Part shown: positions 1-64,000 of the stretch, one piece after another
How the letters are laid out: each line of letters opens with the position of its first letter
How positions within the stretch are numbered: the first letter of the stretch is position 1
Assembly (NCBI GenBank): GCA_009784185.1
Contig: WRCD01000005.1
Span: forward strand, 1,868 to 65,867
DNA from: Bacillota bacterium
GTDB lineage: Bacteria; Bacillota; Clostridia; Christensenellales; UBA1242
DNA length: 64,000 nucleotides
Reading direction: 5' to 3'
Program-made: the position numbers and the translations under genes
Notes under the pieces: model-generated
The model's database searches: none
What the model was told of the DNA's origin: nothing
What the model saw: the letters and a program-made list of their open reading frames with translations, nothing else

Positions 1-2628
1 GGTTGCTACCTCTTTCACATCTTGCTCAACTATTTTTTCTTTGGCTTTCAAAACCAGTGTAACGGCATCGTCTTTAATTTTCCGTGCTTCCTGAAGCGTT
101 TGTTCTTTTTCTTTCTGAACTTCCGCAACTGCCGCATCAATTTCTTTCTGATAGAAGGCTGCCATTTCGGTTTTTACTCTGGTAACCTCTTTTGAAATAG
201 CCCGGCCTATTATTGCTTCCCTCTCCTCTTTGGCTTTAGCGGAAGCAATCTTCTCTTTCTGAACTTCCGCCGCCATTTCCTTCTGCTCCCTCTCCAGCCT
301 GATGATTTTTGCCATCAATTCACCCCGTTCATGAGCAAGCTGTGCAGTCTGGCTGTTGTCCTCGTCCACGCACGCATAAGCCAGGAAGCTCTGGCGTCTT
401 TTCTTTATATACAATATCAAAATTATCAGCGAGCCAACCAGCAGCAGACTGGTTATAATACCACCCACAGTCATAAGTGTTACAACAAGCTTGCGCCCTT
501 CCCAGTCAGCTTGTATTTTGTTGAATTCGGCCTTTGCATTAGCTACGGCAACACCCAATGTGTAAGTAAAGTTTCCCCAGCTTACAAAATCTGTTTCTTC
601 TAATACCTCTAAAGCCTCATTATAAACTGCTTCCAACTGTTCTCTTATTGCTTCGTCGGAAATCAGATTTAACTTAGCATTGTACGCAACAAGAAGTTCG
701 TTTATCTGCCCCTGCCTGAAATCCTCTATATCAACCATCTCCATAGCGGCTTCCCAAGCATAATAGATTTCATCAAATCCCCAGATTGCGGCATTAATTA
801 CGGCTTCAATCTCATCAAAAAAGTCTATATAACTTTTAATTTCATATTCATCGTGGCCAATATCAATAAGCATTGTAAGAGTTGCTAGGTTTAGTTCAAC
901 AGCAGCACCTTCTGTTACATTATTAATTATATCTCTTGCAAACTGGCTTAGAGAACCAAATGTCAGTGAACCGGTTTCGTCCATAATAAGGTCATAAATT
1001 TCCTGAATATAACTCTTATAAAGGTCTGTTACCGAGTTTTCACGGTCCATAAACTCAATGTTATCTTTATACGAAAAGTTTATCATGTCTGCAGCAAACG
1101 TCTTTAGACGCACTTCGTAATTCATTGCCTGGTCCAACTCAAACACATCTGCCCACTCATAATATATTGCATCAAAACCGTGGATTGAACTGCTTATGGC
1201 TTTTAAAATTTCACCCGTAAAGGCTTTAATGGTATAGTCGGTTAATCTTATAGTAAATAATAAAATCAGGTCTTCCAAATAAGCTTTGTCCAGAGCCAGA
1301 TAGTTTTCCACACATGCCCCTTCCATAAACGAGCGGTTGTCTTCGTATGAAAAAGCTATCATCTCCAAGGCAAATTCTTTAAGCATTTCTTCGTACTCTC
1401 TGTCATCGGAATCGTATTCAAAAAATTCGTAATACAATTCGTCATAGCTTTCAAGCATTGCGGTTATAATGCCGAATACCTCGTCAAAAAACCCTTCAAG
1501 GTCATCGTAGTATTCATGTATGTCAAGCTGGTCAAAATCAAACATTGCTTGTAAATATATACTCTCAAGGTCCGAAAGCTCGCCGGCGTCCGCACCGTTG
1601 CTTTCAAAAATTTCTAAAAGCCCTTCAAAGCCCTCAAGGTCGTCCGGGTCACCGTAATACGCATAATCGGCAAGGCCTATTGCAAAATCAAGAAGATAAG
1701 CAGTGTAGGCGTACCAGTCATCAAATATAGGTTCGGCTCCGATTGCGGGATAACCTTCATCATCCATTCCCCAGAACAACAATCCCTCATAATCGCCTCC
1801 GGCCAGAAGGTCCAGCACATTGCGGTTAAGCTGCCGCACAAATTCAAGCCGGCCTTCCGTCTCCCAATCTTCCCATCCGTCAATATCATCAAGGCTGATA
1901 CAGTTTTCAATCACCGAACCGGAATCGGCAAGTCCTGCAATATTACCAACATAGCCGGCTGTTCCTGTTAACACCGCCTTATTAAAGCAGTTTATAATAA
2001 CCGAGTTTTCTATCTGACTGGCAATTGCGCCAACATATTGGTTCGGCCATCCTGCAACTTCGCCTGTGACTGTCAGGTTGCGGATTACTGCGTTTGATAT
2101 AACGCCAAACAAACCTATTATGGGATTCTGGCTGATGTTTGTGTTGAAGTTGTTTAAAATAATTGTTTTTCCATTGCCGTCAAATGTGCCTGTAAAAGGA
2201 TTTGCGGCTGTTCCTATAGCCCGGAAGGAGCCTGAGTAGTCGGAATGGTCAATGTCTTCGGTCAGGTAGATGGTTATGCCGTCAAAATCGACACCATGGA
2301 CGGTTACCGCAATCGTAAAATAAGCCATGCCTATAAAATCGTTTATCTGATAAGCATCCTGAGCATCGCTGTCCAAAACAACCTGCCAGTCTGTTGCAGA
2401 CGGACCGAGTATGGCAGCATTAAAAAGCGTGTTAATATTGGTAAGCCCGGTATAATCAGGAGCGGCCGGCACGGCAGCTTGCGTTTTTGTAACAGCCGGC
2501 ATATCAGCCCGGGCTGTCAGATTAAAAATTAGCGTATGCAAAACGGGTGCAGCAGCTATTGCAATGCACAGTAATGGCGCCAAAACAACTTGTTTTAAAT
2601 TTTTAAACCAATATCTTATGTGTTTCAT
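1..2628 (-). CDS. Modular surface-anchored protein, 3' end off-window: signal peptide, GLUG-like repeat domain, three acidic ~95-aa repeats, one TM helix, cytoplasmic coiled coil
   Basis: Absent from the ORF track because no stop lies in the window. My translation from the ATG at 2628 stays open to position 1. It reads MKHIRYWFKNLKQVVLAPLLCIAIAAAP, then GTFDGNGKTI, IGLFGVISNAVIRNLTV and VGAIASQIENSVIINC repeats, three acidic modules (YDELYYEF, FDAIYYEW, FDEIYYAW), LVVTLMTVGGIITSLLLVGSLIILILYIKKRRQ, and a K/E-rich tail. Confidence 0.75.
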   Translation of the reverse strand, partial: MKHIRYWFKNLKQVVLAPLLCIAIAAAPVLHTLIFNLTARADMPAVTKTQAAVPAAPDYTGLTNINTLFNAAILGPSATDWQVVLDSDAQDAYQINDFIGMAYFTIAVTVHGVDFDGITIYLTEDIDHSDYSGSFRAIGTAANPFTGTFDGNGKTIILNNFNTNISQNPIIGLFGVISNAVIRNLTVTGEVAGWPNQYVGAIASQIENSVIINCFNKAVLTGTAGYVGNIAGLADSGSVIENCISLDDIDGWEDWETEGRLEFVRQLNRNVLDLLAGGDYEGLLFWGMDDEGYPAIGAEPIFDDWYAYTAYLLDFAIGLADYAYYGDPDDLEGFEGLLEIFESNGADAGELSDLESIYLQAMFDFDQLDIHEYYDDLEGFFDEVFGIITAMLESYDELYYEFFEYDSDDREYEEMLKEFALEMIAFSYEDNRSFMEGACVENYLALDKAYLEDLILLFTIRLTDYTIKAFTGEILKAISSSIHGFDAIYYEWADVFELDQAMNYEVRLKTFAADMINFSYKDNIEFMDRENSVTDLYKSYIQEIYDLIMDETGSLTFGSLSQFARDIINNVTEGAAVELNLATLTMLIDIGHDEYEIKSYIDFFDEIEAVINAAIWGFDEIYYAWEAAMEMVDIEDFRQGQINELLVAYNAKLNLISDEAIREQLEAVYNEALEVLEETDFVSWGNFTYTLGVAVANAKAEFNKIQADWEGRKLVVTLMTVGGIITSLLLVGSLIILILYIKKRRQSFLAYACVDEDNSQTAQLAHERGELMAKIIRLEREQKEMAAEVQKEKIASAKAKEEREAIIGRAISKEVTRVKTEMAAFYQKEIDAAVAEVQKEKEQTLQEARKIKDDAVTLVLKAKEKIVEQDVKEVAT

Positions 2629-2853
2629 GTATCCCCCAAACACCAAACAGTTCTTGACAGAACTTTTACTTTAGTGTGCGTATGTAATATGTATTATTAT
2701 ACATAATACGACTATATTTAGCAAATAAAACACATTAGTTGCGGAATAAAAACACCGGCTGCGGTGTTTCTGCCAACCTTATTAAACTGTAATTAATTTT
2801 CAAAATTTGTTGTATTTTACATTTTGGTATGATATACTTGCACTATCTTTCTC

Positions 2854-2929
2854 GGACCATTAGCTCAGTTGGTAGAGCGGCTGACTCTTAATCAGTAGGT
2901 CGTAGGTTCGATCCCTACATGGTCCACCA
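2854..2929 (+). tRNA. tRNA-Lys (anticodon CTT)
   Basis: Acceptor GGACCAT pairs with ATGGTCC. Anticodon loop is CTCTTAA, T-loop is GGTTCGATCC, and CCA is encoded. Confidence 0.9.
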
Positions 2930-2938
2930 AATAAAAAT

Positions 2939-2963
2939 CGCCGCTTGCTGCGGCGGTTTTTAT
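2939..2963 (+). terminator. Rho-independent terminator after tRNA-Lys
   Basis: Hairpin CGCCGC-ttgct-GCGGCG followed by a T-run. Confidence 0.8.
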
Positions 2964-2981
2964 TTTTACTGTTTTGCAAGA

Positions 2982-3440
2982 TTATTGTTTTTTGTCCGGC
3001 TTGGCGCCCTTCTTTAATGCGGATGTTTTTTTATTGGCATTTAGAATAAATGAACAACACACGATACATATGATTGCCGTAAGTATAGGTATAATAAACA
3101 GAATCAAATAACGAATCTCATCAAAACCCGCGGCACAACAATAAAGTGATGGAAATATTATAATCGAACATAACGTAAGCGAAGTAATGGTTAATGCTTT
3201 TCTGTCGTTTTTAAACAAACGAAATGCGTCAACTACAATAATTGCGGCACCAAGAATCATCGGCAGTATAAACAGTATCAGGGCTACCATCCCATCACCT
3301 TTTTCAAACATCTCTACAATATTCACATCTTGTACAGCCATAAACACAATCATTAAAAGCACTACAAATGCTCCCGTCACCATTCCAAGTATTGTAGATA
3401 CCTTTTTGTTTACAAGTATTTCTTTTAACTTCATACACAC
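2982..3440 (-). CDS. Small polytopic membrane protein, no recognised family
   Basis: 152-aa ORF with about four hydrophobic helices. It occupies the only long frame here; the overlapping track ORFs look like shadow frames. Confidence 0.6.
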   Translation of the reverse strand: MCMKLKEILVNKKVSTILGMVTGAFVVLLMIVFMAVQDVNIVEMFEKGDGMVALILFILPMILGAAIIVVDAFRLFKNDRKALTITSLTLCSIIIFPSLYCCAAGFDEIRYLILFIIPILTAIICIVCCSFILNANKKTSALKKGAKPDKKQ

Positions 3441-3516
3441 CCCTCCCTTTAGTTACAATTATATTATTAAAATAAAAATTGTCAAACAATTTCATTGTTG
3501 CGTTCCATTTTTACTA

Positions 3517-4356
3517 TCAAGTCTTAACAAAATCCACACATTTATCTGTTGTGGCAGTTTGCTTTTCCAGGTTTTCCCGTATGACCTTATTTCTTTCATA
3601 AAATAATCCCCAGCGGTAACTATCCAAACCCGGCAACGTACTTTTAACCGGAACGCTGCGGCGGGTACGCGGTTCAATGATTTCGGCAGAAACATCGCGC
3701 CGCTGGTGAGAAGATACACCAACTAGATTGCTGTATAGATTTTGATTAAGCGTAAGGTTCTGACACCCCAGCCTGCCTATGTAGCTTACTGCTTTTGTTG
3801 GTTCAAGCTTGCCGGGCAGCTCTTTCAGCTCAACATTGTATCCAAAAAGATACTGTACATTTGCGCGTTGCATTTCGGCATTAAAAGCGCTGACCCACGT
3901 TGCTTTCAAAAAGTTACACTCAAGTTTTCCGTAAACATCCAATTCGTATGCTATTCTTTTTCGCGCATACTCAAGCGGCTCAATTTGGTCCGCCTGCAAA
4001 CAAAATGCTTTAAGAATAAAACAATAGACCTCTGCGTTTGAGTTATCATATTCTTTTGGGGCAAAAACAATACTTCCTGCCTTAATACTTGAGTTGCAAA
4101 AATTACAATCATTGTTGGTAAAAACCGCTTTGTGTTCGCCAAAATCGTAAGTGTCCAGCATAATTTCATGTTTTGTAAATTTCGGAGCCCAGCCGGAATG
4201 GTTCTCAAACAATGCAACAGTATAGGGTTGCAATCCTTTATAAAACTTCTTACATTCCGTCCTTAATTGCGCTTCGCTGCCTGCGTGCACCAAAACTTCG
4301 GTTAACCCCTCTTTTGCCTGTGTTGTTTCCGACACGGTTTTTTCTCCTCTTTTCAC
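3517..4356 (-). CDS. Hypothetical protein (279 aa)
   Basis: Long ORF with normal composition. I recognised no motif. Confidence 0.6.
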   Translation of the reverse strand: MKRGEKTVSETTQAKEGLTEVLVHAGSEAQLRTECKKFYKGLQPYTVALFENHSGWAPKFTKHEIMLDTYDFGEHKAVFTNNDCNFCNSSIKAGSIVFAPKEYDNSNAEVYCFILKAFCLQADQIEPLEYARKRIAYELDVYGKLECNFLKATWVSAFNAEMQRANVQYLFGYNVELKELPGKLEPTKAVSYIGRLGCQNLTLNQNLYSNLVGVSSHQRRDVSAEIIEPRTRRSVPVKSTLPGLDSYRWGLFYERNKVIRENLEKQTATTDKCVDFVKT

Positions 4357-4473
4357 AATAACAATATATTGGCCGCTTAACTAATAACAGTTTATCATAG
4401 GCATTAAGGTTTTGCAATAGCTAAACCAAAAAAAAGGACGGAGAATCCGTCAGAAAAGCACTCAATGAACTGT

Positions 4474-5208
4474 TTACAGATTTTTAAAATTAATCAGCTC
4501 CGTTCCTTTAAATATTCCCGCTTTGTGTGCGGCGGCCAGTTCGCGTATTTCCTGTTCGCGTGCCTGATAGTTGGTCTGGGCTCTGGCGTGTGCGTCCATA
4601 TACCCCGGCATTGTTAAAATTTCAACACTGTCCACATTGCCGTTGTAATGCTCTACAATTCCTTTTAATGTATCGGCAGATACACCGTAGTCGTGAAAGT
4701 CGTAACTGAAAGCCTCCGTACACTTTACCCCGGCTTTTGTAAGTGCCGCCCTTGCACCCGGCGAAAAAGCCCTGGCCGGAAGCCCGTATTTTTTAGCCGT
4801 CTCCACATATGCCTTAAAAACCACCTGTTCCTGATGAAAATAATGATGGTAATCCAGGTGGGTCGGAGTAAGCCCAAACGATAAAAATTTTTCAATCTGT
4901 GCCGTAAGCTCTCTTACGCAATCCTCGTACTTAGCGTAAAACCCAAGCGAACAAACATAATGGAACCTGCCGCTGTAATCAACCAGGCTCTTAACATCGC
5001 TCAAAACCGGCTTGCCGTAAGTAAGATTTAAATGAATTCCAACAGGAGTGGTGCCGGTAGCCTTAATTTTGCTGACCGCATCCGCCGTAAAATCGGCATT
5101 AACAAAAAGGCTGGTGCTGGTAACCAGCCCGTGCTTAAGGCAATACATAATTCCATCGTTAATGCCGGAACTTAAACCAAGCCCGTCTGCGTTAATAATA
5201 ATTTTCAA
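4474..5208 (-). CDS. YdjC/ChbG-family carbohydrate deacetylase
   Basis: N-terminus MKIIINADGLGLSSGINDGI, followed by VTSTSLFVN and GIHLNLTYGKPVL, all typical of the YdjC family. Confidence 0.8.
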   Translation of the reverse strand: MKIIINADGLGLSSGINDGIMYCLKHGLVTSTSLFVNADFTADAVSKIKATGTTPVGIHLNLTYGKPVLSDVKSLVDYSGRFHYVCSLGFYAKYEDCVRELTAQIEKFLSFGLTPTHLDYHHYFHQEQVVFKAYVETAKKYGLPARAFSPGARAALTKAGVKCTEAFSYDFHDYGVSADTLKGIVEHYNGNVDSVEILTMPGYMDAHARAQTNYQAREQEIRELAAAHKAGIFKGTELINFKNL

Positions 5209-5225
5209 AATCTACCTCAAAAAAT

Positions 5226-5314
5226 AATTCCCCTTTAAGATAAAGGGTGCCCCGGACTAGGGGCGGGGTACATACCCCGTCAGCTTCGCTGCCACCCCTC
5301 TCTAGAGGGGAATT
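5226..5314. repeat. Family-A repeat, inverted pair forming a long palindrome
   Basis: AATTCCCCTTTAAGATAAAGGGTGCCCCGGACTAGGGGCGGGGTA faces TACCCCGTCAGCTTCGCTGCCACCCCTCTCTAGAGGGGAATT. It lies just downstream of the rpsT stop. Confidence 0.85.
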
Positions 5315-5335
5315 TTTATATTATATTTAAAACTT

Positions 5336-5608
5336 CTATTTGCCGCCTTTTGCCGTGCTCAGCTGCTTGCTTAGTGCTGCCACTTTCCGGCTGGCAGTAT
5401 TGCTGTGATATACATTGTCTAGCCTGGCTTTGTCTATCAAACTGATTACCTCTTTAAGCTGAACCTCTGCTTCCTTAACCTTGCCTGCAGCCAAAAACTC
5501 CCTAAACTTCTTGGTTTCGGTAGCTATTCTTGACTTTTTAGCTTTGTTAAGAAGTCTTGCCTTCTCGTTTGTAACAATCCTGTCTTTCTGCGATTTAATA
5601 TTAGCCAA
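5336..5608 (-). CDS. rpsT: 30S ribosomal protein S20
   Basis: MANIKSQKDRIVTNEKARLLNKAKKSRI, basic, 90 aa, which is the typical S20 length and N-terminus. Confidence 0.9.
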   Translation of the reverse strand: MANIKSQKDRIVTNEKARLLNKAKKSRIATETKKFREFLAAGKVKEAEVQLKEVISLIDKARLDNVYHSNTASRKVAALSKQLSTAKGGK

Positions 5609-5735
5609 CTGTTTTCTCCTTGTAAAATAAATATACTTGCGGAGTATATCACAAAAAATCGTTTATTGCAAGTGGTTAAGCAGAAGATTATTGTAAAAAT
5701 TCCCATTCCTTAAGGACGGTGCATACTCTACTATC

Positions 5736-6518
5736 ATGACAGACTTTACGCATCCAATAGTGTTTTTAGATTCCGGTATCGGCGGAATCAGCATAATGAA
5801 TGCCGCACGGCACTTTCTCCCGCACGAAAATTTTGTGTATCTGGCCGATACCAAAAACTCACCGTACGGCAACAAAAGCAAGAAGCAAATTGCCCGGCTG
5901 GTGTTAAGTTTGGTGCGCCTTGCTACAAACACTTTTAGCCCCAAGGCTGTAGTGCTGGCCTGCAACACAGCTACAGCCGCGGCAATAAACCAGGTGCGTA
6001 AAACTTACCCTGATTTGATTGTTGCAGGAGTTGAACCTGCCATAAAACCCTCAACCGGCAATCCGGACGGCAGCATTCTGGTATTAACTACCCATGCCAC
6101 CTTAAAGCATTGCAGGCTTTTAAAAAAATATAAACGGCTGAAGCTAAACCATATCACTTACATAGCACTTCCGCAGCTGGCCGGACTGATAGACAACAAT
6201 TTAAGCAATTTGCCGGCCATCCAGCCTGAAATTAATAAAATGCTGCTGAAATACAGGCACAAAGTTACCGCTGTAGTTATAGGCTGCACACATTTCAACT
6301 TTGTAACAGAACAAATTAATCAGGCACTTGGCGGCGGAATAGTGTTTTACGACAACTGCCGCGGCACAGCAAAACGGCTTAAGTTTTGTTTGACCAAAAA
6401 GAAACTGCTCTCCACAAAAAAGACATCAGGCAAAACCGTAATATATACAACAGATTACAAATTTAAAACCACCCTGGAGTACGCCAGGTTTTTAACAACC
6501 CCGCCCACGCCCTCATAA
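5736..6518 (+). CDS. murI: Glutamate racemase
   Basis: FLDSGIGGIS, plus the two catalytic-Cys motifs VLACNTATA and VIGCTHF. Confidence 0.9.
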   Translation: MTDFTHPIVFLDSGIGGISIMNAARHFLPHENFVYLADTKNSPYGNKSKKQIARLVLSLVRLATNTFSPKAVVLACNTATAAAINQVRKTYPDLIVAGVEPAIKPSTGNPDGSILVLTTHATLKHCRLLKKYKRLKLNHITYIALPQLAGLIDNNLSNLPAIQPEINKMLLKYRHKVTAVVIGCTHFNFVTEQINQALGGGIVFYDNCRGTAKRLKFCLTKKKLLSTKKTSGKTVIYTTDYKFKTTLEYARFLTTPPTPS

Positions 6519-6527
6519 TCTAATTAA

Positions 6528-6590
6528 AATTCCCCTTCTCCAAAGGGGGTTAACGCCGTCAGGCGGACGGGGTAGCCGCCGCAGACGCAG
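6528..6590 (+). repeat. Family-A repeat (long form with GACGGGGTAGCCGCCGC module)
   Basis: AATTCCCCTTCTCCAAAGGGGGTTAACGCCGTCAGGCGGACGGGGTAGCCGCCGCAGACGCAG. It runs into the glmS ribosome-binding region. Confidence 0.85.
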
Positions 6591-6598
6591 GAGGCAAT

Positions 6599-8392
6599 AT
6601 GTGCGGAATTGTAGGATATGTGGGCAGCAAACTTGCCCTGCCCGTGCTTATGCGGGGACTTGCCAGCCTTGAATACCGCGGTTATGACTCGGCAGGAGTG
6701 GTTTTCAGCGAGCAGTCGACCCTTACCGTGTTTAAGCGCACCGGCAGAATCAACAGTTTAAACAACTATTTAAAAAACAAGCTTATAGCCTCCGGCTGCG
6801 GCATTGGGCATACACGCTGGGCAACTCACGGAGGACCAAGCAACACAAACAGCCACCCGCATACCGACGAGTTTGGTTCGGTGGCCGTTGTACATAACGG
6901 AATTATTGAAAATTATGCCGAGCTGAAAGCGTGCCTGATTGCTGAAGGTGTGGTTTTTAAGTCGGAAACCGACACTGAAGTAATTGCACATTTATTATCT
7001 AAATTTTATAAAGGCAATCCGCTTGATGCATTAATTAAAACCTGCAAGCTGCTGCACGGTTCATATGCGCTTGCAGCGTTGTTTAAAGCTGACAATGAGC
7101 AGATAGTTGCTGCCAGAAACGGCAGCCCGCTGGTAATTGGCATAGGTCAAAACGAAAACTTTATAGCCAGTGACGCCTTAGCGCTGCTGCCGTATACAAA
7201 CAGCTTTATAGAACTTAACAACAATCAATTCTCGGTCATAACTCAAAACTCTGTTAAAGTTTATGACCCAAGCGGTAAAAAGATTGCCGCAAATCCTAAA
7301 ACCGTTCAGCTGGATATTCAGCAAGCCGTCATGGGCAATTATCCGCATTATATGCTAAAAGAAATTAACGAGGTGCCCCGGTCCGTTACCGATACTCTGG
7401 CACAGCTAGAAAACAACAGCAGCCTGAATCATATTCCCGATTCGGTTTTTGCTCAGGCCAAGGACTTTCATATTGTAGCGTGCGGCACGGCGCTCAATGC
7501 CGGTCTTGTTTTGAAAGACTTACTGGCACGCAAACTCCGGTTAAACGTAACAAGCGATTTTGCCAGCGAATTCAGATATAAAAGCCCAAAACTGAGCAGA
7601 AAAAGCCTGTGCATATTCATTAGCCAAAGCGGCGAAACCGCAGATACCTTAGCCTGCGTACAACTTGCTAAAGAACATGGCGCAATAACCATTGCCGTAA
7701 CCAATGTGGTGGGCAGTACAATCTGCAGCATGGCCGATTATATTATTCCAACGCGTGCAGGCCCCGAAATTGCGGTTGCCAGCACAAAGGCATATTCGGC
7801 TCAGCTTACGGCAGGCTATTATATTGCATTGCATATGGCAAAACTCTTAAGAAAAAAGGCTCTTTCATACACCATAGCCGACTTGTATGCCGCGGCAAAC
7901 GTGCTGGAAGCCTTTCTTCCGGAACTAAATTTAAGCGAAACCGTAAGCCTTGTAAAGTCCCGTCAAAGCATATATTACATCGGACGCGGACTGGACTATT
8001 GCGTTGCGCTTGAAGGCTCGCTTAAACTGAAAGAAATTTCGTATATTCATTGCGAAGCCTTTCCCTGCGGCGAGCTTAAACACGGTTCGCTTGCGCTGAT
8101 TGAACCAAATACATTTGTGCTTTGCATCATAACTCAGGCAGACCTTATAGAAAAAAGCGTTAATGCCATACATGAAATAAAAGCGCGTGGCGGCAAGGTC
8201 ATACTGTTAACCCAGTTCCCCAGCCTGGACCAATACGCCGACATTACTGTTACGCTGCCGCAAGCCGCAGATGAACTTATGCCGCTTATCTCGGTGCTGC
8301 CGCTTCAGCTGCTGGCATACAAAACCGCCGCAGCCAAAGGCTTTGACCCCGATAAACCCAGAAACCTGGCCAAATCGGTAACGGTAGAATGA
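6599..8392 (+). CDS. glmS: Glutamine--fructose-6-phosphate aminotransferase
   Basis: MCGIVGYVG N-terminal Cys nucleophile, two SIS-type halves, and the C-terminal KPRNLAKSVTVE. Confidence 0.95.
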   Translation: MCGIVGYVGSKLALPVLMRGLASLEYRGYDSAGVVFSEQSTLTVFKRTGRINSLNNYLKNKLIASGCGIGHTRWATHGGPSNTNSHPHTDEFGSVAVVHNGIIENYAELKACLIAEGVVFKSETDTEVIAHLLSKFYKGNPLDALIKTCKLLHGSYALAALFKADNEQIVAARNGSPLVIGIGQNENFIASDALALLPYTNSFIELNNNQFSVITQNSVKVYDPSGKKIAANPKTVQLDIQQAVMGNYPHYMLKEINEVPRSVTDTLAQLENNSSLNHIPDSVFAQAKDFHIVACGTALNAGLVLKDLLARKLRLNVTSDFASEFRYKSPKLSRKSLCIFISQSGETADTLACVQLAKEHGAITIAVTNVVGSTICSMADYIIPTRAGPEIAVASTKAYSAQLTAGYYIALHMAKLLRKKALSYTIADLYAAANVLEAFLPELNLSETVSLVKSRQSIYYIGRGLDYCVALEGSLKLKEISYIHCEAFPCGELKHGSLALIEPNTFVLCIITQADLIEKSVNAIHEIKARGGKVILLTQFPSLDQYADITVTLPQAADELMPLISVLPLQLLAYKTAAAKGFDPDKPRNLAKSVTVE

Positions 8393-8474
8393 TTTAACAA
8401 ATTTGTCTAAAACCTCTTTTAATTTTATTTTGGTTGTGCTATAATATCAATACTAAAAAGTAAAGAGGTGAACT

Positions 8475-9116
8475 ATGGCAAAAGAGTTTTTGGTTGAGTA
8501 CGGTTTACGCATTACGAAAAACGGACGGTACAGCCCGGCTCTCACAAAAGAATGGCGCAACCAACCCAACTACAAAAATGCTGCGTTGCGTGACAAGCTC
8601 TATCTGGAAGCGCTACAGGGCCAGCGCAAAACAAACGCTATAGGCAGTTCGCTTACGTTTACTGCTGCATTTGAAAAATTTGTACGCAAAGCAGGACTTC
8701 CTACTGCGCTTGCCGAAATTACAAATCTCACCGCAAAAACAAAAGAACACGCCTGCGCTTATTTCATGGATGGCTCGTGGAGAATTGCCGACCTTACGCA
8801 AAGCATTAAGGGAACCGCAAAAAAAGGTCGTGTAGTTAATGAGGCTCATTTGGCATTACCTGTAAGCGAATATGAGGCACGTGTTAAAGAAAATGGCAAC
8901 GTTATAAAATACGCTCCCATAAGCGACATATTAGACCAAAAAAACGCAAACAAAACTATAGCAGACCTGACCAGCATAGAAGCAGGAAAACTTGATTCTA
9001 GGTTAGCCACAACTATTTCAACCAAAATGCAAGAGCTATTCCCACCTACAGATAGATTTGCAGATTATAAGCCAATAACCAATGTCATGCCAGCAAAATT
9101 GATTAGAGCTAAATAA
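8475..9116 (+). CDS. Hypothetical protein (213 aa)
   Basis: AGAGGTG lies 7 nt upstream of the ATG. No motif recognised. Confidence 0.6.
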   Translation: MAKEFLVEYGLRITKNGRYSPALTKEWRNQPNYKNAALRDKLYLEALQGQRKTNAIGSSLTFTAAFEKFVRKAGLPTALAEITNLTAKTKEHACAYFMDGSWRIADLTQSIKGTAKKGRVVNEAHLALPVSEYEARVKENGNVIKYAPISDILDQKNANKTIADLTSIEAGKLDSRLATTISTKMQELFPPTDRFADYKPITNVMPAKLIRAK

Positions 9117-9131
9117 AGGAGAATAAAACAA

Positions 9132-9431
9132 ATGTCAGACATTTATCATGTAACCCCGGATCCAAAGGGCGGCTGGAGAGTTATGAAGCAAGGCGCACAG
9201 CGCGCAAGCAAACACACCAACACTAAAGCCGAGGCACTGGCTGCGGCTAAAGAACTGACTGAAAACCAAAACGCAAGGATGCGCGTTCATAATAAAGACG
9301 GCGCATTTGCCGCCAAGCCTGCAACACAAAAGCAAACCAACGAAAAAAAAGTTGCTAAGCGTGCGGCATGTAAAGCCAAGGGTGCCGTGCGGAACGACCG
9401 CAAGAAAAAAGCTGAAGTCAAACGTAAATAA
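9132..9431 (+). CDS. DUF2188-like small protein with Lys-rich tail
   Basis: YHVTPDPKGGWRVMKQGAQRASKHTNTKAEALAAAKELTENQNARMRVHNKDG matches the DUF2188 pattern as I remember it. AAGGAG precedes the start. Confidence 0.65.
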   Translation: MSDIYHVTPDPKGGWRVMKQGAQRASKHTNTKAEALAAAKELTENQNARMRVHNKDGAFAAKPATQKQTNEKKVAKRAACKAKGAVRNDRKKKAEVKRK

Positions 9432-9432
9432 A

Positions 9433-9455
9433 AAGCGCTATGCGCTTTTTTTATT
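9433..9455. terminator. Bidirectional terminator between convergent genes
   Basis: AAAAAGCGC-tat-GCGCTTTTTTT. Confidence 0.7.
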
Positions 9456-9990
9456 CTTCCATTATAGCTTTTTTGCTGGCCTCAAATTCTTCTTTGTTAA
9501 TCAGCCCCTTTGCGCGCATATCATTAAGGTTGTTCAACCTGTCTATCTTTGTATCTACCGTAATCTGAGCATCGGTTTTTGCACTAATCGGAGTAACCTT
9601 ACCTCCTTTTTTGAGCATAAACCCGAATATTACAATACCGCCCGCACCAAATCCTACACCAATTGCAAGGTCTCTGATTAATCCTATTAAAATGTCAGGC
9701 ACCGCTAAAGCTTCTGCAATGGTAAACTCGTACATACCGCAAAGTATAATCATAACTATCAGCTCGGCCAAAACCAGCAAAACAAGCGTAAGCGGAATAG
9801 CTACCCAAACCGGAAGCATATTTTTATCCTCCGGATTAATCTTCATGTAAACAATACCAAACAGCAGCGGTATTAAAAGCGCCGCCCAACCGGAAACAAC
9901 ATCCAGAAACGCACCAAGCACAATCCATAGCACAACACCTGTCAGCGAAGCAGCCCCGCCAAGCAGCATTCCCTTAACTCTTTTAGTCAT
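9451..9990 (-). CDS. Membrane protein with C-terminal SHOCT domain
   Basis: Four to five hydrophobic helices, then LNDMRAKGLINKEEFEASKKAIMEE, a SHOCT-like tail. Confidence 0.7.
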   Translation of the reverse strand: MTKRVKGMLLGGAASLTGVVLWIVLGAFLDVVSGWAALLIPLLFGIVYMKINPEDKNMLPVWVAIPLTLVLLVLAELIVMIILCGMYEFTIAEALAVPDILIGLIRDLAIGVGFGAGGIVIFGFMLKKGGKVTPISAKTDAQITVDTKIDRLNNLNDMRAKGLINKEEFEASKKAIMEE

Positions 9991-10080
9991 ATATTAAATC
10001 TCCTTTGTAAACTAATACAAATTTAAATTATTGTTAGCTAAAAGTCAACAAAAAACTCCTTTTGTAAAGGAGTTTTTATA

Positions 10081-10632
10081 TTATTTTTGCATCAGGCATT
10101 CGGTAAGCTTTACAAAAATTTCACTTTTTCTTGTAATCAGGCTTTTGCCTATACTGCCTTTCAGCGCTTTCATAAACTTACCGCGCCCGGCAGATTTACT
10201 TGGAGCCGACCAGAATATAACTCTTTTGTTATACAACGAAACAGTTTCTAAGTCTTTATTTAACGCACCAAGCTCATCTAAAACAGTCTGGCCGTTTGCC
10301 GGAGGAACTGCAAAAAACGCATTATGTTTTTTGTCGTCACCCACATTCCACCATTTCAATTTAGCAGCGTGTTCGTGCATAGCAACATACTCAAAATCAG
10401 AAAACACTACAACTTTTATATCAGTACCGAATGCTTTCCTCAACGCCTCTTCGCATATAATCCTTAGTTCAATTGTTGTCTTGTTTTTTGAATAAAAAAT
10501 CACGTTGCCGCCGGTAAGCACCACACGGACACCTGTGAAACCGCACTTTAAAAAGACCTCTTTAAGCTGTCCCACACTGATTTTACTGCCGTCTTTTAAT
10601 TCGGTCTTTTGCAACAATGCAATATGAATCAT
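10081..10632 (-). CDS. DUF1697-family protein
   Basis: The N-terminal pattern IALLQK..G.KISVGQLKEVFLKCGFTGVRVVLTGGNVIF resembles DUF1697. Confidence 0.6.
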   Translation of the reverse strand: MIHIALLQKTELKDGSKISVGQLKEVFLKCGFTGVRVVLTGGNVIFYSKNKTTIELRIICEEALRKAFGTDIKVVVFSDFEYVAMHEHAAKLKWWNVGDDKKHNAFFAVPPANGQTVLDELGALNKDLETVSLYNKRVIFWSAPSKSAGRGKFMKALKGSIGKSLITRKSEIFVKLTECLMQK

Positions 10633-10712
10633 TTTTTAATTACCTCTTTTTATAACTTTCAGCAACATTATATATTATTTTTTTAAAAAATGCAATTAAT
10701 TTGAAGTTCCTT

Positions 10713-11450
10713 CTAAGGGCTGTTTTTTTCAATCACTTTGTTTTTTGTGTCAATTCTGTAATCCCTAAGCTGCCCGCCTTTAAACATTCTGGTTAAGAGG
10801 CCTATCAGCCCCGCATCATTCTTAACACGGATACCCGACGAATAAACCTCGCTGAAAGCAACTTTTTCTTTCCCGTTCACAAAGCCTTCCAAAGCGTTCA
10901 TTTTCTTTTTCTGAAGCAGAGACCATACAAGCAATGCAGCCGTAGCAGCTAAACACAAGATAAAAAGCACTATATATATTATTAAGTTGTTACTAAGCCA
11001 TAAAACGTCAAAAGCACTAAACAATTCATTAAATTCTTCCACAGTAAACACGCCAGTATCTGTAAACCAAAATCTCTGGTACTGATATTCAGCAACCCAC
11101 ATAAGAATCATAACAATCATGGCAACAACTGATACTGCCCCGCCAATTATTACAGGCAGCCAATACTTCCACTTTGGAGCAAGCGGAAAGCTGTTGCCCT
11201 TAATAATCGGGTCCACCTTTTTCTCTGTTGCCGTTTTTGCAGCACCAACGGGAGCATTGTTATAAATATTTACCGTATTGCCGGTAGAGTTGTTCATATT
11301 CACGTTGTTGGCAAGACTGTTTACATGGCTTTCCACAGCCTTTTGCGTGATAAAAGCAGTATTGCAGTATTCACAAATACCCGCTTCCTTACTTGCGTCA
11401 ACCTTAATACTCGCTCCGCAGCTGGTACACTTTGCGCTTACTAAACTCAT
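10713..11450 (-). CDS. Zinc-ribbon membrane protein
   Basis: The N-terminus KCTSCGASIKVDASKEAGICEYCNTAF gives a CxxC..CxxC pattern, followed by two or three TM helices. Confidence 0.6.
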   Translation of the reverse strand: MSLVSAKCTSCGASIKVDASKEAGICEYCNTAFITQKAVESHVNSLANNVNMNNSTGNTVNIYNNAPVGAAKTATEKKVDPIIKGNSFPLAPKWKYWLPVIIGGAVSVVAMIVMILMWVAEYQYQRFWFTDTGVFTVEEFNELFSAFDVLWLSNNLIIYIVLFILCLAATAALLVWSLLQKKKMNALEGFVNGKEKVAFSEVYSSGIRVKNDAGLIGLLTRMFKGGQLRDYRIDTKNKVIEKNSP

Positions 11451-11503
11451 TTGTTTTTCCTCCGTAACACTTGTATGTTAACACAAACAACAAAAAATGG
11501 CAA

Positions 11504-12016
11504 CTAATTATTAAGGCTTGATTTTGCGGCGGCTTGCTCTTGTTTTTCCTGCCAGTTCCAGACGAGCACAAACAGTACATTAAGGCAGGCAAAGGAGGTT
11601 AATGTTAAAAAGTTCTGGATTAAAGACGAGTAATATGTAAGCACGGTAAAGTCAAGGACTGCACCCATATTCATAACAACCGAATTTGCAATAATGCTTG
11701 CAACAACCGCTGCTACCAAGGCTCCGACACAAACAAACAGCGCAATTTTACTTTTGTTGCTTCCGGTTATGTAATACCAGATTGCAACCGCCAGCACTAC
11801 AGTCATTAGTACAGCAATAATAATTGCAGTAAGCCCGAACAACAGCGTTACATTGCTGCCGACTGCCGCAAACGGATTATCTGCCACTCCCTGATTTGCA
11901 TGGCTAATCAGCAAAAACACCGCCTCCGAATACAATGGGGCCGTAAACGCTGCCATCATAACTATCAGCGGACACGCCAGCACCGTTATTGCAACCGAAC
12001 GCCTTGATTTTGTCAT
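11504..12016 (-). CDS. Polytopic membrane protein
   Basis: The track ORF extends to 12115, but AGGAGAG precedes the internal ATG (MTKSRRSVAIT) at 12016. Five hydrophobic segments. Confidence 0.6.
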   Translation of the reverse strand: MTKSRRSVAITVLACPLIVMMAAFTAPLYSEAVFLLISHANQGVADNPFAAVGSNVTLLFGLTAIIIAVLMTVVLAVAIWYYITGSNKSKIALFVCVGALVAAVVASIIANSVVMNMGAVLDFTVLTYYSSLIQNFLTLTSFACLNVLFVLVWNWQEKQEQAAAKSSLNN

Positions 12017-12108
12017 TGGTTTCTCTCCTGAATTTATTATTTTAATAATAAACTCTTTAATAATTAAAAGCAAGTAATAAAAGAAAAATAAAAAATTAAG
12101 AAAAACTC

Positions 12109-12137
12109 TTAACAAATTATCCTTTATATGCTATAAT
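12109..12137 (+). promoter_or_regulatory. Sigma-70-type promoter of tRNA-Leu(AAG)
   Basis: TTAACA, 17-nt spacer, TATAAT, ending 18 nt before the tRNA 5' end. Confidence 0.6.
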
Positions 12138-12155
12138 CCCATTATTGCCAACCGT

Positions 12156-12242
12156 GCGGCCGTGGCGGAACTGGCAGACGCACAGGACTAAGGATCCTGT
12201 GGTAGCAATACCGTGGAGGTTCAAGTCCTCTCGACCGCACCA
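12156..12242 (+). tRNA. tRNA-Leu with anticodon AAG (A34)
   Basis: Type-II tRNA. Acceptor is GCGGCCG/CGACCGC with one C-A mismatch. Anticodon stem is CAGGA/TCCTG, loop CTAAGGA. It has a long variable arm, T-arm GGAGGTTCAAGTCCTCT, and CCA. Confidence 0.8.
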
Positions 12243-12252
12243 AACTGTTCCG

Positions 12253-12284
12253 AGTTGAACCTTTGCGGGTTCAACTTTTCTTTT
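12253..12284 (+). terminator. Rho-independent terminator after tRNA-Leu
   Basis: AGTTGAACC-tttgc-GGGTTCAACT followed by TTTTCTTTT. Confidence 0.8.
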
Positions 12285-12303
12285 GCTTGTTCGTATTCGC
12301 TGA

Positions 12304-12771
12304 TTATTTGCTCAACTGCCTAAATTGTGGAAATTTATCTTCTTTTGTTGGCGGGATTACACTTAGTTTTGTATGGCGCACATACATAAAACTATCTTGA
12401 CAAGATTTATCGTTATTGTCAGACAGTTTGGAATAATTTACTAATTTCATGTAATCCGAATCATTTTCATTCCATATTACACCAAACTTTTTACATATAG
12501 AACACCATATTTTACTTGTTCTAGCGAACTTGTTTGCGTGCCACAAAATGTTTACAAACTCACCTTCAAGTTTATCGCTTTGCGTTATTTCGTTTTGCTC
12601 TGCAAAGTTCTCATATTCCGCAGGCAAGACGTGAATCTTTTTAAATAGTTTTTCTTCGCCGCCCTTTACTGGAATATAATAGTATTTCCCATCGTAAAAA
12701 GCACAAATCATAAGACCTTGCCCAAAATAGCACAAGGTAATTGCATCAATTTTAGTCACCACGCACACCAT
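12304..12771 (-). CDS. Hypothetical protein (155 aa), AT-rich cassette
   Basis: ORF in a visibly AT-rich patch. Its start overlaps the upstream 69-aa ORF by 20 nt. Confidence 0.55.
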   Translation of the reverse strand: MVCVVTKIDAITLCYFGQGLMICAFYDGKYYYIPVKGGEEKLFKKIHVLPAEYENFAEQNEITQSDKLEGEFVNILWHANKFARTSKIWCSICKKFGVIWNENDSDYMKLVNYSKLSDNNDKSCQDSFMYVRHTKLSVIPPTKEDKFPQFRQLSK

Positions 12772-12961
12772 ATTTTTTTACTATTTCAATTTGTTTTTTA
12801 AGGCTCTCAATCGCTTCATGTGGGTTGCTTTCAATATTTATCTCACGACCGCTGTCTAAAATAATTGTATTAACATACGGTCTTCCCTCCGCACAAAGCT
12901 TTTCCATTTTTTCAATCATCCTTTCGTATGTTTCAATACGAACTTTTTGCTTTCTATCCAT
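12752..12961 (-). CDS. Hypothetical small protein (69 aa), AT-rich cassette
   Basis: Charged helical sequence MDRKQKVRIETYERMIEKMEKLCAEG. It overlaps the downstream gene, which suggests translational coupling. Confidence 0.5.
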   Translation of the reverse strand: MDRKQKVRIETYERMIEKMEKLCAEGRPYVNTIILDSGREINIESNPHEAIESLKKQIEIVKKYGVRGD

Positions 12962-13087
12962 AATGATATTATATCATATTCTACTCTCGGCTCAAAGTAA
13001 CTTTATCAAATTCAACTTCATGCCAAAAGTAATTGCAAAACTCCAAAAGGCATTGACAATTGGGCGGGCATGACTTATAATTAGGAC

Positions 13088-13618
13088 ATGGAAATTGAAT
13101 TTACAAGCGGCAAATATACATATAATTATGATAAGGTGTCCGGTTCCAGCTCATGTTTCGGGCAAACAGATTTCTCATGTTTTTATTCCGAAGCCGGCCG
13201 CAGTTTTAAATTCTTGTTTTCTAAAAGCACCGAGTATTACACTTTTATGGTCTGGAATTCGGCAAACGCAACGGATACCGCAGTTTTTGATATGGACGCA
13301 TCATGTTTGTTTTTTGATGGCCTGACCCGGCTTTTGTGCGGCAAACCCAGTTTTGAACTGGTTAGTGATGTAAACTTGAATGCGGCGCTTGAAATTAAAA
13401 TGGAAGACAGCAAAATAAGCTGCGTAAGCAAGTGCAGCGGAAGCCATATGGAAGGCGTTCAGATTGGAACAGCCTTTAGCAGAAGCGAATTGGATAGCTC
13501 AGACAGCGGTCGGGCAAAAAAAGCGGCAATCCATCGGCTTTCGGAGGATTTAGAAAAGGCTTTTGCGCCGCATTTACCCGCTCCGTCAAATAATGCAGAC
13601 GGATTTGTTCCGAGATAA
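13088..13618 (+). CDS. Hypothetical protein (176 aa)
   Basis: ORF followed by the hairpin AAAGCC-gtat-GGCTTTTTTT. No motif recognised. Confidence 0.55.
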   Translation: MEIEFTSGKYTYNYDKVSGSSSCFGQTDFSCFYSEAGRSFKFLFSKSTEYYTFMVWNSANATDTAVFDMDASCLFFDGLTRLLCGKPSFELVSDVNLNAALEIKMEDSKISCVSKCSGSHMEGVQIGTAFSRSELDSSDSGRAKKAAIHRLSEDLEKAFAPHLPAPSNNADGFVPR

Positions 13619-13631
13619 AAACTAAAGCCGT

Positions 13632-14888
13632 ATGGCTTTTTTTATTTTAGGTGCATATACCACTCCTATGATACCCGCAAGCACAATCACAGTTAGTGCA
13701 GATGCCCTAACACACAACGCAGTTACAATAAAAAGCCGGCTGCCCGCAAAAACCAAGCTTTGCGCCGTTGTAAAAGCAAATGCCTACGGGCATGGAGTAA
13801 AATTTGCCGTAACCACGCTGGAGCCGTACGCAGACTTTTTTGCCGCTGCCACCAACCATGAAGCACTGGAGGTGCGTAAACTAACCCAAAGGCCTACGCT
13901 GGTAATGGATTCGCTGAAAACATCTGCACTTGCTAAATGTTTAAAACAAAACATTCATATCTCTGTTTGCTCGCTAAACGAACTGAAAATACTGTTATCG
14001 GCTGCCAAAAAGGCAGGCACAACGGCTCAGGTTCATATCAAGCTAAACACCGGCATGAACAGGTTTGGGATTTCCGGCACAGATGAATTTAGCTGCTGCA
14101 TAAAACTCATTAAAAACCAGCCAACCCTTACACTGGCCGGTGTATATACTCATTTCGGTGCCGGTGATAACCCAAGCCACCCTCGCACGCACGGCCAAGC
14201 CAAGCGGTTTAAACAGTTTCTGGCAATACTCCCGCCGGAACTAAAACCAATAATACACGCTGCCAACACCGACACTGCGCTAAACTTCCCCCAATACGCA
14301 TTTGATATGGTTAGAGTTGGTATAGGATTATATGGGTATGGGTCAAGCACGAACCAAAATTCCCCTCCCTGGAGGGGTGGCGCAGAGCGCCGGGGTGGTT
14401 TTACCCCCGTACTTACTCTCACCTCCTACATCGCAGCCATCCAAACTGTAGCTAAAGGCCAATATATCGGCTACGGCACCGGCACAAGAGCAAAACGCAA
14501 TATGACTGTTGGCATAATCCCGCTTGGATACGCAGACGGCATTTCAAGGAGCTTATCCAACAAAGGCAAAGTAATTATATCCGGCTTACCCGCCCCTATA
14601 ATCGGCAATATCTGCATGGACAGTTTTACCGTTGACCTAACCGAAAATTCCCCAACTCCTGCGGGGTGGATGTCAAGCGTAGCGCAGACAGACGGGGTAG
14701 CCGCCGCCGAAGGCGGCGTAAAAACTTTGGCGGTCGGAACCCCCGTCACCATAATCGGCCCGGACCAAACCGCAGCCGACATAGCCGAAACACAAGGCAC
14801 TATAGCCTATGAAGTACTGACCGGTATTAATCATTGCAGAATAAATTATCAAACAAAAAATCCAAACAAAAAATCCCCTCTAAGTTAG
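13632..14888 (+). CDS. alr: Alanine racemase carrying two in-frame family-A repeat insertions
   Basis: PLP-lysine motif AVVKANAYGHG, then GIGLYGYG, PLGYADG, ICMDSFTVDLT and GTIAYEVLTGI. The ATG at 13632 lies inside the upstream terminator, so the true start may be the ATG at 13668. Confidence 0.85.
   Translation: MAFFILGAYTTPMIPASTITVSADALTHNAVTIKSRLPAKTKLCAVVKANAYGHGVKFAVTTLEPYADFFAAATNHEALEVRKLTQRPTLVMDSLKTSALAKCLKQNIHISVCSLNELKILLSAAKKAGTTAQVHIKLNTGMNRFGISGTDEFSCCIKLIKNQPTLTLAGVYTHFGAGDNPSHPRTHGQAKRFKQFLAILPPELKPIIHAANTDTALNFPQYAFDMVRVGIGLYGYGSSTNQNSPPWRGGAERRGGFTPVLTLTSYIAAIQTVAKGQYIGYGTGTRAKRNMTVGIIPLGYADGISRSLSNKGKVIISGLPAPIIGNICMDSFTVDLTENSPTPAGWMSSVAQTDGVAAAEGGVKTLAVGTPVTIIGPDQTAADIAETQGTIAYEVLTGINHCRINYQTKNPNKKSPLS
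14358..14400 (+). repeat. Family-A repeat inside alr, in frame
   Basis: AATTCCCCTCCCTGGAGGGGTGGCGCAGAGCGCCGGGGTGG, translated as NSPPWRGGAERRGG. Confidence 0.85.
14646..14725 (+). repeat. Family-A repeat (long form) inside alr, in frame
   Basis: AATTCCCCAACTCCTGCGGGGTGG..GACGGGGTAGCCGCCGCCGAAGGCGGCGTAAAAAC, translated as NSPTPAGWMSSVAQTDGVAAAEGGVKT. Confidence 0.85.
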
Positions 14889-14913
14889 AGGGGTGCCCAA
14901 CGGGCGGAGTGTG
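14871..14913 (+). repeat. Family-A repeat across the alr stop
   Basis: AAATCCCCTCTAAGTTAGAGGGGTGCCCAACGGGCGGAGTGTG. Confidence 0.8.
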
Positions 14914-14920
14914 TGTTTAA

Positions 14921-15673
14921 TTATTTCTCAAAACTCATTGGCTGGCACTTAACTATGTTGTTAAGATTTTCCACAAACTCAGGCACGCCTTGCTGGTCTG
15001 TCTGGCTTTTAATTACAACCTCTCTTACAGTCTTTTTAGCCTTATTCCAGTATCTGTTGCCGTTGGAGTCTTCCTTGTGGAAAACCTCACGGTTATACCC
15101 CTTTGCCCACAAGTCCTCGGCAGCTTTTGCAAAAAGCTCTGCATCAGCCCCTGAGGTGGTTGGACTCCATGCTTCGCCTACAATCTTACCTTTTGCATCA
15201 TACACAATCTTTACAGGTGCAGTGCCTGCAAATTCAGAAGAGTATTCGGTATTGTATGTGCCGTCTGAGTTTAACACTTTAGTTATCTTAATCTGCAACT
15301 GAGCCTGTGCACCAAGACTAAAAGGCTTACCGTCCCTTATAGCACAAACCGTAAGTGACGCCGCTTTGGAATAGGGATAAATAACAGCCGGAATACTTGC
15401 CATTATCAACTCATAATCACTCTGCCTGCTTTTTGCGTCCCCGGGGAACATTCTTGTGCTGGCCTCAACTTTTGGACCAAAATGCTCATTTAAAACACGG
15501 GTCATGTCTCCGTCTTCAAATTCAGACTTACCCTCCGGCAAACCGATTGTCACCCAATTTTTGTTATCGGAATAATCTTTATAAAGCCGTCCGATGTGAA
15601 GAGCAATAATAGTACTGTTAGATGAGTTTTTTATCCTCATCAACAATTCATTGCGCCAATCAAAATCAACCAT
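14921..15673 (-). CDS. Hypothetical protein (250 aa)
   Basis: AAGGAG lies 11 nt upstream of the ATG, and a consensus promoter lies upstream. No motif recognised. Confidence 0.6.
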   Translation of the reverse strand: MVDFDWRNELLMRIKNSSNSTIIALHIGRLYKDYSDNKNWVTIGLPEGKSEFEDGDMTRVLNEHFGPKVEASTRMFPGDAKSRQSDYELIMASIPAVIYPYSKAASLTVCAIRDGKPFSLGAQAQLQIKITKVLNSDGTYNTEYSSEFAGTAPVKIVYDAKGKIVGEAWSPTTSGADAELFAKAAEDLWAKGYNREVFHKEDSNGNRYWNKAKKTVREVVIKSQTDQQGVPEFVENLNNIVKCQPMSFEK

Positions 15674-15708
15674 ATTTATGCTACACTCCTTAATTTTTAT
15701 ACAACTTA

Positions 15709-15737
15709 AGTATACACCAGGACACCCGTGTTGTCAA
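15709..15737 (-). promoter_or_regulatory. Sigma-70-type promoter
   Basis: On the minus strand: TTGACA, 17-nt spacer, TATACT. Confidence 0.6.
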
Positions 15738-15920
15738 TATGTAAATTAAAATGTAACACATCTCTGCACTTCCACATAGTATGATAATGTGCTGGCAGGC
15801 ACTTACAAAAGATAAGCGGGAACCCCCGCTTAAACGAAGCACGTAAGAAGAATTTTTAAAATTCAAAAGATGCCGGCACATTAATGTAGTTCCGGGCCAT
15901 TACCGGCCCGTTGATATACT

Positions 15921-15950
15921 AAAAAAGCTCTCCCAGTGGGGGAGCTTTGT
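15921..15950 (-). terminator. Terminator downstream of holA
   Basis: On the minus strand: AAAGCTCCCCC-actg-GGAGAGCTTTTTT. Confidence 0.75.
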
Positions 15951-15962
15951 CTTGCTGTCATT

Positions 15963-16934
15963 TTACATACTCAATATCTCAAACACAAAACTGTTTAGCG
16001 CAACTTCGTCGCTTATCTCACCCCGCCTGATTTTAAAGTCAAGTTCTCCGCCCAGTTCTAAAATCTGCTTCAGTTGCATTTTACTAAACTTCTGTCCCGA
16101 CTTTTTAGCCATTTTAATTGCGTAATCCTTTACCCCAAGCGCACGCGCAACATCCGCGTCACTTGCAGCCTGAGTACAGGCATAAAACATACGCCTGAAA
16201 GCAGCCAGCACAAGAACCAAAATGCTTTGCGCACTTTCTTTATCGGCCAGCATTGCGCCCACAATCTCCATTGCCCGAACCGCATTCTTGTTTGCAATTG
16301 TGTCCGCCAGCTCGTATGCCACATATTCTATATCTTTTGTTACGTTGTCTGTTACGGTTTGCAAGCCAACCTGTCCGCCGCTGCCGGCAAGTGCAGCAAG
16401 CTTAATTGCTTCAACCTCAATTCTGGCAAGGTTAAAACTGCAATACTGTATTAACAAATCAAGCGCTTGCGGTTCAATTGCTACTTTATCTTTTGCAAAA
16501 AAAGACTGTGTTACCTTTTTAAGCAGCGGCAAATCCAGCTTATTGCAGTCCACTACACATACGCCGGCCGCAGCAGTCTTGTAAAACCCGTCGTCCGGTT
16601 CCGCAACCAAAACAAGGCAAGCCGACGGAACCGGGCTTGTAATATAATCAGCCAGAAGCTTTTTGTTAGACTCCGTCTTTTTGGGCTCCCAGTCTTTTAC
16701 TATTACCAGCCTGAACTCGTCCATCATTGGCAGAGTTAAGCAAGCATTAACAACATCACTAAATTCCGCAGCCTCACTGGTAAACTTAACCATATTAAGG
16801 TCAGGCATATTGGGCACACAGCGCTCGGTAATAAGCCTTACCGCCGCCGCACGCAGATACAAGTCATCACCGGTAACTAAATACACGGGCTCTGCCTTAG
16901 TTTTTAAACTCTGCTTTAAATCCGCAAATTTCAT
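15963..16934 (-). CDS. holA: DNA polymerase III subunit delta
   Basis: MKFADLKQSLKTKAEPVYLVTGDDLYL. It lies next to comEC, and rpsT also lies in this window, as in the Firmicute comEC-holA-rpsT arrangement. The track start at 17054 adds 40 aa read from a family-A repeat, so I rejected it. Confidence 0.8.
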   Translation of the reverse strand: MKFADLKQSLKTKAEPVYLVTGDDLYLRAAAVRLITERCVPNMPDLNMVKFTSEAAEFSDVVNACLTLPMMDEFRLVIVKDWEPKKTESNKKLLADYITSPVPSACLVLVAEPDDGFYKTAAAGVCVVDCNKLDLPLLKKVTQSFFAKDKVAIEPQALDLLIQYCSFNLARIEVEAIKLAALAGSGGQVGLQTVTDNVTKDIEYVAYELADTIANKNAVRAMEIVGAMLADKESAQSILVLVLAAFRRMFYACTQAASDADVARALGVKDYAIKMAKKSGQKFSKMQLKQILELGGELDFKIRRGEISDEVALNSFVFEILSM

Positions 16935-16973
16935 AAAACTATAATACCATGTTTTGACAGCAAAAGCAATAAA

Positions 16974-17098
16974 AATTCCCCTTCTCCGAAGGGGTGGACG
17001 CGAAGCGGACGGGGTAGCCGCCGCCAAAGGCGGCGCAAAAACTCGGATTACCACAACCCCCGGCGCTCTGCGCCACCCCCTTAGCTTAAGGGGGAATT
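16974..17098. repeat. Family-A repeat, inverted pair (long form + short form)
   Basis: AATTCCCCTTCTCCGAAGGGGTGGACGCGAAGCGGACGGGGTAGCCGCCGCCAAAGGCGGCGCAAAAAC ... CGCCACCCCCTTAGCTTAAGGGGGAATT. Confidence 0.85.
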
Positions 17099-17111
17099 TT
17101 TACAAACCAAA

Positions 17112-18722
17112 TTACACAATAACCTGCATCAGCACAAACTCCACCGCACAAATCCCAAACAATACACCGGCACTTATCATTTTAATCTTTGGCAGCAGCA
17201 AGCAAAACCGGCTTGCCGCAAATATTCCCACATAATAACAGACTGTGCCTATAAACGGCTTCAGGTACAGCTCCGCCACCGCAAACGGCCACTTTGCTAT
17301 CCATGCGGTTATCCAGTCTAAAAGCAGGTAGCCGTAGCTCGGCAGTTTTAAAATGTACGGCATCCACGGCAGAAACCAGCTGGTGAGCAAACACACTATC
17401 AGCATAACCGCAGTAACACAATACACAATTCCAAACAGCGGAACAACCACAAGGTTGGTCAGCAATGTGTAAATAGGAAACGTTCCGAAAAACATAATAA
17501 TCAGCGGAGCGGTACCGATAGTTGCGGCCAGGGTTACAGCAATTGTGCTTGATAAAAACTTAGGCAAAAACCTGAACCAGGACATAAATATAGGCATCAG
17601 TAAAAAGATACAGAACACACTGGCAAACGATAACAAAAACCCAAGATTAAACGCATACAACGGTGCAAACAACAGAATTAATATGCCCGCCAGACTCACA
17701 CTGCTAAGCGGGTCATATTGTTCTCCAAAACAACGCCCGAGCAGAATGAATACCGCCATAAGGCTTGCCCGCAGCACGCTGGGCGACAGTCCGCAAATAA
17801 TGCAGTAAAAGAGCAAAAACGCCGCAACAATTACGGTCTGCCATTTTACGCTTAACTTGCATCTGACTAACAACCACATCAGCATAAGCACAATAAAACC
17901 AACGTGCAGGCCCGATATTGCAATTAAGTGCGCAACTCCCGTGTCCCTAAAGTTGTCACGCATTTCCATGTCTATACCGCTTCTGTCACCAAGCAGCACG
18001 GCTAAAGCAAATCCGCCGTATTTATTGCCCATGCCCTGCCTTAAGATATTGCCAACATAGCCGGTTATCTTTTCAGTAAAATTCTTTTCACCCGCCTCTA
18101 AAAACTTTACATCGGTAAAATGCGCGGTTGCCGCATAAAGCGTATTGTCAGCATACGAAAAGCCGTTTATGCTCCCGTCTTCCTCAAAAACAGGCGTGGA
18201 TTCAATTCGGGATGCAAACCAGATTTTATTGCCTGCCTGCAGTCCGAAAACAGCCGCCTCTTCGGTTGCATTATTTAAAAACACCGTCAGACGCAGTTTT
18301 TCTTTTATATGAGTCTGCTGGAAGTTGTATTCCGCAACAACATCACGCAGGCGGATATACATTACCTTTTCCCGCACAAGCGGAGTGCCGTCTATCACTC
18401 CGGTTATTTCATACATATGCCCTACAGGATATCCGCCCGGCGTAAAACCGGCTTCGGATGTGGCTTTAACTATAAAAAACATAGGCTGAGCAATCAATAT
18501 TACTGCCAGACCCAAAACCAGCACTTTTCCGGCTGCTTTCATCTGTGTTTTAAGCACTGCACTTTTCCATGGCACAAAACAAACAGCAAGTGCAGCCGCA
18601 CCAACTCCTATTACTATTAAAATCACCCACCAGCCTGCTATGCCGGCAAGCCCCGCCGTAAACAGCCCCGCAAGCAGTGCAACAAACACAACCAGCAGCG
18701 GACGGAAATGCGCAAATTTCAT
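17112..18722 (-). CDS. comEC: ComEC/Rec2-family DNA internalisation channel (no C-terminal metallo-beta-lactamase domain evident)
   Basis: LLGDRSGIDMEMRDNFRDTGVAHLIAISGLHVGFIV competence motif, with many TM helices. It is 536 aa, shorter than the full-length ComEC I remember. Confidence 0.8.
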   Translation of the reverse strand: MKFAHFRPLLVVFVALLAGLFTAGLAGIAGWWVILIVIGVGAAALAVCFVPWKSAVLKTQMKAAGKVLVLGLAVILIAQPMFFIVKATSEAGFTPGGYPVGHMYEITGVIDGTPLVREKVMYIRLRDVVAEYNFQQTHIKEKLRLTVFLNNATEEAAVFGLQAGNKIWFASRIESTPVFEEDGSINGFSYADNTLYAATAHFTDVKFLEAGEKNFTEKITGYVGNILRQGMGNKYGGFALAVLLGDRSGIDMEMRDNFRDTGVAHLIAISGLHVGFIVLMLMWLLVRCKLSVKWQTVIVAAFLLFYCIICGLSPSVLRASLMAVFILLGRCFGEQYDPLSSVSLAGILILLFAPLYAFNLGFLLSFASVFCIFLLMPIFMSWFRFLPKFLSSTIAVTLAATIGTAPLIIMFFGTFPIYTLLTNLVVVPLFGIVYCVTAVMLIVCLLTSWFLPWMPYILKLPSYGYLLLDWITAWIAKWPFAVAELYLKPFIGTVCYYVGIFAASRFCLLLPKIKMISAGVLFGICAVEFVLMQVIV

Positions 18723-18786
18723 ATCGAATTATAGCATATATTTGCCAAAAATAGAAAGTGAATAATAGATGATAACTTCGTTTACC

Positions 18787-18871
18787 GTCACTGCGAGACT
18801 GTCCTCGGAGCCAGCAGACGAAGGAGCGTTAGCGACCCACCGTTGTTCCCTGTTACTTGTTCATTGTTCAC
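18787..18871 (+). repeat. Composite repeat: family-C-like end + GGAGCGnnAGCGACC module + heptamer array D1
   Basis: GTCACTGCGAG.., then GGAGCGTTAGCGACC, then GTTGTTC CCTGTTA CTTGTTC ATTGTTC AC. Confidence 0.75.
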
Positions 18872-18906
18872 TTAAAAAGCAGTGATTGTATCACTGCTTT
18901 TTACAA

Positions 18907-19503
18907 TTACGCTTCAAATTTAATCGGTTCTACTACGTCCATGTCGGGCTTATCAGCCGCACGCTTAACTTCCTTAAGCGGACCTCTGCTCAGGCGCTCT
19001 TCCGCAAGCGCAAGCGCCTTGTCCGGAAAAGGAATGGTCTTTGCTTTTATACCGGCCTCGTTTGTTTTGTAATATTCTTTATAGTTTTTTATATAAAGCG
19101 AAGAGGTATCAGTCTTGTAAGGGTCTTCCCCTATAACAAGGTCGCCTCCCGCACTAATAATTTTGGTAAGAGACGTTTTACGCTCTCTCAAAATAAGTGT
19201 AAAACAATATTTTTCAAAAAACTCCTGGCGCTGTTCCATGTCAGATATGTCGTTAATGTCCTTCACGCCATAGTCTTTCAACAGCTCCATTATGCCGCCG
19301 GAAAAGTCAACCGACTCCTGCAGCTGCGGGTCATCTCTATACCTAATCATTGCCGTTATTCTGTTAATATCCTGCGTTAACGAAGCAACCGAACATTCAA
19401 ACTCTCCCCATCGCGCTCCCAACTCGTTGTGCACCACAAGGCTGAGCCCAAGTGATGAATCAACGTAGAACGTTTTTGGTTTTCCTGCTGCTGTTTTTGC
19501 CAT
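18907..19503 (-). CDS. Hypothetical protein (198 aa)
   Basis: ORF with AAGGAAG upstream. No motif recognised. Confidence 0.55.
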   Translation of the reverse strand: MAKTAAGKPKTFYVDSSLGLSLVVHNELGARWGEFECSVASLTQDINRITAMIRYRDDPQLQESVDFSGGIMELLKDYGVKDINDISDMEQRQEFFEKYCFTLILRERKTSLTKIISAGGDLVIGEDPYKTDTSSLYIKNYKEYYKTNEAGIKAKTIPFPDKALALAEERLSRGPLKEVKRAADKPDMDVVEPIKFEA

Positions 19504-19588
19504 TGTTTGTTTCTTCCTTTTTGCAATTAATATAACCCATTATATCCCACTAAGCCCAACAAGTCAATAGGCTTTGTAAAGATTTACG

Positions 19589-20098
19589 CTACCTGATAAA
19601 TGACCGGTTTTTGCGCTTCTGGTTGTGCACTGCATGGTCAAAGGCTACGCAAATTGCACAGGCAACCGGAGGCTCTAACCTGGTTTCATCAATAAACACC
19701 TCGTAGCTGTCGCCCCATGAAATGTATTTCTTTTTTACGTTTACAAGCGACTCGCCCTGCTCGTTAACCACATTAAACTCAAACCCGAACAGCGAACCCG
19801 CAATTTTCAGGTTCTGTTCTCCTACAGTAATTTTAAAGTTTTTGTTAAGCGAAAACTTACGCTTTATCGTTCCAATCTCGCTTCCGTTAGCAAGGTCAAC
19901 AATGCCGTAAGTTCTGAAAAACCTGAACAGCTTTTTCTTAACCTGAATAACATCGGCACCCGCCGCATCAGTTATATTAAGCCTTGGCGGAATCTTAAAC
20001 AGCGAGCCCTTAACCTTATAAACCACCTGCTGATTCTGGTCATAAAAAGTAAGCCTGTCTGCAATTGTAAAAACCTTCTGCTTTAAATACAAAAACAT
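19589..20098 (-). CDS. LURP-one-related / YxjI-family (tubby-like) protein
   Basis: MFLYLKQKVFTIADRLTFYDQNQQVVYKVKGSLF .. KKKYISWGDSYEV fits the YxjI/LOR pattern. I prefer the internal ATG at 20098 over the track start at 20131. Confidence 0.6.
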   Translation of the reverse strand: MFLYLKQKVFTIADRLTFYDQNQQVVYKVKGSLFKIPPRLNITDAAGADVIQVKKKLFRFFRTYGIVDLANGSEIGTIKRKFSLNKNFKITVGEQNLKIAGSLFGFEFNVVNEQGESLVNVKKKYISWGDSYEVFIDETRLEPPVACAICVAFDHAVHNQKRKNRSFIR

Positions 20099-20150
20099 AT
20101 CTCTTTTCTCCTTGTGTTTATTGTACCACATTTATTCGGTTTTACAAAAC

Positions 20151-20182
20151 AAAAAAGAAAGTGCCGAAACACTTTCTTGTGC
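20151..20182 (-). terminator. Terminator after cupin gene
   Basis: On the minus strand: AAGAAAGTG-tttcgg-CACTTTCTTTTTT. Confidence 0.75.
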
Positions 20183-20186
20183 AAGC

Positions 20187-20639
20187 TTAATCTCCGCTTG
20201 CTTCCGCAATTGCTTTTGTTTGATGAATCGTACCCCAAGGATGGTGCGGAGGTGCATAGATAGAATAAATTTTCATGGGCTCTCTTCCCGTGTTTGTTAC
20301 GTTATGCCAGGTTCCGGCAGGAACCAAGATTGCACAGTCATCATAAACGTTTTGCTGGAAAGATAAATTGTCACGGCTGCTGCCCATCTGAACAACGCCT
20401 ATGCCTTTTTCAATTCTAAGAAACTGGTCGGTGTCCGGGTGAACTTCCAGCCCGATATCTTCATTTGGATTAACACTCATAAGCGTGAGCTGTAAATGCT
20501 TGCCCGTCCAAAGAGCTGTGCGATATGTATCATTGGCAAGCGTTGCTTTGTTTATGTCAATGACAAACGGGTTTGGGCCATAATCTGTGCGGGGTTTGCT
20601 TTGCTGTATGTATACCCCGTAATGGTTGTTGTTGTACAT
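20187..20639 (-). CDS. Cupin-domain protein
   Basis: GLEVHPDTDQFLRIEKG ... VPAGTWHNVTNTG gives the two cupin motifs. Confidence 0.75.
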   Translation of the reverse strand: MYNNNHYGVYIQQSKPRTDYGPNPFVIDINKATLANDTYRTALWTGKHLQLTLMSVNPNEDIGLEVHPDTDQFLRIEKGIGVVQMGSSRDNLSFQQNVYDDCAILVPAGTWHNVTNTGREPMKIYSIYAPPHHPWGTIHQTKAIAEASGD

Positions 20640-20778
20640 AATTTCTCCTTTTACATACAGTCAGTTTATGTAAAAAAAATCTTTTTTGTTAAACAACGAG
20701 TTTAGAAATGCAAAAGAAAAAGAAGTGGCAAAAGCAACTTCTAATTTGGATAACGCAGGGTGTGCGTATACCGCTCGA

Positions 20779-20853
20779 TTGGTACCCCCAACGGGACTCG
20801 AACCCGTGTTACCGACGTGAGAGGCCAGCGTACTAACCACTATACTATGAGGG
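20779..20853 (-). tRNA. tRNA-Glu (anticodon CTC)
   Basis: On the minus strand: GCCCTCATAGTATAGTGGTTAGTAC.. with anticodon loop CTCTCAC, T-arm ACGGGTTCGAGTCCCGT, acceptor with two G-U pairs, and CCA. Confidence 0.85.
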
Positions 20854-20959
20854 CAAAGATTAAAATAACAAAGAAGAAATAAGAGTAATGGTAGTATAGC
20901 ATACTACCAGCTGGTTTTCAATCCTTTTTTTTGGAAAACTCAAAAAAACTTTTATGCGT

Positions 20960-21787
20960 TTATTCATCCCTGCAATCATCAAAACCAAAACTTACTTCGG
21001 GCAGCCATTTCATACATGGCTTGTCTAGCGCCCTTGCTTCATTGCTGCTTACGTTTAAAAACTTATTACCCGCTTTCCTTAGGTAAGTAACCTCTAAAAC
21101 ATTGCACATTGGCACATTGCCTATCATTGTGTACAACGCCTGATTTACTCCGTGCACATGAACCACCTGATGCGTTTTGTTAATCCTGTTAAATGCCTCA
21201 ATCATCTGCTCATAATATCCGCCGCGCTTTTTAAGACGCTGAATAACCCAATGCCACTCAACCACAACTTGAGAAAACTTACTTAGTATTTCTTCGGAAA
21301 GCGTGCTGAAAACCGGCCATTCCGCGCCTTCAATATCTATTTTAAGAATCATGTCATTGCGGTCAAAGTTGCCGTCCTTAACCAGCATCTCTTCAAGAGT
21401 AAGCATATTCTTGCCCTTGTTGTTTTCGCCGCAAATTCCAATTTTGAAAAACTTCTTCCGTCCGTCTACCTCGGGATAAGAAATGCTGTAGTCATACATA
21501 AAAACATCCATGTTACGCTTTTCTACATCCACATCCCACGAGGTGTCTTTCCAGATACCAATGCTATATGCCGCCGAATCCTTTTTAAAGTCATCCACCA
21601 TTACATAGCCGCCGTCATGGTCCCTGCCTATGCGCACAAAGCTCTTGCCCTCAGGCGTCTTTGGCACCAGCAGCTTATTAATAGCCTTAGCATGGTCAGC
21701 AAACTTCCACGTCCCCCTAGCTTTACTCCAGGCACTAAAATGCCGGATTCCATTCGTAAGCGTAAATATTCTCATATGTGTTTTCAT
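20960..21787 (-). CDS. FkbM/Methyltransf_21-like protein
   Basis: RIGRDHDGGYVMVDD, AYSIGIWKDTSWD and LKIDIEGAEWPV resemble the FkbM-family signature. GGAG precedes the ATG. Confidence 0.55.
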   Translation of the reverse strand: MKTHMRIFTLTNGIRHFSAWSKARGTWKFADHAKAINKLLVPKTPEGKSFVRIGRDHDGGYVMVDDFKKDSAAYSIGIWKDTSWDVDVEKRNMDVFMYDYSISYPEVDGRKKFFKIGICGENNKGKNMLTLEEMLVKDGNFDRNDMILKIDIEGAEWPVFSTLSEEILSKFSQVVVEWHWVIQRLKKRGGYYEQMIEAFNRINKTHQVVHVHGVNQALYTMIGNVPMCNVLEVTYLRKAGNKFLNVSSNEARALDKPCMKWLPEVSFGFDDCRDE

Positions 21788-21830
21788 ATCATTCTCCTGG
21801 TTGCTTTACGGGAAGTATAGCATTCTGCCC

Positions 21831-21866
21831 AAACAAAAACAAGGCATTACGCCTTGTTTTTGTTTT
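21831..21866. terminator. Bidirectional terminator after the ProRS-like gene
   Basis: AAACAAAAACAAGGC-atta-CGCCTTGTTTTTGTTTT. Confidence 0.75.
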
Positions 21867-23139
21867 ATCTAATTATCTCTCGCAAAATGCTCAGCACCTT
21901 TTCTTTGGACAACTGCTTCTTCTCACCAGTCAGCCTATCTTCATACTCAAGCTTGCCGGTTTCTAAAAAACTTTTTCCAACAATCAGCATTCGTCTTATT
22001 CCATATAACTCATTGTCTTTTATCTTTTCTCCAATCGTTAAGTCTCTATCATCTAAGCAAACCTCCAATCCCTGCGCAACCAGCTCGTTATAAATCTGTG
22101 TTGCCGCATCCAGAGTATCCGATTTAGCAATAATGTTTAATTTAAACGCAGCAACGTTATCTTCCCAAATCAGTTTGCCGTATTTGCGGAGCGAGTTGAC
22201 TACAAGCAAACATAGCATGCGCGACACTCCAAAACCATAACACCCGTTCCAGTAATAGTCTTGCTTGCCCTCCCGGTTTATAAATGTTCCTCCCATCATT
22301 TTGCTGTACACCTGGTCGTTCTGAAATATATGTCCTGCCTCGGTTGCTTTGCGCTTAACAAACTTTGACTTATCTATATCCTTATGTTCACGCAATATCA
22401 GTTCTTTAAGTCCCTCCTCTTCCAGCTCAAAAACCTCGCCGTTTACATATAGCCCCAATTCATCGTTGCAATAAATTGTATCCTGCCCATACTCCTCATC
22501 AAAAAACATAAACTCGCTGGCTATTCTGCCACCCATATCGTTAATTGACTTAATTGCTTTTATACTATCAAATCCCAGTTCTTTAAAAATTTCAAAATAC
22601 GCCACCTTAATTCTATCATAACTCTCAGTCATTTTCTCTCTGCTTTCATCAAAAGAGTAGGCGTCCATCATATTAAATTCTTTGCTTTTTAATAGTCCGC
22701 CTTGCGCCCTCAGTTCGTCTCTAAACTTTGTTCCGATTTGATAATGGCAGAATCCCAAATCCCTATAACTCTGTATATGCCCCTTTAAAAACTCGCAACT
22801 CATTTCCTCGGCAGTTGCGCATATCGAATAGTCGCTGTGCCTGCCCTTTGATACAAACATCGTTCCACTATCCGTGTATTTTTGCCATCTGCCGCTATCT
22901 TCCCAAAACTTCCTTGCCTGCAGAATGGAATATTGTACCTCGGCGCAGCCTGCGTTGTCTAAATGCTTACGAATTATATCCTCCAGTTTACGCTTAGTTT
23001 TAACAAGCAGCGTTCCAAAGCCGTAACAGCCGGCACTAAAGCGTTTTAACTGTCCGCTTTGCAGCAAAAACTCGGAAGCATATACTTCCTCCTTTCCTAT
23101 TGTCTTCCGGGTTTTTAACCCCATATTAGATAATTTCAT
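21865..23139 (-). CDS. proS: Class IIa aminoacyl-tRNA synthetase, bacterial ProRS-like, lacking the INS editing domain
   Basis: Motif 2 region YQIGTKFRDELRAQGGLLKSKEFNMMDAYSF, motif 3 region GCYGFGVSRML, and a C-terminal anticodon-binding fold. Only about 60 aa separate the region after motif 2 from EAGHIF. 424 aa. Confidence 0.7.
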   Translation of the reverse strand: MKLSNMGLKTRKTIGKEEVYASEFLLQSGQLKRFSAGCYGFGTLLVKTKRKLEDIIRKHLDNAGCAEVQYSILQARKFWEDSGRWQKYTDSGTMFVSKGRHSDYSICATAEEMSCEFLKGHIQSYRDLGFCHYQIGTKFRDELRAQGGLLKSKEFNMMDAYSFDESREKMTESYDRIKVAYFEIFKELGFDSIKAIKSINDMGGRIASEFMFFDEEYGQDTIYCNDELGLYVNGEVFELEEEGLKELILREHKDIDKSKFVKRKATEAGHIFQNDQVYSKMMGGTFINREGKQDYYWNGCYGFGVSRMLCLLVVNSLRKYGKLIWEDNVAAFKLNIIAKSDTLDAATQIYNELVAQGLEVCLDDRDLTIGEKIKDNELYGIRRMLIVGKSFLETGKLEYEDRLTGEKKQLSKEKVLSILREIIR

Positions 23140-23164
23140 TTTCTTAATTCTCCTTAATTATTTT

Positions 23165-23197
23165 AAATAAAAACGGCGGCCTGTTATGGCTACCGTT
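23165..23197 (-). terminator. Second leader terminator (segments 3:4)
   Basis: RNA ACGGUAGCC-auaaca-GGCCGCCGU followed by UUUUUAUUU. It lies 25 nt upstream of the AAGGAG of the ProRS-like gene. Confidence 0.55.
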
Positions 23198-23211
23198 AAA
23201 ACCCTTGCTTT

Positions 23212-23249
23212 AAAAACAAAAACGGCAGCCCGGTGTTCCGGGCTGCCGT
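23212..23249 (-). terminator. First leader terminator (segments 1:2)
   Basis: RNA ACGGCAGCCCGG-aaca-CCGGGCUGCCGU, a 12-bp perfect stem, followed by UUUUUGUUUUU. Confidence 0.75.
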
Positions 23250-23283
23250 TTAAAAACTAATTGACACGCACAAAACACACTAT

Positions 23284-23340
23284 CTATTCGGTAGTGGTTG
23301 TAGTGGGGATATTGAAGATGTTACGCACAATTTTTTGCAT
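23284..23340 (-). CDS. Candidate 18-aa leader peptide MQKIVRNIFNIPTTTTTE
   Basis: ATG is preceded by AAAGGAGATATATT (GGAG with 8-nt spacing). It has five consecutive Thr codons ACT ACA ACC ACT ACC, then GAA TAG. It is below the ORF-track size cut-off. Confidence 0.5.
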   Translation of the reverse strand: MQKIVRNIFNIPTTTTTE

Positions 23341-23363
23341 AATATATCTCCTTTAATACTTAT

Positions 23364-23391
23364 ATTATATACCGATTTATATTTTTGTCAA
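23364..23391 (-). promoter_or_regulatory. Near-consensus sigma-70 promoter driving leader + ProRS-like gene
   Basis: On the minus strand: TTGACA, 16-nt spacer, TATAAT. Confidence 0.65.
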
Positions 23392-23424
23392 CGGATTTTA
23401 GAGAAATTAAAACACTTTTTCATA

Positions 23425-23469
23425 TACCCCGTCGGCTCCGCCGCCACCCCTTTATCTTAAAGGGGAATT
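23425..23469 (-). repeat. Family-A repeat (reverse orientation)
   Basis: TACCCCGTCGGCTCCGCCGCCACCCCTTTATCTTAAAGGGGAATT. Confidence 0.85.
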
Positions 23470-23487
23470 TTGGGTGATTTTTTGAGC

Positions 23488-24282
23488 CTACCTAATAATC
23501 CCAACGTAGCTAACCGTTTTTAGCGGAACCGTGATTTTGCCGGCCACGCTATGGCGGATAAACAGGTCGCTTATGGCATTGTAGTATGTTTTATGTTCGC
23601 AGCTGTTAACCGGCGGAACAAACGATGCCGCCATAATCCAGCCCATAAACTGCTCACGCGTAAGCAAAATACTGTTATCAAACAACTTGTACTCAACCTC
23701 ACCGGGCATAAACATCTCGTTAAATTCATCCGGGTTTTTGTAGTCCACGCCTTCGGCAAAGCCCTTAAACTTGGCGCAAAACTGATGATTTATCTCGGCT
23801 ATTTCTTTAAACAGCGCAATATCTGTATCCTGCATATGCCATACAAGCGCCAGCTTGCCGTACGGCTTTAAAATACGCTCTGCTTCAGCCAGAAACGCCT
23901 CCCGGTTAACCAGATGAAACGCCTGCGCCGCCGTTACAATGTCAAACCTGTCTGCCGGCAGATTGGTAAACTCGGCAGCCCCGTCAATTATTTTAAAGCC
24001 CTTTTGCTCCGAAAGATACACGCTTGCCTCAAGCCGCATTGCCGCATTAGGTTCAATACACACCACTTTAAAACCATGATCCAGCAAGCCCTTGCTAAAC
24101 AGCCCGGTACCGGCACCAATGTCTGCCACAACCGTGTTGCCCGCATCGTTTACCTTAGTAAGCAGATATTTAAAAAACGCTGTAGCATACGGCGGTCGGT
24201 ATTTAGCAAACCCCACTGCTTTGTCTGTAAACTTTTCAATGTTTTCTTTGTTTGTACTCAAGCGGCCTCTCCTTAGTATCAT
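23488..24282 (-). CDS. Class I SAM-dependent methyltransferase
   Basis: VADIGAGTGLFSKGLLDHGFKVVCIEPNAAM is the glycine-rich SAM-binding motif I. The likely true start is the TTG at 24261 (MSTNKEN), preceded by AAGGAGAGG. Confidence 0.8.
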   Translation of the reverse strand: MILRRGRLSTNKENIEKFTDKAVGFAKYRPPYATAFFKYLLTKVNDAGNTVVADIGAGTGLFSKGLLDHGFKVVCIEPNAAMRLEASVYLSEQKGFKIIDGAAEFTNLPADRFDIVTAAQAFHLVNREAFLAEAERILKPYGKLALVWHMQDTDIALFKEIAEINHQFCAKFKGFAEGVDYKNPDEFNEMFMPGEVEYKLFDNSILLTREQFMGWIMAASFVPPVNSCEHKTYYNAISDLFIRHSVAGKITVPLKTVSYVGIIR

Positions 24283-24447
24283 TATATTCCCATTTAAAGA
24301 GGGATGTCACCTGGTGACGGGATACAGTGTGCTAATAGTTTCCTCTATTTCACAAGCAATATTACCACAAAACCACGCAAAAGTCAAACTTATACGGAAA
24401 AAACCCGCAAACAAATATCAGATATCAAATGTCAGATATCAGTTGAA

Positions 24448-24575
24448 GGTCGCTGACGCTCCAAAAAGATGTGGCAGCGAAGTGACGGGGGATGTGATTT
24501 GCGAAGGCACCTAACAGACCACGTCAGCTTTGCTAGCCACATCTTTAGTTATTAAGTATTAAGTGCTTTTGGTTT
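24448..24575 (+). repeat. Family-B long hairpin (copy B1) with flanking modules; left arm of ~125-bp inverted repeat
   Basis: GGTCGCTGACGCTCC, then stem AAAGATGTGGCAGCGAAGTGACG, loop GGGGATGTGATTTGCGAAGGCACCTAACAGACC, stem CGTCAGCTTTGCTAGCCACATCTTT, then (ATTAAGT)n. Confidence 0.85.
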
Positions 24576-25205
24576 TACAATTACCTTAATCAGCGCAAAC
24601 AGCAGTGCCGCAAAAACCCCTACAAAAAATGCGCCCAGCATATATGTAACAAAGTCCTGAAACACCGTACATACCGCTACCATAAATATGCCCGTTATCA
24701 GGTTGCCCGCAAGCAGTGCTAATAAAGACTTCCAGAATCCTAAGCCCAGTATCAGCGCAACCAGGCAGCCGGCGTATATCCCGCTAAACGGCAGCGGCAG
24801 CGCAACAAACAGCACCACACCTATTATCTTATAAAAATCTATCATTGCCGGATTATGCTTTTTGCCGGCACGTTCTGCTGCCTTGCCCTCAATCTTGGTT
24901 TTGCTCTTACGCAACTTCTTGTCAAACTCATCAACTGCTTTTCTAAACAGCCTGGTATTGCGCAGCCGGTTCATAATCGGCAATCCTATTAATAGTATCA
25001 CCGGCATAATTACGCATGAACCAAGATACCCCCAAAAAAACGCCGCAAACGGGCTCATGGCATTAGCTCCCCAAATTTCGGCCGACATCCCAAACGGGAT
25101 AGCGGTATGAAACTCCAGCATAGGAAGCGCAGATACAATCATAACCGCAAGCCAGTTAGCCTGCCCGAATACCGAAACCAGAAACTCCGTAACCCACTCA
25201 AACAT
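24552..25205 (-). CDS. Small multidrug export protein family (Sm_multidrug_ex-like) membrane protein
   Basis: LPMLEFHTAIPFGM .. a K-rich loop .. ALPLPFSGIYAGCLVALILG fits the COG2426-type two-half topology. The track start at 25226 is a GTG inside the flanking repeat, so I prefer the ATG at 25205. Confidence 0.65.
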   Translation of the reverse strand: MFEWVTEFLVSVFGQANWLAVMIVSALPMLEFHTAIPFGMSAEIWGANAMSPFAAFFWGYLGSCVIMPVILLIGLPIMNRLRNTRLFRKAVDEFDKKLRKSKTKIEGKAAERAGKKHNPAMIDFYKIIGVVLFVALPLPFSGIYAGCLVALILGLGFWKSLLALLAGNLITGIFMVAVCTVFQDFVTYMLGAFFVGVFAALLFALIKVIVKPKALNT

Positions 25206-25227
25206 GCTGTATTCTATGCGGAGCACT

Positions 25228-25375
25228 TAATACTTAATACTTAATAACTAAAGATGCGGCTAGCAAAGCTGACGCGGTCTGTTAGGTGCCTTCGCAAATC
25301 ACATTCCCCGTCACTTCGCTGCCACATCTTTTTGGAGCGCCAGCGACCTATACTTGTTCCCTGTTCCCTGTTCAC
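25228..25375 (-). repeat. Family-B long hairpin (copy B2, inverted) + GGAGCGCCAGCGACC + heptamer array D2
   Basis: The reverse complement matches 24448-24575 with a few substitutions and one extra ATTAAGT unit. It ends in CTTGTTC CCTGTTC CCTGTTC AC. Confidence 0.85.
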
Positions 25376-25404
25376 TAAAAAATCACCCCGCAGGGTGATT
25401 TTTT
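25376..25404 (-). terminator. Terminator after ndk
   Basis: ATCACCC-cgca-GGGTGAT flanked by A and T runs, so it is bidirectional in form. Confidence 0.75.
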
Positions 25405-25812
25405 TTACGCGTTCTTTCCAAAAAATCTTTTAATCTCAATCTCGGCGTTTTCAGCACTGTCCGAGCCATGTATCAGGTTCTCGCCGTCCATAAAGCTGTA
25501 GTCGCCGCGGATTGTACCGGGTGCTGCTTCTAAGTACTTGGTTGCGCCCATTAGTATTCTCATGCCCTCAATTACACGCTTGCCCTCAACAACCATACCC
25601 AGCACAGGCCCGCCCTGCATATATGCCACAATCTCCGGGTAAAAGCTTCTGCTCATAATATGCGAGTAATGCTCATTAAGCACTTCCTCTGTCATGTTAA
25701 ACATTTTAGCGTTTGTAATTTTGTAGCCATGATGTTCAATTCTGGTAATAATTTCTCCCATAAGCCCGCGCTTGATAGCATCCGGCTTTATCATAATGTA
25801 GGTTCTCTCCAT
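25405..25812 (-). CDS. ndk: Nucleoside diphosphate kinase
   Basis: MERTYIMIKPDAIKRGLMGEIITRIE .. NLIHGSDS. GGAG precedes the ATG at 25812. I rejected the track start at 25842. Confidence 0.9.
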   Translation of the reverse strand: MERTYIMIKPDAIKRGLMGEIITRIEHHGYKITNAKMFNMTEEVLNEHYSHIMSRSFYPEIVAYMQGGPVLGMVVEGKRVIEGMRILMGATKYLEAAPGTIRGDYSFMDGENLIHGSDSAENAEIEIKRFFGKNA

Positions 25813-25825
25813 AATTTTTCTCCTT

Positions 25826-25869
25826 AATATTCCCCTCTGCAAGAGGGGCGCCCGAAGGGCGGGGTGTGG
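25826..25869 (+). repeat. Family-A repeat
   Basis: AATATTCCCCTCTGCAAGAGGGGCGCCCGAAGGGCGGGGTGTGG. Confidence 0.85.
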
Positions 25870-25921
25870 TTAATGGGTTTATTGTAACAGATTTCTAGCC
25901 TGTTGGCAAGCAAAAGAATGT

Positions 25922-25962
25922 AATTCCCCTAGCCACGGAGGGGTGCCCGAAGGGCGGGGTGG
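25922..25962 (+). repeat. Family-A repeat
   Basis: AATTCCCCTAGCCACGGAGGGGTGCCCGAAGGGCGGGGTGG. Confidence 0.85.
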
Positions 25963-25973
25963 TTTAAAACAAA

Positions 25974-25999
25974 AAGCCCCCATTTAAGGGAGGCTTTTT
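25974..25999 (-). terminator. Terminator after the 1094-aa gene
   Basis: On the minus strand: AAAGCCTCCC-ttaaat-GGGGGCTTTTT. Confidence 0.7.
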
Positions 26000-26012
26000 A
26001 TTTGATTATTAC

Positions 26013-29000
26013 TTACGCAAGAGATGCAAGGTAGTTGTCAATTGCGCTTGACAAGCTGTCAATGTGAAGCAGGATATCAGCTTCGGTAGTTGTAAGTCCA
26101 TGACCGGTTGCATCAGTCGGGTCTAAAAGAAGTGTAACAGCTTCGCCAATAAGCGTTCCCATAACCACCACAAAGCCCGTAGGAGATTCATCACTGAGCA
26201 CCGCTTGAAGTGCAAACAACTGGGCAAGACTTAAGCCTGTTATTTCATTGATTAATGCGCCTTCAACGTCTGGTAACAGCCCTGTGCTGCTGTCAAACAA
26301 GTCTTCTTTTTCAAACGGAGCCACTGCAAGATATGTGAGCAAGCCGTCAAGTTCAATATTGAGCTGAGCAACAATACCGCCAAACAGTTCATCCATCATT
26401 GCAGGCAGCATTCCTGCAAAAACGCCCTGTGCTATATCACTAATCAGGTCAATTACCGCATAAGCAACTCCCGGAGTAACTATCTTGCCGTTGCTGTCTG
26501 CAATAGCATTCAGGTTGGTAAGCGCTTCCCCAATTTTTTGCATTATCACTTCAGTGTCAGTCTCGGTTGTCAGTGCAGGCAGCGTCATAGCCACACCAAA
26601 CAGGTCAAGCAGGTTAGCAAGCTCCATTCCGTAATTAACCTCGGTTGCGGTGCCGTAGTTTGTAAGCATTTCGGTAATTAAATCACCAAACTCAGACGGT
26701 GCACCTGTCATCATACCGGGTGCCATATCTAAAAACATTCCTATAATCAGTCTGTCAATAACTTCCACAACTTCGGCAGTAATCAACTGGCTTGGCGGTA
26801 CAACCGGGTCGGCACCGGCATCGCCGTTTACAATTCCGTTAAGCGCATCCAGAATGCCGGTAAGCGCTCCCATCGGGTCTTCTCCAAGGAAAGCTTCCGG
26901 GTCATCCATTAAGCCCATAATTGTTGCAAAGAAGCCTTGCAGGTTAACAAACTCTTGCTCATAGCAAATGTCATTGTCGGTAATGTTCTCGCCAAGAATA
27001 GTAAATATATCACTGATTGCAATGTTCATCGGGTCAAGCATATCAGGCTCGTCACCCAGGAATGTTTCTCCCGCAATGCTCAACAATGCTCCAAGAACAA
27101 AGTCCGGCACGCCTTTCAGCAGCTTGTTGGCATTAATAGCATCAAGCGCCGCACCAAGCTCTGCAAACAGCGGAGATTCAAGAATTTCCAGCGGGTCGGT
27201 AATGCCTGCGTCAAAAATGTCCATAAACACGCCAAACAAGCCCATAAGTTCTGGCAATGCATCGGCATATTTTTCACCCGACTCGTTAAACGCGGTTATG
27301 TTATCTGTAATCTGGCTAAGCAATCCGTCAAGCATCAGTTTCATCGGGTCATCGTCGTCAAGCTCACCCATTAAGGTGCCTGCCATGCCTATAAAGCCTG
27401 TTACAATGTTGCTAAACACTGGGTCGCCAAAAATGTGTGAGATTCGTATTGTATCCAGTATGTTACCAACCACAGCAAGGTCAAGGCTGGTAATATCAAA
27501 CTCGCCTTCACCGCTTAAAGAGTCAACAAGTGCTCCAATGTCATTCATAATGTCTGCGTACTTAGCAAATTCTTCCTCAAAAGATGGACAGCTTATAATG
27601 TTTCCAAGGCAGTCCCTGATTGCATTAACCAACTCATCGGGCAATTTAAATCCAAGGTCTCCGCCGTCAATAGCCTCAAACAGCATATCTTCAAGCATAC
27701 CCATTACTGCAGGCATAAGCTCACGCCATGCTACAGGCGAGAAGTCCTTCTTAAAGGTGTCAAGCAGCTTGCCAACCACCAGCATCACATTGCCGGCCTG
27801 TTCAAAGTAGTTGTCGTTGTTAAAGTCAATTCCGCCTACAATTTCAAGTCCGAAACCTAAAACCTTTTCAAATGTGGTCTTAAGCCCCTCAATATCTACC
27901 AGCTTTTCGGTTTCACCAACGTTTATTGTTGTATCAATTAAGTCTGCTACATAATGGAATGCAGTTTCAAGTGCAAGCACGGCAATTCCTTCAACCATGT
28001 GCATACCAAAAATTCCGTCCGAAATTGCCTTAATCAGCGTATCGTCTATCTTAGACAGGATAAACTCAAAGTTTACTGTTCCGCTTGCCGGCTTAAGAAG
28101 CTCCAGCAGAATTCCCGACTCACCAAGCGCATCCGCAATATCAAACAACTGGTTTACGTCGTGCTTAATGGTGTCCATTACAACTTTCTTAAACTCTGTT
28201 AAACTGCCTGTCAGCAGGTCCTCAAGCCTGTCGTTGCCCAGCTTAAGGTCAGACAGTTTAAACCATGCATCGTCGCTTTCATCAAGCAGCATGTTTATAA
28301 GCACAGGAATAAGCTCGTCCGCAACAATCTTAACAATGTTGGAGTCAAACACTCCGTTAACCACGTCTCTGGCCAGCCCCAGCATCTTCATCAGGTCGTC
28401 CTGTGTTATGGTTCCGTCTTGCAGCATGGCAAACATACTAAACAGTTCCTGACCATCGGCGGCCAGCATAGCAGCATTAACTATTTCTTCTTTCAGGTTA
28501 ACCGACTTTTTGCTGGCACCATCTCCAACGGTAACAGTAGATAACTTAGTGTAGAAAATGTTTCCTACCCATTCCATACCGGTGTATCGTAATATGTATC
28601 TTGCAGGGCTGTTTTCATATGCCATAACATAACTCATAGCCTCTGCGCCCGCAAGCTCGGTAACAAGCCCGTTTGCACTGGGACCGCGCTTTTCGGCAGT
28701 CTTACGGTCAACGGTAACAACAATGTCAAGTATTCCAAGCACAGGCATAAGTGTCATGCTGGCTACAAACAAACCTAGCACTACACCAACAGCCATACCC
28801 GCAAGTCTGAATTTCTTTCTTGGGGTTCCGTCCTTGCGCTTTTTCTTAAACGGCGGAACAGTTGCAGCAATAATTGCCCATATCGGCCAAAGCACAACTT
28901 TGGTAAGCCAGAACAGCAGCAGAAACACAAACGCGTTTATCAGCAAAAACGGCAGGTTCTGAATCAGCTCTATGGTAGCTCCCAGCTCCGAAACGTCAAA

Positions 29001-29297
29001 CGGCAAATAGCTTGCAAGCGCCCAGTCTATAAGGCTTTGTATGGTAAGCGTTGCCGGCAATGTAACGGTGTCCGGAAGCATTCCGGCCAGCATATCTCCC
29101 GCAAAACTTAAATTAACAGTGTAAATACTGGACGTAATAATTGGCGTCAGGAACAGCAAAATTACCGCCGTCAGCACAATCCATCCGGTTCTGAATCCGG
29201 ATTTTATAAGGCCCCTTATTGCACCCCACATTATGCCGAAAAGCAAAAATAGGGCTACAATGCCGGTTAAAATCCAGCCTACAAGTGAACTATCCAT
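26013..29297 (-). CDS. Giant membrane-anchored acidic protein (CvpA-like N-terminal TM bundle + ~850-aa D/E/L/G-rich helical region)
   Basis: The N-terminus MDSSLVGWILTGIVALFLLFGIMWGAIRGLIKSGFR resembles CvpA. About five TM helices are followed by a long acidic region with no family I recognise. The overlapping plus-strand ORFs are shadow frames. Confidence 0.7.
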   Translation of the reverse strand: MDSSLVGWILTGIVALFLLFGIMWGAIRGLIKSGFRTGWIVLTAVILLFLTPIITSSIYTVNLSFAGDMLAGMLPDTVTLPATLTIQSLIDWALASYLPFDVSELGATIELIQNLPFLLINAFVFLLLFWLTKVVLWPIWAIIAATVPPFKKKRKDGTPRKKFRLAGMAVGVVLGLFVASMTLMPVLGILDIVVTVDRKTAEKRGPSANGLVTELAGAEAMSYVMAYENSPARYILRYTGMEWVGNIFYTKLSTVTVGDGASKKSVNLKEEIVNAAMLAADGQELFSMFAMLQDGTITQDDLMKMLGLARDVVNGVFDSNIVKIVADELIPVLINMLLDESDDAWFKLSDLKLGNDRLEDLLTGSLTEFKKVVMDTIKHDVNQLFDIADALGESGILLELLKPASGTVNFEFILSKIDDTLIKAISDGIFGMHMVEGIAVLALETAFHYVADLIDTTINVGETEKLVDIEGLKTTFEKVLGFGLEIVGGIDFNNDNYFEQAGNVMLVVGKLLDTFKKDFSPVAWRELMPAVMGMLEDMLFEAIDGGDLGFKLPDELVNAIRDCLGNIISCPSFEEEFAKYADIMNDIGALVDSLSGEGEFDITSLDLAVVGNILDTIRISHIFGDPVFSNIVTGFIGMAGTLMGELDDDDPMKLMLDGLLSQITDNITAFNESGEKYADALPELMGLFGVFMDIFDAGITDPLEILESPLFAELGAALDAINANKLLKGVPDFVLGALLSIAGETFLGDEPDMLDPMNIAISDIFTILGENITDNDICYEQEFVNLQGFFATIMGLMDDPEAFLGEDPMGALTGILDALNGIVNGDAGADPVVPPSQLITAEVVEVIDRLIIGMFLDMAPGMMTGAPSEFGDLITEMLTNYGTATEVNYGMELANLLDLFGVAMTLPALTTETDTEVIMQKIGEALTNLNAIADSNGKIVTPGVAYAVIDLISDIAQGVFAGMLPAMMDELFGGIVAQLNIELDGLLTYLAVAPFEKEDLFDSSTGLLPDVEGALINEITGLSLAQLFALQAVLSDESPTGFVVVMGTLIGEAVTLLLDPTDATGHGLTTTEADILLHIDSLSSAIDNYLASLA

Positions 29298-29424
29298 TTT
29301 TCCTCCTGTGTCTGACCCCGTAAAAATGGCATAAGGGGGCAGGCAGTATTATGTAATAGTTAGATTATACATTTTTAAAATAAAAGATACAAACAATTTA
29401 ACAAACTATTTTAAAAAAGAGCCT

Positions 29425-30336
29425 TTACGGCTCTTTTTGCTCTATTTCTTTAGGCTTGACTTTCTTCTTAAACAATTTTTTTATATTTTTTCCGTATACT
29501 CCGCCAAGTATTACGCTGTACGCAACGGCAAAGACGACTAAAATAAACGCCCAGGTCGGAGCAATCCCTTCCGCTATAATATCTTTTATATACATTGCGT
29601 CACCCCAGTCGCCGCTTCTGAGGAAGTCTGTGTAATTCTGCCCAAGCGCAAAAACTGTGCATATAAGCATTCCTATTGCAAACTGCCAGATATGGTGGAG
29701 GCTGTGCTTAACCTCGCCTGTCTTCCACATGAGTACTGCAAAGATTATCATGAGTGCATGAACAGTTATCTGGTCCAGTATTCCATAATTTAATAAATCA
29801 ATTTTATAAATACCGAAATTAAAGAATATTGTAGATACTCCGCCAATAAATGCAGCCAAAGTTATAAACGGAAGAGTATATTGCCTTCCTTTTTTCATAA
29901 AGTATATCACCGGCAACAAATAAGCAACCTGGCGGCACAAGTGCGCCGGAAAACTTTTCGTAAGATGAACAAACTCAATAGCCCAAAACATCATTGTGGC
30001 TGCAAAAATTGTTATGGCTATTCCAAAAAATATTTTGCGCTGAAGCTCTTCGTCTTTAACAAGATAAACAATTAAGTAGGTAATCAGTGCTAACCCTAGG
30101 CAAATACCTACCATAAACAAAATCGGCTCGGTATGCCCTGTTAGCGTTGCCACATTGTTGTTTATCTGGGTGCCGCGCAGCAGATTTGTAAGCAGATTGG
30201 CACTAAACGCAAACACCAGCGATATTTTTATTGCCCTGGTTAATTTGTATGGCAGCTTTTTGCCAAAGATACAAATAAGTGTGCAAACGGCAATAATTAT
30301 TGCCCATACAACAACTTGCATAATAATCGGATTCAT
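29425..30336 (-). CDS. Polytopic membrane protein (303 aa)
   Basis: About eight hydrophobic helices. Family not recognised. Confidence 0.6.
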   Translation of the reverse strand: MNPIIMQVVVWAIIIAVCTLICIFGKKLPYKLTRAIKISLVFAFSANLLTNLLRGTQINNNVATLTGHTEPILFMVGICLGLALITYLIVYLVKDEELQRKIFFGIAITIFAATMMFWAIEFVHLTKSFPAHLCRQVAYLLPVIYFMKKGRQYTLPFITLAAFIGGVSTIFFNFGIYKIDLLNYGILDQITVHALMIIFAVLMWKTGEVKHSLHHIWQFAIGMLICTVFALGQNYTDFLRSGDWGDAMYIKDIIAEGIAPTWAFILVVFAVAYSVILGGVYGKNIKKLFKKKVKPKEIEQKEP

Positions 30337-30347
30337 ATTTTTTCTCC

Positions 30348-30749
30348 TTATCTCAATTTTTCCAACAATTCACTAAACCTGTCTTCCCACTCGGGGTGGG
30401 TTGCCCATTTCACGTTTTGGCCGTCGCCCAACGCTCTGGGCACAATATGATAATGTAAGTGCATTATCTCCTGCTGAGCTTCCGTACCGCTGCTGCATAG
30501 CACCTGCAGGTTTTTAAGCCCTAGCTTATCCTCGTATAGTTTAACAATCTTTTTAATTGCACGCATTATATGCGCCGACTCTTCCTCAGGGACATCAAAC
30601 ATATTTACAAAATGCGCCTTTGGAATCACCAGCGTATGATACTCGGCCGCCGGATAGATATCAAAAAACGCTAAAACAAACTCATCCTCATAAACCTTAT
30701 AGCACGGAATCTCCCCTGCAATAATTTTACAAAATATACAATTGTCCAT
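30348..30749 (-). CDS. HIT-family (histidine triad) nucleotide hydrolase
   Basis: CIFCKIIAGEIP and the histidine triad HLHYHIVP. Confidence 0.9.
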   Translation of the reverse strand: MDNCIFCKIIAGEIPCYKVYEDEFVLAFFDIYPAAEYHTLVIPKAHFVNMFDVPEEESAHIMRAIKKIVKLYEDKLGLKNLQVLCSSGTEAQQEIMHLHYHIVPRALGDGQNVKWATHPEWEDRFSELLEKLR

Positions 30750-30764
30750 AACGACCTCCGGTTT

Positions 30765-31940
30765 TTATTTTGCTAGTGTAATTATTCTCTCAATGTCATT
30801 AAACGATAGCTGTCCGTAGCCGCCAAGCGTAATGTCAACCGGAAATGTGTCGGCGGCAAGTTTTTTAACATCATCTGCATCAATGCCGACTTCACTCAAT
30901 GTCGTTGGCAGCTTTAATGTTTTGTAAAAACTTTCTAGCCTTGCTATCCCGTCAGAAATTATCGCTCCTTCGGTCTTTCCGCTTGCCTGCATAACTTCTT
31001 TAGCAAACTGCAACACCTTAGCCGGACGCATTTTGCCCACATGCTTCAGCCACGCCGGAAACATTATGGCCAGCCCCGCACCATGCGCAATGTTATGCGT
31101 TCCGGATAAGAAATTGTTTTCAATTACATGACATGCCCAGTCCTGAATTCCCCTGCCCATATCCAACATGCCATTGTGCGCAATCAGCCCAAGCAGGCAA
31201 AACTCCGACCACAAATCATAGTTTTTGCTGTCTTTATACAGCGTAGGAGCAATTTCCAGCACACTTTGCATTGCGGCTGCTAACAATTTATCGGTTACCC
31301 TTATGTTCTTCTGAGGCGAAAAGTATCGCTCCATTAAATGCGCCAAAATGTCCGACGCGCCATTTGCAATCTGCTGGCTGGGCAATGTGGTGCAATATGC
31401 AGGATTAATAAACGCAAACTTGGGCCTGAGACACTCTGCCATTATGGCGTACTTCTTGCCGGTTAACTCGTCTCTTATCACCGTACCGCTGGAGCCCTCG
31501 CTGCCGGCTGCCGGAATTGTAAGCACCGCACCAAGCGGCAATGCCGTTTCTAAACCTGCCGCATCTCCGCTTTGAAAAAGCGACCAAACATTAGCATTCA
31601 TTACTCCGGCCGCAATAAACTTTGCTGTATCAATAACGCTTCCTCCGCCAATGGCAAGTATAAAATCCGCCTTGCTTTCCCTCGCAGCCTCAACACCTTT
31701 CAGCGCATGTCCTCTCAACGGGTTGGCAATTATTCCGCCAAATTCGCTAAATTGCAGACTCTCACTTGTCAGTACAGCTTTAACCCTTTCAAGAATGCTG
31801 TTTAAATAGTGCCCTCCTCCTCCTCCATAGCAAATTAAAACTTTAGACGCACCAAACCGCTTTAAGGTCTTAGCCAAAACCAGTTCGTCATTACACCCAA
31901 AAATAATCTCACTTTTATTTTCAAAGTTAAACTTCAGCAT
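30765..31940 (-). CDS. Iron-containing (type III) alcohol dehydrogenase
   Basis: GGGSVIDTAKFIA nucleotide-binding motif, plus HxxxH-type metal ligands (ILAHLMERYF, HNIAHGAGL). Confidence 0.85.
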   Translation of the reverse strand: MLKFNFENKSEIIFGCNDELVLAKTLKRFGASKVLICYGGGGGHYLNSILERVKAVLTSESLQFSEFGGIIANPLRGHALKGVEAARESKADFILAIGGGSVIDTAKFIAAGVMNANVWSLFQSGDAAGLETALPLGAVLTIPAAGSEGSSGTVIRDELTGKKYAIMAECLRPKFAFINPAYCTTLPSQQIANGASDILAHLMERYFSPQKNIRVTDKLLAAAMQSVLEIAPTLYKDSKNYDLWSEFCLLGLIAHNGMLDMGRGIQDWACHVIENNFLSGTHNIAHGAGLAIMFPAWLKHVGKMRPAKVLQFAKEVMQASGKTEGAIISDGIARLESFYKTLKLPTTLSEVGIDADDVKKLAADTFPVDITLGGYGQLSFNDIERIITLAK

Positions 31941-32093
31941 TATGTTCTCCTTTTACTACCAAATTGCCGGCTATACAACTCCTCCGTCTCATGCCGCCAC
32001 GGCATACTGTTTAGCACTCCCATCCGGCTGGCGTTTATAGTTGCAGCACAAATCCCCATTCGCACACTCTCGGCTTTGCTCTTGCCCTCATTC

Positions 32094-33305
32094 CTAAACA
32101 CTCATCACAAAAAACTTGCGCTCAAACCCATTTTCAAGCGTGGCGGTTTTTACATAGCTAAACCCGGCTTTTTCCAAAACCTTCTGCTCGCTCTGCAGGC
32201 TTGGGTGCAGCATCATAATTACGGTTGACAGCTCCTTTGCCTTTGCGTTTAAAATCTGCTCTTTAATTAATTTAAGCATAACATGCCCGCGCTTGTTCAG
32301 CAGCAGGTTCAAATTCAGCGAAATCTGCGCAACCCGCTCCAATGGCATATCCATCAGCACCTTGTATTCTTCTAAAAACTTCTGGTTGGTACACAGTTCA
32401 GAAAACCCAATAATCCGCTCTTTATCAAACGCCCCAACCGCAATACCGTAGTTTTCGTTAAACAGATTCTGTTTTTCAAGTTCCGAGTACGGCACAAACA
32501 GTTCGGGATTACCCAGTTCACTGTTCATTTCGTCAATCAAACCAAACACCTTCTTTTTGTCAAAACCCGCCAGCCTGCGGTACGCAATGTCGTCTTCATA
32601 CACTACATTGCGGTTGACCTTAGCCCAGTTTACAATACCCATAATGTCGTTAACCTGGTTTATAACCGGGTTTAAGAAAATCGGCAGCAGAGCCAGGTTG
32701 CCGGCTAGTATCGGAATCAGCCATAGTACCCCGATAATAATGTCATTAATTATCTGCATTAAAAAGCCGTACCTGTTGCGGCGTGACAAGAGGTAAATTG
32801 CAAATGTGCCGGACACAACCGAAAGAGTACTTATTAAGAGCAGTGCCGTACCGAACGCTTCCAGCAAAAAGTAGATGCCCGCAAAAAACACACCCTGGCT
32901 TAGCGCAATAACCAGCCACTCAACTTCCGACAACTTGCGCTCAATTACAATTCCGGTTTTTTTGTTGCGGTGCTTTACCCATTCATAAATACCATATACA
33001 AACAGCGGGAAATATGCCACCGCATATATCAGCACCTCACCGTAAAACTGGTTGTTGTAAGATAATATACAATATGTAATACAAATAGCAATACCCAACA
33101 CTTTACCAAGCAGTTTGCCTTTAGCCAGATAAAACGCACAAAGTATACCAATAAAACTTGTAATACCTGCAAAAATGTCTCCGCCAAAAAATATCAGCGT
33201 AGTTCCTATTGATAACACAGAAAAAGCTATTATACAATAGTCAAATACAGTCCAGTCTGAAAAATGTTTTTTAATGCTAAATTTCATATTCCTCTTTCCA
33301 TTCAT
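32094..33305 (-). CDS. pnuC: PnuC-like nicotinamide riboside transporter fused to a C-terminal GNAT-like domain
   Basis: The N-terminal ~225 aa have seven TM helices with FYGEVLIYAVAYFPLFVYGIYEW, which is PnuC-like. The C-terminal ~170 aa are soluble, with NKRGHVMLKLIKEQ .. EKAGFSYV, which is GNAT-like. Confidence 0.65.
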   Translation of the reverse strand: MNGKRNMKFSIKKHFSDWTVFDYCIIAFSVLSIGTTLIFFGGDIFAGITSFIGILCAFYLAKGKLLGKVLGIAICITYCILSYNNQFYGEVLIYAVAYFPLFVYGIYEWVKHRNKKTGIVIERKLSEVEWLVIALSQGVFFAGIYFLLEAFGTALLLISTLSVVSGTFAIYLLSRRNRYGFLMQIINDIIIGVLWLIPILAGNLALLPIFLNPVINQVNDIMGIVNWAKVNRNVVYEDDIAYRRLAGFDKKKVFGLIDEMNSELGNPELFVPYSELEKQNLFNENYGIAVGAFDKERIIGFSELCTNQKFLEEYKVLMDMPLERVAQISLNLNLLLNKRGHVMLKLIKEQILNAKAKELSTVIMMLHPSLQSEQKVLEKAGFSYVKTATLENGFERKFFVMSV

Positions 33306-33357
33306 AGGCCACTTCCAAATATCTCGGCTTCATGTTTTCCATATATGCTCCTCGTAT

Positions 33358-33417
33358 AATTCTCCCTTCCCGCCAAGGGAGTACGCCCGGAGGGCGGGGT
33401 GGTTTAAAAGGGGAATT
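33358..33417. repeat. Family-A repeat
   Basis: AATTCTCCCTTCCCGCCAAGGGAGTACGCCCGGAGGGCGGGGTGGTTTAAAAGGGGAATT. Confidence 0.8.
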
Positions 33418-33418
33418 T

Positions 33419-33838
33419 TTAAACCTCAAAACTATCCGTTTTAAAGTTGTGGTAATACCGCCCGCTCTTGGCCGTAAACTTAAGCACGCAATAATCCGGG
33501 TCGGTTACGCCTTTGCGGTAATACAAAGTATCGCCGCGCTGCCAAATCATTTCTTTAGTGGCGGCGTCTTCTAAAACCTCCATTGTGCCAACCAGCATTG
33601 CGCCGTGATACAACAACTTCCGGTCGTAAAAATATATGCACGCGTTAGGATTTTGTTTGTATTGCCCCACCCGCATACTGCTGGTGTTGGTGGTAAACCA
33701 AAACTCTTTTATGCCGTTCCGCTTCCGGGGCTTAAGCATTGCCTTCATATTAGGAAAGCCCTCGCCGTCCACGGAGCCGACAAACGACACCTTGCAAACA
33801 TCTGCCATTTTGCCAATTTCTTTTTCGTAATTTTTCAT
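33419..33838 (-). CDS. Pyridoxamine 5'-phosphate oxidase-family FMN-binding protein
   Basis: MKNYEKEIGKMADVCKVSFVGSVDGEGFPNMKAM .. ACIYFYD fits a general-stress-26-like fold. GGAG precedes the ATG at 33838. The track N-terminus is read from a repeat. Confidence 0.7.
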   Translation of the reverse strand: MKNYEKEIGKMADVCKVSFVGSVDGEGFPNMKAMLKPRKRNGIKEFWFTTNTSSMRVGQYKQNPNACIYFYDRKLLYHGAMLVGTMEVLEDAATKEMIWQRGDTLYYRKGVTDPDYCVLKFTAKSGRYYHNFKTDSFEV

Positions 33839-33857
33839 GTCTGCTCCTTTCCGTATC

Positions 33858-33981
33858 AATTCCCCTTTATGAAGGGGTGGATGCGCCATAGGCGCAGACG
33901 GGGTAGCCGTCACCAAAGGTGGCGCAAAAGCTTTTTCACATACCCCGCCCTTCGGGCACCCCTTTATCTTAAAGGGGAATT
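33858..33981. repeat. Family-A repeat, inverted pair (long + short form)
   Basis: AATTCCCCTTTATGAAGGGGTGGATGCGCCATAGGCGCAGACGGGGTAGCCGTCACCAAAGGTGGCGCAAAAGC ... TACCCCGCCCTTCGGGCACCCCTTTATCTTAAAGGGGAATT. Confidence 0.85.
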
Positions 33982-33995
33982 ACAACGGGAATTTT

Positions 33996-35084
33996 CTACT
34001 TCTTATCAAATAGTTCTATCTTTCTCAGCGCAATTTTAATATTGTTTTTATCAAATATACGCTTTACTTCTCTGTTCATGTCCCGGATAACCTGATACCT
34101 GTCTTCTTCGTTGCATTTTGCAGTTATTCTTAGCACCACGCCGCGCTCGCTAAATTCCTGCACGCCCTTATACCATGGCCCGTCATTAACCGCCGGAATT
34201 GCATCTGCAATATTTAACAGGTTCGCGTTTATAACCTTTTCTACCCGCTCAATGTTCTCGCCGTATTCAATCGTTACATCACATATTGCCATACTTCGGT
34301 GCATACTCATGTTTACAAAGCTTTTCAGTTCGCTGTTGTTTATTACCTTAACATCCCCTAATGGGCTTTTTATCCGCGTTGTGCGGATACCAACATCAAC
34401 CACTTCTCCTCTATAATCTTCGAATGTAACATAATCACCCACTTTAATGCTGTCCTCAAATATCAAGAACAACCCACTAAGAAGGTCACCAATCAGCCCC
34501 TGGGCGCCAAAACCAAGCGCTATACCGAGGGCTGCAATAAGTGCCGCTATAATTGTTGGGTCAACATGCCAGGTGTTAAGCAGCATGATTACAACAATTA
34601 CATAACCAATATATTTAGCAAGGCTTACAAAAAGCGAAACAATAGTCTTTCTGCGCTTACTGCCCTTTATTGCAAACAGCTTTATAATAAACTGCAGCAA
34701 GGTAACCGCAATATAACCAAGCACCAGCACAATAATGCTGCTGATAATAGGATTGCCTTCGTTGCCTTCATTAAAGATATGTTTGTCTATAAAAGCGGTT
34801 ATGTCCGAACCCGCTCCAAAAACGGCTTTTGCGGATATTGCCAATATAAACACCACCAGTGCCACGGCACAAACCGAAATAAAGATAATAATACCTTTAA
34901 CCTTGCTTGCGCGCTTCTTGTTTTCGTACTCCTGCGCACTTTTGGTCATCGGCTCGGTCTTGCCCTGCTTTGGGCTGGATAAGTCAACTAATTTATTAAA
35001 AATCACCGGCTGCGGCTTTGGCTTTGGTTTTTTAGGAGCACTCTTTTTAGGAGCGGCCGCTTTTTTCTTCGGTTCGTTTGCCAT
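33996..35084 (-). CDS. MscS-family mechanosensitive channel
   Basis: GDLLSGLFLIFEDSIKVGDYVTFEDYRGEVVDVGIRTTRIKSPLGDVKVINNSEL is the MscS core. The N-terminal tail is K/P-rich. Confidence 0.85.
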   Translation of the reverse strand: MANEPKKKAAAPKKSAPKKPKPKPQPVIFNKLVDLSSPKQGKTEPMTKSAQEYENKKRASKVKGIIIFISVCAVALVVFILAISAKAVFGAGSDITAFIDKHIFNEGNEGNPIISSIIVLVLGYIAVTLLQFIIKLFAIKGSKRRKTIVSLFVSLAKYIGYVIVVIMLLNTWHVDPTIIAALIAALGIALGFGAQGLIGDLLSGLFLIFEDSIKVGDYVTFEDYRGEVVDVGIRTTRIKSPLGDVKVINNSELKSFVNMSMHRSMAICDVTIEYGENIERVEKVINANLLNIADAIPAVNDGPWYKGVQEFSERGVVLRITAKCNEEDRYQVIRDMNREVKRIFDKNNIKIALRKIELFDKK

Positions 35085-35213
35085 AGTTTAAATATTCCTC
35101 TAAATTTTGTAATGACTTATTATAGTATATTTATATCATTTTGTTAAGTAAAAAAACCTACTATGCCAGCAATTTATACAAAACCAAAAATTTGCGCAAA
35201 TTTAATTTTTCCC

Positions 35214-35242
35214 TTGACACGAGCCGGGAGTTATGCTAGACT
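35214..35242 (+). promoter_or_regulatory. Sigma-70-type promoter of the tRNA cluster
   Basis: TTGACA, 17-nt spacer, TAGACT, ending 24 nt before tRNA-Gly. Confidence 0.6.
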
Positions 35243-35266
35243 TGAGACTGTCTATTTTGTAGATGT

Positions 35267-35340
35267 GCGGGCGTAGCTTAATGGTAAAGTTCCAGCCTTC
35301 CAAGCTGGCTATGTGAGTTCGATTCTCATCGCCCGCTCCA
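35267..35340 (+). tRNA. tRNA-Gly (TCC)
   Basis: Acceptor GCGGGCG/CGCCCGC, anticodon loop CTTCCAA, CCA encoded. Confidence 0.9.
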
Positions 35341-35346
35341 AAATTT

Positions 35347-35421
35347 AGGGGTGTAGCCAAGCGGTAAGGCTCCAGACTCTGACTCTGGCATGCGGAGGTT
35401 CAAATCCTTCCACCCCTGCCA
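35347..35421 (+). tRNA. tRNA-Gln (CTG)
   Basis: AGGGGTGTAGCCAAGCGGTAAGGC.., anticodon loop CTCTGAC, CCA. Confidence 0.9.
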
Positions 35422-35430
35422 ACAATTTAT

Positions 35431-35507
35431 GGTGGATATAGCTTAGCAGGTAGAGCGCCAGGTTGTGGCCCTGGAGGTCGTGGGTTCGAATCCCACTATT
35501 CACCCCA
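35431..35507 (+). tRNA. tRNA-His (GTG) with encoded G-1
   Basis: Extra 5' G, anticodon loop TTGTGGC, T-arm GTGGGTTCGAATCCCAC, CCA. Confidence 0.9.
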
Positions 35508-35523
35508 CTATTCGCCCCGATGT

Positions 35524-35600
35524 GCGCCCGTAGCTCAGCAGGATAGAGCAACGCCCTTCTAAGGCGTAGGTCGGGGGTTCGACTCCCTCCGGGCGTGCCA
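35524..35600 (+). tRNA. tRNA-Arg (TCT)
   Basis: GCGCCCGTAGCTCAGCAGGATAGAGC.., anticodon loop CTTCTAA, CCA. Confidence 0.9.
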
Positions 35601-35603
35601 TAT

Positions 35604-35679
35604 GACCCATTAGCTCAGTCGGTAGAGCACTTGACTTTTAATCAAGTTGTCCCGCGTTCGAATCGCGGATGGGTCACCA
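35604..35679 (+). tRNA. tRNA-Lys (TTT)
   Basis: GACCCATTAGCTCAGTCGGTAGAGC.., anticodon loop CTTTTAA, CCA. Confidence 0.9.
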
Positions 35680-35689
35680 AGAAACTCTA

Positions 35690-35772
35690 GCGGATGTGGC
35701 GAAATTGGCAGACGCGCCAGACTTAGGATCTGGTGGGCAACCGTGGGGGTTCAAGTCCCTCCATCCGCACCA
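35690..35772 (+). tRNA. tRNA-Leu (TAG)
   Basis: Type-II tRNA GCGGATGTGGCGAAATTGGCAGACGC.., anticodon loop CTTAGGA, long variable arm, CCA. Confidence 0.9.
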
Positions 35773-35889
35773 ACATAGTCCTAAGGTTGGAGGACTTGAA
35801 CGGGCAAGGGCGCTGCCGGCGGCAGATGAAGCCCGCAGCCCAGGCGTGAAAGTGCCGAAGGCACGGAGCAAGTCCCTCCATCCGCACCA
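35773..35889 (+). other. Structured ~96-nt insert followed by an exact 21-nt duplicate of the tRNA-Leu 3' end
   Basis: CAAGTCCCTCCATCCGCACCA occurs at 35752-35772 and again at 35869-35889. An inverted partial copy GGAGGACTTGAAC at 35789-35801 can pair with the second copy. Internal hairpins are CTGCC-ggc-GGCAG and GTGCC-gaa-GGCAC. Confidence 0.7.
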
Positions 35890-36050
35890 ATGCAGTTATA
35901 AGGTGTATGACCGCAGGCGGTCATACAACCCGTCGGCGCTCGCAAACGAGCACTGCGTGCCCGCAATTTTTGAAAATCTGTTTTTGTCCGCAAGCGCCCA
36001 AAAGCAAATTTTCACAATTTGCGCGCTTCGCGTTGGATTTGCTCGCTTCT

Positions 36051-36125
36051 AGGGGTGTAGCCAAGCGGTAAGGCACAAGACTTTGACTCTTGCACGCGTT
36101 GGTTCAAATCCAGCCACCCCTGCCA
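36051..36125 (+). tRNA. tRNA-Gln (TTG)
   Basis: AGGGGTGTAGCCAAGCGGTAAGGC.., anticodon loop CTTTGAC, CCA. Confidence 0.9.
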
Positions 36126-36137
36126 AAGTTAATATAG

Positions 36138-36157
36138 AAGCCGCAAGGCTTTTTTGT
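36138..36157 (+). terminator. Terminator after tRNA cluster
   Basis: AAGCC-gcaa-GGCTT followed by TTTTGTTT. Confidence 0.7.
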
Positions 36158-36216
36158 TTGCAGTTTTAAAACTTTATGTTATAATCTAAAAACCAGTAAC
36201 AAAGGAGAATTATAAT

Positions 36217-36645
36217 ATGACGGTTTTAAAATGTGCCATGTGCGGTGCCAGTATAAGCCCGGAGCCGGGAGCAACACTGGCTAGATGTGAATTTTGCGGG
36301 TCAAGTACCGCATTTGAAAAGAGCCCCAGCGGCGGTGTTGGCGCAGTGCGAACCGTTTTTGCCAGATGGGCGCCCGACGGATTTTATTATCCGGCTACTA
36401 TAATTGAGGAGTTTGCAAACCATGTAAAGGTTCTTTTCCTGGACGGAGTGGACTCCATGATTTTAAAGGAGCATGTTGTGGAATTGCAGCAAGCTTATAA
36501 AACCATGCGGTTTGAAGGCAACTGGCAGAACCAGGGCTTTTTCTATACCGGAAAAATTGCCAGCCATGAGCCGCTGATATTCAACTACGATGACGGCGAT
36601 GTTGAGGAATTAATGCTTGTGCAATTACGCGGTACTAAATTATAA
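36217..36645 (+). CDS. Zinc-ribbon protein with two Tudor/agenet-like half-domains
   Basis: KCAMCGASISPEPGATLARCEFCGS gives the CxxC..CxxC pattern. ARWAPDGFYYPATIIEE and GNWQNQGFFYTGKIAS are Tudor-like by eye. AAGGAG precedes the ATG. Confidence 0.55.
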   Translation: MTVLKCAMCGASISPEPGATLARCEFCGSSTAFEKSPSGGVGAVRTVFARWAPDGFYYPATIIEEFANHVKVLFLDGVDSMILKEHVVELQQAYKTMRFEGNWQNQGFFYTGKIASHEPLIFNYDDGDVEELMLVQLRGTKL

Positions 36646-36708
36646 AACAACTTTTATAAAAGAGTTTTTCGGTTTCCTATTGAAAAATTTAAAAAACTGT
36701 TATATACT

Positions 36709-37941
36709 ATGTACATGAACAACACTAAAATTGCATCAGCCAGACCCAGATACACTAAAAGCACACTTGCACTGGGTGCAAGCGTTTTAGATTATTGCGG
36801 AGTAAAAACAAAACTGCCTAAGCTTGGCAGGGTTAGGTCTGCTCTGAAGAAAAACTACAAAAACGTTGTGTTTTTAATTTTGGACGGCCTCAATACATTA
36901 AGTCTGCAGGAGCTTCTGCCGGCCGATTCTCTTCTCAGAAAAAACCTGAAAGGCAGCCTGACATCGGTTTTCCCGTCTACAACCGCGTGCGGTTTAACCA
37001 CTTTGTTTACGGCAGGCTACCCTGCTGCGAATGGCTGGCTGGGGCAAAAGATGTACATAGAGCAACTAGATAAGGTTATTGACATATACAAAAACACCTG
37101 CGCATACACCGGAGTCAGCCTTAAAGACGATGACTATTACGAGAGCTATCTGCCGCCTGCTACCATATTTTCTCAAATTGAAGCCATGCAGAAACCACAA
37201 ATAAAAATACATACCCTTACCCCGCAAAAAACCCGTAACATTGCCGAAAACAACTATTACTACTCCGACATGGCCGAAATGTATACGGTGCTTAACAAAA
37301 TGACCCGGCAAAACGGCAGAAAAGCAATTATTGCGTATGCACCGCATTTGTCTAAAGCAATGAGCACCCATGGCACAGCTTCGGGCCAAGCCGAAGCAGT
37401 TCTGCAAGAACATGAACTGTATTTAGCCGAACTGATGGAAAAAGCCGGTGATACATTGTTTATTGTGTCGTCCGGCCACGGAATGATTAATATCCAAAAC
37501 AACATCCATTTAGAAGACTATCCGGAAATCTGTGCTACATTCAACAGACCTCCGTCCGTTTGCAGCCGCGCAATCAGCTTTGGAATAAACAAGTTAAGCC
37601 GCAAACAATTTGCGCGTCTGTTTAACCACCACTTCAGCACGGATTTTAAACTGTACACTGCAAAACAAATAGTTGCCGGCGGCTTGCTTGGTAAAGATGC
37701 TTGTCCGTGTCTGGATTTACTTATAGGCGATTTTATTGCAGTTGCAAAAGCCAACTCTGCAATGCATTACAAAACACCCAAAGGGGTTGAGCCGAAAATT
37801 ACAATAGCCTCCAGCGGCGGACTCTCCAAACAGGAAATGCTTTTACCGTTAATAATTTTTGGAAAGAAAAAGAAATCCAGTAAAAAGAAAGCGCCTCAAA
37901 ATTCCCCTTCCCTGCGAAGGGGTGGCAAGCCGAAGGCTTGA
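36709..37941 (+). CDS. Alkaline-phosphatase-superfamily phosphodiesterase / nucleotide pyrophosphatase-like protein
   Basis: VVFLILDGLNTLSL and SVFPSTTACGLTTLFTAGYPAANGW give the metal-binding Asp and nucleophile Thr region. The last ~15 aa (NSPSLRRGGKPKA) are read from a family-A repeat. Confidence 0.7.
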   Translation: MYMNNTKIASARPRYTKSTLALGASVLDYCGVKTKLPKLGRVRSALKKNYKNVVFLILDGLNTLSLQELLPADSLLRKNLKGSLTSVFPSTTACGLTTLFTAGYPAANGWLGQKMYIEQLDKVIDIYKNTCAYTGVSLKDDDYYESYLPPATIFSQIEAMQKPQIKIHTLTPQKTRNIAENNYYYSDMAEMYTVLNKMTRQNGRKAIIAYAPHLSKAMSTHGTASGQAEAVLQEHELYLAELMEKAGDTLFIVSSGHGMINIQNNIHLEDYPEICATFNRPPSVCSRAISFGINKLSRKQFARLFNHHFSTDFKLYTAKQIVAGGLLGKDACPCLDLLIGDFIAVAKANSAMHYKTPKGVEPKITIASSGGLSKQEMLLPLIIFGKKKKSSKKKAPQNSPSLRRGGKPKA

Positions 37942-37970
37942 CGGGGTAGCCGCCGCCAAACGCGGCGCAA
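37900..37970 (+). repeat. Family-A repeat (long form) overlapping the 3' end of the phosphodiesterase ORF
   Basis: AATTCCCCTTCCCTGCGAAGGGGTGGCAAGCCGAAGGCTTGACGGGGTAGCCGCCGCCAAACGCGGCGC. Confidence 0.85.
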
Positions 37971-38012
37971 AAAAAGCAGCCATAGCTGCTTTTTTTATTT
38001 TGCTCAAAATTA

Positions 38013-39238
38013 TCACCTTACCATCCGCGTGGCCGGCGCTCTGCCACCGGCATTCTGTTTTGTCCCTAGTGCGGCAGCGGCCTCCTGCGCAGCATTATGT
38101 TCTGCCGCAGCGTAGGGGGTTGGTATAACACCATCATCCTGAAGCTTTGCCAGCGGCTCCAGCCCCAAACGCACTGTCGGCGGGTTGTTTTTTAATACGT
38201 CCATAGGAGGAACAGCCTCCTGGCTCGTTTCGTGAGTGCGTTGCACCATGGTTTCCAAATCTATCTCTCTTGCTGCCTCACCACTAGGCACATCGGTTGA
38301 ATAAGCAGCAAATTTGCTAACAAGCGGCTTGCCCCCCCCAGTTCCATTTCCCGGCTTTCCTGCATTAATTGGCAGAACGTCCTATAGTAGTCATCTTGTA
38401 TGCCTAATACCAAATCGGCCCTAACCAATCTGCCGGCTGCACCATTGGTCTTTATATGCTCTTTCAAAAAACGTAAATAGCTGCGCTGTACACACTTTTC
38501 GATAGGCAAATCATTTAAAACCAACGAAACATCATAACCCGCCCGCGAAAACTCCTGCAAAATTTTACGCATTTTATCTACATTGCTGCCCAAGGCAGGG
38601 TAAATAATATTCATGCCCTCTTCCCTTGCCTGAGTCAAAATTTTCTTTGTTGCCTCACTGGACTCCTCATGCACTTGTGAAACGCCATAACCCTTGTCAT
38701 AGTCCTTGCGCAGCCCTTCATAATCACCTTCGCCGGTTTTAACTATGTCCGGGTCAATAATAATCCCGCCCATTTCGTTTTGTATTTCTTCAGCGCGTGT
38801 AGATTTACCGGCCGCAGGCGGGCCAAGAATAACCGTAATGGTTTTCTTATTTGTACTTGAATCCTTATTTGTACTTGAATCCCTATTCGGAACTTTTTTT
38901 AAATAATCTGTTACCAGTTTCTCCCGCAAATCTTCGCGTCCGGGCATAAGATGTGTAGAATCCTTTTCTCTGGCCACAATTTCATTTGTAAAATTCTTAA
39001 CAATTTCTGCCAACTCTTCCGGCGTCTTATTTAAAGCCTCCGACATTTGCTCGGGCGTTTTACCATATTTTGCTACATACTGTTGGACAGTACACGAGTT
39101 TTCTTGATCTATAAGTTGCTGGGGTGTACGCTTTAAATCTGCCGCAATGCCAACAAAAAGAGCCGGGTCAAACTCCTGAATCTGCTTGCTTACTGCATCT
39201 GAAAGCGGTTGTGCATCGTACCCCTGTATGGACTCCAT
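38013..39238 (-). pseudogene. Zeta-toxin-like P-loop kinase, reading frame broken at a C8/G8 tract
   Basis: Walker A ILGPPAAGKST, then IIIDPD. ORF 38261-39238 ends 24 codons after the tract at 38332-38339. One extra G would fuse it in frame to ORF 38013-38291, giving about 408 aa. Confidence 0.6.
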
Positions 39239-39250
39239 AAAGCTTTTCTC

Positions 39251-39562
39251 CTATCGCACCAGCATATCTTCAAGCTTTTCCGACATCTGGCTCAATTGCT
39301 CCCATGTTTTGCCTAAAACAGGCATACGAAGCCGTGCGCGCTCAGCACTCTTTTCTTCATCAGGCAAAGAAGCAAGGTGTTCTTTTTTCTCTTCAAAAAA
39401 ATCAACCGGCTTACTCATTAAGGTGTCCCGCAGTGGCTCGTCCCTGTTGCTGGTATAAACATAAAACTGATGCTTTGGAAACAAAAAGATATCAGAAACT
39501 ATATCCGTCCGTTGCTTTAACTCCGCTCGGCTTTCAAGTGTCTTATTCGGCAAATTACTCAT
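39251..39562 (-). CDS. Hypothetical small protein (103 aa) immediately upstream of the zeta-like kinase
   Basis: Its stop lies 12 nt before the kinase start. Charged, helical C-terminal half. No motif recognised. Confidence 0.5.
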   Translation of the reverse strand: MSNLPNKTLESRAELKQRTDIVSDIFLFPKHQFYVYTSNRDEPLRDTLMSKPVDFFEEKKEHLASLPDEEKSAERARLRMPVLGKTWEQLSQMSEKLEDMLVR

Positions 39563-39654
39563 AGTTTTTTCCTTTTAATTTTATTTGTATCTTTAGTATA
39601 CCACAAAAACTTTTTCAACACAATATGTTTTGTTTAAAATCTTTGCAAAATAGG

Positions 39655-39683
39655 TTGACAAGTAAACCTACTTTGCGTATAAT
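39655..39683 (+). promoter_or_regulatory. Consensus sigma-70 promoter placed for a leaderless marR-family mRNA
   Basis: TTGACA, 17-nt spacer, TATAAT. Only 7 nt (ATACATT) separate the -10 box from the ATG at 39691, and there is no Shine-Dalgarno sequence. Confidence 0.6.
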
Positions 39684-39690
39684 ATACATT

Positions 39691-40146
39691 ATGGATAAAG
39701 AAATAGAATCACTTCCGCCGGAAGAAGTTATAGTCAAGCTAAAAAAGCTGATTAAAATAATTGAGCATGCTCAGGCTGACCTTGGCAGCGAAATTACACA
39801 TGCCCAGGCACGCATTATCTTCCCCATCTGGCGCGACGGCAAAGGCTACACAATTGTTGAACTGGCTAAAGCAGGCAGTGTTACCAAAGGCCTGGTATCG
39901 CGCACCATTGCCGACCTTGAAGCCAAAGGCTATGTTGAGCGCCAAAAGGAGTCCGCCAATCAGGACAGAAACTATAAGATAGTTCTTACTCCCAAAGCTC
40001 ATGCGCTTGCCCGGAAGCACAAAGCAAAAATGCAAAAAGTTTCCGGCAAATGGAACGGCAAGTTGACAAAAGACGATTTTGAAACATTTATAAGAGTATT
40101 AAACATCATAACCGACATAGAATATGGAAAGGAGCAACCATGTTAG
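39691..40146 (+). CDS. MarR-family transcriptional regulator
   Basis: Winged-helix region YTIVELAKAGSVTKGLVSRTIADLEAKGYVERQKESANQDRNYKIVLT. I rejected the track start at 39625 because it lies upstream of the promoter. Confidence 0.75.
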   Translation: MDKEIESLPPEEVIVKLKKLIKIIEHAQADLGSEITHAQARIIFPIWRDGKGYTIVELAKAGSVTKGLVSRTIADLEAKGYVERQKESANQDRNYKIVLTPKAHALARKHKAKMQKVSGKWNGKLTKDDFETFIRVLNIITDIEYGKEQPC

Positions 40147-42584
40147 TATTAGAAAACATTGTAAAAGAATATGCGGCAGGCACCAGCAAGATAGAAGCGC
40201 TGGCGGGCGTCAGTCTCTCGTTCAGGAAAAACGAGTTTGTTTCAATTCTTGGCCCCAGCGGCTGCGGAAAGACCACCATGCTGAATATTGTTGGCGGCCT
40301 TGACCGCTACACCAGCGGCGACCTGATTATAAACGGCAAAAGCACAAAAGACTTTAAGGCATACGAGTGGGACGCATACAGGAACCGCTCCATCGGTTTT
40401 GTTTTCCAGAGCTATAATCTGATTCCGCACTTATCTGTGCTCGGCAATGTTGAAATGGCGCTTACCCTGTCCGGAATATCAAAGCACGAGCGTAAAGAGC
40501 GTGCAACCGCTGCCCTGGCTGATGTTGGCTTAACAGACCAACTGCACAAACGCCCCAACCAGCTGTCGGGCGGACAGATGCAGCGTGTGGCAATTGCACG
40601 TGCACTTGTAAACAATCCTGACATTATCTTAGCGGATGAGCCGACCGGCGCACTGGACAGCACCACCAGCGTACAGATAATGGAGCTGTTAAAAGTTGTA
40701 GCCGAAAAGCGGCTTGTAATAATGGTAACTCACAACGGTGACCTTGCCGAACAATACAGCACACGCATCATTAAGCTGCTTGACGGCAAACTGCAATCAG
40801 ACAGCAATCCGATTGTGGAAGAACCTGTCATTGCGAGCAATTCTATTCCGGATTCAAACGAAGCAATCCCAAAGATTGGTGCTTCTAACCGCGAGATTGC
40901 TTCGTCTGTTGGCGCTGCAGGCCCGTCTCGCAATGACAAGGCAAAACCCAAGCGCAACAAAACCAGTATGTCATACATAACTGCCCTTTCATTAAGCCTA
41001 AAAAACCTGCTTACCAAAAAGGGGCGTACCTTTATTACCGCCTTTGCGGGCAGCATTGGCATAATTGGCGTAGCATTGGTATTGGCGGTTAGCTTTGGGT
41101 TTAACGCCTACATAGCAAGCGCACAAACCGACACTCTGGCCGAGATGCCTATTCAGGTAAACCGTTCGGTAATGGACTTTAGAAGCTATATGAACCATGA
41201 AGAAACCACCCAGAATCCGAGCGACGCTATTTACCCGTATACTCCTCCGCCAAACAACACCCATCACAACGTTATAACCCAAGGCTATGTTGACCACGTA
41301 AACGACCTTGATTCGGCATTATATACAGATATTCGTATGCGATACGGCCTGGAAATGAACTTCGTTGCAGAAGCGGGCACAAACTATAACTCCTTCAGAA
41401 TGCGCGAACTATCAAGCAGAAACACCGAAAACGAGCGCATTTACGAAGTGCTTGCAGGCAACTGGCCTGCGGCAGCAAATGAGCTTGTGCTGGTATTGGA
41501 CAGCAACAATCTGATAATGTCCGACACCCTTAACCAATTAGGAATAGCCAACACCTCCGGAACCCCGTTTGCTTTCAGCGAAGTTCTTGGTAAAAACACT
41601 TACAGACTTATACCCAACGATGCATTCTATCAGACCTCGGGCGGCGGGTTTGCTCCCAAAACCGTTGATGGGGCATTATATGCGCATACTTCGGCTGTAC
41701 CGCTTACAATTGTCGGTGTGGTAAAAATAAAGAACGCCGACGCGGGCGGAATGCTGGACATGATGGATATGGTTTCCGGCTCGTTTAATTCATCAACCGG
41801 GCTTGCTTTCTCCCCTATGCTTACACAGGCCAGGCTGGCGGCAGAAGCAACTTCCAATATGGCAATTGCGGCTACTACAACTCACCTTAACAATTTTCTT
41901 TTAGAAAGAAGAATTTCGTTTGGCGAAAGCACCGTAACCTTTCCGGCGGGCTCTGTGATTATCCCTGCTCTTTCATATATGAAATTAGACCAACAGAGGC
42001 AATTCGGAGCCAACACCACTCCCGCAAGCATACGCATTTTTCCGAAAGACTTTGACAGCAAAACAATAATTAAAGAGCATCTAGCTGCGTGGAACGCGAG
42101 CAAAGCCGAAGCCGACCAGATACTCTTCTCCGATTTAGCCGAAACCATTACCAACATGATGGCTACGGTAGTAGACGCAATTTCATATGTATTAATTGCG
42201 TTTGCCGCAATAAGTTTGGTAGTATCCAGCATAATGATTGGCATAATTACTTATGTATCGGTAATTGAGCGGACCCGCGAAATTGGAGTGCTGCGAGCCC
42301 TTGGCGGAAGAAAGAAAGATATAAGGCGCGTGTTTAACGCCGAAACCCTGATAATCGGATTTACGGCGGGCGTAATTGGAGTTGCGGTTACACTTATACT
42401 TACGCTGCCGATTAACCTGATTATAAACTTCTATGTACCGGAGCTGCATAATGTGGCGCAAATGGCATGGTGGCATCCGATTGCCTTAATCGGCGGAAGC
42501 ATGGTGCTCACATTTATTGCGGGGCTGTTCCCGGCAAACGCAGCAGCAAAAAAAGACCCGGTTGTAGCATTACGAACCGAATAA
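40140..42584 (+). CDS. Fused ABC transporter ATPase + FtsX/MacB-type permease, with an in-frame family-C repeat in the linker
   Basis: [24 protein letters not shown] and [11 protein letters not shown], then the FtsX-like TM region [26 protein letters not shown] and the C-terminal [18 protein letters not shown]. The ATG overlaps the marR stop. Confidence 0.85.
40826..40937 (+). repeat. Family-C element (12-nt terminal inverted repeats TGTCATTGCGAG) inside the ABC transporter gene
   Basis: TGTCATTGCGAG...TCAAACGAAGCAATCCCAAAGATTGGTGCTTCT...GATTGCTTCG...CTCGCAATGACA. Translated as [37 protein letters not shown]. Confidence 0.85.
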
Positions 42585-42628
42585 ACAAAACCCTTGATTT
42601 TTAACTATTATTTATATATAATTTAAAT

Positions 42629-43558
42629 ATGAAAATTGGACTGCATAATCATTCGCCCTTTTCGGACGGGCGCCAAACTGTTGAACAAATTATTGAAAAA
42701 GCGGAAAGCGAAGGCGTGACTGACCTGGCCATTACAGACCATGAGTCTTTTGGCGCGGTTCCGTATATCCGTGAAAATAATTTGTATAAAAGACCAAGCA
42801 AGATAAAGATATATCCCGCTATCGAAATTGATTTCAGACATGATGGCATTGCAAATGATGTTTTAATTTATGGCGGGAACATAGAGGAGTTGTCAAAACT
42901 TATTCCAAGTTTGTGCCCGGAACATCTCCAAAAAATTAATATAGAAAAGATTGCTAATTTGCACTATGGATATACGCAATTAGGTTTTAGATTACCACCG
43001 GTAGAACAACTTATGGAAATACAAGCAAAGAGTTCTCAAAAACCTATTGTAGCCTTTCTTGTTGGACTGAATAAGTTTAAAGAGTATAATGACGGAATGT
43101 GGGCTAAACACAATGCAATTGAACGTTATCAGCAAGTAAATTTTCAAAAAGCTTTTGTAACCGGAAAAGGTGCTCCCTATTTTCGTGAAAGCAAATATAA
43201 AAAACCAAACCTTGACGAGTTAAGACAAGCAGCAACCAAGATAGACGGCAAATTATTTCTTGCACATCCAAACCGGATGAAGCCGCACGACATGAAGCAC
43301 ATTGTTAATTACGGGCTTGCAAACAATATTTTTGACGGTATAGAAGTTTACTATCCAAACATGACCGAGCAACAGTTTAGTGATACCCACAAACTTGCAA
43401 CAGACAATGGCTTACTTATAAGCGGCGGAACAGACAGCCATACATTATCAGAGCCCGTAGGAATTGCTACAACCGATAAAACACAAGCAGGGCAAAACAT
43501 ATATTACGTTGACGAATGTGAGTTTAACTGGCTAAAAGATATTGAACTAATTTGTTAA
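42629..43558 (+). CDS. PHP-domain metal-dependent phosphoesterase
   Basis: MKIGLHNHSPFSDGRQTVEQIIEKAESEGVTDLAITDHE .. GGTDSH are PHP motifs. Confidence 0.75.
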   Translation: MKIGLHNHSPFSDGRQTVEQIIEKAESEGVTDLAITDHESFGAVPYIRENNLYKRPSKIKIYPAIEIDFRHDGIANDVLIYGGNIEELSKLIPSLCPEHLQKINIEKIANLHYGYTQLGFRLPPVEQLMEIQAKSSQKPIVAFLVGLNKFKEYNDGMWAKHNAIERYQQVNFQKAFVTGKGAPYFRESKYKKPNLDELRQAATKIDGKLFLAHPNRMKPHDMKHIVNYGLANNIFDGIEVYYPNMTEQQFSDTHKLATDNGLLISGGTDSHTLSEPVGIATTDKTQAGQNIYYVDECEFNWLKDIELIC

Positions 43559-43568
43559 TGATGGCTTA

Positions 43569-43597
43569 AAAAAAACGGCTTACGCCGTTTTTTGTTT
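43569..43597. terminator. Bidirectional terminator
   Basis: AAAAAAAACGGC-ttac-GCCGTTTTTTGTTTT between convergent genes. Confidence 0.8.
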
Positions 43598-43604
43598 TGC
43601 TAAA

Positions 43605-45470
43605 TTACGCAAGTATTAAGCTGCTAAGCGCTATCTCAGTATTCCCGAGTATCCAGAAAGCATTAATTATTCCCGCATCGGGAGTGCTTGCAGTCAGCGT
43701 TTTGCCGTCAACCTCAATCACAAGTCCGCCGGCTGCTCCAAAGCTTATCAGCATATTTCCGAAACCGTTTATTACAACTGCCCCGTTGCCCGTATCACTA
43801 ATCTGACCCAGGTGCGAATCTAACGCCGTACCATTAATGTCATCTGCCCATTTAATACCGCCGTACATTACGTTCATGTAAAGAGTTCCGCCAACATTAG
43901 CAAATCCAAACGCTACCTGGTGGCTCCAGTAACCCGATATTTCAATTCCAAGTATAACTACAAAGTACTGGCCGTCCTGCAAAGTATTTACGGGGTTTAC
44001 ATTACATTCAAGCTCAGCAAGCTGCTCGTTAATTAGCACAAGCGCACCGTACGGCACATCCAAATACGGATTGTCGTTTGGTATAATAACTGTACCGTCA
44101 GGCAGTGCGTTCCACGAATTTCTGGCAGCACCGTTATACTCAAACAAATCAGCTAAGTTTTGCGGCTGTCCGTGCAAAAAGTTAAGCAGTTTCATAAACT
44201 TTGCTTTTGCCCTAGCCAGTATTTCGTCTACTTCGTTAAGAGTAGCTGCGGCATTAACTTCTACAACAAACCCGTCTGCAATACCGGAGAATCTTGCAAG
44301 ATTAGCATAATCATTGCTGTCCAGATACCCCTGAAGGTACGGCACACAAAACGCATCAAACTCCGCAATTGCCTCAGCTATCTTTTCAGCCAGACACTCT
44401 GCACAGCCGGGCTTGTATCCGGCATATGCCTCAGTAAAGTTACGCTTCTGGGTTTCTTTGCAATGTTTGTTTACACAGCCGTATAATGTGTAGCCTTGCT
44501 GTGCTCCGTGCTTACCATGCTTGCAGGTTGGCTCAACAACCTTTATCAGCTTTTTAAACTTATGTCCCAATGCATCAACATAACTGTCTATCACAACCTC
44601 TCCGCAGGCCTGGCAAACATAGGTGGTAAACCCTTGCTCGGTACACGTCGGCTTTGTTACAACACCTGTACCGTAAAAATGCAAGGTTTGGTTTTTGTTT
44701 AAAGCCTCCGCCTCAAACACTTTGTGGTTTGCATTTATCTGCACTGTTACCTTTGTAAATGTGCATACATCGCCTTCCCACGCCAACTGGTTCCAGTACG
44801 CATCACTGCCCAGACCTACCGGGCAAGTCAGTTTGCCCGCTGCCCTTATTGATTCATAGTCAGCTCCGCCCAGAGCAAGCGCCAGTGCAAGTTTCATTCC
44901 GGTTGTACTCATTTTGCCTATTATATCGTCACCGTTATAAACCGTAACCACAATTAAATCTACGTGTTCAAACTCGCTCCAGTTAAAGTTAAATCCAACC
45001 GTAATATAATGCCCTGCGCTCATCCATTGTACATCTTCAAATTCAATCACGGCTTCCGTTCCAAGCAATACACCCAACGCAGACTGAATCAGGTCATTAA
45101 CTTGTGCGGCATCAAGCAATCCGCTTACAGCAGCAGCAATTAATGCACTCACCTGACTCTCGTTAAGCAATCCCGTTATAGAAGCATTAATCAAAGCAGT
45201 TACCTGTGCTTCGTTAAGCAGTCCGCTTACTGCCCCGCTGATTAATGTGTTTATCTGCAATTCGTTTAACTTGCCGGCAGTTGCGGCATTAATCAGCGTT
45301 GCTGCCTGTTCTTCTGTAATGTAGCCCCCGTTTTGCACCGCTGCAATTTCGTTTTGGAGCGTATCCAGTCTGCTGCCTTGATTATTTATTTTCACAAGGT
45401 TAAACACACCAACACCGGCCAGCACTAAAACTGCCATGCACACAGCAACAACATATATATACTTTTTCAT
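43605..45470 (-). CDS. Secreted/anchored protein with ~18-aa tandem repeats and a Cys-rich module
   Basis: The N-terminal anchor is MKKYIYVVAVCMAVLVLAGVGVF. Four to five repeats of the (A/V)SGLLNEAQV(T/S)ALI type follow, then the Cys cluster CTEQGFTTYVCQACG .. CKHGKHG .. CVNKHC .. CAEC. Confidence 0.65.
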   Translation of the reverse strand: MKKYIYVVAVCMAVLVLAGVGVFNLVKINNQGSRLDTLQNEIAAVQNGGYITEEQAATLINAATAGKLNELQINTLISGAVSGLLNEAQVTALINASITGLLNESQVSALIAAAVSGLLDAAQVNDLIQSALGVLLGTEAVIEFEDVQWMSAGHYITVGFNFNWSEFEHVDLIVVTVYNGDDIIGKMSTTGMKLALALALGGADYESIRAAGKLTCPVGLGSDAYWNQLAWEGDVCTFTKVTVQINANHKVFEAEALNKNQTLHFYGTGVVTKPTCTEQGFTTYVCQACGEVVIDSYVDALGHKFKKLIKVVEPTCKHGKHGAQQGYTLYGCVNKHCKETQKRNFTEAYAGYKPGCAECLAEKIAEAIAEFDAFCVPYLQGYLDSNDYANLARFSGIADGFVVEVNAAATLNEVDEILARAKAKFMKLLNFLHGQPQNLADLFEYNGAARNSWNALPDGTVIIPNDNPYLDVPYGALVLINEQLAELECNVNPVNTLQDGQYFVVILGIEISGYWSHQVAFGFANVGGTLYMNVMYGGIKWADDINGTALDSHLGQISDTGNGAVVINGFGNMLISFGAAGGLVIEVDGKTLTASTPDAGIINAFWILGNTEIALSSLILA

Positions 45471-45527
45471 TTATTCTCCTTTTATTAAATGAATTAAAAT
45501 ATATATATGTGTGTGCAGTAAAAAAGA

Positions 45528-45563
45528 TTACCTGTTCTCTGTTCCCTGTTCCCTGTTCCTTGT
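45528..45563 (+). repeat. Heptamer array D3 (overlaps the last codons of the TVP38-family gene)
   Basis: TTA CCTGTTC TCTGTTC CCTGTTC CCTGTTC CTTGT. Read on the minus strand it gives ..TRNREQGTENR*. Confidence 0.8.
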
Positions 45564-46304
45564 AAAAAGTCCGTAAACCCACGCCTCCAGTTTGTCTCCG
45601 TACAAAAGCGACAGAATCATAGCGGCAATTGCAACCTGAGTTATTACAATGTAATACCAGACCGGCAAACCCGCAAAGGCAATGCTTCCGAGTAATACAT
45701 ACAGCAATGTCCGCCATGGCCGCCCCAAAAAGCATATAATCAGATATTTCCACCATTTGATTTTAGTTAAGCCCAATATATAGCTCAGCACGTCCGCCGG
45801 CATGGTAGGAATCAGCATAAACACAGTAGTAAGCGTAAGGTTTTCACCGTTAATATATTTTTCGTATCTTGTAAGGTTGCGCTTGCTAACCATCCGCTCA
45901 ACAAACTTCCTGCCTAAAATCCTGCTTAAGAAAAATGTTGTCATGTTGCCCGCTATACACATAACAAACGCCGCAAAAAATCCGACTAACGGGCCAAACA
46001 GCATACCTCCGCAAAACGATATGGCTCCTGCGGGAATAAACACCACAAACATACTGACATACTGCAGCAGCATAAACATAAATACCGGAGCCGCACCCGA
46101 ACCTTCTATCCAGCCGCGCACCTTATCCACTCCGCTCATTAAGTTATCGGCCATAATCTGCTCAAGATTAATTGCATATGCAATTAAGAATATTCCAACA
46201 TTAAGCCCTATTAACGCAAGCCCGCAAACCACCCACAAAATTATTTTTGTGCGTTTGCTGAATTTTCTTTTGGGTGTTGTTGATTTTTGATGCTGTTCTT
46301 CCAT
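45528..46304 (-). CDS. TVP38/TMEM64 (DedA-related) family membrane protein
   Basis: FIPAGAISFCGGMLFGPLVGFFAAFVMCIAGNMTTFFLSRILGRKFVE is the family core motif. Confidence 0.8.
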   Translation of the reverse strand: MEEQHQKSTTPKRKFSKRTKIILWVVCGLALIGLNVGIFLIAYAINLEQIMADNLMSGVDKVRGWIEGSGAAPVFMFMLLQYVSMFVVFIPAGAISFCGGMLFGPLVGFFAAFVMCIAGNMTTFFLSRILGRKFVERMVSKRNLTRYEKYINGENLTLTTVFMLIPTMPADVLSYILGLTKIKWWKYLIICFLGRPWRTLLYVLLGSIAFAGLPVWYYIVITQVAIAAMILSLLYGDKLEAWVYGLFTRNREQGTENR

Positions 46305-46336
46305 ATGTATTTATAATATCCTAATTTTGCTTCTAT

Positions 46337-46468
46337 AATTCCCCTCTATAAGAGGGGTGGATACGACCGAGTAAAACGAGAGAGTAGACGGGGTGTGGCA
46401 GTAAAGCAATCAGTTTGAGCAACCACACCCCGTCGGCTGCGCCGCCACCCCTCTTATAGAGGGGAATT
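46337..46468. repeat. Family-A repeat, inverted pair with ~50-nt centre
   Basis: AATTCCCCTCTATAAGAGGGGTGGATACGACCGAG..GACGGGGTGTGGCAG...CCACACCCCGTCGGCTGCGCCGCCACCCCTCTTATAGAGGGGAATT. Confidence 0.85.
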
Positions 46469-46484
46469 TTCGTTTCATATCTGC

Positions 46485-47039
46485 TCATCCCTTGTTAAGC
46501 AAGTTAATCTTCGTCTCAAAGTTAACCCTTGCGCAATTGCCGCATTGCATCCAAATAATCTTGCCGCTCGTTGGTATTCCGTAAAAATATGCCGCCATTG
46601 CGTACAAGTTTGCACTATGCCCTACTATCAAGATATTTTCGTCCTTGTCGTCATGCCTGGCTTTAATTTCATCTATTGCCTTAAAAATGCGGTCAAAATA
46701 CTTTTTACAGGTTTCCAGCTTGCTGTTTTTGTAGTTGTAGTTAAGGTAATTCTTCCACCATTCTTTTTCTTCCGGGCTGTTGGGGGTATATTGCAGTTTA
46801 AACCGCTCGGTCAGTTCCGGCATAACCACAACCGGCGCCTTAAGCTTTTTACTTAAAATTACGGCAGACTGATATGCCCGCTTTAACGGTGAGCTGTATA
46901 TAACCTTAATATTGTTTTTCTTATAATATGCAGCTGCCCGCGCAACTTCGCGCCGGCCGGCAAAGGTTAAGCCCAGGTCATCAAACTTTCTGGCACCATG
47001 CGCCTTGTCATCACCATGCCTGATAAAACATATTTTCAT
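46485..47039 (-). CDS. Histidine phosphatase (phosphoglycerate-mutase-like) family protein
   Basis: MKICFIRHGDD contains the RHG motif, followed by SSPLKRAYQSA and VGHSANL. GGAG precedes the ATG at 47039. The track start at 47210 reads through a repeat. Confidence 0.8.
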   Translation of the reverse strand: MKICFIRHGDDKAHGARKFDDLGLTFAGRREVARAAAYYKKNNIKVIYSSPLKRAYQSAVILSKKLKAPVVVMPELTERFKLQYTPNSPEEKEWWKNYLNYNYKNSKLETCKKYFDRIFKAIDEIKARHDDKDENILIVGHSANLYAMAAYFYGIPTSGKIIWMQCGNCARVNFETKINLLNKG

Positions 47040-47100
47040 GTGTTGTGTTCTCCTAGGCCTTATATTATCAAAGTACCACAAAAAACACAAGCAGATTAAA

Positions 47101-47139
47101 CCACCCCGCCCTTTGGGCACCCCTCCAAGGAGGGGAATT
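47101..47139 (-). repeat. Family-A repeat (reverse orientation)
   Basis: CCACCCCGCCCTTTGGGCACCCCTCCAAGGAGGGGAATT. Confidence 0.85.
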
Positions 47140-47194
47140 TTTGTACTGAAAAGCCACCAGCAACGCTGATGGCTTTTCACCGTACTGCCCAGAA

Positions 47195-48673
47195 TCACAG
47201 CAAAATACAAATAATTCCGCCGCGGCCTTCGTTTACAATCTTAGTCAGGGTCTTGCGCATTTTCTTTTGCGCTTCCAATGGCATACTGTTAAGCTTGCCC
47301 GCAAGACCCTCTCCCATAAGCTGAGCTATGCTTTTACCAAACATATTGGTTTCCCACAGTCTCTTGGGGTCAATAGCCTGCTCACCCCTTAAGTATTCTG
47401 CCAGGTCATGGCTTTGCTGCTCAGTACCTACTATCGGATTAATTTCAGTATTAAGGTCCACCCGCATAATATGCAAGCTTCTGGCGGTTGCTGCTAAGCG
47501 GACTCCAAATCTGCTGCCGTTTCTTACAATCTCGGGCTCACCAAGCACAATATCGCCTTCGGCCGGCAGCACAATTCCGTAACCGGTTTCGTTTACGTCC
47601 AGCAGTGCCTGCTTCATTTTATTGTATTCTCTGCGGGCCACAGACAGCTCGTTCATAAGCGCTACCAACTCAAAATCGTTTTTAATTTCGGTACCGCACT
47701 GAACACTGAGCACCTCATAAAACAAATCTTCCTTGGGCATAATGTCATAAATTATTTTTCCGGCTCCAAGGTCAATGCTCGATATTGTCATCGGGTCAAA
47801 CCGCATACTGGACTCAAACAATACCGTGCTTTTGTTAAAATCGCCAATTTTGGCGGCTCCCACAACCGCTTTTTTTATTTCAACTACAATTTCCTGAATA
47901 ATAGGGTTGTTAAACTCCAGTGCCTGTAGATACGCCGGCAGGTTCACTTCAACCCCAACAAGCGGAAATTCGCTGAGCACATTTGCAAAAACATTGTCAA
48001 TATCGGCCGTCTCAAGCTCAAGCACATTAACTGCCATTACCTTTACGCCGTATAGTTCGGCCAGGTTGTTTGCCAAACTCTTGCTCTCAGGCGCGTTTGG
48101 AGCAACCGTATTCAGCACAATTACAAACGGCTTGTTGTGTTCCTTTAGTTCCTTCACCAGCCTTACCTCAGCCTCCTGATAACTTGCGCGGTTTATGCCG
48201 GTAAAGCTTCCGTCTGCTGTAAGCAGCACCGCAACAGTGCTGTGCTCACTTACTACTTTCTTAGTGCCAAACTCCGCCGCATCTTCAAACGGCATTGCCT
48301 TAGTCTGCCACGGCGTTTTTACCATTCTCGGCTTATTGTCTTCTGTGTGTCCGCCGGCTCCGGTTACCATATAACCAACACAATCTACCATACGCACGTT
48401 AAATGTTGCCTTTTCCGCAATAGTCACCCGCACCGCTTCGTTTGGCACAAACTTTGGCTGAGTGGTCATAATGGTTGTTCCGTCAGCCGCTTGCGGCAAT
48501 TCATCCACGGCACGCTGCCGTACCTGCGGATTTTGAATATTAGGAATTACAAACTTCTCCATAAACTTGGTTATAAATGTAGACTTGCCAACCCTAACCG
48601 GACCAACCACGCCAACATATATATCTCCGCCTGTGCGAAGCGCAATATCCTTATAAACATTAGTTAGCTCCAT
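47195..48673 (-). CDS. spoIVA: Stage IV sporulation protein A (spore coat morphogenetic ATPase)
   Basis: MELTNVYKDIALRTGGDIYVGVVGPVRVGKSTFITKFME, 492 aa, collinear with SpoIVA as I remember it. Confidence 0.9.
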   Translation of the reverse strand: MELTNVYKDIALRTGGDIYVGVVGPVRVGKSTFITKFMEKFVIPNIQNPQVRQRAVDELPQAADGTTIMTTQPKFVPNEAVRVTIAEKATFNVRMVDCVGYMVTGAGGHTEDNKPRMVKTPWQTKAMPFEDAAEFGTKKVVSEHSTVAVLLTADGSFTGINRASYQEAEVRLVKELKEHNKPFVIVLNTVAPNAPESKSLANNLAELYGVKVMAVNVLELETADIDNVFANVLSEFPLVGVEVNLPAYLQALEFNNPIIQEIVVEIKKAVVGAAKIGDFNKSTVLFESSMRFDPMTISSIDLGAGKIIYDIMPKEDLFYEVLSVQCGTEIKNDFELVALMNELSVARREYNKMKQALLDVNETGYGIVLPAEGDIVLGEPEIVRNGSRFGVRLAATARSLHIMRVDLNTEINPIVGTEQQSHDLAEYLRGEQAIDPKRLWETNMFGKSIAQLMGEGLAGKLNSMPLEAQKKMRKTLTKIVNEGRGGIICILL

Positions 48674-48750
48674 TACTAAAAGTCCTCCCCGTATTTTGGA
48701 ATGCTAATGTATATGCTGGCCGAATCTGATTAATGATAACAAAAACAGGA

Positions 48751-49539
48751 CTATCCGTCCTGTTTTTTTGCTTCTTTCTTCTCCGCCTTCTCTTCTTTCT
48801 TCTGCTCTTTCTCTTCCCGTTTTTCGGCTTTAGCGGCTTCCGCTTCCATGCGCTTGGCTTTACGCTCGCGGTCCTTAGCCAAAGCCTTGCCCAAGTCGGT
48901 TACATTTTCTTTACCGACTAAAAACCTTACTATATTACTTCTGAAAGCCCACCATATAACCACAAAATACGCAAACAGCAAGAGACTTACTACCAGGTTA
49001 AACGGCATAAGCACGCTTTGGGCCACTACCAGCACCGCAACGCTGAACATTGAAAACGGCGAGATATACTTAGTCGGCAGAATTGCACTAAGTCCCACAG
49101 CCGCCCAGATTACAAACACAAGCGGTTGCGCCACCGCAAAAACTCCGAGCATGGTAGCGGCACCTTTTCCGCCCTTAAACTTATACAGCACCGGATAAAT
49201 ATGCCCCAGTATTGCCGCCAGACCGCACGCATACATTGCTATCATGGCCTCGGTTAACGAACCATCAACTCCAAACGGAAAGCTTCCGCTGTATGCACCG
49301 CCAAAAACAAACAAACCAATTAATGCCGGGATTGCACCTTTAAGCATATCAAGCACAAGAGTTAGGGCACCCATCTTGGCACCAACGGTACGCAGCATAT
49401 TGGTTGTACCCGGGTTGCCGCTTCCGGTTTTTAAACTGTCCTCGGTTTTAGACAGACGTGTTAAAATCTTAGCAAAATTAATGTTGCCTAAAAAGTAAAA
49501 CGCAACACACAAAATTGCTAACAGCCACCACAGTTCCAT
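48751..49539 (-). CDS. plsY: Glycerol-3-phosphate acyltransferase PlsY with a K/E-rich C-terminal tail
   Basis: GSGNPGTTNMLRT and HIYPVLYKFKGGKGAAT are PlsY motifs. About 55 extra residues follow: ERKAKRMEAEAAKAEKREEKEQKKEEKAEKKEAKKQDG. Confidence 0.85.
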   Translation of the reverse strand: MELWWLLAILCVAFYFLGNINFAKILTRLSKTEDSLKTGSGNPGTTNMLRTVGAKMGALTLVLDMLKGAIPALIGLFVFGGAYSGSFPFGVDGSLTEAMIAMYACGLAAILGHIYPVLYKFKGGKGAATMLGVFAVAQPLVFVIWAAVGLSAILPTKYISPFSMFSVAVLVVAQSVLMPFNLVVSLLLFAYFVVIWWAFRSNIVRFLVGKENVTDLGKALAKDRERKAKRMEAEAAKAEKREEKEQKKEEKAEKKEAKKQDG

Positions 49540-49555
49540 AAGTTACCTCCATATA

Positions 49556-49673
49556 AATTCCCCTCTACAAGAGGGGTGCCACGGAGTGGCGGGGTGTGGT
49601 TGGTTGAAAAGTCTTTGCGCAGCCACACCCCGTCAAACCTGACGGTTTGCCACCCCTCTTATAGAGGGGAATT
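49556..49673. repeat. Family-A repeat, inverted pair
   Basis: AATTCCCCTCTACAAGAGGGGTGCCACGGAGTGGCGGGGTGTGG ... CCACACCCCGTCAAACCTGACGGTTTGCCACCCCTCTTATAGAGGGGAATT. Confidence 0.85.
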
Positions 49674-49680
49674 ATTTACA

Positions 49681-51006
49681 TCAGTTCTTATCTTTTGTCT
49701 TGCTCCTTACATATAGCCTTATAGGCGTGCCGTTAAAATCCACCGCACGCCTTATGGTGTTTTCCAGATACCGCTTATAACTAAAATGCATTAATTCAGG
49801 CGTGTTTACAAACACCGCAAACGCAGGCGGTATGGTTGCAACCTGCGAAACATAATTAATCTTTAAACGCTTGCCGTTTTTGCTTGGCGGTTCGGTAGTA
49901 GCAATTGCATCCTGAATAATTTCGTTTAACAGCCCGGTTGTTATACGTTTTTGAGTGTTTGCCCAAACATACTCAACCTGCTCCATAATCTTACCGAATC
50001 TCTGACCGGTTAACGCACTTATATAAATTGCCACAAAATAATCCATAAACGCTAAATCGGTTTTCAGTTTGTTCTGATATTGGTTTACGGTGTTTTGGTC
50101 TTTCTCCACCAAATCCCACTTGTTGTATACAATCACGCTCGGCTTGCCCTGCTCGTGCACATAGCCGATAATCCGTACATCCTGCTCGGATATTTCTTCA
50201 TGCGCGTCCAGCACACAAACAACCACATCCGCCCGGCGAATTGCCTGAAGCGCACGCATAACGCTGTACCCTTCCACCGACTGGTAATCAATAGCTTTCT
50301 GCCTCCTGATACCTGCAGTATCAATTATTAAGTAATCCTTGCCGTTATATTTAAAAGGCGTATCAATAGCATCACGCGTGGTTCCTGCCACCGGCGAAAC
50401 CACTACCCGCTCGGTTCCGAGTATGCGGTTTGTTATGCTGCTCTTGCCCGCATTAGGCCTGCCTACCACCGCAATCTTAATTCTTGGGTCGTCGTTTAAT
50501 GGCGAAACCTTGGTTTTAAACTGCAGAACACAGGCGTCTAATAAGTCCCCTATCCCCAGGCCGTGCTCACTGCTTATTCCGTATACTTCACCTAAGCCCA
50601 GTGCGTAAAATTCGGTTATAATATGCGGGCTGACCGCATCGGTTTTGTTAACTCCAAGCACAACCGGCCGCTTGCTTTTACGCAGGAGTGCAGCCACTTC
50701 TTTATCGCTCTCCGTCATACCGCTTTTCCCGTCACACATAAACAGAACCACGTCCGCCAGGTCAATTGCAATCTGAGCCTGAGTAATTATATGCTTGTTT
50801 ATCTCGTCGTGACTACCCAGGTCAATTCCGCCGGTGTCTACCATGGTAAACGCGTATCCAGCCCATTCGGCATCTGCATAAATTCTATCGCGCGTAATAC
50901 CCGGAGCATCCTCAACAATGCTTATCCGCCTGCCTGCCAAACGGTTAAAGAATGTAGATTTCCCTACATTCGGCTTTCCAACAATAGCTAGCATTGGTTT
51001 AGACAA
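49681..51006 (-). CDS. der: Ribosome-associated GTPase Der (EngA), tandem G domains
   Basis: GKPNVGKSTFFN and GRPNAGKSSITN are two Walker A motifs, with DTGG and DTAG, and a KH-like C-terminus. Confidence 0.95.
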   Translation of the reverse strand: MSKPMLAIVGKPNVGKSTFFNRLAGRRISIVEDAPGITRDRIYADAEWAGYAFTMVDTGGIDLGSHDEINKHIITQAQIAIDLADVVLFMCDGKSGMTESDKEVAALLRKSKRPVVLGVNKTDAVSPHIITEFYALGLGEVYGISSEHGLGIGDLLDACVLQFKTKVSPLNDDPRIKIAVVGRPNAGKSSITNRILGTERVVVSPVAGTTRDAIDTPFKYNGKDYLIIDTAGIRRQKAIDYQSVEGYSVMRALQAIRRADVVVCVLDAHEEISEQDVRIIGYVHEQGKPSVIVYNKWDLVEKDQNTVNQYQNKLKTDLAFMDYFVAIYISALTGQRFGKIMEQVEYVWANTQKRITTGLLNEIIQDAIATTEPPSKNGKRLKINYVSQVATIPPAFAVFVNTPELMHFSYKRYLENTIRRAVDFNGTPIRLYVRSKTKDKN

Positions 51007-51027
51007 AGATGTACTCCTTAATCAAAT

Positions 51028-51088
51028 AATTCCCCTTTTATGAAGGGGTGGCAGCCGCAGGCTGACGGGGTAGCCGCCCGAAGGGCGC
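51028..51088 (+). repeat. Family-A repeat (long form)
   Basis: AATTCCCCTTTTATGAAGGGGTGGCAGCCGCAGGCTGACGGGGTAGCCGCCCGAAGGGCGC. Confidence 0.85.
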
Positions 51089-51178
51089 ATAACCTTATGA
51101 AATCATACCAAATTAAACTACAAAACACAATTAAAACATCTTATAAAATATTCCATTCCACCGAAGTTCCGTTATCAT

Positions 51179-51222
51179 ATACCCCGCCGCTTCGTGGCAC
51201 CCCTTTATCTTAAAGGGGAATT
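51179..51222 (-). repeat. Family-A repeat (reverse), overlapping the 3' end of the feoB-like ORF
   Basis: ATACCCCGCCGCTTCGTGGCACCCCTTTATCTTAAAGGGGAATT. Confidence 0.85.
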
Positions 51223-52593
51223 TTTGCACTTTCCACAGTTCGTACATTTATGCCGAGTTATCAGCATAAACACCGCAACCGTCACCAACAGAATTATAAA
51301 CGCCGCAAACAGCAGCCCGGCAAAATCCCCGTTAAAAGCCGCACACGCAATTTTATATGACAGGAACGAAAACAAATACGCCGCAGCAAACTGTATGCCC
51401 ATCGCCACCCATGCAAGCTGCTTCCCAACCTGACGCCGGAGACTTACAATAGCCGCAATGCAAGGGATACTAAGCAATACAAAAACCAAAAACGACACTA
51501 CAGCTTCAGGCGTAAAACTTACGCTCAACACGCCCAGACAAGACACAATGGCCTCCTTAGCAACCAAGCCGCAAAGCATTGCGGATACCGCTCCCCAGTT
51601 TCCCCACCCGAGCGGAACAAAAACAGGTGCCAGAATCATGCCTATTTGCTGCAGCATACTTATTTCCAAATCCGGGTCGGAGATGTAAACAAACCCGAAA
51701 GTAAAGTTTTGCAACACCCAAACAAGAACCGTAAGACTTAACACAACTGTTCCGACCCTTTCCGTAAAGTGACGGGCAGCATCGGCAGCCGATTTTGCCA
51801 CAGCTTTTATACTGGGCAACTTGTATGGCGGCACGCTGTCATTGCGAGTCCGCCCAACAGAGACGGGCAAGCGAAGCAATCCTTCGGACAGAAGCACCAA
51901 TCTTTGGGATTGCTTCGTTTGAAGGAGTATCAGGTCCGTCTCGCAATGACAGTTCGCCACACTTCTTAAGAGAAGCTTGTCCATTATCCACGCCAACAAC
52001 ATGGCAACCGCAACTCCCAGCAGATACAATCCAAAAACCAGCACCCAATTGCCCGCCCCAAAAAACGCACCGCCCAGCACCACATAAACCGGCAGTTTTG
52101 CACTGCAGGACATATATGGTGTAAGTATTGCGGTTTTGATTCTTACACTTTTATTTTCAATATTCTTTACTGTAGGAATTGCCGTTGTAGTACAGCCAAA
52201 CCCCATAAGTAAGGTAAACGCACTTTGCCCGCTTAATCCAACTTTAGAAAAAAACTTATCAAAAACGCGGGCAACCCGTGCCAGATACCCTGTCTGCTCC
52301 AAAACGCCAAGACAAACAAACAACAGCACAATCTGCGGCAGAAATGCAATAACCATTCCCGCCCCTCCAACCACCGCATCACGAACCAGCGCAATTATCC
52401 AGATTGGAGCGTTTATTGCAATAACCAGGTCAACCAGATACCCGCCAACAATCCTAACCACCACAAATTCAAAGCAGTACGACAAAAACGCCCCAAACGG
52501 CCCGAATGTAATAAAAAATATAATAAGCATTACCAACAAGAATATGGGCAACGCTAAATACTTGTTTAGGAATATCTTGTCGGGATTAATCAC
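51205..52593 (-). CDS. feoB: FeoB-type transporter, membrane (Gate/nucleoside-recognition) portion only, with an in-frame family-C repeat
   Basis: LEQTGYLARVARVFDKFFSKVGLSGQSAFTLLMGFGCTTTAIP .. LTPYMSCSAKLPVYV is the FeoB core. The ORF has no G-domain, and the 78-nt gap to nrdR leaves no room for one upstream. Confidence 0.7.
   Translation of the reverse strand: MINPDKIFLNKYLALPIFLLVMLIIFFITFGPFGAFLSYCFEFVVVRIVGGYLVDLVIAINAPIWIIALVRDAVVGGAGMVIAFLPQIVLLFVCLGVLEQTGYLARVARVFDKFFSKVGLSGQSAFTLLMGFGCTTTAIPTVKNIENKSVRIKTAILTPYMSCSAKLPVYVVLGGAFFGAGNWVLVFGLYLLGVAVAMLLAWIMDKLLLRSVANCHCETDLILLQTKQSQRLVLLSEGLLRLPVSVGRTRNDSVPPYKLPSIKAVAKSAADAARHFTERVGTVVLSLTVLVWVLQNFTFGFVYISDPDLEISMLQQIGMILAPVFVPLGWGNWGAVSAMLCGLVAKEAIVSCLGVLSVSFTPEAVVSFLVFVLLSIPCIAAIVSLRRQVGKQLAWVAMGIQFAAAYLFSFLSYKIACAAFNGDFAGLLFAAFIILLVTVAVFMLITRHKCTNCGKCKNSPLR
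51837..51951 (-). repeat. Family-C element inside the feoB-like gene (core inverted relative to the copy at 40826)
   Basis: TGTCATTGCGAG ... CTCGCAATGACA. The reverse complement shares the identical 33-nt core TCAAACGAAGCAATCCCAAAGATTGGTGCTTCT. Translated as [38 protein letters not shown]. Confidence 0.85.
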
Positions 52594-52622
52594 CCATTAG
52601 TGTATTTGAGGCTCCACAATAA

Positions 52623-52664
52623 AATTCCCCTCTATAAGAGGGGTGCCCGAAGGGCGGGGTGTGG
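52623..52664 (+). repeat. Family-A repeat
   Basis: AATTCCCCTCTATAAGAGGGGTGCCCGAAGGGCGGGGTGTGG. Confidence 0.85.
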
Positions 52665-52671
52665 ATAAAAG

Positions 52672-53160
52672 TCACTGTTCTTTGTTACCTGTTCCTTGTT
52701 CACTGAATATCATATTCTCAAACTCATTAAGGAAACTTACAAAGTTGTTTATATCCTTAAACTTCCTGTATACACTGGCAAACCGCACGTAAGCAACTTC
52801 ATCCAGTTTTTTCAGCGCATCCATAACCGCCTCGCCAATTATGCTGGACTTTACCTCCTGCTCCAAGCCGTTGTGTATCTGCTTTTCAATGTCGTTTACA
52901 ATTTTATCAATCTGCCCCATTGTAATCGGACGCTTTTCGCAAGCCTTAATAATACCATGCTTAATCTTGTCACGCTCAAACGGCTGACGCGAACCATCGG
53001 ATTTAATAACCAAAATCGGTACCGTCTCCACAGTCTCATATGTGGTAAACCGCTTCCCGCAAGTTAAGCACTCGCGCCTCCGCCTTATTGAGTTCTGTTC
53101 ATCGGTTGCGCGTGAATCAATAACCTTACTGTCATCATGCCCGCAATAAATACATTTCAT
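52672..53160 (-). CDS. nrdR: Transcriptional repressor NrdR (zinc ribbon + ATP-cone)
   Basis: [42 protein letters not shown]. The last ~10 aa (EQGTGNKEQ) are read from heptamer array D4. Confidence 0.9.
52673..52703 (+). repeat. Heptamer array D4
   Basis: CACTGTTC TTTGTTA CCTGTTC CTTGTTC AC. Confidence 0.8.
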
Positions 53161-53225
53161 GTTTGTGCTTTCTCCTGTTGATTTATGAATTAAGTATAGC
53201 CTATAGAGGAGAAAATGTAAAGCAA

Positions 53226-53344
53226 AATTCCCCTTACTTTACTTTCGCCACACCCCGCCACTAAAAGGGGCAGTCCGGAGTGTCGGGGGATGTGATTTGC
53301 GAAGGCACCTAACAGACCCTGACAGCTCCGGACTGCCCCTTTTG
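53226..53344 (+). repeat. Degenerate family-A unit followed by family-B long hairpin (copy B3)
   Basis: AATTCCCCTTACTTT..CACCCCGCC, then stem AAAAGGGGCAGTCCGGAGTGTCG, loop GGGGATGTGATTTGCGAAGGCACCTAACAGACC, stem CTGACAGCTCCGGACTGCCCCTTTT. Confidence 0.85.
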
Positions 53345-53345
53345 T

Positions 53346-53690
53346 TTACTCCGCATAAATTGTATCTTTCCTATCCTTGCCGTGTTCGCGCTTTTCCGGC
53401 AGTCCGCAAATATGCACACCGCGCCCTGCGGGCCCATGACACGGCGCACCCGCAATCGGATTAAGCTCAACCAAAATCATATCCGCACCAATTTTGCATA
53501 CCTGATGGTACGGTATAAAAATATCTTCGCGAACTCTGAAAAAACTGCCGCGCTTCAACCCAGGCACAACAATACCCAGTACCTTGCCGCAGCATTGCTC
53601 AAATACAAGGTCAATAACATGACCCAAACAGCGCCCGTCCACCAGATTAACCACTTCCTTGCAGCGCAAATCACAAAAGGATAACTCCAT
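53346..53690 (-). CDS. ylmC: YlmC/YmxH-family (PRC-barrel) sporulation protein
   Basis: MELSFCDLRCKEVVNLVDGRCLGHVIDLVF .. GIVVPG fits the family. I prefer the ATG at 53690 over the track start at 53711. Confidence 0.75.
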   Translation of the reverse strand: MELSFCDLRCKEVVNLVDGRCLGHVIDLVFEQCCGKVLGIVVPGLKRGSFFRVREDIFIPYHQVCKIGADMILVELNPIAGAPCHGPAGRGVHICGLPEKREHGKDRKDTIYAE

Positions 53691-53748
53691 GCAAGTATTA
53701 TATGAGCACAAACTGAAAAATTCCCCTTTGAAACTTTTGGCGAAACCC

Positions 53749-53775
53749 TTGACTTTTTTCTGGGGGGGGTATAAT
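53749..53775 (+). promoter_or_regulatory. Promoter with a G8 tract in the -35/-10 spacer
   Basis: TTGACT, 15-nt spacer TTTTTCTGGGGGGGG, TATAAT. AAGGAG and the ATG of the 107-aa ORF follow about 30 nt downstream. Confidence 0.5.
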
Positions 53776-53804
53776 GGAGGTAGAAAAATTTAAGGAGAAT
53801 TAAG

Positions 53805-54128
53805 ATGAGTAGTTTAGAAGAAATAGCTGCCATATATGGTAATGAGATGAAACGCTGCGGAATGAGTGTTTACAACGGAAGAATGAACGACCCGGACACT
53901 ACCGAAAAACTAAGAAAATCTGAATCCTTTCAATCCCTTTCATCTGCCGAACAAGAAGCTATATTGCAGCATGGCCACAACATGAGAAGATACGGTATGG
54001 GTATGTACCAAGAGCGTGGCGCAGCACAAATGTATTATGACCAACTTAAGGGCGCACCGCCTGAGTTTGTTTTTAAAAGACCGGAAGCGTCCAATGCTTC
54101 CATAAAACAGAAACCCATGCTTCCATAG
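53805..54128 (+). CDS. Hypothetical small protein (107 aa) with an internal duplication
   Basis: AAGGAG lies 8 nt upstream. It carries the repeated motif MKRCGMSVYNGR / MRRYGMGMYQER. Confidence 0.55.
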   Translation: MSSLEEIAAIYGNEMKRCGMSVYNGRMNDPDTTEKLRKSESFQSLSSAEQEAILQHGHNMRRYGMGMYQERGAAQMYYDQLKGAPPEFVFKRPEASNASIKQKPMLP

Positions 54129-54142
54129 TGTGATTGTAATGC

Positions 54143-54167
54143 AAAAAGAGCCGCCGGCTCTTTTTTT
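54143..54167. terminator. Bidirectional terminator
   Basis: AAAAAGAGCC-gc-cGGCTCTTTTTTT between convergent genes. Confidence 0.8.
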
Positions 54168-54963
54168 ACACCAAATACTTTCTTACTACTTCCAGCGCAT
54201 TCTTCTCTAATCTGCTCACCTGCGCCTGGCTGATGCCAACTTCATCGGATACCTCAATCTGGGTTTTCCCTAAAAAGTATCTCAGCTGAATAATGCGCCG
54301 CTCGCGCTCATCAAGGTTTATCATAGCATCCTTTATAGATACACTTTCAATCCATTTGTCGTCCACTTCGCGGTCATCCGCAATATGGTCCATCAACCGC
54401 ACCGAGTCAGACTCGTCACTGTAAACCGCCTCATTCAGGCTGACCGGCTCGCTGATTGCATCCAGCGCACAAGCCACTTCCCTGTAAGGCAGTTCCAGGT
54501 CCAGTGCAATCTCTTCCAGTGTAGGCTCACGGCTTAAGCTAGCCTCCAGTTTTTCATGTGACTGCAGTGCACGGTAGGCTATGTCCCGCAGACTCCTGCT
54601 GACACGCACCGCATTATTATCACGTAAAAAGCGCCTGATTTCGCCTATTATCATTGGCACGGCATATGTGGAAAACCGCACTCCTATGGTAATATCAAAG
54701 TTGTCTATGGCCTTAATTAAGCCCACGCAACCAACCTGAAAAATGTCATCGCAGTTTTCTTTACGCCACATAAACCGCTGAACCACACTTAGCACCAGCC
54801 GCATATTGCCGTATATAAACCGAGACTTGGCACCCAAATCACCCTGCTTTATTTTAAGCATAAGCTCAACCATTTCATCACGCTTAAGGTACGGCAGCTC
54901 AGCCGTATTAACCCCGCAAATTACAACTTTGTTTGACATATCAAATAGGTTGTCCAAACTCAA
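54166..54963 (-). CDS. sigG: Sporulation sigma factor SigG
   Basis: NKVVICGVNTAELPYLKRDEM .. GNMRLVLSVVQRF .. DDIFQVGCVGLIKAIDNFD .. FSTYAVPMIIGEIRRFLRDNNAVRVSRSLRDIAY closely tracks SigG. The start may be the ATG at 54939 (MSNKVVICGV). Confidence 0.85.
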   Translation of the reverse strand: MSLDNLFDMSNKVVICGVNTAELPYLKRDEMVELMLKIKQGDLGAKSRFIYGNMRLVLSVVQRFMWRKENCDDIFQVGCVGLIKAIDNFDITIGVRFSTYAVPMIIGEIRRFLRDNNAVRVSRSLRDIAYRALQSHEKLEASLSREPTLEEIALDLELPYREVACALDAISEPVSLNEAVYSDESDSVRLMDHIADDREVDDKWIESVSIKDAMINLDERERRIIQLRYFLGKTQIEVSDEVGISQAQVSRLEKNALEVVRKYLV

Positions 54964-54982
54964 CAGGAATTATACAACAAAA

Positions 54983-55094
54983 AATTCCCCCTTGAGCCAA
55001 GGGGGTGGCACGAAGTGCCGGGGGTTGTGGTAAATTAACATAACACAACCCTCCCCGCTAGGCTAGCGGTACTCCCTTAGCTTAAGGGAGAATT
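54983..55094. repeat. Family-A repeat, inverted pair
   Basis: AATTCCCCCTTGAGCCAAGGGGGTGGCACGAAGTGCCGGGGGTTGTGG ... CCTCCCCGCTAGGCTAGCGGTACTCCCTTAGCTTAAGGGAGAATT. Confidence 0.85.
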
Positions 55095-55151
55095 TTAGCG
55101 TGTGCTATAATCGTTTTGCGACTTCCCTCTTTTATGCTATATTAAATTAAA

Positions 55152-55913
55152 ATGGATTATTCGTTAGACCAAAACAAAAAAGGCAGCTGGTTCACCTCAG
55201 CCGACAGCCTTAAAATAGTTGCAATTACCGCAATGCTTATAGACCACATTGCGTGGTCGTTTGTTACGCTTGAATCCGCAGGCGGATTTATTATGCACTT
55301 TATCGGCCGCATGACAATTCCGATAATGTGCTTCTTTATAGCCCAAGGATATTTGCGCACAAGCAACCTAAAAAAATACGCGCTCCGGTTGTTGATATTT
55401 GCTCTAATTGCCCACATACCGTTTGTTATGTGGCAGACCGGCGGATTTCCGTTAACCATTGTCGGATTCCTGCAAAGCTTTTTTAATACAAGTGTAATGT
55501 GGCCGCTGTTTCTGGGGTTAATTGCCCTGCATATTATAAACAAGCGCCATTGGAACTATTTTCTCCGCCTGTTTTTCATAGTTGTTTTTCTTGTACTTTC
55601 GTTTGCGGGAGACTGGACCATATGGGCGGTGCTGTGGATTATAGTTTTTGGAACCCTGCACAAACACAAGGTATGGCAGTTTGTATGCTTTGCCGGAATT
55701 GCGCTTGTTTATATTTTGTTGCATATAGTCTCCCCCGCTGTTGCGGGCGAAACGTGGGCATGGCATTTGTATACTCTGGGGCTGTTTGCGCCAATACTTC
55801 TGCTATGGTTCTACAACGGCAGCCGCAAACCGAGCAAACATCTGAAGTACGCGTTCTACATCTTCTACCCCGCCCACCTGCTGATAATAGCGGTGATAGC
55901 GTTATTAGTTTAG
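55152..55913 (+). CDS. traX: TraX-family membrane protein
   Basis: SADSLKIVAITAMLIDHIAWSF plus about seven TM helices fits the TraX signature. It lies on the opposite strand between sigE and sigG. Confidence 0.75.
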   Translation: MDYSLDQNKKGSWFTSADSLKIVAITAMLIDHIAWSFVTLESAGGFIMHFIGRMTIPIMCFFIAQGYLRTSNLKKYALRLLIFALIAHIPFVMWQTGGFPLTIVGFLQSFFNTSVMWPLFLGLIALHIINKRHWNYFLRLFFIVVFLVLSFAGDWTIWAVLWIIVFGTLHKHKVWQFVCFAGIALVYILLHIVSPAVAGETWAWHLYTLGLFAPILLLWFYNGSRKPSKHLKYAFYIFYPAHLLIIAVIALLV

Positions 55914-55916
55914 CCA

Positions 55917-56043
55917 AAGGGGTATGCGGAGTTACGGGGGATGTGTTTTGCGAAGGCACGTAACAGACCCTGTAAGCTCCGCGTACCCCTTTAGGAGCAA
56001 AGCGACCCTTAGTTGTTACTTGTTACCTGTTCCTTGTTCCCTG
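55917..56043 (+). repeat. Family-B long hairpin (copy B4) + GGAGCAAAGCGACC + heptamer array D5
   Basis: Stem AAAGGGGTATGCGGAGTTACG, loop GGGGATGTGTTTTGCGAAGGCACGTAACAGACC, stem CTGTAAGCTCCGCGTACCCCTTT, then GTTGTTA CTTGTTA CCTGTTC CTTGTTC CCTG. Confidence 0.85.
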
Positions 56044-56046
56044 ATT

Positions 56047-56766
56047 TTACATCAACTTTGCTATATCCTTTTTCATTCTGGCAAGAATCTTTTTCTCTAT
56101 TCTTGAGATATAGCTTTGAGATATGTTCAGCACATCCGCAACCTCTTTCTGCGTCATTTCATCCTTGCCGCCTAAACCAAACCGAAGTGTTACAATCTCC
56201 CGTTCGCGGGCATTCAGTCTGTTTACGGTTGCGGTTAAAATTGAGTGCTCTACCGAGGTTTCAATGTTTTTAAACACTTCCTCGGCATCCACTCCAATAA
56301 TATCGCCCAGCAGCAGCTCATTACCGTCGGAATCAAAACTAAGCGGCTTATCAAGCGAAATTTCCTTTTTCTGCTTCTGACTCTTTCGCAAATACATTAA
56401 TATCTCGTTTTCAATACACCTGCTGGCATAAGTTGCCAGCTTTATGTTTTTATCCACATCAAAAGTGTTTACCGCCTTAATAAGCCCGATACTGCCAACC
56501 GAAATTAAATCCTCCTGCTCTAAGCCGGTGTTTTCAAATTTTTTAGCAATATAAACCACCAGCCGCAGATTATGCTCAATCAGCACAACCTTGGCAGACT
56601 CATCTCCTGCTTTTAGCTTTAATAGATACTCCCGCTCCGCTTCCGTCTCCAGCGGATTTGGCAGTGCTTCGTTCCCGCACAGATAGTTAATAAGGTCCGT
56701 ATCCAAACTCTCCAGCTGAAAACGCGTTAACTTATTAATAAAACTAAGAACTAAACTTTTTAGCAT
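56047..56766 (-). CDS. sigE: Sporulation sigma factor SigE (pro-sigma-E)
   Basis: YLCGNEALPNPLETEAEREYLLKL .. IEHNLRLVVYIAKKFENTG .. EDLISVGSIGLIKAVNTF .. KLATYASRCIENEILMYLR. Confidence 0.9.
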   Translation of the reverse strand: MLKSLVLSFINKLTRFQLESLDTDLINYLCGNEALPNPLETEAEREYLLKLKAGDESAKVVLIEHNLRLVVYIAKKFENTGLEQEDLISVGSIGLIKAVNTFDVDKNIKLATYASRCIENEILMYLRKSQKQKKEISLDKPLSFDSDGNELLLGDIIGVDAEEVFKNIETSVEHSILTATVNRLNAREREIVTLRFGLGGKDEMTQKEVADVLNISQSYISRIEKKILARMKKDIAKLM

Positions 56767-56779
56767 AACGCCCCCTTTT

Positions 56780-56909
56780 CAGGTAACAAGTAACAGGTAA
56801 CAGGGAACAACTATTGGTCGCTACGCTCCGATATTAATTGGAACGAAGTGACCCACCGTTGTTACCTGTTCCCTGTTACCTGCTCCCTGTTCCCTGCTCC
56901 CTGTTCCCC
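56780..56909. repeat. Inverted heptamer arrays D6/D7 with central GGTCGCTACGCTCC module
   Basis: CAGGTAACAAGTAACAGGTAACAGGGAACAAC .. GGTCGCTACGCTCC .. GTGACCCACC GTTGTTA CCTGTTC CCTGTTA CCTGCTC CCTGTTC CCTGCTC CCTGTTC CCC. Confidence 0.85.
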
Positions 56910-56916
56910 GCCGCCT

Positions 56917-57741
56917 CTACAAGCTAAGCAGCGGGTTCAGCAGCACCTTTGCCCCAAATACCTTTTCCAGCTTTTTTGTACTGACACCCAGCAGCACCCT
57001 GTCTTGCGGCTTGCCGTCAACCTCAACCTTGTCTGCGCTGAAAACAACCATTCTGCCATTACCGCTCACCGAGCGGATGCTCATCATATGCGCGCCATAT
57101 GCTTTGCCCGACAGCAGCTTAATACTTTCCTCAGCATTAAACCACTTGCTTAAAACATCAGCCTCCACCACTACAACCGGAGCGTTAGTAACCGGGTCGG
57201 TTAACCTGTTGCCGCTATCTAAAAAGCCTTGCATCTGCACAGTTTTACCGTTGACAGTAACAGACACCTTGTGCAAAAAACACGCACCTGCACGCCTTAC
57301 ATAAACCGAATTAATCCCCGCCTTAATCAGCCATGCCAGAATTACTATTGCAAGCAACACGGCACCTACAGGAATCTCGGTGTTATAATTAAAGCTCAAT
57401 GCCTGCTCTGCCGTAACTTCTAAGTACCAAAATAAACCCATAAGCGCCCCGCCAAAGCAAAACGTGTATAATAAAAACACAACATACTTTAGCGCCAGCT
57501 TACGCGCATTCATCTCCAGCAGCGTTACCATAATAAGCCCAACCGGCAGCTTAACGAGTATTGCTGTTATACCTGTTAGCGGCAGCAGCGGACTAGCCAG
57601 CGCAAAAGCCGTGCCCACACCGGCAGACAGCAAAACCAGCCTCCACTTAGGCGTCAGGCGCAAGGTAATTGCAGTAAGATACAACAACAAACTGTTAATT
57701 ACCATATTGTCGAGTATCACATATTCCACCACAACCGTCAT
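56917..57741 (-). CDS. spoIIGA: Sigma-E processing peptidase SpoIIGA
   Basis: Five N-terminal TM helices, the C-terminal GFLDSGNRLTDPVTNAPVVVVE aspartic-protease motif, and a position directly upstream of sigE. Confidence 0.85.
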   Translation of the reverse strand: MTVVVEYVILDNMVINSLLLYLTAITLRLTPKWRLVLLSAGVGTAFALASPLLPLTGITAILVKLPVGLIMVTLLEMNARKLALKYVVFLLYTFCFGGALMGLFWYLEVTAEQALSFNYNTEIPVGAVLLAIVILAWLIKAGINSVYVRRAGACFLHKVSVTVNGKTVQMQGFLDSGNRLTDPVTNAPVVVVEADVLSKWFNAEESIKLLSGKAYGAHMMSIRSVSGNGRMVVFSADKVEVDGKPQDRVLLGVSTKKLEKVFGAKVLLNPLLSL

Positions 57742-57838
57742 GCTTAAATTATAAATTATTTAACACAGTTTTGATTGTGCAAAAAAACCACTATCCCCAC
57801 TATTTTTGTATAATCGGAGCGCAAGCGACCCCACAAAA

Positions 57839-57935
57839 AATTCCCCTCTCAGCCCCGCGTCTCTGCTGGCGTGAATGGGCTGGGCGCTACGGCTAAGTTG
57901 TTAGGGGTGGCAAGCCATAAGGCTTGACGGGGGTG
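57839..57935 (+). repeat. Family-A repeat (expanded first hairpin), preceded by GGAGCGCAAGCGACC at 57816-57830
   Basis: AATTCCCCTCTCAGCCCCGCG..GGGCTGGGCG..TTAGGGGTGGCAAGCCATAAGGCTTGACGGGGGTG. Confidence 0.75.
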
Positions 57936-57939
57936 TATG

Positions 57940-60717
57940 TTAAACCAAATCGGTGGCAAAAACCTTCAGTTCCGGGTAATAACTTTCGGTTGCAGTATTG
58001 AGGCGTTTAATCCATGCGCTGCTCGGTCCACTGCCCAAGCCGGTCATGTACATATCCAGCGTGCCGGTTATCAGCATCTGACTCGTTGTAAGTGCACCGG
58101 TGGTTCCGGTCACATTGCCTATTTGCGGCCCGCTGAAAACCGTGGAATTGTAATAAGTGTTTGAAATAGTAATACTGCCGTCTCTTCTGCCAACAATTCC
58201 GCCGCGATTGCTGCCGGTAGCCGTTAAGACGCCCCTGTTATAACAACTTGTTATTACGGCATTTGTAGCCGCAACACCCGCAATACCGCCAACCTGACTA
58301 ACGCCCGTTACGGCACCTGCATTATAACTGTCTATTATTGTGCCCGAAACATTGTATCCTACAATACCACCTGTGTGACCGGGTGCACCTGCACCTGTGG
58401 TTTGAATATGCCCCGTGTTGTAACAGTTTGTAATTGTCATAACACCGTCTATGCCGCCCACAATTCCGCCGCTGCCGCCGCCGTTTAGGCCGCCTTGAGA
58501 TACATTGCCTGTGTTATAACTGTTCATTATTTTTGCATTTGCAGAAAACGGAGCAGCACGAAGCCCGGCAATACCTCCGGCATTGTCTGCGGTAGCTGTA
58601 ACTATGCCTGTATTATAACTGCTTGAAATTACAGCCGAGCCAAGCAAATGCCCTACTATACCACCCGCACCGTTGATTGATACAATTGTGGCAGAGTTGG
58701 ATGTGTTGGTTATAGTGCTTGTGCCCAGAGCACCACCTGCTATTCCGCCAGCCCCGTACATTGGGTTTCTGATATAACCGTCTTTTACATTAACGTTTGA
58801 AACTGCGGCATTTTCTATTGCTCCAAACAACCCGGCCCCGCTGGATTCGTTAACATAAAGGCCAAACACCGAATTGTTCCTGCCGTCAAACCTTGCCTTA
58901 AACGTCGTGGTTGAGTTTCCTATCGGCGCCCATTGCTCAAGCCCGGTGGTTGTTGGCCCCCAGCTCTGCCAGCCGGAAGTATTGTTTAGGGTAATACTTG
59001 CAGTTAGTGCGTAATACTTGGTGCTGGAGTTGAAATTACCGCCGTTTACAGTGTCCGGAAGATTATTGTTAATTACAAAACTAAACCACTCTAACTGAGC
59101 CTTATTAGATATTAAGTACGGACTTTGTTGCGTACCTGTACCACCCGCAAAAACACCTGCTATTGTTATTGAAAAGGCTCTTTCTGCAAATCTGGTAGTT
59201 GTAGCGTTAGTTACTCTTATTGTAAAGTTAAAAGTGCCGGCTGTATTAGGTGTTCCGCTAATTACTCCCGTTGCCGCAGCAATTGATAAGCCGCCCGGCA
59301 AACTGCCGCTGACCACTGTTCGGTTTAAGGTGCCGGCTTCTGCGCAAGTGGCAGCAATTGTTTGGTTATAGGTCGCATTAACCGTGCCGCCCGGCAAAGG
59401 TGAGGTGGTTGTAATAACTACAGGTGCAGCCTGGTAAACAAATCTTGGATAAACCGTTGTAATCCAACTCTCATAAGTTACTCCCGATGGAGGACTTACA
59501 GTTGGGTTGTTTTTCCACGCATTAAGGGCTGTAAGAAGGGTTTGACCGTTGTATCCGTTATTATTCTGAGTTATCGTTCCTGATGTGTTAAATTGGTCAA
59601 TAGTACCGCTTCCGCCACCGGAGAGATTATGAACCGAATCCGTAAGAAAATAACATGCCGTAACGTTTGCTGCGGTTGCATTTCCCGCAATGCCGCGGGT
59701 TGAACCAAAATAACCGGTCATGGTTCCGGTATTGTAACTGTTTCTTATCGAACCGGATGTTCTGCCCGCAATGCCGCCGGTAGTAGAAGAAGGGTTACTT
59801 GAGCTTCCTGAGCCTTGCACTGCACCTGAGTTGTAGCAGTTTAGTATACGGCAGTTAGTACTGCTTATGGTTCCCGCAATGCCGCCGGTATTATGTGTTT
59901 GAATACTATTGTCATTGTAGGCCACATTACCGGCATTATAACAGTTTATTATGGTAACAACCTGGTTGCTGGAGGCTGCCACCGAACCTACAATGCCGCC
60001 TATCTGACTAACCGCGCCTCCTTCTATGCGTCGCCCAGAAACCAATATGTTATAGCAGCTATCAATTACAGTGTTGGTTGCATTTACTATAGTGCCTACT
60101 ATACCGCCAACATCGCCTGTACTAAGCAATGTTAGGCCATTATGACTGTTTTTTATTGTACAAGCACCTGTTGCATAACCTACTATGCCTCCCGTTGCGT
60201 TGCCTGCTCTAATATAACCCCTTGTAACTCCAACGTTGGAAATTGTAGCGCCGTTTATATAGCCGAATAAGCCTTGAAAGGTAGCTGTTGTACTGATATA
60301 AACTCCGTAAACACTGTAATGTTTGCCGTCAAAATTTGCTCTAAAGTTGTTGGTGTTGTTCCCAATCGGCGTCCATGAATTTAGTCCGGTTGTTGACGGA
60401 CCCCAGCTTGTCCAGTTGGCGGTATTGTTTAGTGTAATATTTTGAGTGAGTTCATAGTAATGACTCGAGGTATTACCTATGTTGGCATTTATTTCTTGTC
60501 TCATACGCGCTAACTGTTCGGCTGTTGTAATCTTCCACGGGTTGGCTTGTGTGCCTGCACCACTGGCAAATGAGCCCGCAATGGTGCCGTTCCATACTGG
60601 GGAATCGTTAGCCAGTGTTGTGCTAACAAAAAACACCATAAGCGGTGTCATAACCAATGCGAACAAAAAAGCAAGCAATCCGGCAATACTTATCGGCCTG
60701 TTTACATATTGCGGCAT
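57940..60717 (-). CDS. Large GLUG-repeat surface protein with a central Ig-like (He_PIG-type) domain; internally duplicated
   Basis: N-terminal anchor helix. Dozens of GGI(V/A)G-type repeats spaced about 22 aa apart. The central segment LPGGTVNATYNQTIAA..GSLPGGLSIAAATGVISGTPNTAGTFNFTIRVTN is Ig-like. Two halves begin with GAGTQANPWKITTAEQL and GGTGTQQSPYLISNKAQL. Confidence 0.8.
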   Translation of the reverse strand: MPQYVNRPISIAGLLAFLFALVMTPLMVFFVSTTLANDSPVWNGTIAGSFASGAGTQANPWKITTAEQLARMRQEINANIGNTSSHYYELTQNITLNNTANWTSWGPSTTGLNSWTPIGNNTNNFRANFDGKHYSVYGVYISTTATFQGLFGYINGATISNVGVTRGYIRAGNATGGIVGYATGACTIKNSHNGLTLLSTGDVGGIVGTIVNATNTVIDSCYNILVSGRRIEGGAVSQIGGIVGSVAASSNQVVTIINCYNAGNVAYNDNSIQTHNTGGIAGTISSTNCRILNCYNSGAVQGSGSSSNPSSTTGGIAGRTSGSIRNSYNTGTMTGYFGSTRGIAGNATAANVTACYFLTDSVHNLSGGGSGTIDQFNTSGTITQNNNGYNGQTLLTALNAWKNNPTVSPPSGVTYESWITTVYPRFVYQAAPVVITTTSPLPGGTVNATYNQTIAATCAEAGTLNRTVVSGSLPGGLSIAAATGVISGTPNTAGTFNFTIRVTNATTTRFAERAFSITIAGVFAGGTGTQQSPYLISNKAQLEWFSFVINNNLPDTVNGGNFNSSTKYYALTASITLNNTSGWQSWGPTTTGLEQWAPIGNSTTTFKARFDGRNNSVFGLYVNESSGAGLFGAIENAAVSNVNVKDGYIRNPMYGAGGIAGGALGTSTITNTSNSATIVSINGAGGIVGHLLGSAVISSSYNTGIVTATADNAGGIAGLRAAPFSANAKIMNSYNTGNVSQGGLNGGGSGGIVGGIDGVMTITNCYNTGHIQTTGAGAPGHTGGIVGYNVSGTIIDSYNAGAVTGVSQVGGIAGVAATNAVITSCYNRGVLTATGSNRGGIVGRRDGSITISNTYYNSTVFSGPQIGNVTGTTGALTTSQMLITGTLDMYMTGLGSGPSSAWIKRLNTATESYYPELKVFATDLV

Positions 60718-60744
60718 ACGCTTCCCCCTGGTATACTTTGTTCC

Positions 60745-60774
60745 ATTTTAGCATTTTTATGGGTTTAGTGTCAA
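60745..60774 (-). promoter_or_regulatory. Candidate promoter of the GLUG gene
   Basis: On the minus strand: TTGACA, 18-nt spacer, TAAAAT. Confidence 0.4.
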
Positions 60775-60775
60775 A

Positions 60776-60797
60776 TAAAAAACGCCCTAAGGCGTTT
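60776..60797 (-). terminator. Terminator after ftsZ
   Basis: On the minus strand: AAACGCC-ttag-GGCGTTTTTT. Confidence 0.75.
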
Positions 60798-60798
60798 C

Positions 60799-62039
60799 TT
60801 ATCTTCCCTTTTTCTCTTTCTTCAGTTTTCTGAGAAACGGCGGGATGTCCGCATCATCCACTTTATATCTTGATGAGCCCGCATCCTTGCCGCCGGTCTG
60901 CCGGTCTGCAGCTTCTTCGGCCATTTCAACTTCACGCTCATCATAACTGGATTGATTTGTTTTGCCGCTGCCGATTCTGCCGGCTAAAAATTCGGCGTAC
61001 TTCTTCTGCGAATACTCTTTAGCACTCTCCTCAACCGGGTTAGCTTTTTCATCCTTCTTTTCTAATAGTCCCGGTCCGGCAAAGCCGGTTGCAATAACGG
61101 TAATCTCAACCGTATCTTCAAGAGTGTCGTCTACACTTGCCCCAAAAATAATGTTACAGCTTGGGTCAACAAGGTCACGCATAAGGTCGGCTGCCTCATA
61201 TACCTGGTCAAGCGGAAGGTCCATGCCGCCCTTAACGTTAAATATAATGCCGGTTGCGCCTTCAATACTCGTCTCAAGCAGCGGACTGTTAACCGCCTGG
61301 CTCAGCGCCTCAAAAATCTTTCTGTCGCCTTTAGCCCGGCCAATACCCATATGCGCATGACCGCGGTTTTTCATAATGGTGCGCACGTCGGCAAGTCCAG
61401 ATTGATAAGTGAATTCTGGATAATCAGGTTGCTTATGCCTTGCACGCCTTGCCTCAGCACATCGTCGGCGTATCTAAACGTATCTACAATGCTTGTACCT
61501 TTCGGCACCAGCTTAAACAACTTCTCGTTTGGAATTATTACAAGGCTGTCTACCACCTTGCGCAATGCATCAATGCCGTTTTCGGCATTTTCCATTCTCC
61601 TGCGCCCTTCAAAATTAAACGGCTTGGTTACAACCGCAATTGTAAGAATCTCTTTTTCACGGCTTAAGTTTGCTATCAGCGGAGCCGCACCCGTGCCTGT
61701 TCCGCCGCCCATGCCTGCGGTAATAAACACCAAATCGGCATCGTTAAGCGCCTGGTCAAGCTCTGCCTGATTTTCCTCGGCTGCTTTTAATCCAACAATC
61801 GGGTCGGCGCCCGCACCCCAGCCGCGTGTAAGTTTTATGCCAATCTGAATACGATAATCGGCCTTGCTGACCTGCAATGCCTGTTTGTCGGTATTAACCG
61901 CAATAAACTCCACGCCTGAAACTCCTGCATTAACCATCCGGTCAATTGCATTACCTCCGCCTCCGCCTACGCCAATAACCTTAATCTTAATTACCGGAGT
62001 AACCGAGTTTCCTCCTGAATACGAGCTGTAACCGTTCAT
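60799..62039 (-). pseudogene. ftsZ: Cell division protein FtsZ, split by a 1-nt frameshift (or sequencing error)
   Basis: ORF 61371-62039 carries [21 protein letters not shown] and [10 protein letters not shown] and ends in [15 protein letters not shown] 60799-61386 continues as (AD)[27 protein letters not shown]. Changing GACTTGCC to GACTTTGCC near 61392 restores LINLDFADVRTIM. Confidence 0.85.
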
Positions 62040-62057
62040 TTTTTATCTCCTAGTATT

Positions 62058-63296
62058 TTATTTTTTATTAAATAACTTAACTATACTCAACTTGACCTTT
62101 ATCGGCTGGTTAAGAGCCAGATTCAACAAGCCCAGCGGCGCGCTTAAGTGCGGCTTATTCAGCAGCGGCAGATTTGGAGCAGCTATGCTCACCTGCCTGC
62201 CTGTCTTTTGGGATAAATAGTCTTTAGCTCCCGGAATATAACTGATTCCGCCGCCGGCAAGTAACAACGCCGTATTTTCCGGATAGTCAATACCGCTGTT
62301 TAATATACATTCGTTTATTATATCACATATTTGTTCAATCCGCGCTATTACAACATCATTTGCCTGCTTGGCCTCAATCTTTTTTATTTCTCCGCTGTCA
62401 TTCAGTTCGTAACAGTCATCTTTATCGGGCAAAGTGTTTAGCACAACTTTGCGCTTTAAGCTTTCGCTTGCATTAAACGGCAGTTCCATACATTTATACA
62501 AGTCAGCCGCTATATGTCCGCCGCCAAGGCTGAACGAATACAAGCCCGCAAGACCATCTCCCATAACAACACTTACACTTGTGGTTATATAGCCGCAGTC
62601 AACTAAAATAGCGCTTTCATCTCTATCCTCGGCTTCAACCACAAACATACTTGAGGCCAGCGGCTCGGATATAAACTCAATATTGGCAATCGACATTGGC
62701 GCAAGCAATTTGGTTAACATTTTTACAAACTCACGCTCGGCCAGCACAAAACTTAATGTTGCGTTTATGCTGCCCGTTACCCAGCCCGTTGGGTCAACCA
62801 CCTTACTTTTATCATCAAGCTCAAAAAATATCGGGCAGCGGTTTACAACAACATGAGTGGTATGTGATTTAAAAGTGTCAACCGAATCAAACAAGTCGTC
62901 AATATCAAATTCGGTTAGCTTTTTACGCTTTTTATATGTAACACCGGCCGACCTTACTTCAACCATGCTGAACTCCGCAGGTACGCCCACATACATATGG
63001 GTTATGTACCTCTGAGCTTCGGTTTCGGCGGCGGTTACTGCTTGGCTGACAACATCTTTAAGGGCATCGGGCTCTAAAAATTCGCCTTCCATGAAGCCGG
63101 CATACGGCACCTGGCTGTAACCAAGGATATCCAACGTGCTGTTAACCCCGCGGGAGCCTATGACACAACTTACTTTGCTGCTGCCTATTTCTAAAATTGC
63201 GACTGTTTTTTTTGCCAATTCCCTGATTTTCTCCTTGTTTCCAGCAAAATGTAAAAAGCCTATTAAATTATAGGCTTTTTTAATTATGGAAGTCAA
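62058..63296 (-). CDS. ftsA: Cell division protein FtsA (actin-like ATPase)
   Basis: VAILEIGSSKVSCVIG .. ILVDCGYITTSVSV .. LLAGGGISYIPGA, directly upstream of ftsZ. Confidence 0.8.
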   Translation of the reverse strand: MTSIIKKAYNLIGFLHFAGNKEKIRELAKKTVAILEIGSSKVSCVIGSRGVNSTLDILGYSQVPYAGFMEGEFLEPDALKDVVSQAVTAAETEAQRYITHMYVGVPAEFSMVEVRSAGVTYKKRKKLTEFDIDDLFDSVDTFKSHTTHVVVNRCPIFFELDDKSKVVDPTGWVTGSINATLSFVLAEREFVKMLTKLLAPMSIANIEFISEPLASSMFVVEAEDRDESAILVDCGYITTSVSVVMGDGLAGLYSFSLGGGHIAADLYKCMELPFNASESLKRKVVLNTLPDKDDCYELNDSGEIKKIEAKQANDVVIARIEQICDIINECILNSGIDYPENTALLLAGGGISYIPGAKDYLSQKTGRQVSIAAPNLPLLNKPHLSAPLGLLNLALNQPIKVKLSIVKLFNKK

Positions 63297-63342
63297 TTAA
63301 ATTCCTTATAAAGCAAAAAGTTGTAATTTGGTAATTGCTGCC

Positions 63343-64000
63343 TTATCGTATATCGCAGTTCCCCCAGTAATTGCCGCCCCATTGCCACCAAGGCGTTGCA
63401 CCAAAGTTATCCAACTGACTCCCTATAAGTGAGCCGGATATGAGCTGCACATTTGCAGCACCAACATACCATAGTATAGACTCGTTAAGCCCGCCAACTA
63501 TCATTCCCATTGGCGGCGCAAATTGGTGGGCAGCAAACTGCCCTATATTTGATATGGTGCTATTGTATATATTGCATGCCACTATGCTGGCATAATGACT
63601 ATACCCCACTATGCCGCCCACCGAGCGGTTTATGTAAATCAGATAGTGTTCAATATCTATATTGTTTACATAACCGTATGCAACAATGCCGCCAACTTCA
63701 TTCAAACCGACTATTCCGCCTATGTTGCCATTCCCCTGTAAAAAAGTTCGATTACCATTAGCAAACCCTACAAGCTGAGAATCTAATATCACGCCAAAGT
63801 TTGTGCCAGCTATTCCACCTAGATTGGAATTGCATCTGAGCATTTGAAGCCACCCGCCTGTTACTTTTACATTATCAATAGTTCCTTCAGCTGCGTTTAC
63901 GCCGCACACTGCCCCAAAGTTAGAATATGTACTACCATGGTCAGGTGCAAAATATGTAGCTACCCATGTCATATTAGTGTTTCTTATTAACCCATAGTTT
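63343..64000 (-). CDS. GLUG-repeat protein, 5' end probably off-window
   Basis: Repeats GGIAGTNFG, GGIVGLNEVGGIVAYG and GGIVGYSHY. The frame stays open upstream of the ATG at 63972 to the window edge (..NYGLIRNTN-M). Confidence 0.7.
   Translation of the reverse strand, partial: NYGLIRNTNMTWVATYFAPDHGSTYSNFGAVCGVNAAEGTIDNVKVTGGWLQMLRCNSNLGGIAGTNFGVILDSQLVGFANGNRTFLQGNGNIGGIVGLNEVGGIVAYGYVNNIDIEHYLIYINRSVGGIVGYSHYASIVACNIYNSTISNIGQFAAHQFAPPMGMIVGGLNESILWYVGAANVQLISGSLIGSQLDNFGATPWWQWGGNYWGNCDIR

Follow-up and report, generated by a model that had tools for sequence, protein, structure and literature searches.

A divergent gene for prolyl-tRNA synthetase (ProRS) without the INS editing domain is probably controlled by transcription attenuation of the his/trp type, mediated by a ribosome that translates a leader peptide. 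The gene and its leader are located on the minus strand of a 64,000-nucleotide stretch of DNA from a Bacillota bacterium, which we call the window. The leader contains a short open reading frame (ORF1) and three hairpins, H0, T1 and T2 (segments 1:2, 3:4 and 5:6). We computed its sequence elements and the distances between them, their conservation in related loci, the covariation of H0 and T1, and the conserved complementarity of segments 2:3 and 4:5, which could form the alternative helices. The elements are collected in Table 1.

Table 1. Elements of the proS leader and of the gene downstream, in coordinates of the window
Element	Position	Strand	Description
-35 hexamer TTGACA	23386..23391	-	consensus match; TTGAC(A/T) at the equivalent relative position in the leaders of relatives
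-10 hexamer TATAAT	23364..23369	-	16-nt spacer to -35; both hexamers together match the consensus at 12/12 positions
ORF1 Shine-Dalgarno AAGGAGA	23347..23353	-	6 nt 5' of the start codon
Leader ORF1 MQKIVRNIFNIPTTTTTE	23284..23340	-	18 codons + TAG; ATG at 23340, TAG 23286-23284
Conserved in-frame Pro codon CCC	23305..23307	-	21 nt 5' of the ORF1 stop codon
Five consecutive Thr codons ACU ACA ACC ACU ACC	23290..23304	-	form the 5' strand of H0
Hairpin H0 (segments 1:2), predicted anti-antiterminator	23265..23305	-	end of ORF1 pairs with post-stop UAGUGUGUUUUGUGCGUG; stop codon in the loop
Segment 2 GUGUUUUGUGCGUGUC, predicted 5' strand of the antiterminator	23263..23278	-	start is 8 nt 3' of the first stop-codon base
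Segment 3 GGCAGCCCGGAACAC	23233..23247	-	most of the T1 5' arm, loop and first base of the 3' arm; partner of segment 2
Predicted terminator T1 (segments 3:4)	23212..23251	-	14-bp perfect stem 23251-23220, AACA loop, UUUUUGUUUUU tail
Predicted terminator T2 (segments 5:6)	23165..23197	-	AACGGUAGCC / GGCCGCCGUU and UUUAUUU tail
Synthetase Shine-Dalgarno AAGGAGA and ATG	23137..23155	-	Shine-Dalgarno at 23155, ATG at 23139
Bacterial-type ProRS, 424 aa	21865..23139	-	class II core and HGTP anticodon-binding domain, without INS editing domain

The promoter, the Shine-Dalgarno sequence, the leader ORF, the hairpins and the synthetase start described in an initial annotation of this DNA were all found where it had placed them on the minus strand. 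Perfect matches to TTGACA-N16-18-TATAAT occur four times in the 64-kb window, compared to 0.04 expected, and transcription from the one upstream of ORF1 is predicted to start at about 23357 on the minus strand. A scan of the sequence between T2 and the synthetase Shine-Dalgarno yielded no fitting promoter. Within ORF1, AUCUUC (23319-23314) is complementary to GGAGAU (23351-23346), and a helix of the two may occlude the ORF1 Shine-Dalgarno. The Pro codon CCC is the rarest Pro codon among the sampled genes of the window, and the stretch of five Thr codons contains a direct repeat, CCACUAC-AA-CCACUAC. The leader as a whole (236 nt) folds with -68.8 kcal/mol, clearly better than shuffled sequences (-45.1 ± 4.3 kcal/mol, z = -5.6).

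The protein encoded downstream is, judged by its alignments, clearly a bacterial ProRS of the Rhodopseudomonas palustris type without INS. NCBIfam proline--tRNA ligase models match it with E values of 2.5e-95 to 7e-79, among them NF008979, which aligns over residues 1-419 (E = 7e-79). Every one of these scores is under the curated cut-off, showing that this ProRS is divergent. The R. palustris INS-less ProRS (2i4l) aligns over the full length (2-416, E = 2.2e-48), including the ProRS motifs FRDE, MxDAYSF and GCYG. ProRS models are far ahead of threonyl-tRNA synthetase (ThrRS) models (E = 2.5e-95 vs 3e-19). The initial annotation had considered an altered amino acid specificity; the ProRS motifs and the INS-less architecture speak against this, as do a proB-like kinase gene next to the synthetase gene in two relatives and a Pro codon in all 11 leaders compared below.

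T1 has the appearance of a strong intrinsic terminator, with G-C pairs at 10 of the 14 positions of its stem, a U-tract ending at 23212 and a hairpin energy of -28 kcal/mol. The hairpin and its U-tract had been noticed before, but with a stem of 12 bp, where we counted 14 perfect pairs. The T2 stem (23197-23172) consists of nine pairs including one wobble, plus one A.C mismatch, and has an energy of -12.4 kcal/mol; its U-rich tail extends to 23165. A simple terminator scan missed T2, its stem being too imperfect. Two alternative pairings connect the hairpins. Segment 2 pairs with segment 3 in a helix of 13 bp in the fold (-9.9 kcal/mol; -12.7 kcal/mol as duplex); in a check of alignment A2 all 14 pairs of the model are satisfied. 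Further downstream, the 3' arm of T1, GGCUGCCGUU, pairs with the 5' arm of T2, AACGGUAGCC, over 10 bp with one G.U (-16.6 kcal/mol as duplex), and the energies of this 4:5 state and of the T2 state differ by no more than 0.6 kcal/mol; as long as the last arm has not been made, 4:5 forms. This second pairing was already part of the initial annotation, where the two arms were numbered 2 and 3; it is real, and it is present in all 10 relatives having T2.

The initial annotation had taken the promoter-proximal translated leader, the tandem terminators and the mutually exclusive helices for an attenuator. That reading is retained here, but nothing in the earlier model blocks the strong terminator T1. 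Two elements missing from it were found by comparison of related leaders: the covarying hairpin H0, and a conserved strand, GUGUUUUGUGC..., which as antiterminator would take up the loop and the 5' arm of T1. The complementarity between CUACCG in the Thr codons and CGGUAG, which had also been pointed out, is present; its pairing is not needed in the present model.

With these elements the leader could work as follows. Transcription would start at the consensus promoter and, we infer, a ribosome loads on the 18-codon ORF1, leaving two mutually exclusive sets of helices possible. In the OFF state H0, T1 and T2 would all be formed. This state could be reached by two routes: if the leader is not translated, segment 2 would be held by H0, and if the ribosome reaches the stop codon, it would cover GUGUUUUG, which starts 2-8 nt past the stop. 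By either route T1 would form and transcription would end at about 23212, and polymerases that pass T1 would meet T2 at about 23165; both sites are predictions. In the ON state a ribosome would stall with its A site about 27 to 6 nt 5' of the stop codon (in the window, the codons for N-I-P-T-T-T-T-T), thereby covering segment 1 and leaving segment 2 free. Segment 2 with its conserved GUGUUUUG could then act as antiterminator by pairing with the emerging 5' arm and loop of T1, so that T1 is blocked. While the last arm is still to be transcribed, the freed 3' arm of T1 (segment 4) would pair with the 5' arm of T2 (segment 5), so that polymerase passes both terminators and transcribes the synthetase gene. 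In the window the antiterminator (-9.9 kcal/mol in the fold, -12.7 kcal/mol as duplex) has by far the lower stability compared to T1 (-28 kcal/mol), and read-through would thus hinge on kinetics, as in the trp operon.

A matching leader was found at 10 orthologous loci of uncultured Clostridia, in which the protein has 59-71% identity and the neighbouring genes are unrelated. Together with the window this gives a sample of 11 leaders, representing about six independent sequence types. ORF1 is an open frame of 17-20 codons in all of them, while the other two frames contain 41 stop codons in total, and AAGGAG is located 6-9 nt 5' of the start codon in 10 of the 11. The layout of the leader is shared by all 10 loci, which is the strongest argument against chance. 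In two relatives (L093 and L084) the leader precedes a proB-like kinase gene, which is followed by the ProRS gene; no aspartokinase model is among the NCBIfam matches of this kinase. Genes upstream vary among the relatives, and the leader always accompanies proS or the proB-like gene plus proS. The genes downstream in the window, encoding an FkbM-like methyltransferase, tRNA-Glu(CUC) and a cupin, are absent from the loci of the relatives.

One ortholog (L089) is not preceded by such a leader, nor is a paralog with 41% identity located in a WbqC/PIG-L/radical-SAM cluster (L103); one further locus (L102) was too short and was left out of the comparison. Scanning genome contigs with a broad ProRS alignment revealed no close leaders, the relatives among the matches listed having at most 37% identity, and a metagenome scan with a family-specific peptide pattern matched two loci, of which one was usable. 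With covariance model R1, neither the window nor any of 21 other loci showed a further copy of the leader. In one relative (L097) a ValRS gene adjoining the ProRS gene has a plain promoter without leader, which shows that leader peptides are not used for all synthetases of this clade. Two candidates were rejected: a sub-threshold Phe_leader match in L082 is a terminator between genes, and an operon for a RiPP or another small peptide does not agree with C-terminal residues that vary by lineage and are frame-shifted in L093, nor with the lack of conserved downstream neighbours.

RNAalifold recovered H0 and T1 from the alignment, with compensatory changes at 9 of 18 pairs; for both hairpins combined 91.4% of the cells are paired, and none of 500 shuffles reached the observed values. 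The 2:3 helix is the minimum-free-energy fold in all 11 leaders when the ribosome footprint is masked and the RNA ends at the T1 loop. Duplex energies of 2:3 range from -10.9 to -16.2 kcal/mol, and 10 of the 11 leaders beat shuffles at the 5% level; the duplex of the window is no better than its shuffled controls (z = -1.0). In 2:3, 88.7% of the cells are paired compared to about 45% in slid controls. Covariation in this helix is weak, with two compensatory pairs and observed values that were also attained by 23-52 of 500 shuffles, and when the segment 2 of each leader was paired with the segment 3 of the others, native partners were not favoured, which gives no evidence of covariation. In L084, T1 has an unrelated sequence and the 2:3 complementarity is kept. 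The 4:5 duplexes have energies of -6.3 to -16.6 kcal/mol, and 4:5 forms in 10/10 leaders when the last arm has not yet been made; at equilibrium, 6 of 10 leaders favour T2 over 4:5, the largest difference being 8.9 kcal/mol.

The distances between the elements agree with the proposed mechanism. Across the leaders both segment 2 and GUGUUUU start 2-8 nt past the stop of ORF1, whereas Pro and Thr codons of the critical region are located 6-24 nt 5' of this stop. With a ribosome footprint of the generally known size, segment 2 would be accessible during a stall and covered when the ribosome terminates.

An in-frame Pro codon (CCC, CCG or CCU) is present 18-24 nt 5' of the stop in 11/11 leaders. 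We judge that the ancestral signal would have been a shortage of charged tRNA-Pro, because this codon is found in every leader and is usually a rare one, and because the regulated unit is proS or the proB-like gene plus proS. As there is one conserved Pro codon per leader (three leaders, L093, L086 and L084, have two), the sensor is a thin one. The initial annotation had put the run of five Thr codons in the foreground; as the defining signal it is not supported. In-frame Thr codons are indeed present in all 11 leaders, but the critical region of the relatives contains only one or two, and in the closest relative, L093, the homologous CACUA is read in another frame, as Pro-Leu. Where an RNA strand has to remain A/C-rich, a codon run seen in just one genome may have arisen as a by-product in that lineage, and relatives should therefore be checked before a specificity is deduced from it. 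We infer that the run in the window is a lineage-specific expansion, which would add a response to a shortage of Thr-tRNA; if it is functional, it is a natural example of an attenuator gaining a new input.

Eight relatives contain a second upstream ORF (ORF2), whose invariant Pro-Pro lies within a CCRCCC...GGGUGG hairpin; this ORF is absent from the window. This leads to a more elaborate reading, which we put forward tentatively and consider rather unlikely: the proS T-box of the clade was replaced by a two-ORF leader integrating several signals, in which the ORF1 relay reads Thr/Ile-type codons or responds to nascent-peptide arrest, and ORF2 reads the charge of tRNA-Pro or the activity of EF-P without a terminator. 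Loss of ORF2 and expansion of the Thr codons would make the window a derived form, and a natural case of an attenuator switching its input amino acid. Folding of the region from ORF2 to proS revealed no conserved terminator and no convincing sequestration of the Shine-Dalgarno, just U-rich/A-rich pairing.

Also unlikely is that the attenuator is real and the signal of the whole family is threonine, perhaps together with isoleucine, as in the thr operon leader, with the ProRS cross-regulated by the threonine supply or the synthetase no longer handling proline. The five consecutive Thr codons are located where a stall matters, each relative has at least one in-frame Thr codon there, and six of them encode T-I-T with synonymous variation of the Thr codons. 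Furthermore, Thr_leader is the top Rfam match on the leader strand, although at 24.5 bits it is sub-threshold, and H0 is weakest in the window (-9.9 kcal/mol compared to -11.3 to -15.7 kcal/mol in relatives), as expected if Thr codons were favoured at the expense of the helix. However, the number of Thr codons goes down to one in L093 and L084, the former with the Pro-Leu reading described above, and a strand rich in A and C that has to pair with a G/U-rich partner should contain ACN codons by chance. By its alignments the protein is clearly a ProRS rather than a ThrRS, its partner gene is proB-like without a match to aspartokinase models, and the Pro-Pro of ORF2 in eight relatives speaks against threonine too.

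Improbable is a further reading, in which ORF1 is a general sensor of translation stress or nascent-peptide arrest, comparable to erm, cat and ABC-F leaders, so that the antiterminator would be opened by any slowing of the ribosome, or by a specific drug or metabolite that acts on the nascent chain, irrespective of a particular amino acid. A ribosome-arrest leader had been among the options of the initial annotation. A motif (L/F)-N-(I/M)-x-P, shared by most leaders directly 5' of the critical region, and the single cognate codon are consistent with this. But L084 reads the conserved CUUAAU as N-L-I and not as L-N, and conservation of these nucleotides in a different frame points to a constraint on the RNA rather than on the peptide; the N-terminal half of the peptide is variable, and the regulated genes encode a housekeeping-type synthetase and a proline-pathway kinase instead of resistance proteins. 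Finally, it is very improbable that ORF1 is untranslated and that an RNA-binding protein, a tRNA or a small molecule operates the hairpins, or that these simply terminate transcription of the upstream gene and an unrelated promoter follows them: H0, T1 and T2 are RNA-level features, and any factor holding segment 1 would work, but the open frame, the strong Shine-Dalgarno and the fixed distance from the stop to segment 2 in all 11 leaders, the lack of an Rfam family match, the consensus promoter 5' of ORF1 and not 3' of T2, and the constant association with proS or proB-like plus proS behind variable upstream genes stand against it.

The preferred reading, a leader-peptide attenuator responding to charged tRNA-Pro, can be compared with several known systems. 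Leader-peptide attenuation is a textbook mechanism in Proteobacteria, and Firmicute synthetase genes are normally controlled by T-boxes; to our knowledge, leader-peptide attenuation has rarely been documented in Firmicutes. T-box leaders of Firmicute proS genes occupy the equivalent position and presumably share the purpose, more synthetase when tRNA-Pro is undercharged, but a T-box binds uncharged tRNA directly and does not require translation. Rfam searches confirmed the absence of T-box features noted initially: the window gave no T-box at the gathering threshold, the region 22900-23700 none at E<=10 and nine related loci none at E<=0.1, and no Rfam family reached its threshold on the window leader. 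A more distant INS-less ProRS gene (L005) has a T-box-like leader (47.9 bits, E = 1.3e-9). In the family of 11 leaders the T-box has apparently been replaced by a translated leader; literature searches revealed no example of a proS leader-peptide attenuator.

A precedent for leader peptides replacing Firmicute T-boxes is given by bacilli, for which His leader peptides have been predicted upstream of hisS paralogs (PMC2965389). The pheST leader of E. coli (pheM) likewise puts an aminoacyl-tRNA synthetase under leader-peptide attenuation. Both the pheM and the hisS leaders use runs of cognate codons and a single terminator, unlike the window leader. Like the window leader, the thr operon leader (thrL, RF00506) is short, contains a run of Thr (and Ile) codons and has an intrinsic terminator 3' of it, but it controls threonine biosynthesis instead of a ProRS gene, and the Thr run of the window is absent from the relatives of the window leader. 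The Thr_leader model (RF00506) scores 24.5 bits on the window leader against a gathering threshold of 55 (E = 0.033 in a search of 801 nt). In Salmonella, the mgtCBR and mgtA leaders (mgtP, mgtL) sense charged tRNA-Pro by short upstream ORFs with conserved Pro codons, mgtCBR having two tandem ORFs (PMC3641672). The eight relatives with two upstream ORFs, the second with its invariant Pro-Pro, resemble mgtCBR; however, mgtCBR and mgtA are proteobacterial genes for Mg2+ transport and virulence, the window lacks ORF2, and no terminator follows ORF2 in the relatives.

Closest in its logic is the his attenuator (hisL) of Salmonella and E. coli, which shares the relay with the window leader. The model of Johnston et al. 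from 1980 reportedly comprises six segments, with A:B, C:D and E:F paired upon termination and B:C and D:E paired upon a stall. Beyond this relay the two differ: E:F is the sole terminator of the his leader, whereas in the window the middle hairpin, T1, has a U-tract and would itself terminate strongly; there are seven cognate His codons in the his leader, compared to one cognate Pro codon and five Thr codons in the window leader; and there is no sequence homology between them, the host of the window belonging to the class Clostridia. In a compact and natural design, the window leader would relay a single ribosome-sensing event via three hairpins to disarm two serial terminators.

On the minus strand of the window, a short leader ORF (ORF1) and two terminators (T1, hairpin 3:4, and T2, hairpin 5:6) are located between a promoter and the gene for a 424-aa protein. 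The promoter matches the consensus at 12/12 positions, and four perfect TTGACA-N16-18-TATAAT sites were observed in the window versus 0.04 expected. The three others lie at 3458-3485 (-), 13053-13081 (+) and 39655-39683 (+). T1 ranks first among the terminator-like sites of positions 20500-24500, with a folding energy of -28 kcal/mol, and the whole leader folds much better than shuffled copies (z = -5.6). The initial annotation had described these elements correctly one by one, except for the stem of T1, to which it assigned 12 bp instead of 14. A further hairpin (CCCCUUUAAGAUAAAGGGG, 23440-23465, minus strand) lies ahead of the leader promoter, past the stop codon of the preceding methyltransferase gene; it is followed by UGG, has no U-tract and loosely resembles a CCRCCC...GGGUGG hairpin in a second upstream ORF (ORF2) of relatives.

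Features of the leader in the window and in orthologous loci (L numbers, handles of fetched relatives' loci)
Feature	Position	Strand	Peptide	Basis
-35 TTGACA	23391-23386	-		sequence reading
-10 TATAAT, 16 nt past -35	23369-23364	-		sequence reading
AAGGAGA (ORF1 Shine-Dalgarno)	23353-23347	-		sequence reading
ORF1, window	ATG 23340 to TAG 23286-23284	-	MQKIVRNIFNIPTTTTTE	sequence reading
T1, 14-bp perfect hairpin and U-tract	23251-23212	-		sequence reading
T2, weaker hairpin and U-rich tail	23197-23165	-		sequence reading
AAGGAGA, then ATG of 424-aa ORF	ATG 23139	-		sequence reading
ORF1, L093			MKNLKINIFNIPTRPLF
ORF1, L081			MRNTVIFQLNIAPETITF
ORF1, L097			MKFAVIFQLNIAPATITF
ORF1, L100			MKNLVVFQLNIAPATITF
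ORF1, L092			MKKTVIFQLNMPITTILF
ORF1, L095			MKNLFVLQLNIVPATITNLL
ORF1, L086			MKKLTIQLNIVPAPTTELL
ORF1, L082			MKKLIISELNMPMTITKLL
ORF1, L099			VKNIMISILNIPMTITVLL
ORF1, L084			MKTIINANLIPAPKTYF
Amino-acid kinase, 284-287 aa, directly 5' of ProRS gene	L093 824-1678; L084 2784-3647

In the 424-aa protein, a class II core is accompanied by an HGTP anticodon-binding domain. Models of proline--tRNA ligase match it with E = 2.5e-95 to 7e-79, those of ThrRS with just 3e-19, and every model score is under the curated cut-off. Its alignment with the Rhodopseudomonas palustris INS-less ProRS (2i4l) runs from end to end, full-length bacterial ProRS align to it in two pieces that flank the missing INS domain, and the FRDE, MxDAYSF and GCYG motifs are aligned. 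Its sequence thus identifies it as a divergent bacterial-type ProRS without editing domain. The closest database relatives (59-71% identity) all come from uncultured Firmicutes/Clostridia assemblies, and no ProRS paralog was found within the window. Just downstream on the same strand lie an FkbM-family methyltransferase-like ORF (20960-21787) and a tRNA-Glu(CUC) gene (20780-20854), followed by a cupin ORF and a LURP-one/scramblase-like ORF; none of these neighbours is conserved beside orthologs. At another locus (L103, 529-3251), a 41%-identical ProRS paralog is divergent to a neighbouring class II synthetase-like gene (432 aa) in WbqC / PIG-L / radical-SAM surroundings, a cluster in which ProRS-like enzymes may serve a purpose other than translation.

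Orthologous loci were obtained by exact-protein look-up and one metagenome pattern scan. Ten of them (L081, L082, L084, L086, L092, L093, L095, L097, L099 and L100) have the same upstream layout: a TTGAC(A/T)...TATAAT-like promoter, AAGGAG, an ORF of 17-20 codons, a hairpin spanning the stop codon (H0), the conserved GUGUUUUG, T1 and T2, the last missing in L084. The flanking genes vary among these loci. At two of the loci, L084 and L093 (with 71% the closest relative), the leader is found upstream of a proB-like amino-acid kinase gene, itself located immediately before the ProRS gene; the best match of the kinase is glutamate 5-kinase (proB) with 71-83 bits, under the 186-bit cut-off, and no proA was found near the two kinase genes. 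L084 additionally carries, at 2398-2786, a lone terminator of unrelated sequence, then a longer ORF of 38 codons and then a third terminator-like hairpin (AACCGCAAAAAAGGG...CUCUUUUGUGGUUUU). The ortholog L089 has a plain promoter only, and the family covariance model gave no further match in the window or in 21 other loci.

The ORF1 frame is open in 11/11 leaders, and the other two frames contain 41 stop codons across the same spans. AAGGAG is found 6-9 nt upstream of the start codon in ten leaders; ORF1 of L084 looks leaderless, since its ATG is located 6 nt past the -10 box (TATAAT) and a Shine-Dalgarno sequence is missing. The conserved nucleotides CUUAAU are read in another frame in L084, and their conservation therefore appears to be at the RNA level. 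For 8 of the 11 leaders, the minimum-free-energy fold contains a helix between the Shine-Dalgarno region and ORF1 codons 8-9 (23351-23346 with 23319-23314 in the window, UUAAG with CUUAA in relatives), the register in the window differing from that in the relatives. Such a helix could restrict the leader to a single translation round, as has likewise been proposed for trpL.

RNAalifold recovered two helices from the 11 leaders, T1 and H0, the latter formed by the end of ORF1 and the sequence past its stop codon (segments 1:2), with changes on both sides in 9 of 18 pairs. In the alignment of both helices 91.4% of the cells are paired, and 0/500 shuffles came up to the real alignment in pairing, number of compensatory pairs or covariation score. 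H0 occurs in at least five sequence variants (e.g. ACUAUAAC/GUUAUAGU, CUACAACA/UGUUGUAG, ACCAUAUUA/UAAUAUGGU, CACUAU/AUAGUG and ACGUAU/AUAUGU), and its lower stem takes in the Pro codon in most leaders.

The model put forward in the initial annotation contained nothing to stop T1 from forming. When the RNA under a ribosome with its A site on the Pro codon was masked and the transcript was folded just to the T1 loop, segment 2 (GUGUUUUG(U)GC(N)UACC-like) paired with segment 3 (GGUAGUC-AAAACAC, from the 5' arm and loop of T1) in the minimum-free-energy structure of 11/11 leaders. In the window, this putative antiterminator (2:3) joins GUGUUUUGUGCGUGUC (23278-23263) to GGCAGCCCGGAACAC (23247-23233), with 13 bp in the fold and all 14 model pairs satisfied in a check of alignment A2. 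Duplex energies range from -10.9 to -16.2 kcal/mol and are better than those of shuffles at the 5% level in ten leaders; the sole exception is the window (z = -1.0), because the partner strand is G+C-rich. On the alignment, 88.7% of the cells pair versus about 45% in slid controls, and L084 retains the complementarity to segment 2 with a T1 of unrelated sequence. Double changes affect just two pairs, 23-52 of 500 shuffles do likewise, and the comparison of native with non-native partners was uninformative. Thus, it is conserved complementarity and position, not covariation, that argue for 2:3.

In every leader, GUGUUUU starts 2-8 nt past the first base of the ORF1 stop codon, and T1 ends 61-87 nt past this codon. 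With a footprint that reaches ~13 nt downstream of the A-site codon, a ribosome terminating at the stop would lie over the first part of segment 2. If it stalled 6-27 nt short of the stop, where the codons read N-I-P-T-T-T-T-T in the window and N-(I/M)-x-P-x-T-(I/T)-T in most relatives, segment 1 would be covered and segment 2 left free. In all ten T2-bearing leaders, the 3' arm of T1 (segment 4) and the 5' arm of T2 (segment 5) are complementary (-6.3 to -16.6 kcal/mol), the value in the window being -16.6 kcal/mol versus -12.4 kcal/mol for T2 itself. When 2:3 was imposed and the transcript stopped short of the last arm, 4:5 formed in 10/10 leaders. Folded in full, the RNA favours the T2 state by just 0.6 kcal/mol in the window and by 0 to 8.9 kcal/mol in the other leaders, and 4:5 is preferred at equilibrium in 4/10. 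Although T2 of L095 bears no sequence relationship to T1, it can still pair over 6-7 bp with the 3' arm and U-tract of T1. These results support a relay whose second step is the 4:5 pairing, which the initial annotation had named segments 2:3; in this relay, 1:2, 3:4 and 5:6 would form the OFF state and 2:3 and 4:5 the ON state.

The second upstream ORF, ORF2, is likewise short, has a Shine-Dalgarno sequence of its own and is located between T2 and the ProRS start in eight relatives (L081, at 3898-3972, L082, L086, L092, L095, L097, L099 and L100; example peptide MKNKKMQTPPVLGGRKNIYYLDYY). The codons of its invariant Pro-Pro...Gly-Gly, including an invariant rare CCC, form a CCRCCC-N3-5-GGGUGG hairpin, which is retained in L100 with a frame shift past Pro-Pro. 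ORF2 is interrupted by a stop codon in L093 and absent from the window, and no terminator is present downstream of it in the relatives.

Four points favour proline as the amino acid that would be sensed. All 11 leaders contain an in-frame Pro codon 18-24 nt before the ORF1 stop, which varies synonymously (CCC, CCG or CCU) and is usually rare, the CCC of the window being the rarest Pro codon (14%) in ten sampled genes. The regulated gene is identified as ProRS, two relatives have the proB-like partner gene, and Pro-Pro is invariant in ORF2 of eight relatives. A sensing of threonine is suggested by the run of five Thr codons in the window and by the Thr codons of all 11 leaders, the critical region of every relative holding just one or two. 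As a selected signal, however, they are called into question, since this strand has to be A/C-rich to pair with its G/U-rich partner and ACN and CCN codons are thus expected by chance. Furthermore, the same bases are in another frame in L093: structure-guided comparison showed that CACUA in the upper 5' strand of H0 encodes Pro-Leu there and Thr codons in the window. The direct repeat CCACUAC-AA-CCACUAC inside the Thr stretch suggests that a 9-nt duplication lies behind it. By simple mechanics, the window leader should respond to a shortage of Thr-tRNA.

A T-box identity of the window element was rejected, and no T-box was detectable in the relatives' leaders among the fetched loci. The threshold of Rfam Thr_leader was not reached. 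A T-box-like leader (47.9 bits, E = 1.3e-9, under the gathering score of 93), containing AGGAUGGUACCGUG and then a U-rich tail, precedes a 35%-identical INS-less ProRS in Candidatus Scatovivens (L005, 5738-5924); related lineages therefore still use the T-box. Structurally, the window element qualifies as a leader-peptide attenuator. Its relay logic is the same as that of the his attenuator (OFF 1:2, 3:4, 5:6; ON 2:3, 4:5), with the difference that in the window the middle hairpin, T1, is itself a terminator. The E. coli pheST operon is a precedent for synthetase genes under leader-peptide control. Further precedents come from bacilli, where His leaders have been predicted in front of hisS paralogs and described as a replacement of T-boxes by ordinary leader peptides in Firmicutes (PMC2965389). 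In Salmonella mgtCBR, upstream ORFs with Pro codons sense the charge of tRNA-Pro, and attenuators are arranged in tandem (PMC3641672). A literature search found no description of a proS leader peptide. Taken together, the assignment of the window element to the classical leader-peptide attenuators, as a previously undescribed member, is well supported, and it is marked by its double-terminator relay and by the mismatch of a Thr codon run with a ProRS gene.

Follow-up and report, generated by a model that had tools for sequence, protein, structure and literature searches.

Family B, an interspersed hairpin repeat of about 80 nt with a nearly invariant core, lies at gene boundaries in a contig of a Clostridia bacterium (UBA1242)

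The window analysed here, that is, the whole 64,000-nt stretch of contig WRCD01000005.1 from a Bacillota bacterium (Clostridia, Christensenellales, UBA1242; assembly GCA_009784185.1), carries chromosomal genes around the hairpins described below, which include the housekeeping and sporulation genes hisS, ndk, nrdR, spoIIGA-sigE-sigG and spoIVA and the ftsA/ftsZ division cluster. Gene positions relative to the hairpins were taken from the gene calls of the 112.9-kb source contig (ENA ERZ27257304 k141_1590144). No match to a transposase, RAYT, integrase or reverse-transcriptase family was detected (Pfam) in the gene list that covers ~85 kb of the contig, and no IS element was observed in the contig. 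The intergenic space of the contig is crowded with repeats that are missing from its relatives, and the four hairpins designated Family B (B1 to B4) are presented together with their neighbouring modules, heptamer arrays and duplicated unit in Table 1.

Table 1. Positions of the Family B hairpins and of the adjoining features in the window
Feature	Position	Strand or orientation	Remarks
B1 hairpin	24465..24546	+ (core-sense on +)	core 24488-24520
B2 hairpin	25250..25331	- (core-sense on -)	core 25276-25308, one mismatch (G->A)
B3 hairpin	53263..53343	+	core 53286-53318; outer stem perfect, 18/18
B4 hairpin	55916..55992	+	core 55937-55969; two mismatches, both inside the 4x4 internal loop
118-nt duplicated unit with B1	24447..24564	+	GGTCGCTGACGCTCC module, hairpin, TATTAAG heptamers; 97% complementary to 25232-25349
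Inverted 118-nt copy with B2	25232..25349	-	occupies the spacer upstream of Sm_multidrug_ex
Sm_multidrug_ex gene (PF06695, NCBI MCL2540450.1)	24552..25205	-	bracketed by B1 and B2
GGTCGCTGACGCTCC module	24448..24462	+	adjoins 5' side of B1
GGTCGCTGACGCTCC module beside B2	25334-25348	-	same module as at B1
GGTCGCTGACGCTCC module beside B4	55994-56007	inverted orientation	adjoins 3' side of B4
GGTCGCTGACGCTCC module without B hairpin	18823-18837, 56816-56829, 56841-56854, 57816-57830		
GGTCGCTTTGCTCC module and heptamer array flanking B4	55994..56043	-	homologous to B2 flank, opposite side relative to core
Heptamer array ATATCAG	24412..24442	not assigned	adjoins B1 unit
Heptamer arrays TATTAAG	24550-24564, 25225-25246		
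Heptamer array TGTTCCC	25355-25373		

The core of the family, GGGGATGTGATTTGCGAAGGCACCTAACAGACC, was found in four copies in the window, far more than chance would give, as 100 shuffles yielded 0 matches. A preliminary description, made from the letters alone, had listed four copies with a common core of 34 nt from which only B4 departed, at two positions. The core was indeed located at all four sites and is shared, with a length of 33 nt, and B2 also differs from it at one position (G->A) in addition to the two differences of B4. Each copy folds into a single hairpin of ~80 nt, with RNA minimum free energies of -45.8, -46.1, -61.9 and -54.5 kcal/mol and folding z-scores of -6.9, -6.1, -8.9 and -8.2 for B1, B2, B3 and B4, respectively, and DNA parameters predict identical structures for all four. 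The core had been taken for an open loop; it is itself structured, running through GG/CC, a 2x2 GA/GA loop, UGU/ACA, a 4x4 GAUU/CCUA loop and UGC/GCA to a GAAG tetraloop. The bulge common to all copies sits at the same place in the 3' arm, as had been reported, and its base on the core-sense strand is G (..CA-G-CU..), the reported C being present only on the opposite strand. Nor is this bulge the single one throughout, as B1 and B2 harbor an additional bulged A plus a G.A or G.G mismatch. Every hairpin exhibits A-runs on its 5' side and T-runs on its 3' side, and the stem bases read AAAG.../...CTTT. An assembly artefact was ruled out, since the hairpins lie mid-contig and a second, independent Logan assembly of SRR10512951 (contig L074) reproduces the B3 arm; this contig breaks inside the common core, as expected for a sequence common to many genomic copies.

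Differential conservation was observed along the hairpin. B1 and B2 represent one clone, and three independent lineages (B1/B2, B3 and B4) are therefore available for comparison from the four copies. Over the inner ~13 bp of the stem, all copies can be aligned gap-free, with 10 of the 18 stem-helix pairs invariant, while the outer ~10 bp are hard to align, B3 and B4 still having AAAGGGG in common there. The previously reported three unrelated stems, and the "complete stem replacement" read from them, were overstated, given that the inner stem is homologous throughout and that B1 and B2 are clonal. The segment of 59 nt formed by the core, the inner 13 bp and the bulge aligns without gaps at a mean column identity of 90%; in this alignment 97.6% of the cells are paired, two-sided changes are present in 5 of the 21 pairs and two further pairs alternate between G-C and G.U, and when the partner strand was slid by 1–3 columns as a control, pairing fell to 37–45%. 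These values uphold the earlier claim that the fold is kept despite sequence change: the homologous stems have changed on both sides together, and the apex has remained almost fixed. Between B1 and B3 the homologous inner arms are ~40% divergent, whereas the core shows 0–2 differences in 33 nt, an invariant core beside divergent inner arms that would also be compatible with a host-selected function or with a very recent spread of the core only.

The two strands of the hairpin are not equivalent. All of the allowed non-Watson-Crick pairs are G.U on the core-sense strand, with zero A.C, and in each of the four copies the core-sense strand exceeds its complement in stability, by 7–12 kcal/mol with RNA and 3–9 kcal/mol with DNA parameters. 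This wobble asymmetry tracks the orientation of the core and not the direction of host transcription. With ~4–5 independent wobble events behind it, the asymmetry is suggestive and no more, and wobble pairs confined to one strand would be consistent with a single-stranded form of the element.

The hairpins are embedded in other repeats. Heptamer arrays adjoin three of the four B copies, and the GGTCGCT..GCTCC module adjoins B1, B2 and B4. The module and heptamer flank of B2 is homologous to that of B4, with the cores pointing in opposite directions relative to it, an arrangement that could have come about by insertion into a symmetric target or by inversion between the arms; a palindrome of the same module with an unrelated 11-nt centre is present at 56776-56900. 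The window has 26 occurrences of another repeat sequence, AATTCCCC, which is missing from the relatives L008 and L009. Far more abundant than Family B is Family A, which consists of long palindromes of the modules GGGG(T)G, mini-hairpin and CGGGGT...; 22 Family A modules were compiled by eye, all of which were confirmed as present in the window. In the aligned modules the mini-hairpin stem is hypervariable yet reads self-complementary, with a loop that is usually GAAG-like, and whole-module MFE predictions recovered the mini-hairpin cleanly in about half of them. Similarity between the two families was detected at several points: the 5' arm and core start of B1 match a Family A copy at 5270-5295 in 24 of 26 nt (E=0.005), an A-box, CGGGGTATGTGA, at 33936-33950 is similar to the opening 11 nt of the B core (CGGGGGATGTGA), and a Family A HMM gave weak matches to the arms of B1 (E=0.55) and B2 (E=3.6) and none to B3 or B4. 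These matches lend partial support to Family B sharing modules and design with Family A, of which it is not a proven derivative.

The insertion history is most evident at B1 and B2, which belong to two inverted copies of a unit of 118 nt; 4 of the 118 positions differ between these copies, with an even spread across flank, core and arm. Compared with the relative L072, the Sm_multidrug_ex protein is homologous over residues 1–213, and the homology stops exactly where the repeat unit starts; the last four codons and the stop (ALNT-stop) are encoded by the right end of the B1 unit, and the L072 homolog ends in ten unrelated residues. At the other end of the gene, L072 has a leader with a normal terminator, a spacer and AGGAG. 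Here the spacer between ndk and Sm_multidrug_ex is made up of the ndk terminator, a heptamer array and the B2 unit, which lies in the leader, and no Shine-Dalgarno sequence is left upstream of Sm_multidrug_ex. In otherwise conserved sequence, the B1 unit thus replaces the C-terminal codons of the gene and the B2 unit its leader, and L072 has neither: one unit overwrote the 3' end of Sm_multidrug_ex and its inverted twin overwrote the 5' leader, and copies of the family arise by DNA-level insertion or duplication at gene boundaries. Neither the hairpins nor the 118-nt units are bordered at their junctions by a direct repeat that would represent a target-site duplication. A composite transposon carrying Sm_multidrug_ex was also considered and ruled out, as ndk is next to Sm_multidrug_ex in L072 as well (51% protein identity); this adjacency indicates that the gene is native to its position beside ndk, which is ancestral.

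Similarly, the order spoIIGA-sigE-sigG-PRC-nrdR is retained in the relatives L008 and L009 (SpoIIGA identities of 53% and 49%), where the spacers are short and without a B hairpin. A search of the loci of L008, L009 and L072 with a covariance model of the family (R1) likewise found the hairpin absent, and the terminators at the orthologous sites of the relatives are absent or unrelated. The relatives with such empty sites are distant, at ~50% protein identity, so the empty sites are supportive rather than decisive and absence there is weak evidence; within the species, no polymorphism between filled and empty sites was seen.

All four copies within the 64 kb lie between genes or at gene ends. 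B1 begins 5 nt past the stop codon (24552-24554) of the minus-strand Sm_multidrug_ex and upstream of promoter-like sites for the next gene; B3 begins 2 nt past the stop of a PRC-barrel gene (53346) and upstream of a promoter-like site of nrdR (53221-53193); B4 begins 2 nt past the stop of TraX (55911-55913), between the convergent TraX and sigE-like genes; and B2 is located between the NDK terminator (25378-25403) and the start codon of Sm_multidrug_ex (25205). Three of the four copies (B1, B3 and B4) are accordingly found exactly where a terminator is needed and where no other terminator is present, which agrees with the earlier remark that the A/T-flanked stems resemble terminators. On the transcribed strand B1 is followed by 5 U (UUUUU) and B3 by 4 U, with only 3 U at B2 and B4. 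The hairpins are much larger than usual terminators, and a consensus terminator scan flagged none of them. From stems with A- and T-tracts directly past stop codons we predict a probable second role of the copies, in transcription termination or in 3'-end stabilisation. Judged by local transcription, B2 and B4 have the core-sense strand transcribed (B4 from TraX), unlike B1 and B3, and no promoter-like site was found upstream on the core-sense strand at any of the four copies. Of the selected RNA or ssDNA structure suggested in the preliminary description, an RNA gene under host selection is not favoured by this mixed orientation to transcription and the want of a promoter-like site, nor by the 118-nt inverted duplication and the absence of the hairpin from syntenic relatives and from the collections searched, which point to a DNA-level repeat that inserts or duplicates.

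The exact core pattern had 0 matches in GTDB species genomes, JGI metagenomes and IMG/VR. Looser patterns of 17–18 bases gave 56 and 6 matches in the GTDB species genomes and JGI metagenomes, 62 in all, which is about the number expected by chance (~70 for 17 specified bases in 596 Gb, by our own arithmetic); as homologs these 62 were rejected, since all of them score ≤22 bits with the covariance model against 85–88 bits for the true copies. BLAST of B3 against phage and plasmid collections returned no match, the covariance model found no copies beyond the four over the available contig sequence, an extension of the contig by 9 kb added none, and a chimeric peptide query taken from an in-frame Family C repeat, seeking other proteins or contigs of the same MAG, returned no match. 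The motif had not been recognised in the preliminary description, and no Rfam family matches it: at gathering thresholds only tRNAs are reported in the window, and in E-value mode (up to 10) nothing credible was obtained around the copies, the best overlap being a miRNA model at 16 bits against a threshold of 90 bits. SRP, Y-RNA, ribozyme and riboswitch identities were rejected on account of the missing Rfam signal, the multiple copies and the mixed orientation. A keyword search of the literature on conserved-loop/variable-stem repeats or heptamer repeats in Clostridia found none. Within the reach of these search methods, the family is confined to this one organism.

The best explanation of these observations is that Family B is a non-coding interspersed repeat of ~80 nt, one of a set of modular hairpin repeats that fill the intergenic space of the uncultured, spore-forming host. 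The lineage restriction, the duplication that overwrote gene ends, the nesting, the mixed orientation and the want of a promoter-like site argue for a selfish or self-duplicating repeat rather than a host RNA gene. Two things appear to be preserved between copies: the capacity of one strand to form a long, fixed-bulge hairpin, and the apex sequence, which would comprise a G-box followed by a UGC-GAAG-GCA mini-hairpin. The sequence of the stem would be free to change provided that both arms change together. A trans-encoded enzyme would handle the element as a single-stranded hairpin, most likely of ssDNA, and would recognise it by apex and shape, in a manner analogous to RAYT/IS200-type HUH enzymes on REP hairpins, and the terminating or 3'-end stabilising effect would be a by-product and not the reason for which the family exists. 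The fixed fold, bulge and apex point to such recognition in trans, as does the parallel with the REPINs, in which compensatory changes on both sides of the hairpin are common and which are thought to move as single-stranded DNA (PMC3116915); compensatory change being known in these mobile elements, covariation by itself does not rule out a mobile element. On balance we regard Family B as somewhat more probably than otherwise a lineage-restricted, REP/MITE-like palindromic repeat that is probably handled in single-stranded form, its apex being recognised in trans, and that incidentally serves as a terminator at the ends of genes.

Other explanations were weighed against the same observations. 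The mobile part might be the conserved centre alone (33 nt, or a 55–59-nt core plus inner stem), inserting into the apex of existing palindromes as a nested micro-element; in that case the outer stems would come from the targets, bidirectional terminators or other repeats for instance, and would differ for that reason, comparable with the cyanobacterial SDRs. One core on three different outer stems is what such insertion would produce, and the outer stems are like the ordinary terminators of this genome (A-tract, GC stem, T-tract) and stand directly past stop codons. The core flipped between B2 and B4 relative to the GGTCGCT..GCTCC flank is expected for a symmetric target, the module palindrome at 56776-56900 with its unrelated centre might illustrate one, and B copies stand beside heptamer arrays, in which SDRs too are described. 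Against this stand the homologous inner 13 bp and bulge with their five compensatory pairs, which require co-evolution of the stem anyway, the copied unit of B1/B2, which exceeds the hairpin, the failure to find in the window any core-less, "empty" palindrome with a B-type stem, and the terminators at orthologous sites of relatives, which are absent or unrelated; we hold this origin to be doubtful, though it deserves serious weight. A cis-acting RNA selected by the host, in the form of a bidirectional terminator, a 3'-end stabiliser or the site of an RNA-binding protein on a variable stem, would account for B1, B3 and B4 lying 2–5 nt past stops, before the next promoter-like site or between convergent genes and with no other terminator there, for the 5 and 4 U that follow B1 and B3 on the transcribed strand, for compensatory change that preserves pairing and for a core that is almost invariant even in its internal-loop bases. 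However, transcription covers the core-sense strand in only about half of the copies, which leaves no loop-specific RNA function applicable to the whole set, and the wobble pairs are tied to the core orientation rather than to transcription. NDK has a terminator of its own upstream of B2, which sits in a 5' leader, and the B1 unit truncated a coding sequence; the hairpins are missing in relatives with the same gene order and lack an Rfam match, and at 80 nt they far exceed a normal terminator and escaped the terminator scan. A host-selected RNA is accordingly quite unlikely.

The complementary arms could also be the passive outcome of templated repair or template switching in quasi-palindromes of a young family whose members nothing recognises. 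Mirrored substitutions and the apparent mirrored length differences of 1–2 nt in the arms of B1, B3 and B4 would be easier to obtain by arm copying, and the even spread of the 4/118 differences between B1 and B2 over flank, core and arm would suit it as well. Correction of one arm by the other should, on the other hand, erase the bulge and the wobbles, and the bulged G is kept in all lineages with the wobbles one-stranded; a young family is moreover incompatible with ~40% divergence of the inner stem beside 0–6% in the core, which leaves this explanation very improbable. Integron-like attC sites that mark gene cassettes resemble the hairpins in being structured sites of variable sequence with a fixed extrahelical base directly 3' of ORFs. 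The stem base of Family B (AAAG.../...CTTT) lacks the RYYYAAC/GTTRRRY core sites, no integrase is among the genes listed for ~85 kb, the hairpins are flanked by housekeeping genes of conserved synteny, the inverted B1 and B2 do not form a cassette array of one orientation, and the conserved stem base and variable tip of attC are the reverse of Family B. The chance of an attC identity is practically nil, the absence of core sites, and of an integrase among the listed genes, effectively refuting it.

A more far-reaching version of the palindromic-repeat interpretation, which we advance as speculative and unlikely, is that Families A and B together represent a previously undescribed hairpin-handling system, in which an enzyme acting in trans would read the apex or G-box and the bulge on ssDNA and the hypervariable arms would be kept complementary by arm-to-arm copying. 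Under such a system the orientation of an element could flip, as seen between B2 and B4, and the mobile unit might be as small as ~35–60 nt, a Firmicute counterpart of the unexplained cyanobacterial SDRs.

Should the preferred interpretation of Family B be right, it would add an example from a second phylum to the very small nested repeats tied to heptamer arrays, described so far mainly in cyanobacteria, and the conservation pattern of a fixed apex, co-varying arms, a fixed bulge and a one-strand wobble bias would be the mirror image of that in REPINs. The pattern predicts a single-strand nucleic-acid enzyme, specific for shape plus apex, encoded elsewhere in the genome. The repeats also rewrite gene ends, in that stop codons and C-terminal tails are supplied, a ribosome-binding site is removed and terminators are probably supplied, and they break short-read assemblies, which makes them relevant to the annotation and binning of such genomes. 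Family B provides no evidence for a new widespread RNA class.

Among the known kinds of repeats, those closest to Family B are the REP/REPIN elements, the cyanobacterial SDRs and the mosaic BIME/BOX repeats. REP/REPIN elements resemble Family B as short, lineage-specific extragenic palindromes in several copies that form long ssDNA hairpins, in which compensatory changes maintain the hairpin and a strand-specific hairpin is the presumed substrate, and GTAG stands beside a palindrome, in REP-like fashion, in a variant of Family A in which GACGGGGTAGCC precedes a GC-rich, GAAG-looped palindrome (for example at 14691-14726). In REPINs, however, conservation lies in the arms (the REP sequences) and variation in the spacer at the tip, whereas Family B has variable arms and a conserved tip; the foot of REP/REPIN carries a GTAG-type tetranucleotide, which the B foot does not have, and REPs go with a RAYT (Y1 transposase), none of which is present among the genes listed for ~85 kb of this contig. 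Assignment of Family B as a MITE is backed by neither a target-site duplication nor a parent IS element. SDRs of Nostoc and other cyanobacteria reportedly, from work by Elhai and colleagues, occur in heptamer arrays; their conserved unit measures 21–27 nt, and some SDR families are defined by a common fold with compensatory changes. SDRs are similar to Family B in having a very short conserved unit in varied contexts, beside or inside heptamer arrays and small palindromes. They belong to another phylum and are likened here by description, and the B core, unlike them, is always at the apex of a long hairpin with an inner stem whose homology extends to every copy. For SDR5, precise insertion within HIP1 is stated (PMC4390886). 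BIME/BOX mosaic repeats are, like Family B, combinations of short hairpin modules that lie at the ends of genes or inside operons and are presumed to affect termination and mRNA stability as a side effect; they have no sequence similarity to the modules observed here, which differ in their G-boxes, hypervariable GAAG-type mini-hairpins and heptamer arrays and also reach into coding sequence. attC offers a working analogy only, that of recognition by shape, in which the single-stranded hairpin varies in sequence and keeps its extrahelical bases fixed. Family B is best read as an atypical form of a familiar kind of selfish repeat and not as a new RNA gene.

Family A, the second and more abundant set of hairpin modules in the window, comprises long palindromes with the ends AAAATTCCCC...GGGGAATTTT, in which G-boxes lie on both sides of a mini-hairpin that carries a GAAG/GGAG-type loop on a stem that is self-complementary though hypervariable. 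Many half copies were found besides the full ones, and some Family A copies are located directly 5' of ribosome-binding sites, within apparent operons. The AATTCCCC sequence was detected 26 times in the 64 kb window, against none in L008 and L009, the corresponding loci of distant relatives. Some Family A elements follow a variant form, in which GACGGGGTAGCC precedes a GC-rich palindrome that closes on a GAAG/AAAG loop. A third repeat, also palindromic and ~113 nt long, has the ends TGTCATTGCGAG...CTCGCAATGACA and interrupts two unrelated ORFs without introducing stop codons. Both copies of this third repeat share one orientation relative to the host gene, but their reading frames differ.

Palindromic features and heptamer arrays (half copies and arrays are examples of many; window positions).
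Feature	Positions	Strand	Location
Family A, full	5223-5320, 46334-46470, 49553-49675, 54985-55097		
Family A, half	25825-25873, 25920-25968, 52620-52668, 33855-33990, 51024-51080		
Family A, variant	14691-14726, 17008-17043, 33897-33932, 37940-37975, 6566-6601, 51064-51090		
~113-nt repeat, copy 1	40826-40940	+	within ABC/FtsX gene 40140-42584
~113-nt repeat, copy 2	51855-51953		within 'Gate' transporter gene 51205-52530
~125-nt palindrome	56776-56900		between sigE and spoIIGA
Tandem heptamer arrays	45531-45563, 52676-52701, 24550-24564, 18843-18873, 56009-56043, 56783-56810, 56860-56908		

Among the sporulation genes, a TraX-family gene (55293-55913) separates sigE from sigG, two genes that stand side by side in both relatives. 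The Family B hairpin B4 marks the 3' end of this TraX-family gene, and one of the full Family A elements (54985-55097) lies on its 5' side. The palindrome between sigE and spoIIGA has a centre of 11 nt, with GGTCGCTACGCTCC preceded by a heptamer array on one side and GGAACGAAGTGACC followed by an inverted array on the other, and could represent the 'empty' form of the surroundings that hold the Family B hairpins. Tandem heptamer arrays (CTGTTCC-type, ATATCAG and TATTAAG) were observed at many gene boundaries, and several of them form the last ~10 codons of ORFs, namely a VTT-domain gene and nrdR, the product of the latter being 162 aa long in the window versus 153 aa in the relatives.

The Sm_multidrug_ex ORF is intact despite the inverted B2 hairpin unit in place of its leader, and neither a Shine-Dalgarno sequence nor a promoter was recognisable at 25206-25231 after this replacement; the gene may rely on read-through from ndk for its expression. 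Where a cluster of seven tRNAs ends, a second copy of CAAGTCCCTCCATCCGCACCAA, the 3' end of the tRNA at 35690-35769, follows ~100 nt downstream of the first (35749-35770 and 35868-35890); this duplication may be the leftover attachment site of an integrated element.

Heterocystous cyanobacteria typically carry such tandem heptamer arrays, whose presence in a Firmicute was not expected. A search with a peptide query made from the ~113-nt repeat gave no match; the position of this repeat inside ORFs resembles that of Rickettsia palindromic elements, and the GTAG beside the palindrome in the Family A variant recalls the REP sequences recognised by RAYT transposases.

Follow-up and report, generated by a model that had tools for sequence, protein, structure and literature searches.

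A palindromic repeat built of two inverted REP-like arms probably lies in frame within a permissive linker of a MacB-like transporter gene

The 64,000-nucleotide stretch of Bacillota DNA analyzed here (hereafter the window; GCA_009784185.1, contig WRCD01000005.1, positions 1,868 to 65,867 of the forward strand) carries a 113-nt palindromic element, copy A (positions 40826–40938, plus strand), inside the open reading frame of an ABC transporter, where it codes for residues ~230–266. We consider it probable (roughly 80%) that copy A is a non-autonomous palindromic repeat whose two REP-like arms are inverted to form a head-to-head dimer, akin to the CGTC/TGTC-tagged repeats, and that it sits in frame in a permissive linker. 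That the segment belongs to a dispersed palindromic family rather than to the original linker is argued by a second full copy in the window, by a decayed one in murD, and by the very large superfamily found elsewhere.

Copy A is bounded by perfect 12-nt terminal inverted repeats, as the original prediction held: TGTCATTGCGAG (40826–40837, plus strand), which consists of the TGTC tag followed by ATTGCGAG, and its reverse complement CTCGCAATGACA (40927–40938, plus strand). These termini set the length of the element at 113 nt; the predicted start was therefore right, while the predicted end at 40937 (~112 nt) fell one base short. Both arms are built alike: a TGTC tag at the outer end is followed by an ATTGC...GCAAT stem and then by C-rich tail bases, and in both full copies the spacer that separates GCAATC from GATTGC is 26 nt long. 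Pairing with the opposite arm involves the 8-nt ATTGCGAG, and an inner hairpin joins CGAAGCAATC (40859–40868, plus strand), which contains the GCAAT closing the left arm, to its partner GATTGCTTCG (40895–40904, plus strand). The flank on the upstream side of copy A is GAAGAACC.

Copy B (51837–51951, minus strand, 115 nt) is oriented to its host gene as copy A is to its own, and the two copies are 76% identical overall. Common to both are the perfect 12-nt termini, the inner 10-bp stem, and a core (40853–40886, plus strand, in copy A) whose predicted identity with a segment of the FeoB-like gene was borne out, at a length of 34 rather than 33 nt. The 33-nt string has exactly two matches in the window (40854–40886, plus strand; 51890–51922, minus strand; shuffled sequences lead one to expect none), and the four window matches to the exact terminal 12-mer all fall within copies A and B. 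With one mismatch allowed, an 11-mer search has 5 matches against 0.69 expected. A third copy, a decayed half copy (nhmmer E 4e-6), lies in frame in murD ~7 kb past the end of the window, and a possible degenerate single arm, CGTCACTGCGAG...CGAAGGAGC (18785–18828, plus strand), gives a weak intergenic match (nhmmer E 0.04). GTAG-tagged repeats, a family apart from this one, also occur in the window. At 24447–25349, inverted repeats of 118 nt were considered as a transposase cassette and rejected: they enclose a gene for a small membrane protein and are members of a repeat family other than that of copies A and B.

Folded as RNA, the two full elements are far more stable than their shuffles (−40.6 and −48.1 kcal/mol; z = −3.4 and −5.1), and the same is true of the DNA folds (z = −4.2 and −5.1). 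The single arms of copies A and B, in which a 5-bp basal stem (ATTGC/GCAAT) encloses an interior of 21–22 nt, fold no better than shuffles (z = +0.9, +1.6, +0.3, and −0.1), and sister arms of the canonical kind, which carry a GC-rich apical hairpin, do fold alone (z = −2.9). The bases that follow GCAAT in the four arms are CCC, CTC, CCC, and CCT, and are thus C-rich but not CCA.

The host gene of copy A (40140–42584, plus strand) encodes a MacB-like protein of 814 residues in which an ABC ATPase is fused to an FtsX-type permease. As had been claimed, the reading frame is intact on both sides of the insert, running through copy A without a stop codon and retaining all ATPase motifs, and the position of the insert between the ATPase domain and the FtsX region agrees with the Pfam assignments on the 814-residue protein (ABC_tran at residues 22–169, FtsX at 687–807). 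With copy A, the linker that joins the ATPase domain to the first membrane helix is ~37 residues longer. In an alignment with 21 homologues (~50% identity), the linker was much shorter in most of them than in the window protein, so the expectation that these ~37 residues would be missing elsewhere holds for the majority; linker length varies among the homologues, however, and some of them, as well as the Acinetobacter MacB, have comparably long, unrelated linkers, to which it does not extend. Because the best homologue is only ~50% identical and no close orthologue was found, an exact empty site cannot be demonstrated. The insert region is predicted to be disordered, with an AlphaFold pLDDT below 50 and no secondary structure at residues 227–275. 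An AntiFam search gave nothing specific, and a protein search with six concatenated element translations, a poorly designed query, gave nothing at E ≤ 1. A repeat origin accounts for the unusual peptide in this otherwise ordinary transporter and alerts annotators to its derivation from a repeat.

The host gene of copy B (51205–52593, minus strand) encodes a FeoB-like membrane protein with Gate domains only and no G domain, and its public gene call is 441 residues long. Copy B stands in place of the conserved SFILEFP-type motif, and the gene looks degenerate. Since this host lacks both the G domain and the conserved motif at the insertion point, the word “tolerated” describes copy B only weakly.

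The lengths of the two elements, 113 nt (3 × 37 + 2) and 115 nt (3 × 38 + 1), are not multiples of three, so that a simple insertion alone leaves the kept frame unexplained, and one has to suppose either a further indel alongside it or boundaries that are imprecise. In the scenario that we favor for copy A, a copy of the repeat would have become embedded in the DNA for the flexible cytoplasmic linker that leads from the nucleotide-binding domain to the first transmembrane helix of the MacB-like transporter. As the used frame contains no stop and the net length change preserves the frame, the ribosome would read through the insert and the protein would gain ~37 residues, which structure prediction suggests are probably disordered. 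The protein would presumably be made and work, and the insert would be neutral, tolerated for the permissiveness of the linker rather than for any useful peptide.

It has also to be considered that the insert is functional and selected, either as a linker peptide or as an mRNA hairpin that paces translation or affects transcript stability between the domains. The element lies exactly at the domain boundary, its RNA fold is worth about −40 kcal/mol, and all three family copies in the ~74 kb examined are intragenic, as against an intragenic share of roughly 6–16% in the superfamily. We nevertheless judge selection improbable. The shared 34-nt core is translated in different frames in hosts A and B, so its conservation is at the nucleotide level and the earlier description of the insertion as possibly “selected” is left unsupported; the features kept between the copies, namely the termini, the inner stem, and the core, are nucleic-acid features. 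A HMMER search with a 41-residue insert peptide against 1.84 billion representative proteins returned two unrelated repetitive proteins alone and no homologue. Among superfamily elements the excess of open frames is mild (2.0 versus 1.4–1.8 in shuffles), element lengths have no modulo-3 bias, and insertions elsewhere fall in unrelated proteins.

The strong structure and the position within conserved genes would also suit an element that is removed before the protein works, as an intron-like RNA or an intein-like peptide, but we find this scarcely credible. Rfam 15 covariance models recovered tRNAs alone at the gathering score, and relaxing the threshold to E values of up to 10 added chance hairpin matches, so that the element has no Rfam match even at permissive thresholds. 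Moreover, 113 nt is far below the size of a group I or II intron, the peptide carries no intein motifs, and excising exactly 113 or 115 nt would put the downstream domain out of frame and destroy it.

An assembly artefact, in which two loci were joined through a shared repeat to leave a chimeric fused reading frame, is very unlikely. The sequence does come from a metagenome assembly (the contig name is MEGAHIT-style), and a k=31-type Logan contig ends at the shared core. Against this, the identical stretch is just 34 nt, far under the final k-mer size of 141 to which the contig name points, and copies A and B differ in their arms; the protein aligns collinearly with fused homologues both before and after the insert, the surrounding gene order is coherent, and an independent Logan contig gives the same left junction from flank through terminus to arm.

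The term “MITE-like” in the original prediction applies loosely, in the sense of a short dispersed repeat, and fails in that neither a target-site duplication, an autonomous copy, nor a recurrent neighbor gene was found. A classical MITE would be a deletion derivative of an IS, moved by the DDE transposase of that IS via the 12-nt terminal inverted repeats. Perfect inverted termini that start with TG and end with CA, a length of ~113 nt, and the presence of more than one copy are what such an origin would lead one to expect, yet we regard it as unlikely on several grounds. No target-site duplication was detected at copy A or B or among 122 superfamily copies, 90 of which have no matching flank base, with the rest fitting chance. 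Nor did the termini have an extension of the inverted repeat, an insertion-site consensus, or a conserved flank; there is a weak pyrimidine/purine preference in the adjoining bases. In ~0.9 Mb of fetched loci, no long-range pair of termini encloses a gene, and at the genome loci the elements have no recurrent neighbor gene or transposase-like family. The interior of the element consists of conserved stems and mini-hairpins, not IS remnants. A transposase, tyrosine transposases included, was likewise absent from the Pfam-annotated genes in ~35 kb around copies A and B (contig 37.7–75.4 kb), a weak test that covers these loci only. With no target-site duplication, no linked transposase, and a mini-hairpin architecture, spread by a hairpin or single-strand DNA route acting in trans would be favored over DDE cut-and-paste.

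Palindromic repeats that lie in frame within genes have already been reported from Rickettsia and other bacteria. The RPE-1 type of Rickettsia palindromic element, reportedly described by Ogata et al. in 2000 and 2002 (cited in PMC3733652), is said to lie in frame in many protein-coding genes. RPE-1 elements are ~100–150 bp long, translated, and thought to lie in surface loops, and they are not known outside Rickettsia. Our elements resemble this description in being palindromic, in frame, and of similar size. REPINs, which PMC3733652 also discusses, are non-autonomous inverted REP doublets that form one long hairpin and produce no target-site duplication; they carry GTAG tags and are mobilized by RAYT tyrosine transposases, whose gene is flanked by the same REPs. 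Copies A and B are also non-autonomous inverted doublets without target-site duplication, whereas their tag is TGTC rather than GTAG and we found no RAYT in the ~74 kb covered. QMITE1 of Coxiella, a bacterial MITE of 300–400 bp with direct repeats of 2–3 nt, overlaps annotated ORFs (PMC5896051); the present element is similar in being a short, non-autonomous, peptide-coding repeat that overlaps ORFs, and dissimilar in having no direct repeats and a length of 113 or 115 nt.

Di Nocera, De Gregorio and Rocco (2013; PMC3733652) described a CGTC-tagged REP superfamily that includes Rickettsia RPE-4/RPE-6 and Neisseria dRS3, and in which the tag CGTC is “changed to TGTC in many repeats,” the variants being TGTC and CCTC. 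In their account (PMC3733652), a CGTC REP has a stem of 8–9 bp that starts with A-T and T-A pairs, a loop of 4–5 nt, and an unpaired 3-base tail with the consensus CCA; most repeats form head-to-head dimers with spacers of 20–100 bp, no transposase is associated, and the superfamily spans 5 phyla, mostly Alphaproteobacteria. The same survey lists intragenic in-frame copies in Rickettsia uvrB and dnaE, Coxiella feoB, and other genes, and repeat-encoded peptides of the types VI.., CH.., SF.., and ..RND. Copies A and B have TGTC at the outer end of both arms, arm stems that start A-T, T-A (ATTGC...GCAAT), a short C-rich tail, no linked transposase that we could find, and in-frame copies inside genes, with peptides of the kinds that the survey lists. 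They form tags-outward dimers, with the 26-nt spacer, of the same polarity as the Rickettsia dimer peptides (SF...RND); judging from the published peptides, tags-outward would correspond to the survey's “head-to-head.” R. palustris CGTC-3 (VIAGLDPAIH) may be back-translated as GTCATTGC...GCAATCCA, which has the same stem start and end. The original statement that peptides such as ..RND and ..IAS.. arise when intergenic repeats are translated also fits the published CGTC-type REP peptide lists. On the other side, each arm here is a 5-bp stem around 21–22 nt instead of a stem of 8–9 bp with a loop of 4–5 nt, and the subfamily occurs in about 20 phylum-level groups compared with the 5 phyla published. 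Because the arms do not fold alone and their 21–22-nt interior departs from the published stem-loop, membership of the superfamily is by partial resemblance. The exact element strings are absent from the text and supplements of PMC3733652, and literature searches by DNA, RNA, and peptide strings gave primers and chance matches only.

The terminus-pair pattern TGTCATTGCGAG-N75-105-CTCGCAATGACA occurs at a minimum of 119 genome loci spread over about 20 phylum-level groups, which include Bacillota, Chloroflexota, and lineages of the candidate phyla radiation, and in 17 IMG/VR contigs. A GCAATC-type inner motif is present on both arms of 115 of 154 superfamily elements, the median inter-arm spacer of the superfamily is 36 nt, and a CGTC-tagged variant of the same element lies on a Methylosinus plasmid. 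Covariation of the CGAAG and CGTGG inner motifs between arms was considered and rejected, as the types mix freely. In JGI metagenomes, an exact 24-mer of the family core was absent, and a search with a relaxed version of the arm pattern turned up a 132-nt relative, apparently intergenic, in two contigs; the relaxed pattern had no match in viral contigs. Termini that are so widely spread and exactly conserved provide a data set for phylogenetic profiling of the enzyme that moves CGTC-type repeats, a mover that the 2013 survey left open.

A tentative and rather doubtful extension of these findings is that the TGTCATTGCGAG...GCAATC dimer represents one nucleotide-conserved lineage across about 20 phylum-level groups, which in the present genome survives only inside genes. 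If this were true, precise loss inside genes would shift the frame, and younger repeat families would fill the intergenic space; a widely conserved trans-acting machinery for CGTC-type REPs would be implied, extending to the tiny genomes of the candidate phyla radiation.

At some of the genome loci, sister elements lie in frame in genes for other proteins. In UvrB, a clean in-frame insertion places 60 extra residues between PDB positions 404 and 406, and in MnmA 40 query residues separate the two aligned stretches where the PDB chain has 8, or about 32 extra. By entering coding DNA, palindromic repeats supply proteins with new linker and loop sequence. The orientation of superfamily elements to their neighbor genes (tandem/convergent/divergent, 48/15/9 versus a background of 379/104/94) has no clear bias, and the elements lie nearer to the 3′ ends of genes.

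Copy A, the palindromic element inside the ORF of a MacB-like ABC ATPase and FtsX protein, opens with the terminus TGTCATTGCGAG (40826-40837, + strand), whose reverse complement lies at 40927-40938, giving a length of 113 nt from the terminus coordinates; the original prediction had the start right and placed the end, at 40937, one base short. Both of the 12-nt terminal inverted repeats that it described were found, and the same pair bounds copy B (51837-51951, - strand, 115 nt) inside the FeoB-like gene. The 33-nt core proposed to be common to the two copies matches exactly twice in the window versus an expectation of 0, and pairwise alignment gives a run of 34 identical bases within an overall identity of 76%, the mismatches being located in the two arms (the halves of the element). 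The suspected internal hairpin is also present: both copies contain the inner stem CGAAGCAATC/GATTGCTTCG and fold far better than shuffled sequences, as RNA (z = -3.4 for A and -5.1 for B) and as single-stranded DNA (z = -4.2 and -5.1). In both copies each arm consists of TGTC, ATTGC ... GCAAT and a C-rich tail; the tags point outward, and a basal stem of 5 bp encloses 21-22 nt. The arms alone do not fold.

The host ORF of copy A (40140-42584, 814 aa) is translated straight through the element, with Pfam matches to ABC_tran at residues 22-169 and to FtsX at 687-807. It is intact on both sides of the insert, as had been proposed, and its ATPase and permease parts align throughout with 21 homologues. 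The accompanying expectation, that related transporters lack the insert, held in part: the spacing from SDSNP to KKTSMS is ∼20-25 residues in most of the 21 homologues versus ∼50 in the window protein, but a few have long linkers of unrelated sequence, and the linker of Acinetobacter MacB (solved structure) is comparably long at ∼45 residues. Because the closest homologues in a search of 5.8 billion proteins are only ∼50% identical, an exact empty site cannot be shown. AlphaFold2, run on the homologue alignment, ends the ATPase domain near residue 221, starts a helix at 279 and assigns residues 227-275 a pLDDT below 50 with no secondary structure. These values, together with the varying linker lengths of the homologues, place copy A (residues ∼230-266) within a length-variable, probably disordered cytoplasmic linker.

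The window is part of the 112.9-kb contig k141_1590144 of ENA metagenome assembly ERZ27257304; the NCBI version, a MAG labelled "Firmicutes bacterium", carries FWE53 locus tags, and spoIVA, a spoIIGA-type peptidase, sporulation-type sigma factors and ftsA/ftsZ nearby point to a spore-forming Bacillota lineage. An assembly artefact, raised originally as grounds for rejecting the insert, finds no support in an independent Logan assembly of run SRR10512951, in which a 5.1-kb contig carries the same upstream genes and confirms the flank, left terminus and left arm of copy A. That contig ends just before the 34-nt core, the expected branch point of a short-k assembly graph. A chimeric join at copy A is unlikely: the contig name suggests a final k-mer size of 141, well above the length of the identical stretch, and to either side of the insert the protein runs collinear with fused homologues.

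The host of copy B (51205-52593, - strand) presents a different picture. Its homologues are mostly full FeoB proteins of 690-710 aa, whereas it comprises the membrane (Gate) part only, without a G domain, as the upstream gene is nrdR. Copy B occupies the site of a nearly invariant motif of the homologues (...KSxxQSFILEFPxYRxPS), most of which is replaced, and another ∼23 residues are absent further on. A comparison with homologues at 54% identity, only indicative at that distance, suggests that the host sequence lost ∼13 nt at the insertion. The gene may be decaying, or may be a split or diverged paralogue, and "tolerated" is therefore a weak description for copy B.

An nhmmer model built from A and B detected a third copy, a half-length relic inside murD (L139 2341-2391, on the same contig at ∼70906-70956, ∼7 kb past the window end; E = 4e-6), and a marginal single arm at 18785-18828 (E = 0.04). 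The relic is in frame (...GGLLRLKGSEGRLAKTD...) and opposite in orientation to A and B, and this MurD is 13 residues longer there than the nearest MurD of solved structure. Against that structure, the repeat-derived peptide GLLRLKGSEGRLAKT pairs gap-free with native MurD sequence. The census of copies called for originally thus yields three clear copies in ∼74 kb, all three inside ORFs.

The proposal that a dispersed palindromic repeat was inserted in frame and tolerated was right in essence, with the reservation for copy B; that the insertion might be selected is unsupported. The frame offset of the 34-nt core is 2 in A and 1 in B, so the two hosts translate it in different frames, and a search of 1.84 billion representative proteins returned no counterpart of the insert peptide. 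Together with the reversed murD relic, these comparisons argue that the conserved entity is the nucleic acid and not the peptide. As neither 113 nor 115 is a multiple of three, precise loss from DNA or RNA would shift the frame, which excludes intron-like removal and means that the host reading frame now keeps the copies in place; for the same reason, a small indel or imprecise ends must have accompanied the original insertion events. Most likely, the element is selfish or neutral DNA that by chance occupies a permissive region of a modular protein.

The pattern TGTCATTGCGAG-N75-105-CTCGCAATGACA, with an estimated ∼0.1 chance matches in the collection, matched at least 119 stretches of species-representative genomes. 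Among the matches listed are Chloroflexota, several candidate-phyla-radiation lineages, Bacteroidota and Rhodothermales, Ignavibacteria, Cyanobacteria and Melainabacteria, Alpha-, Beta- and Gammaproteobacteria, Desulfobacterota, Planctomycetota, Acidobacteriota, Nitrospirota, Gemmatimonadota, Calditrichota, Elusimicrobiota, Omnitrophota, Atribacterota, KSB1, Zixibacteria and Bacillota (e.g., Faecousia and Oscillospiraceae). The exact family core was not found in JGI metagenomes; a relaxed arm pattern matched two contigs there with a 132-nt relative. Seventeen IMG/VR contigs match, and because nine of them share syntenic genes (L121, L122, L124, L128, L131, L133, L134, L135 and L137), a single group of related phages has copies, at differing positions. 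Plasmid copies, none annotated, occur in Methylosinus, Methylocystis and Novosphingobium. On Methylosinus trichosporium OB3b plasmid pOB3b1 (L143 2453-2536), a short, ∼80-nt CGTC-tagged version, unannotated in RefSeq, sits between two convergent genes directly after a stop codon. In a Sphingobacterium MAG (L092 25-855), the 22-nt unit TGTCATTGCGAGCGCAGCGTTT stands in tandem at the element ends; single arm starts are thus locally amplifiable.

The superfamily plan is a 12-nt terminus, a variable segment, C-G-N-N-GCAATC, a variable spacer (median 36 nt) and then the mirror image, with the inner motif on both arms in 115 of 154 elements. The variable segments form mini-hairpins by self-complementarity (mean -4.5 versus -1.7 kcal/mol for shuffles), often with C-GNA-G closure, the loop type of GCGAAGC and other highly stable DNA mini-hairpins. 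Compensatory change between arms was rejected, since the inner-motif variants CGAAG, CGTGG and CGCGG combine freely. Copies are mostly intergenic, nearer gene 3' ends; eight of 125 lie in ORFs that continue for at least 100 codons on each side. A gammaproteobacterial UvrB (L027 781-890) has 60 extra residues, including SVIAREPASSAGDRGNPVPLSTNDEIASSASTPPRNDI, relative to the Bacillus caldotenax structure, in which the flanking positions are adjacent; the element accounts for 38 of the 60, and the remaining KVSPLSLLPKNPQGRVTYSDDS may come from a second repeat. A Staskawiczbacteria MnmA has ∼32 extra residues at its element compared with a solved structure. Open frames are in slight excess (2.0 of 6 versus 1.4-1.8 in shuffles) and element lengths show no preference modulo three, so the in-frame copies look like what remains after selection removed disruptive insertions, rather than products of a coding design.

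Rfam returned no family match and literature searches by sequence strings found nothing for the element. The closest description is that of the CGTC-tagged REPs (Di Nocera et al. 2013, PMC3733652), whose terminal CGTC is "changed to TGTC ... in many repeats", with stems starting A-T, T-A, a short tail, mostly head-to-head dimers with spacers of 20-100 bp, no linked transposase, and many intragenic copies, including Rickettsia RPE-4/-6, uvrA/B/C, dnaE and Coxiella feoB. The peptides listed there (VIPAKAGI, CHSRESGNP, SFPRKRES, DSRFRGND, and VIAGLDPAIH for R. palustris CGTC-3) imply the same start GTCATT... and end ...AATGAC as in our element; back-translated, CGTC-3 would read GTCATTGC...GCAATCCA. 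The outward TGTC tags and ATTGC...GCAAT stems are further likenesses, and the tail is C-rich. However, the basal stem of the A/B arms is 5 bp and encloses 21-22 nt, versus a published stem of 8-9 bp and loop of 4-5 nt, and the exact strings are absent from the paper's text and supplements. With this partial fit, the element is best filed as a relative or variant of the superfamily and not as a proven member of one of its four families. "MITE-like" was imprecise as a class, REP dimer being closer: superfamily copies show no target-site duplication or conserved flank, no terminus pair encloses a gene in the fetched loci, and the genes next to elements in the genome loci share no recurrent family. 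The lack of duplications and of a linked transposase, and the DNA mini-hairpins, lead us to favour spread by a single-strand or hairpin mechanism in trans. In-frame palindromic repeats in genes are already known; some interest remains in how widely the exactly conserved termini are distributed and in what moves CGTC-type repeats.

Other repeat families crowd the intergenic DNA of the window. The family GACGGGGTAGCCGCCGCCGAAGGCGGCG (6566-6601, 14691-14726, 17008-17043, 33897-33932 and 37940-37975) consists of a GTAG tag and, after it, a GC-rich hairpin closed by a GAAG loop; it resembles the GTAG-type REPs, a kind tied elsewhere to RAYT transposases. At least two more short-hairpin families (AATTCCCCTCTATAAGAGGGGTG, GCCCGAAGGGCGGGGTG) occur, with short-hairpin repeats at 14870-14918, 25825-25873, 25920-25968, 49553-49601, 52620-52668 and related sites. 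Inverted repeats of 118 nt (24447-24564 and 25232-25349, 97% complementary) surround a 224-aa membrane-protein gene (24552-25226), with no transposase between them (24447-25349) and partial copies at 53265-53330 and 55916-55981. Seven tRNA genes cluster within ∼860 bp (35267-36122), and isolated tRNA genes lie at 2854, 12156 and 20783.
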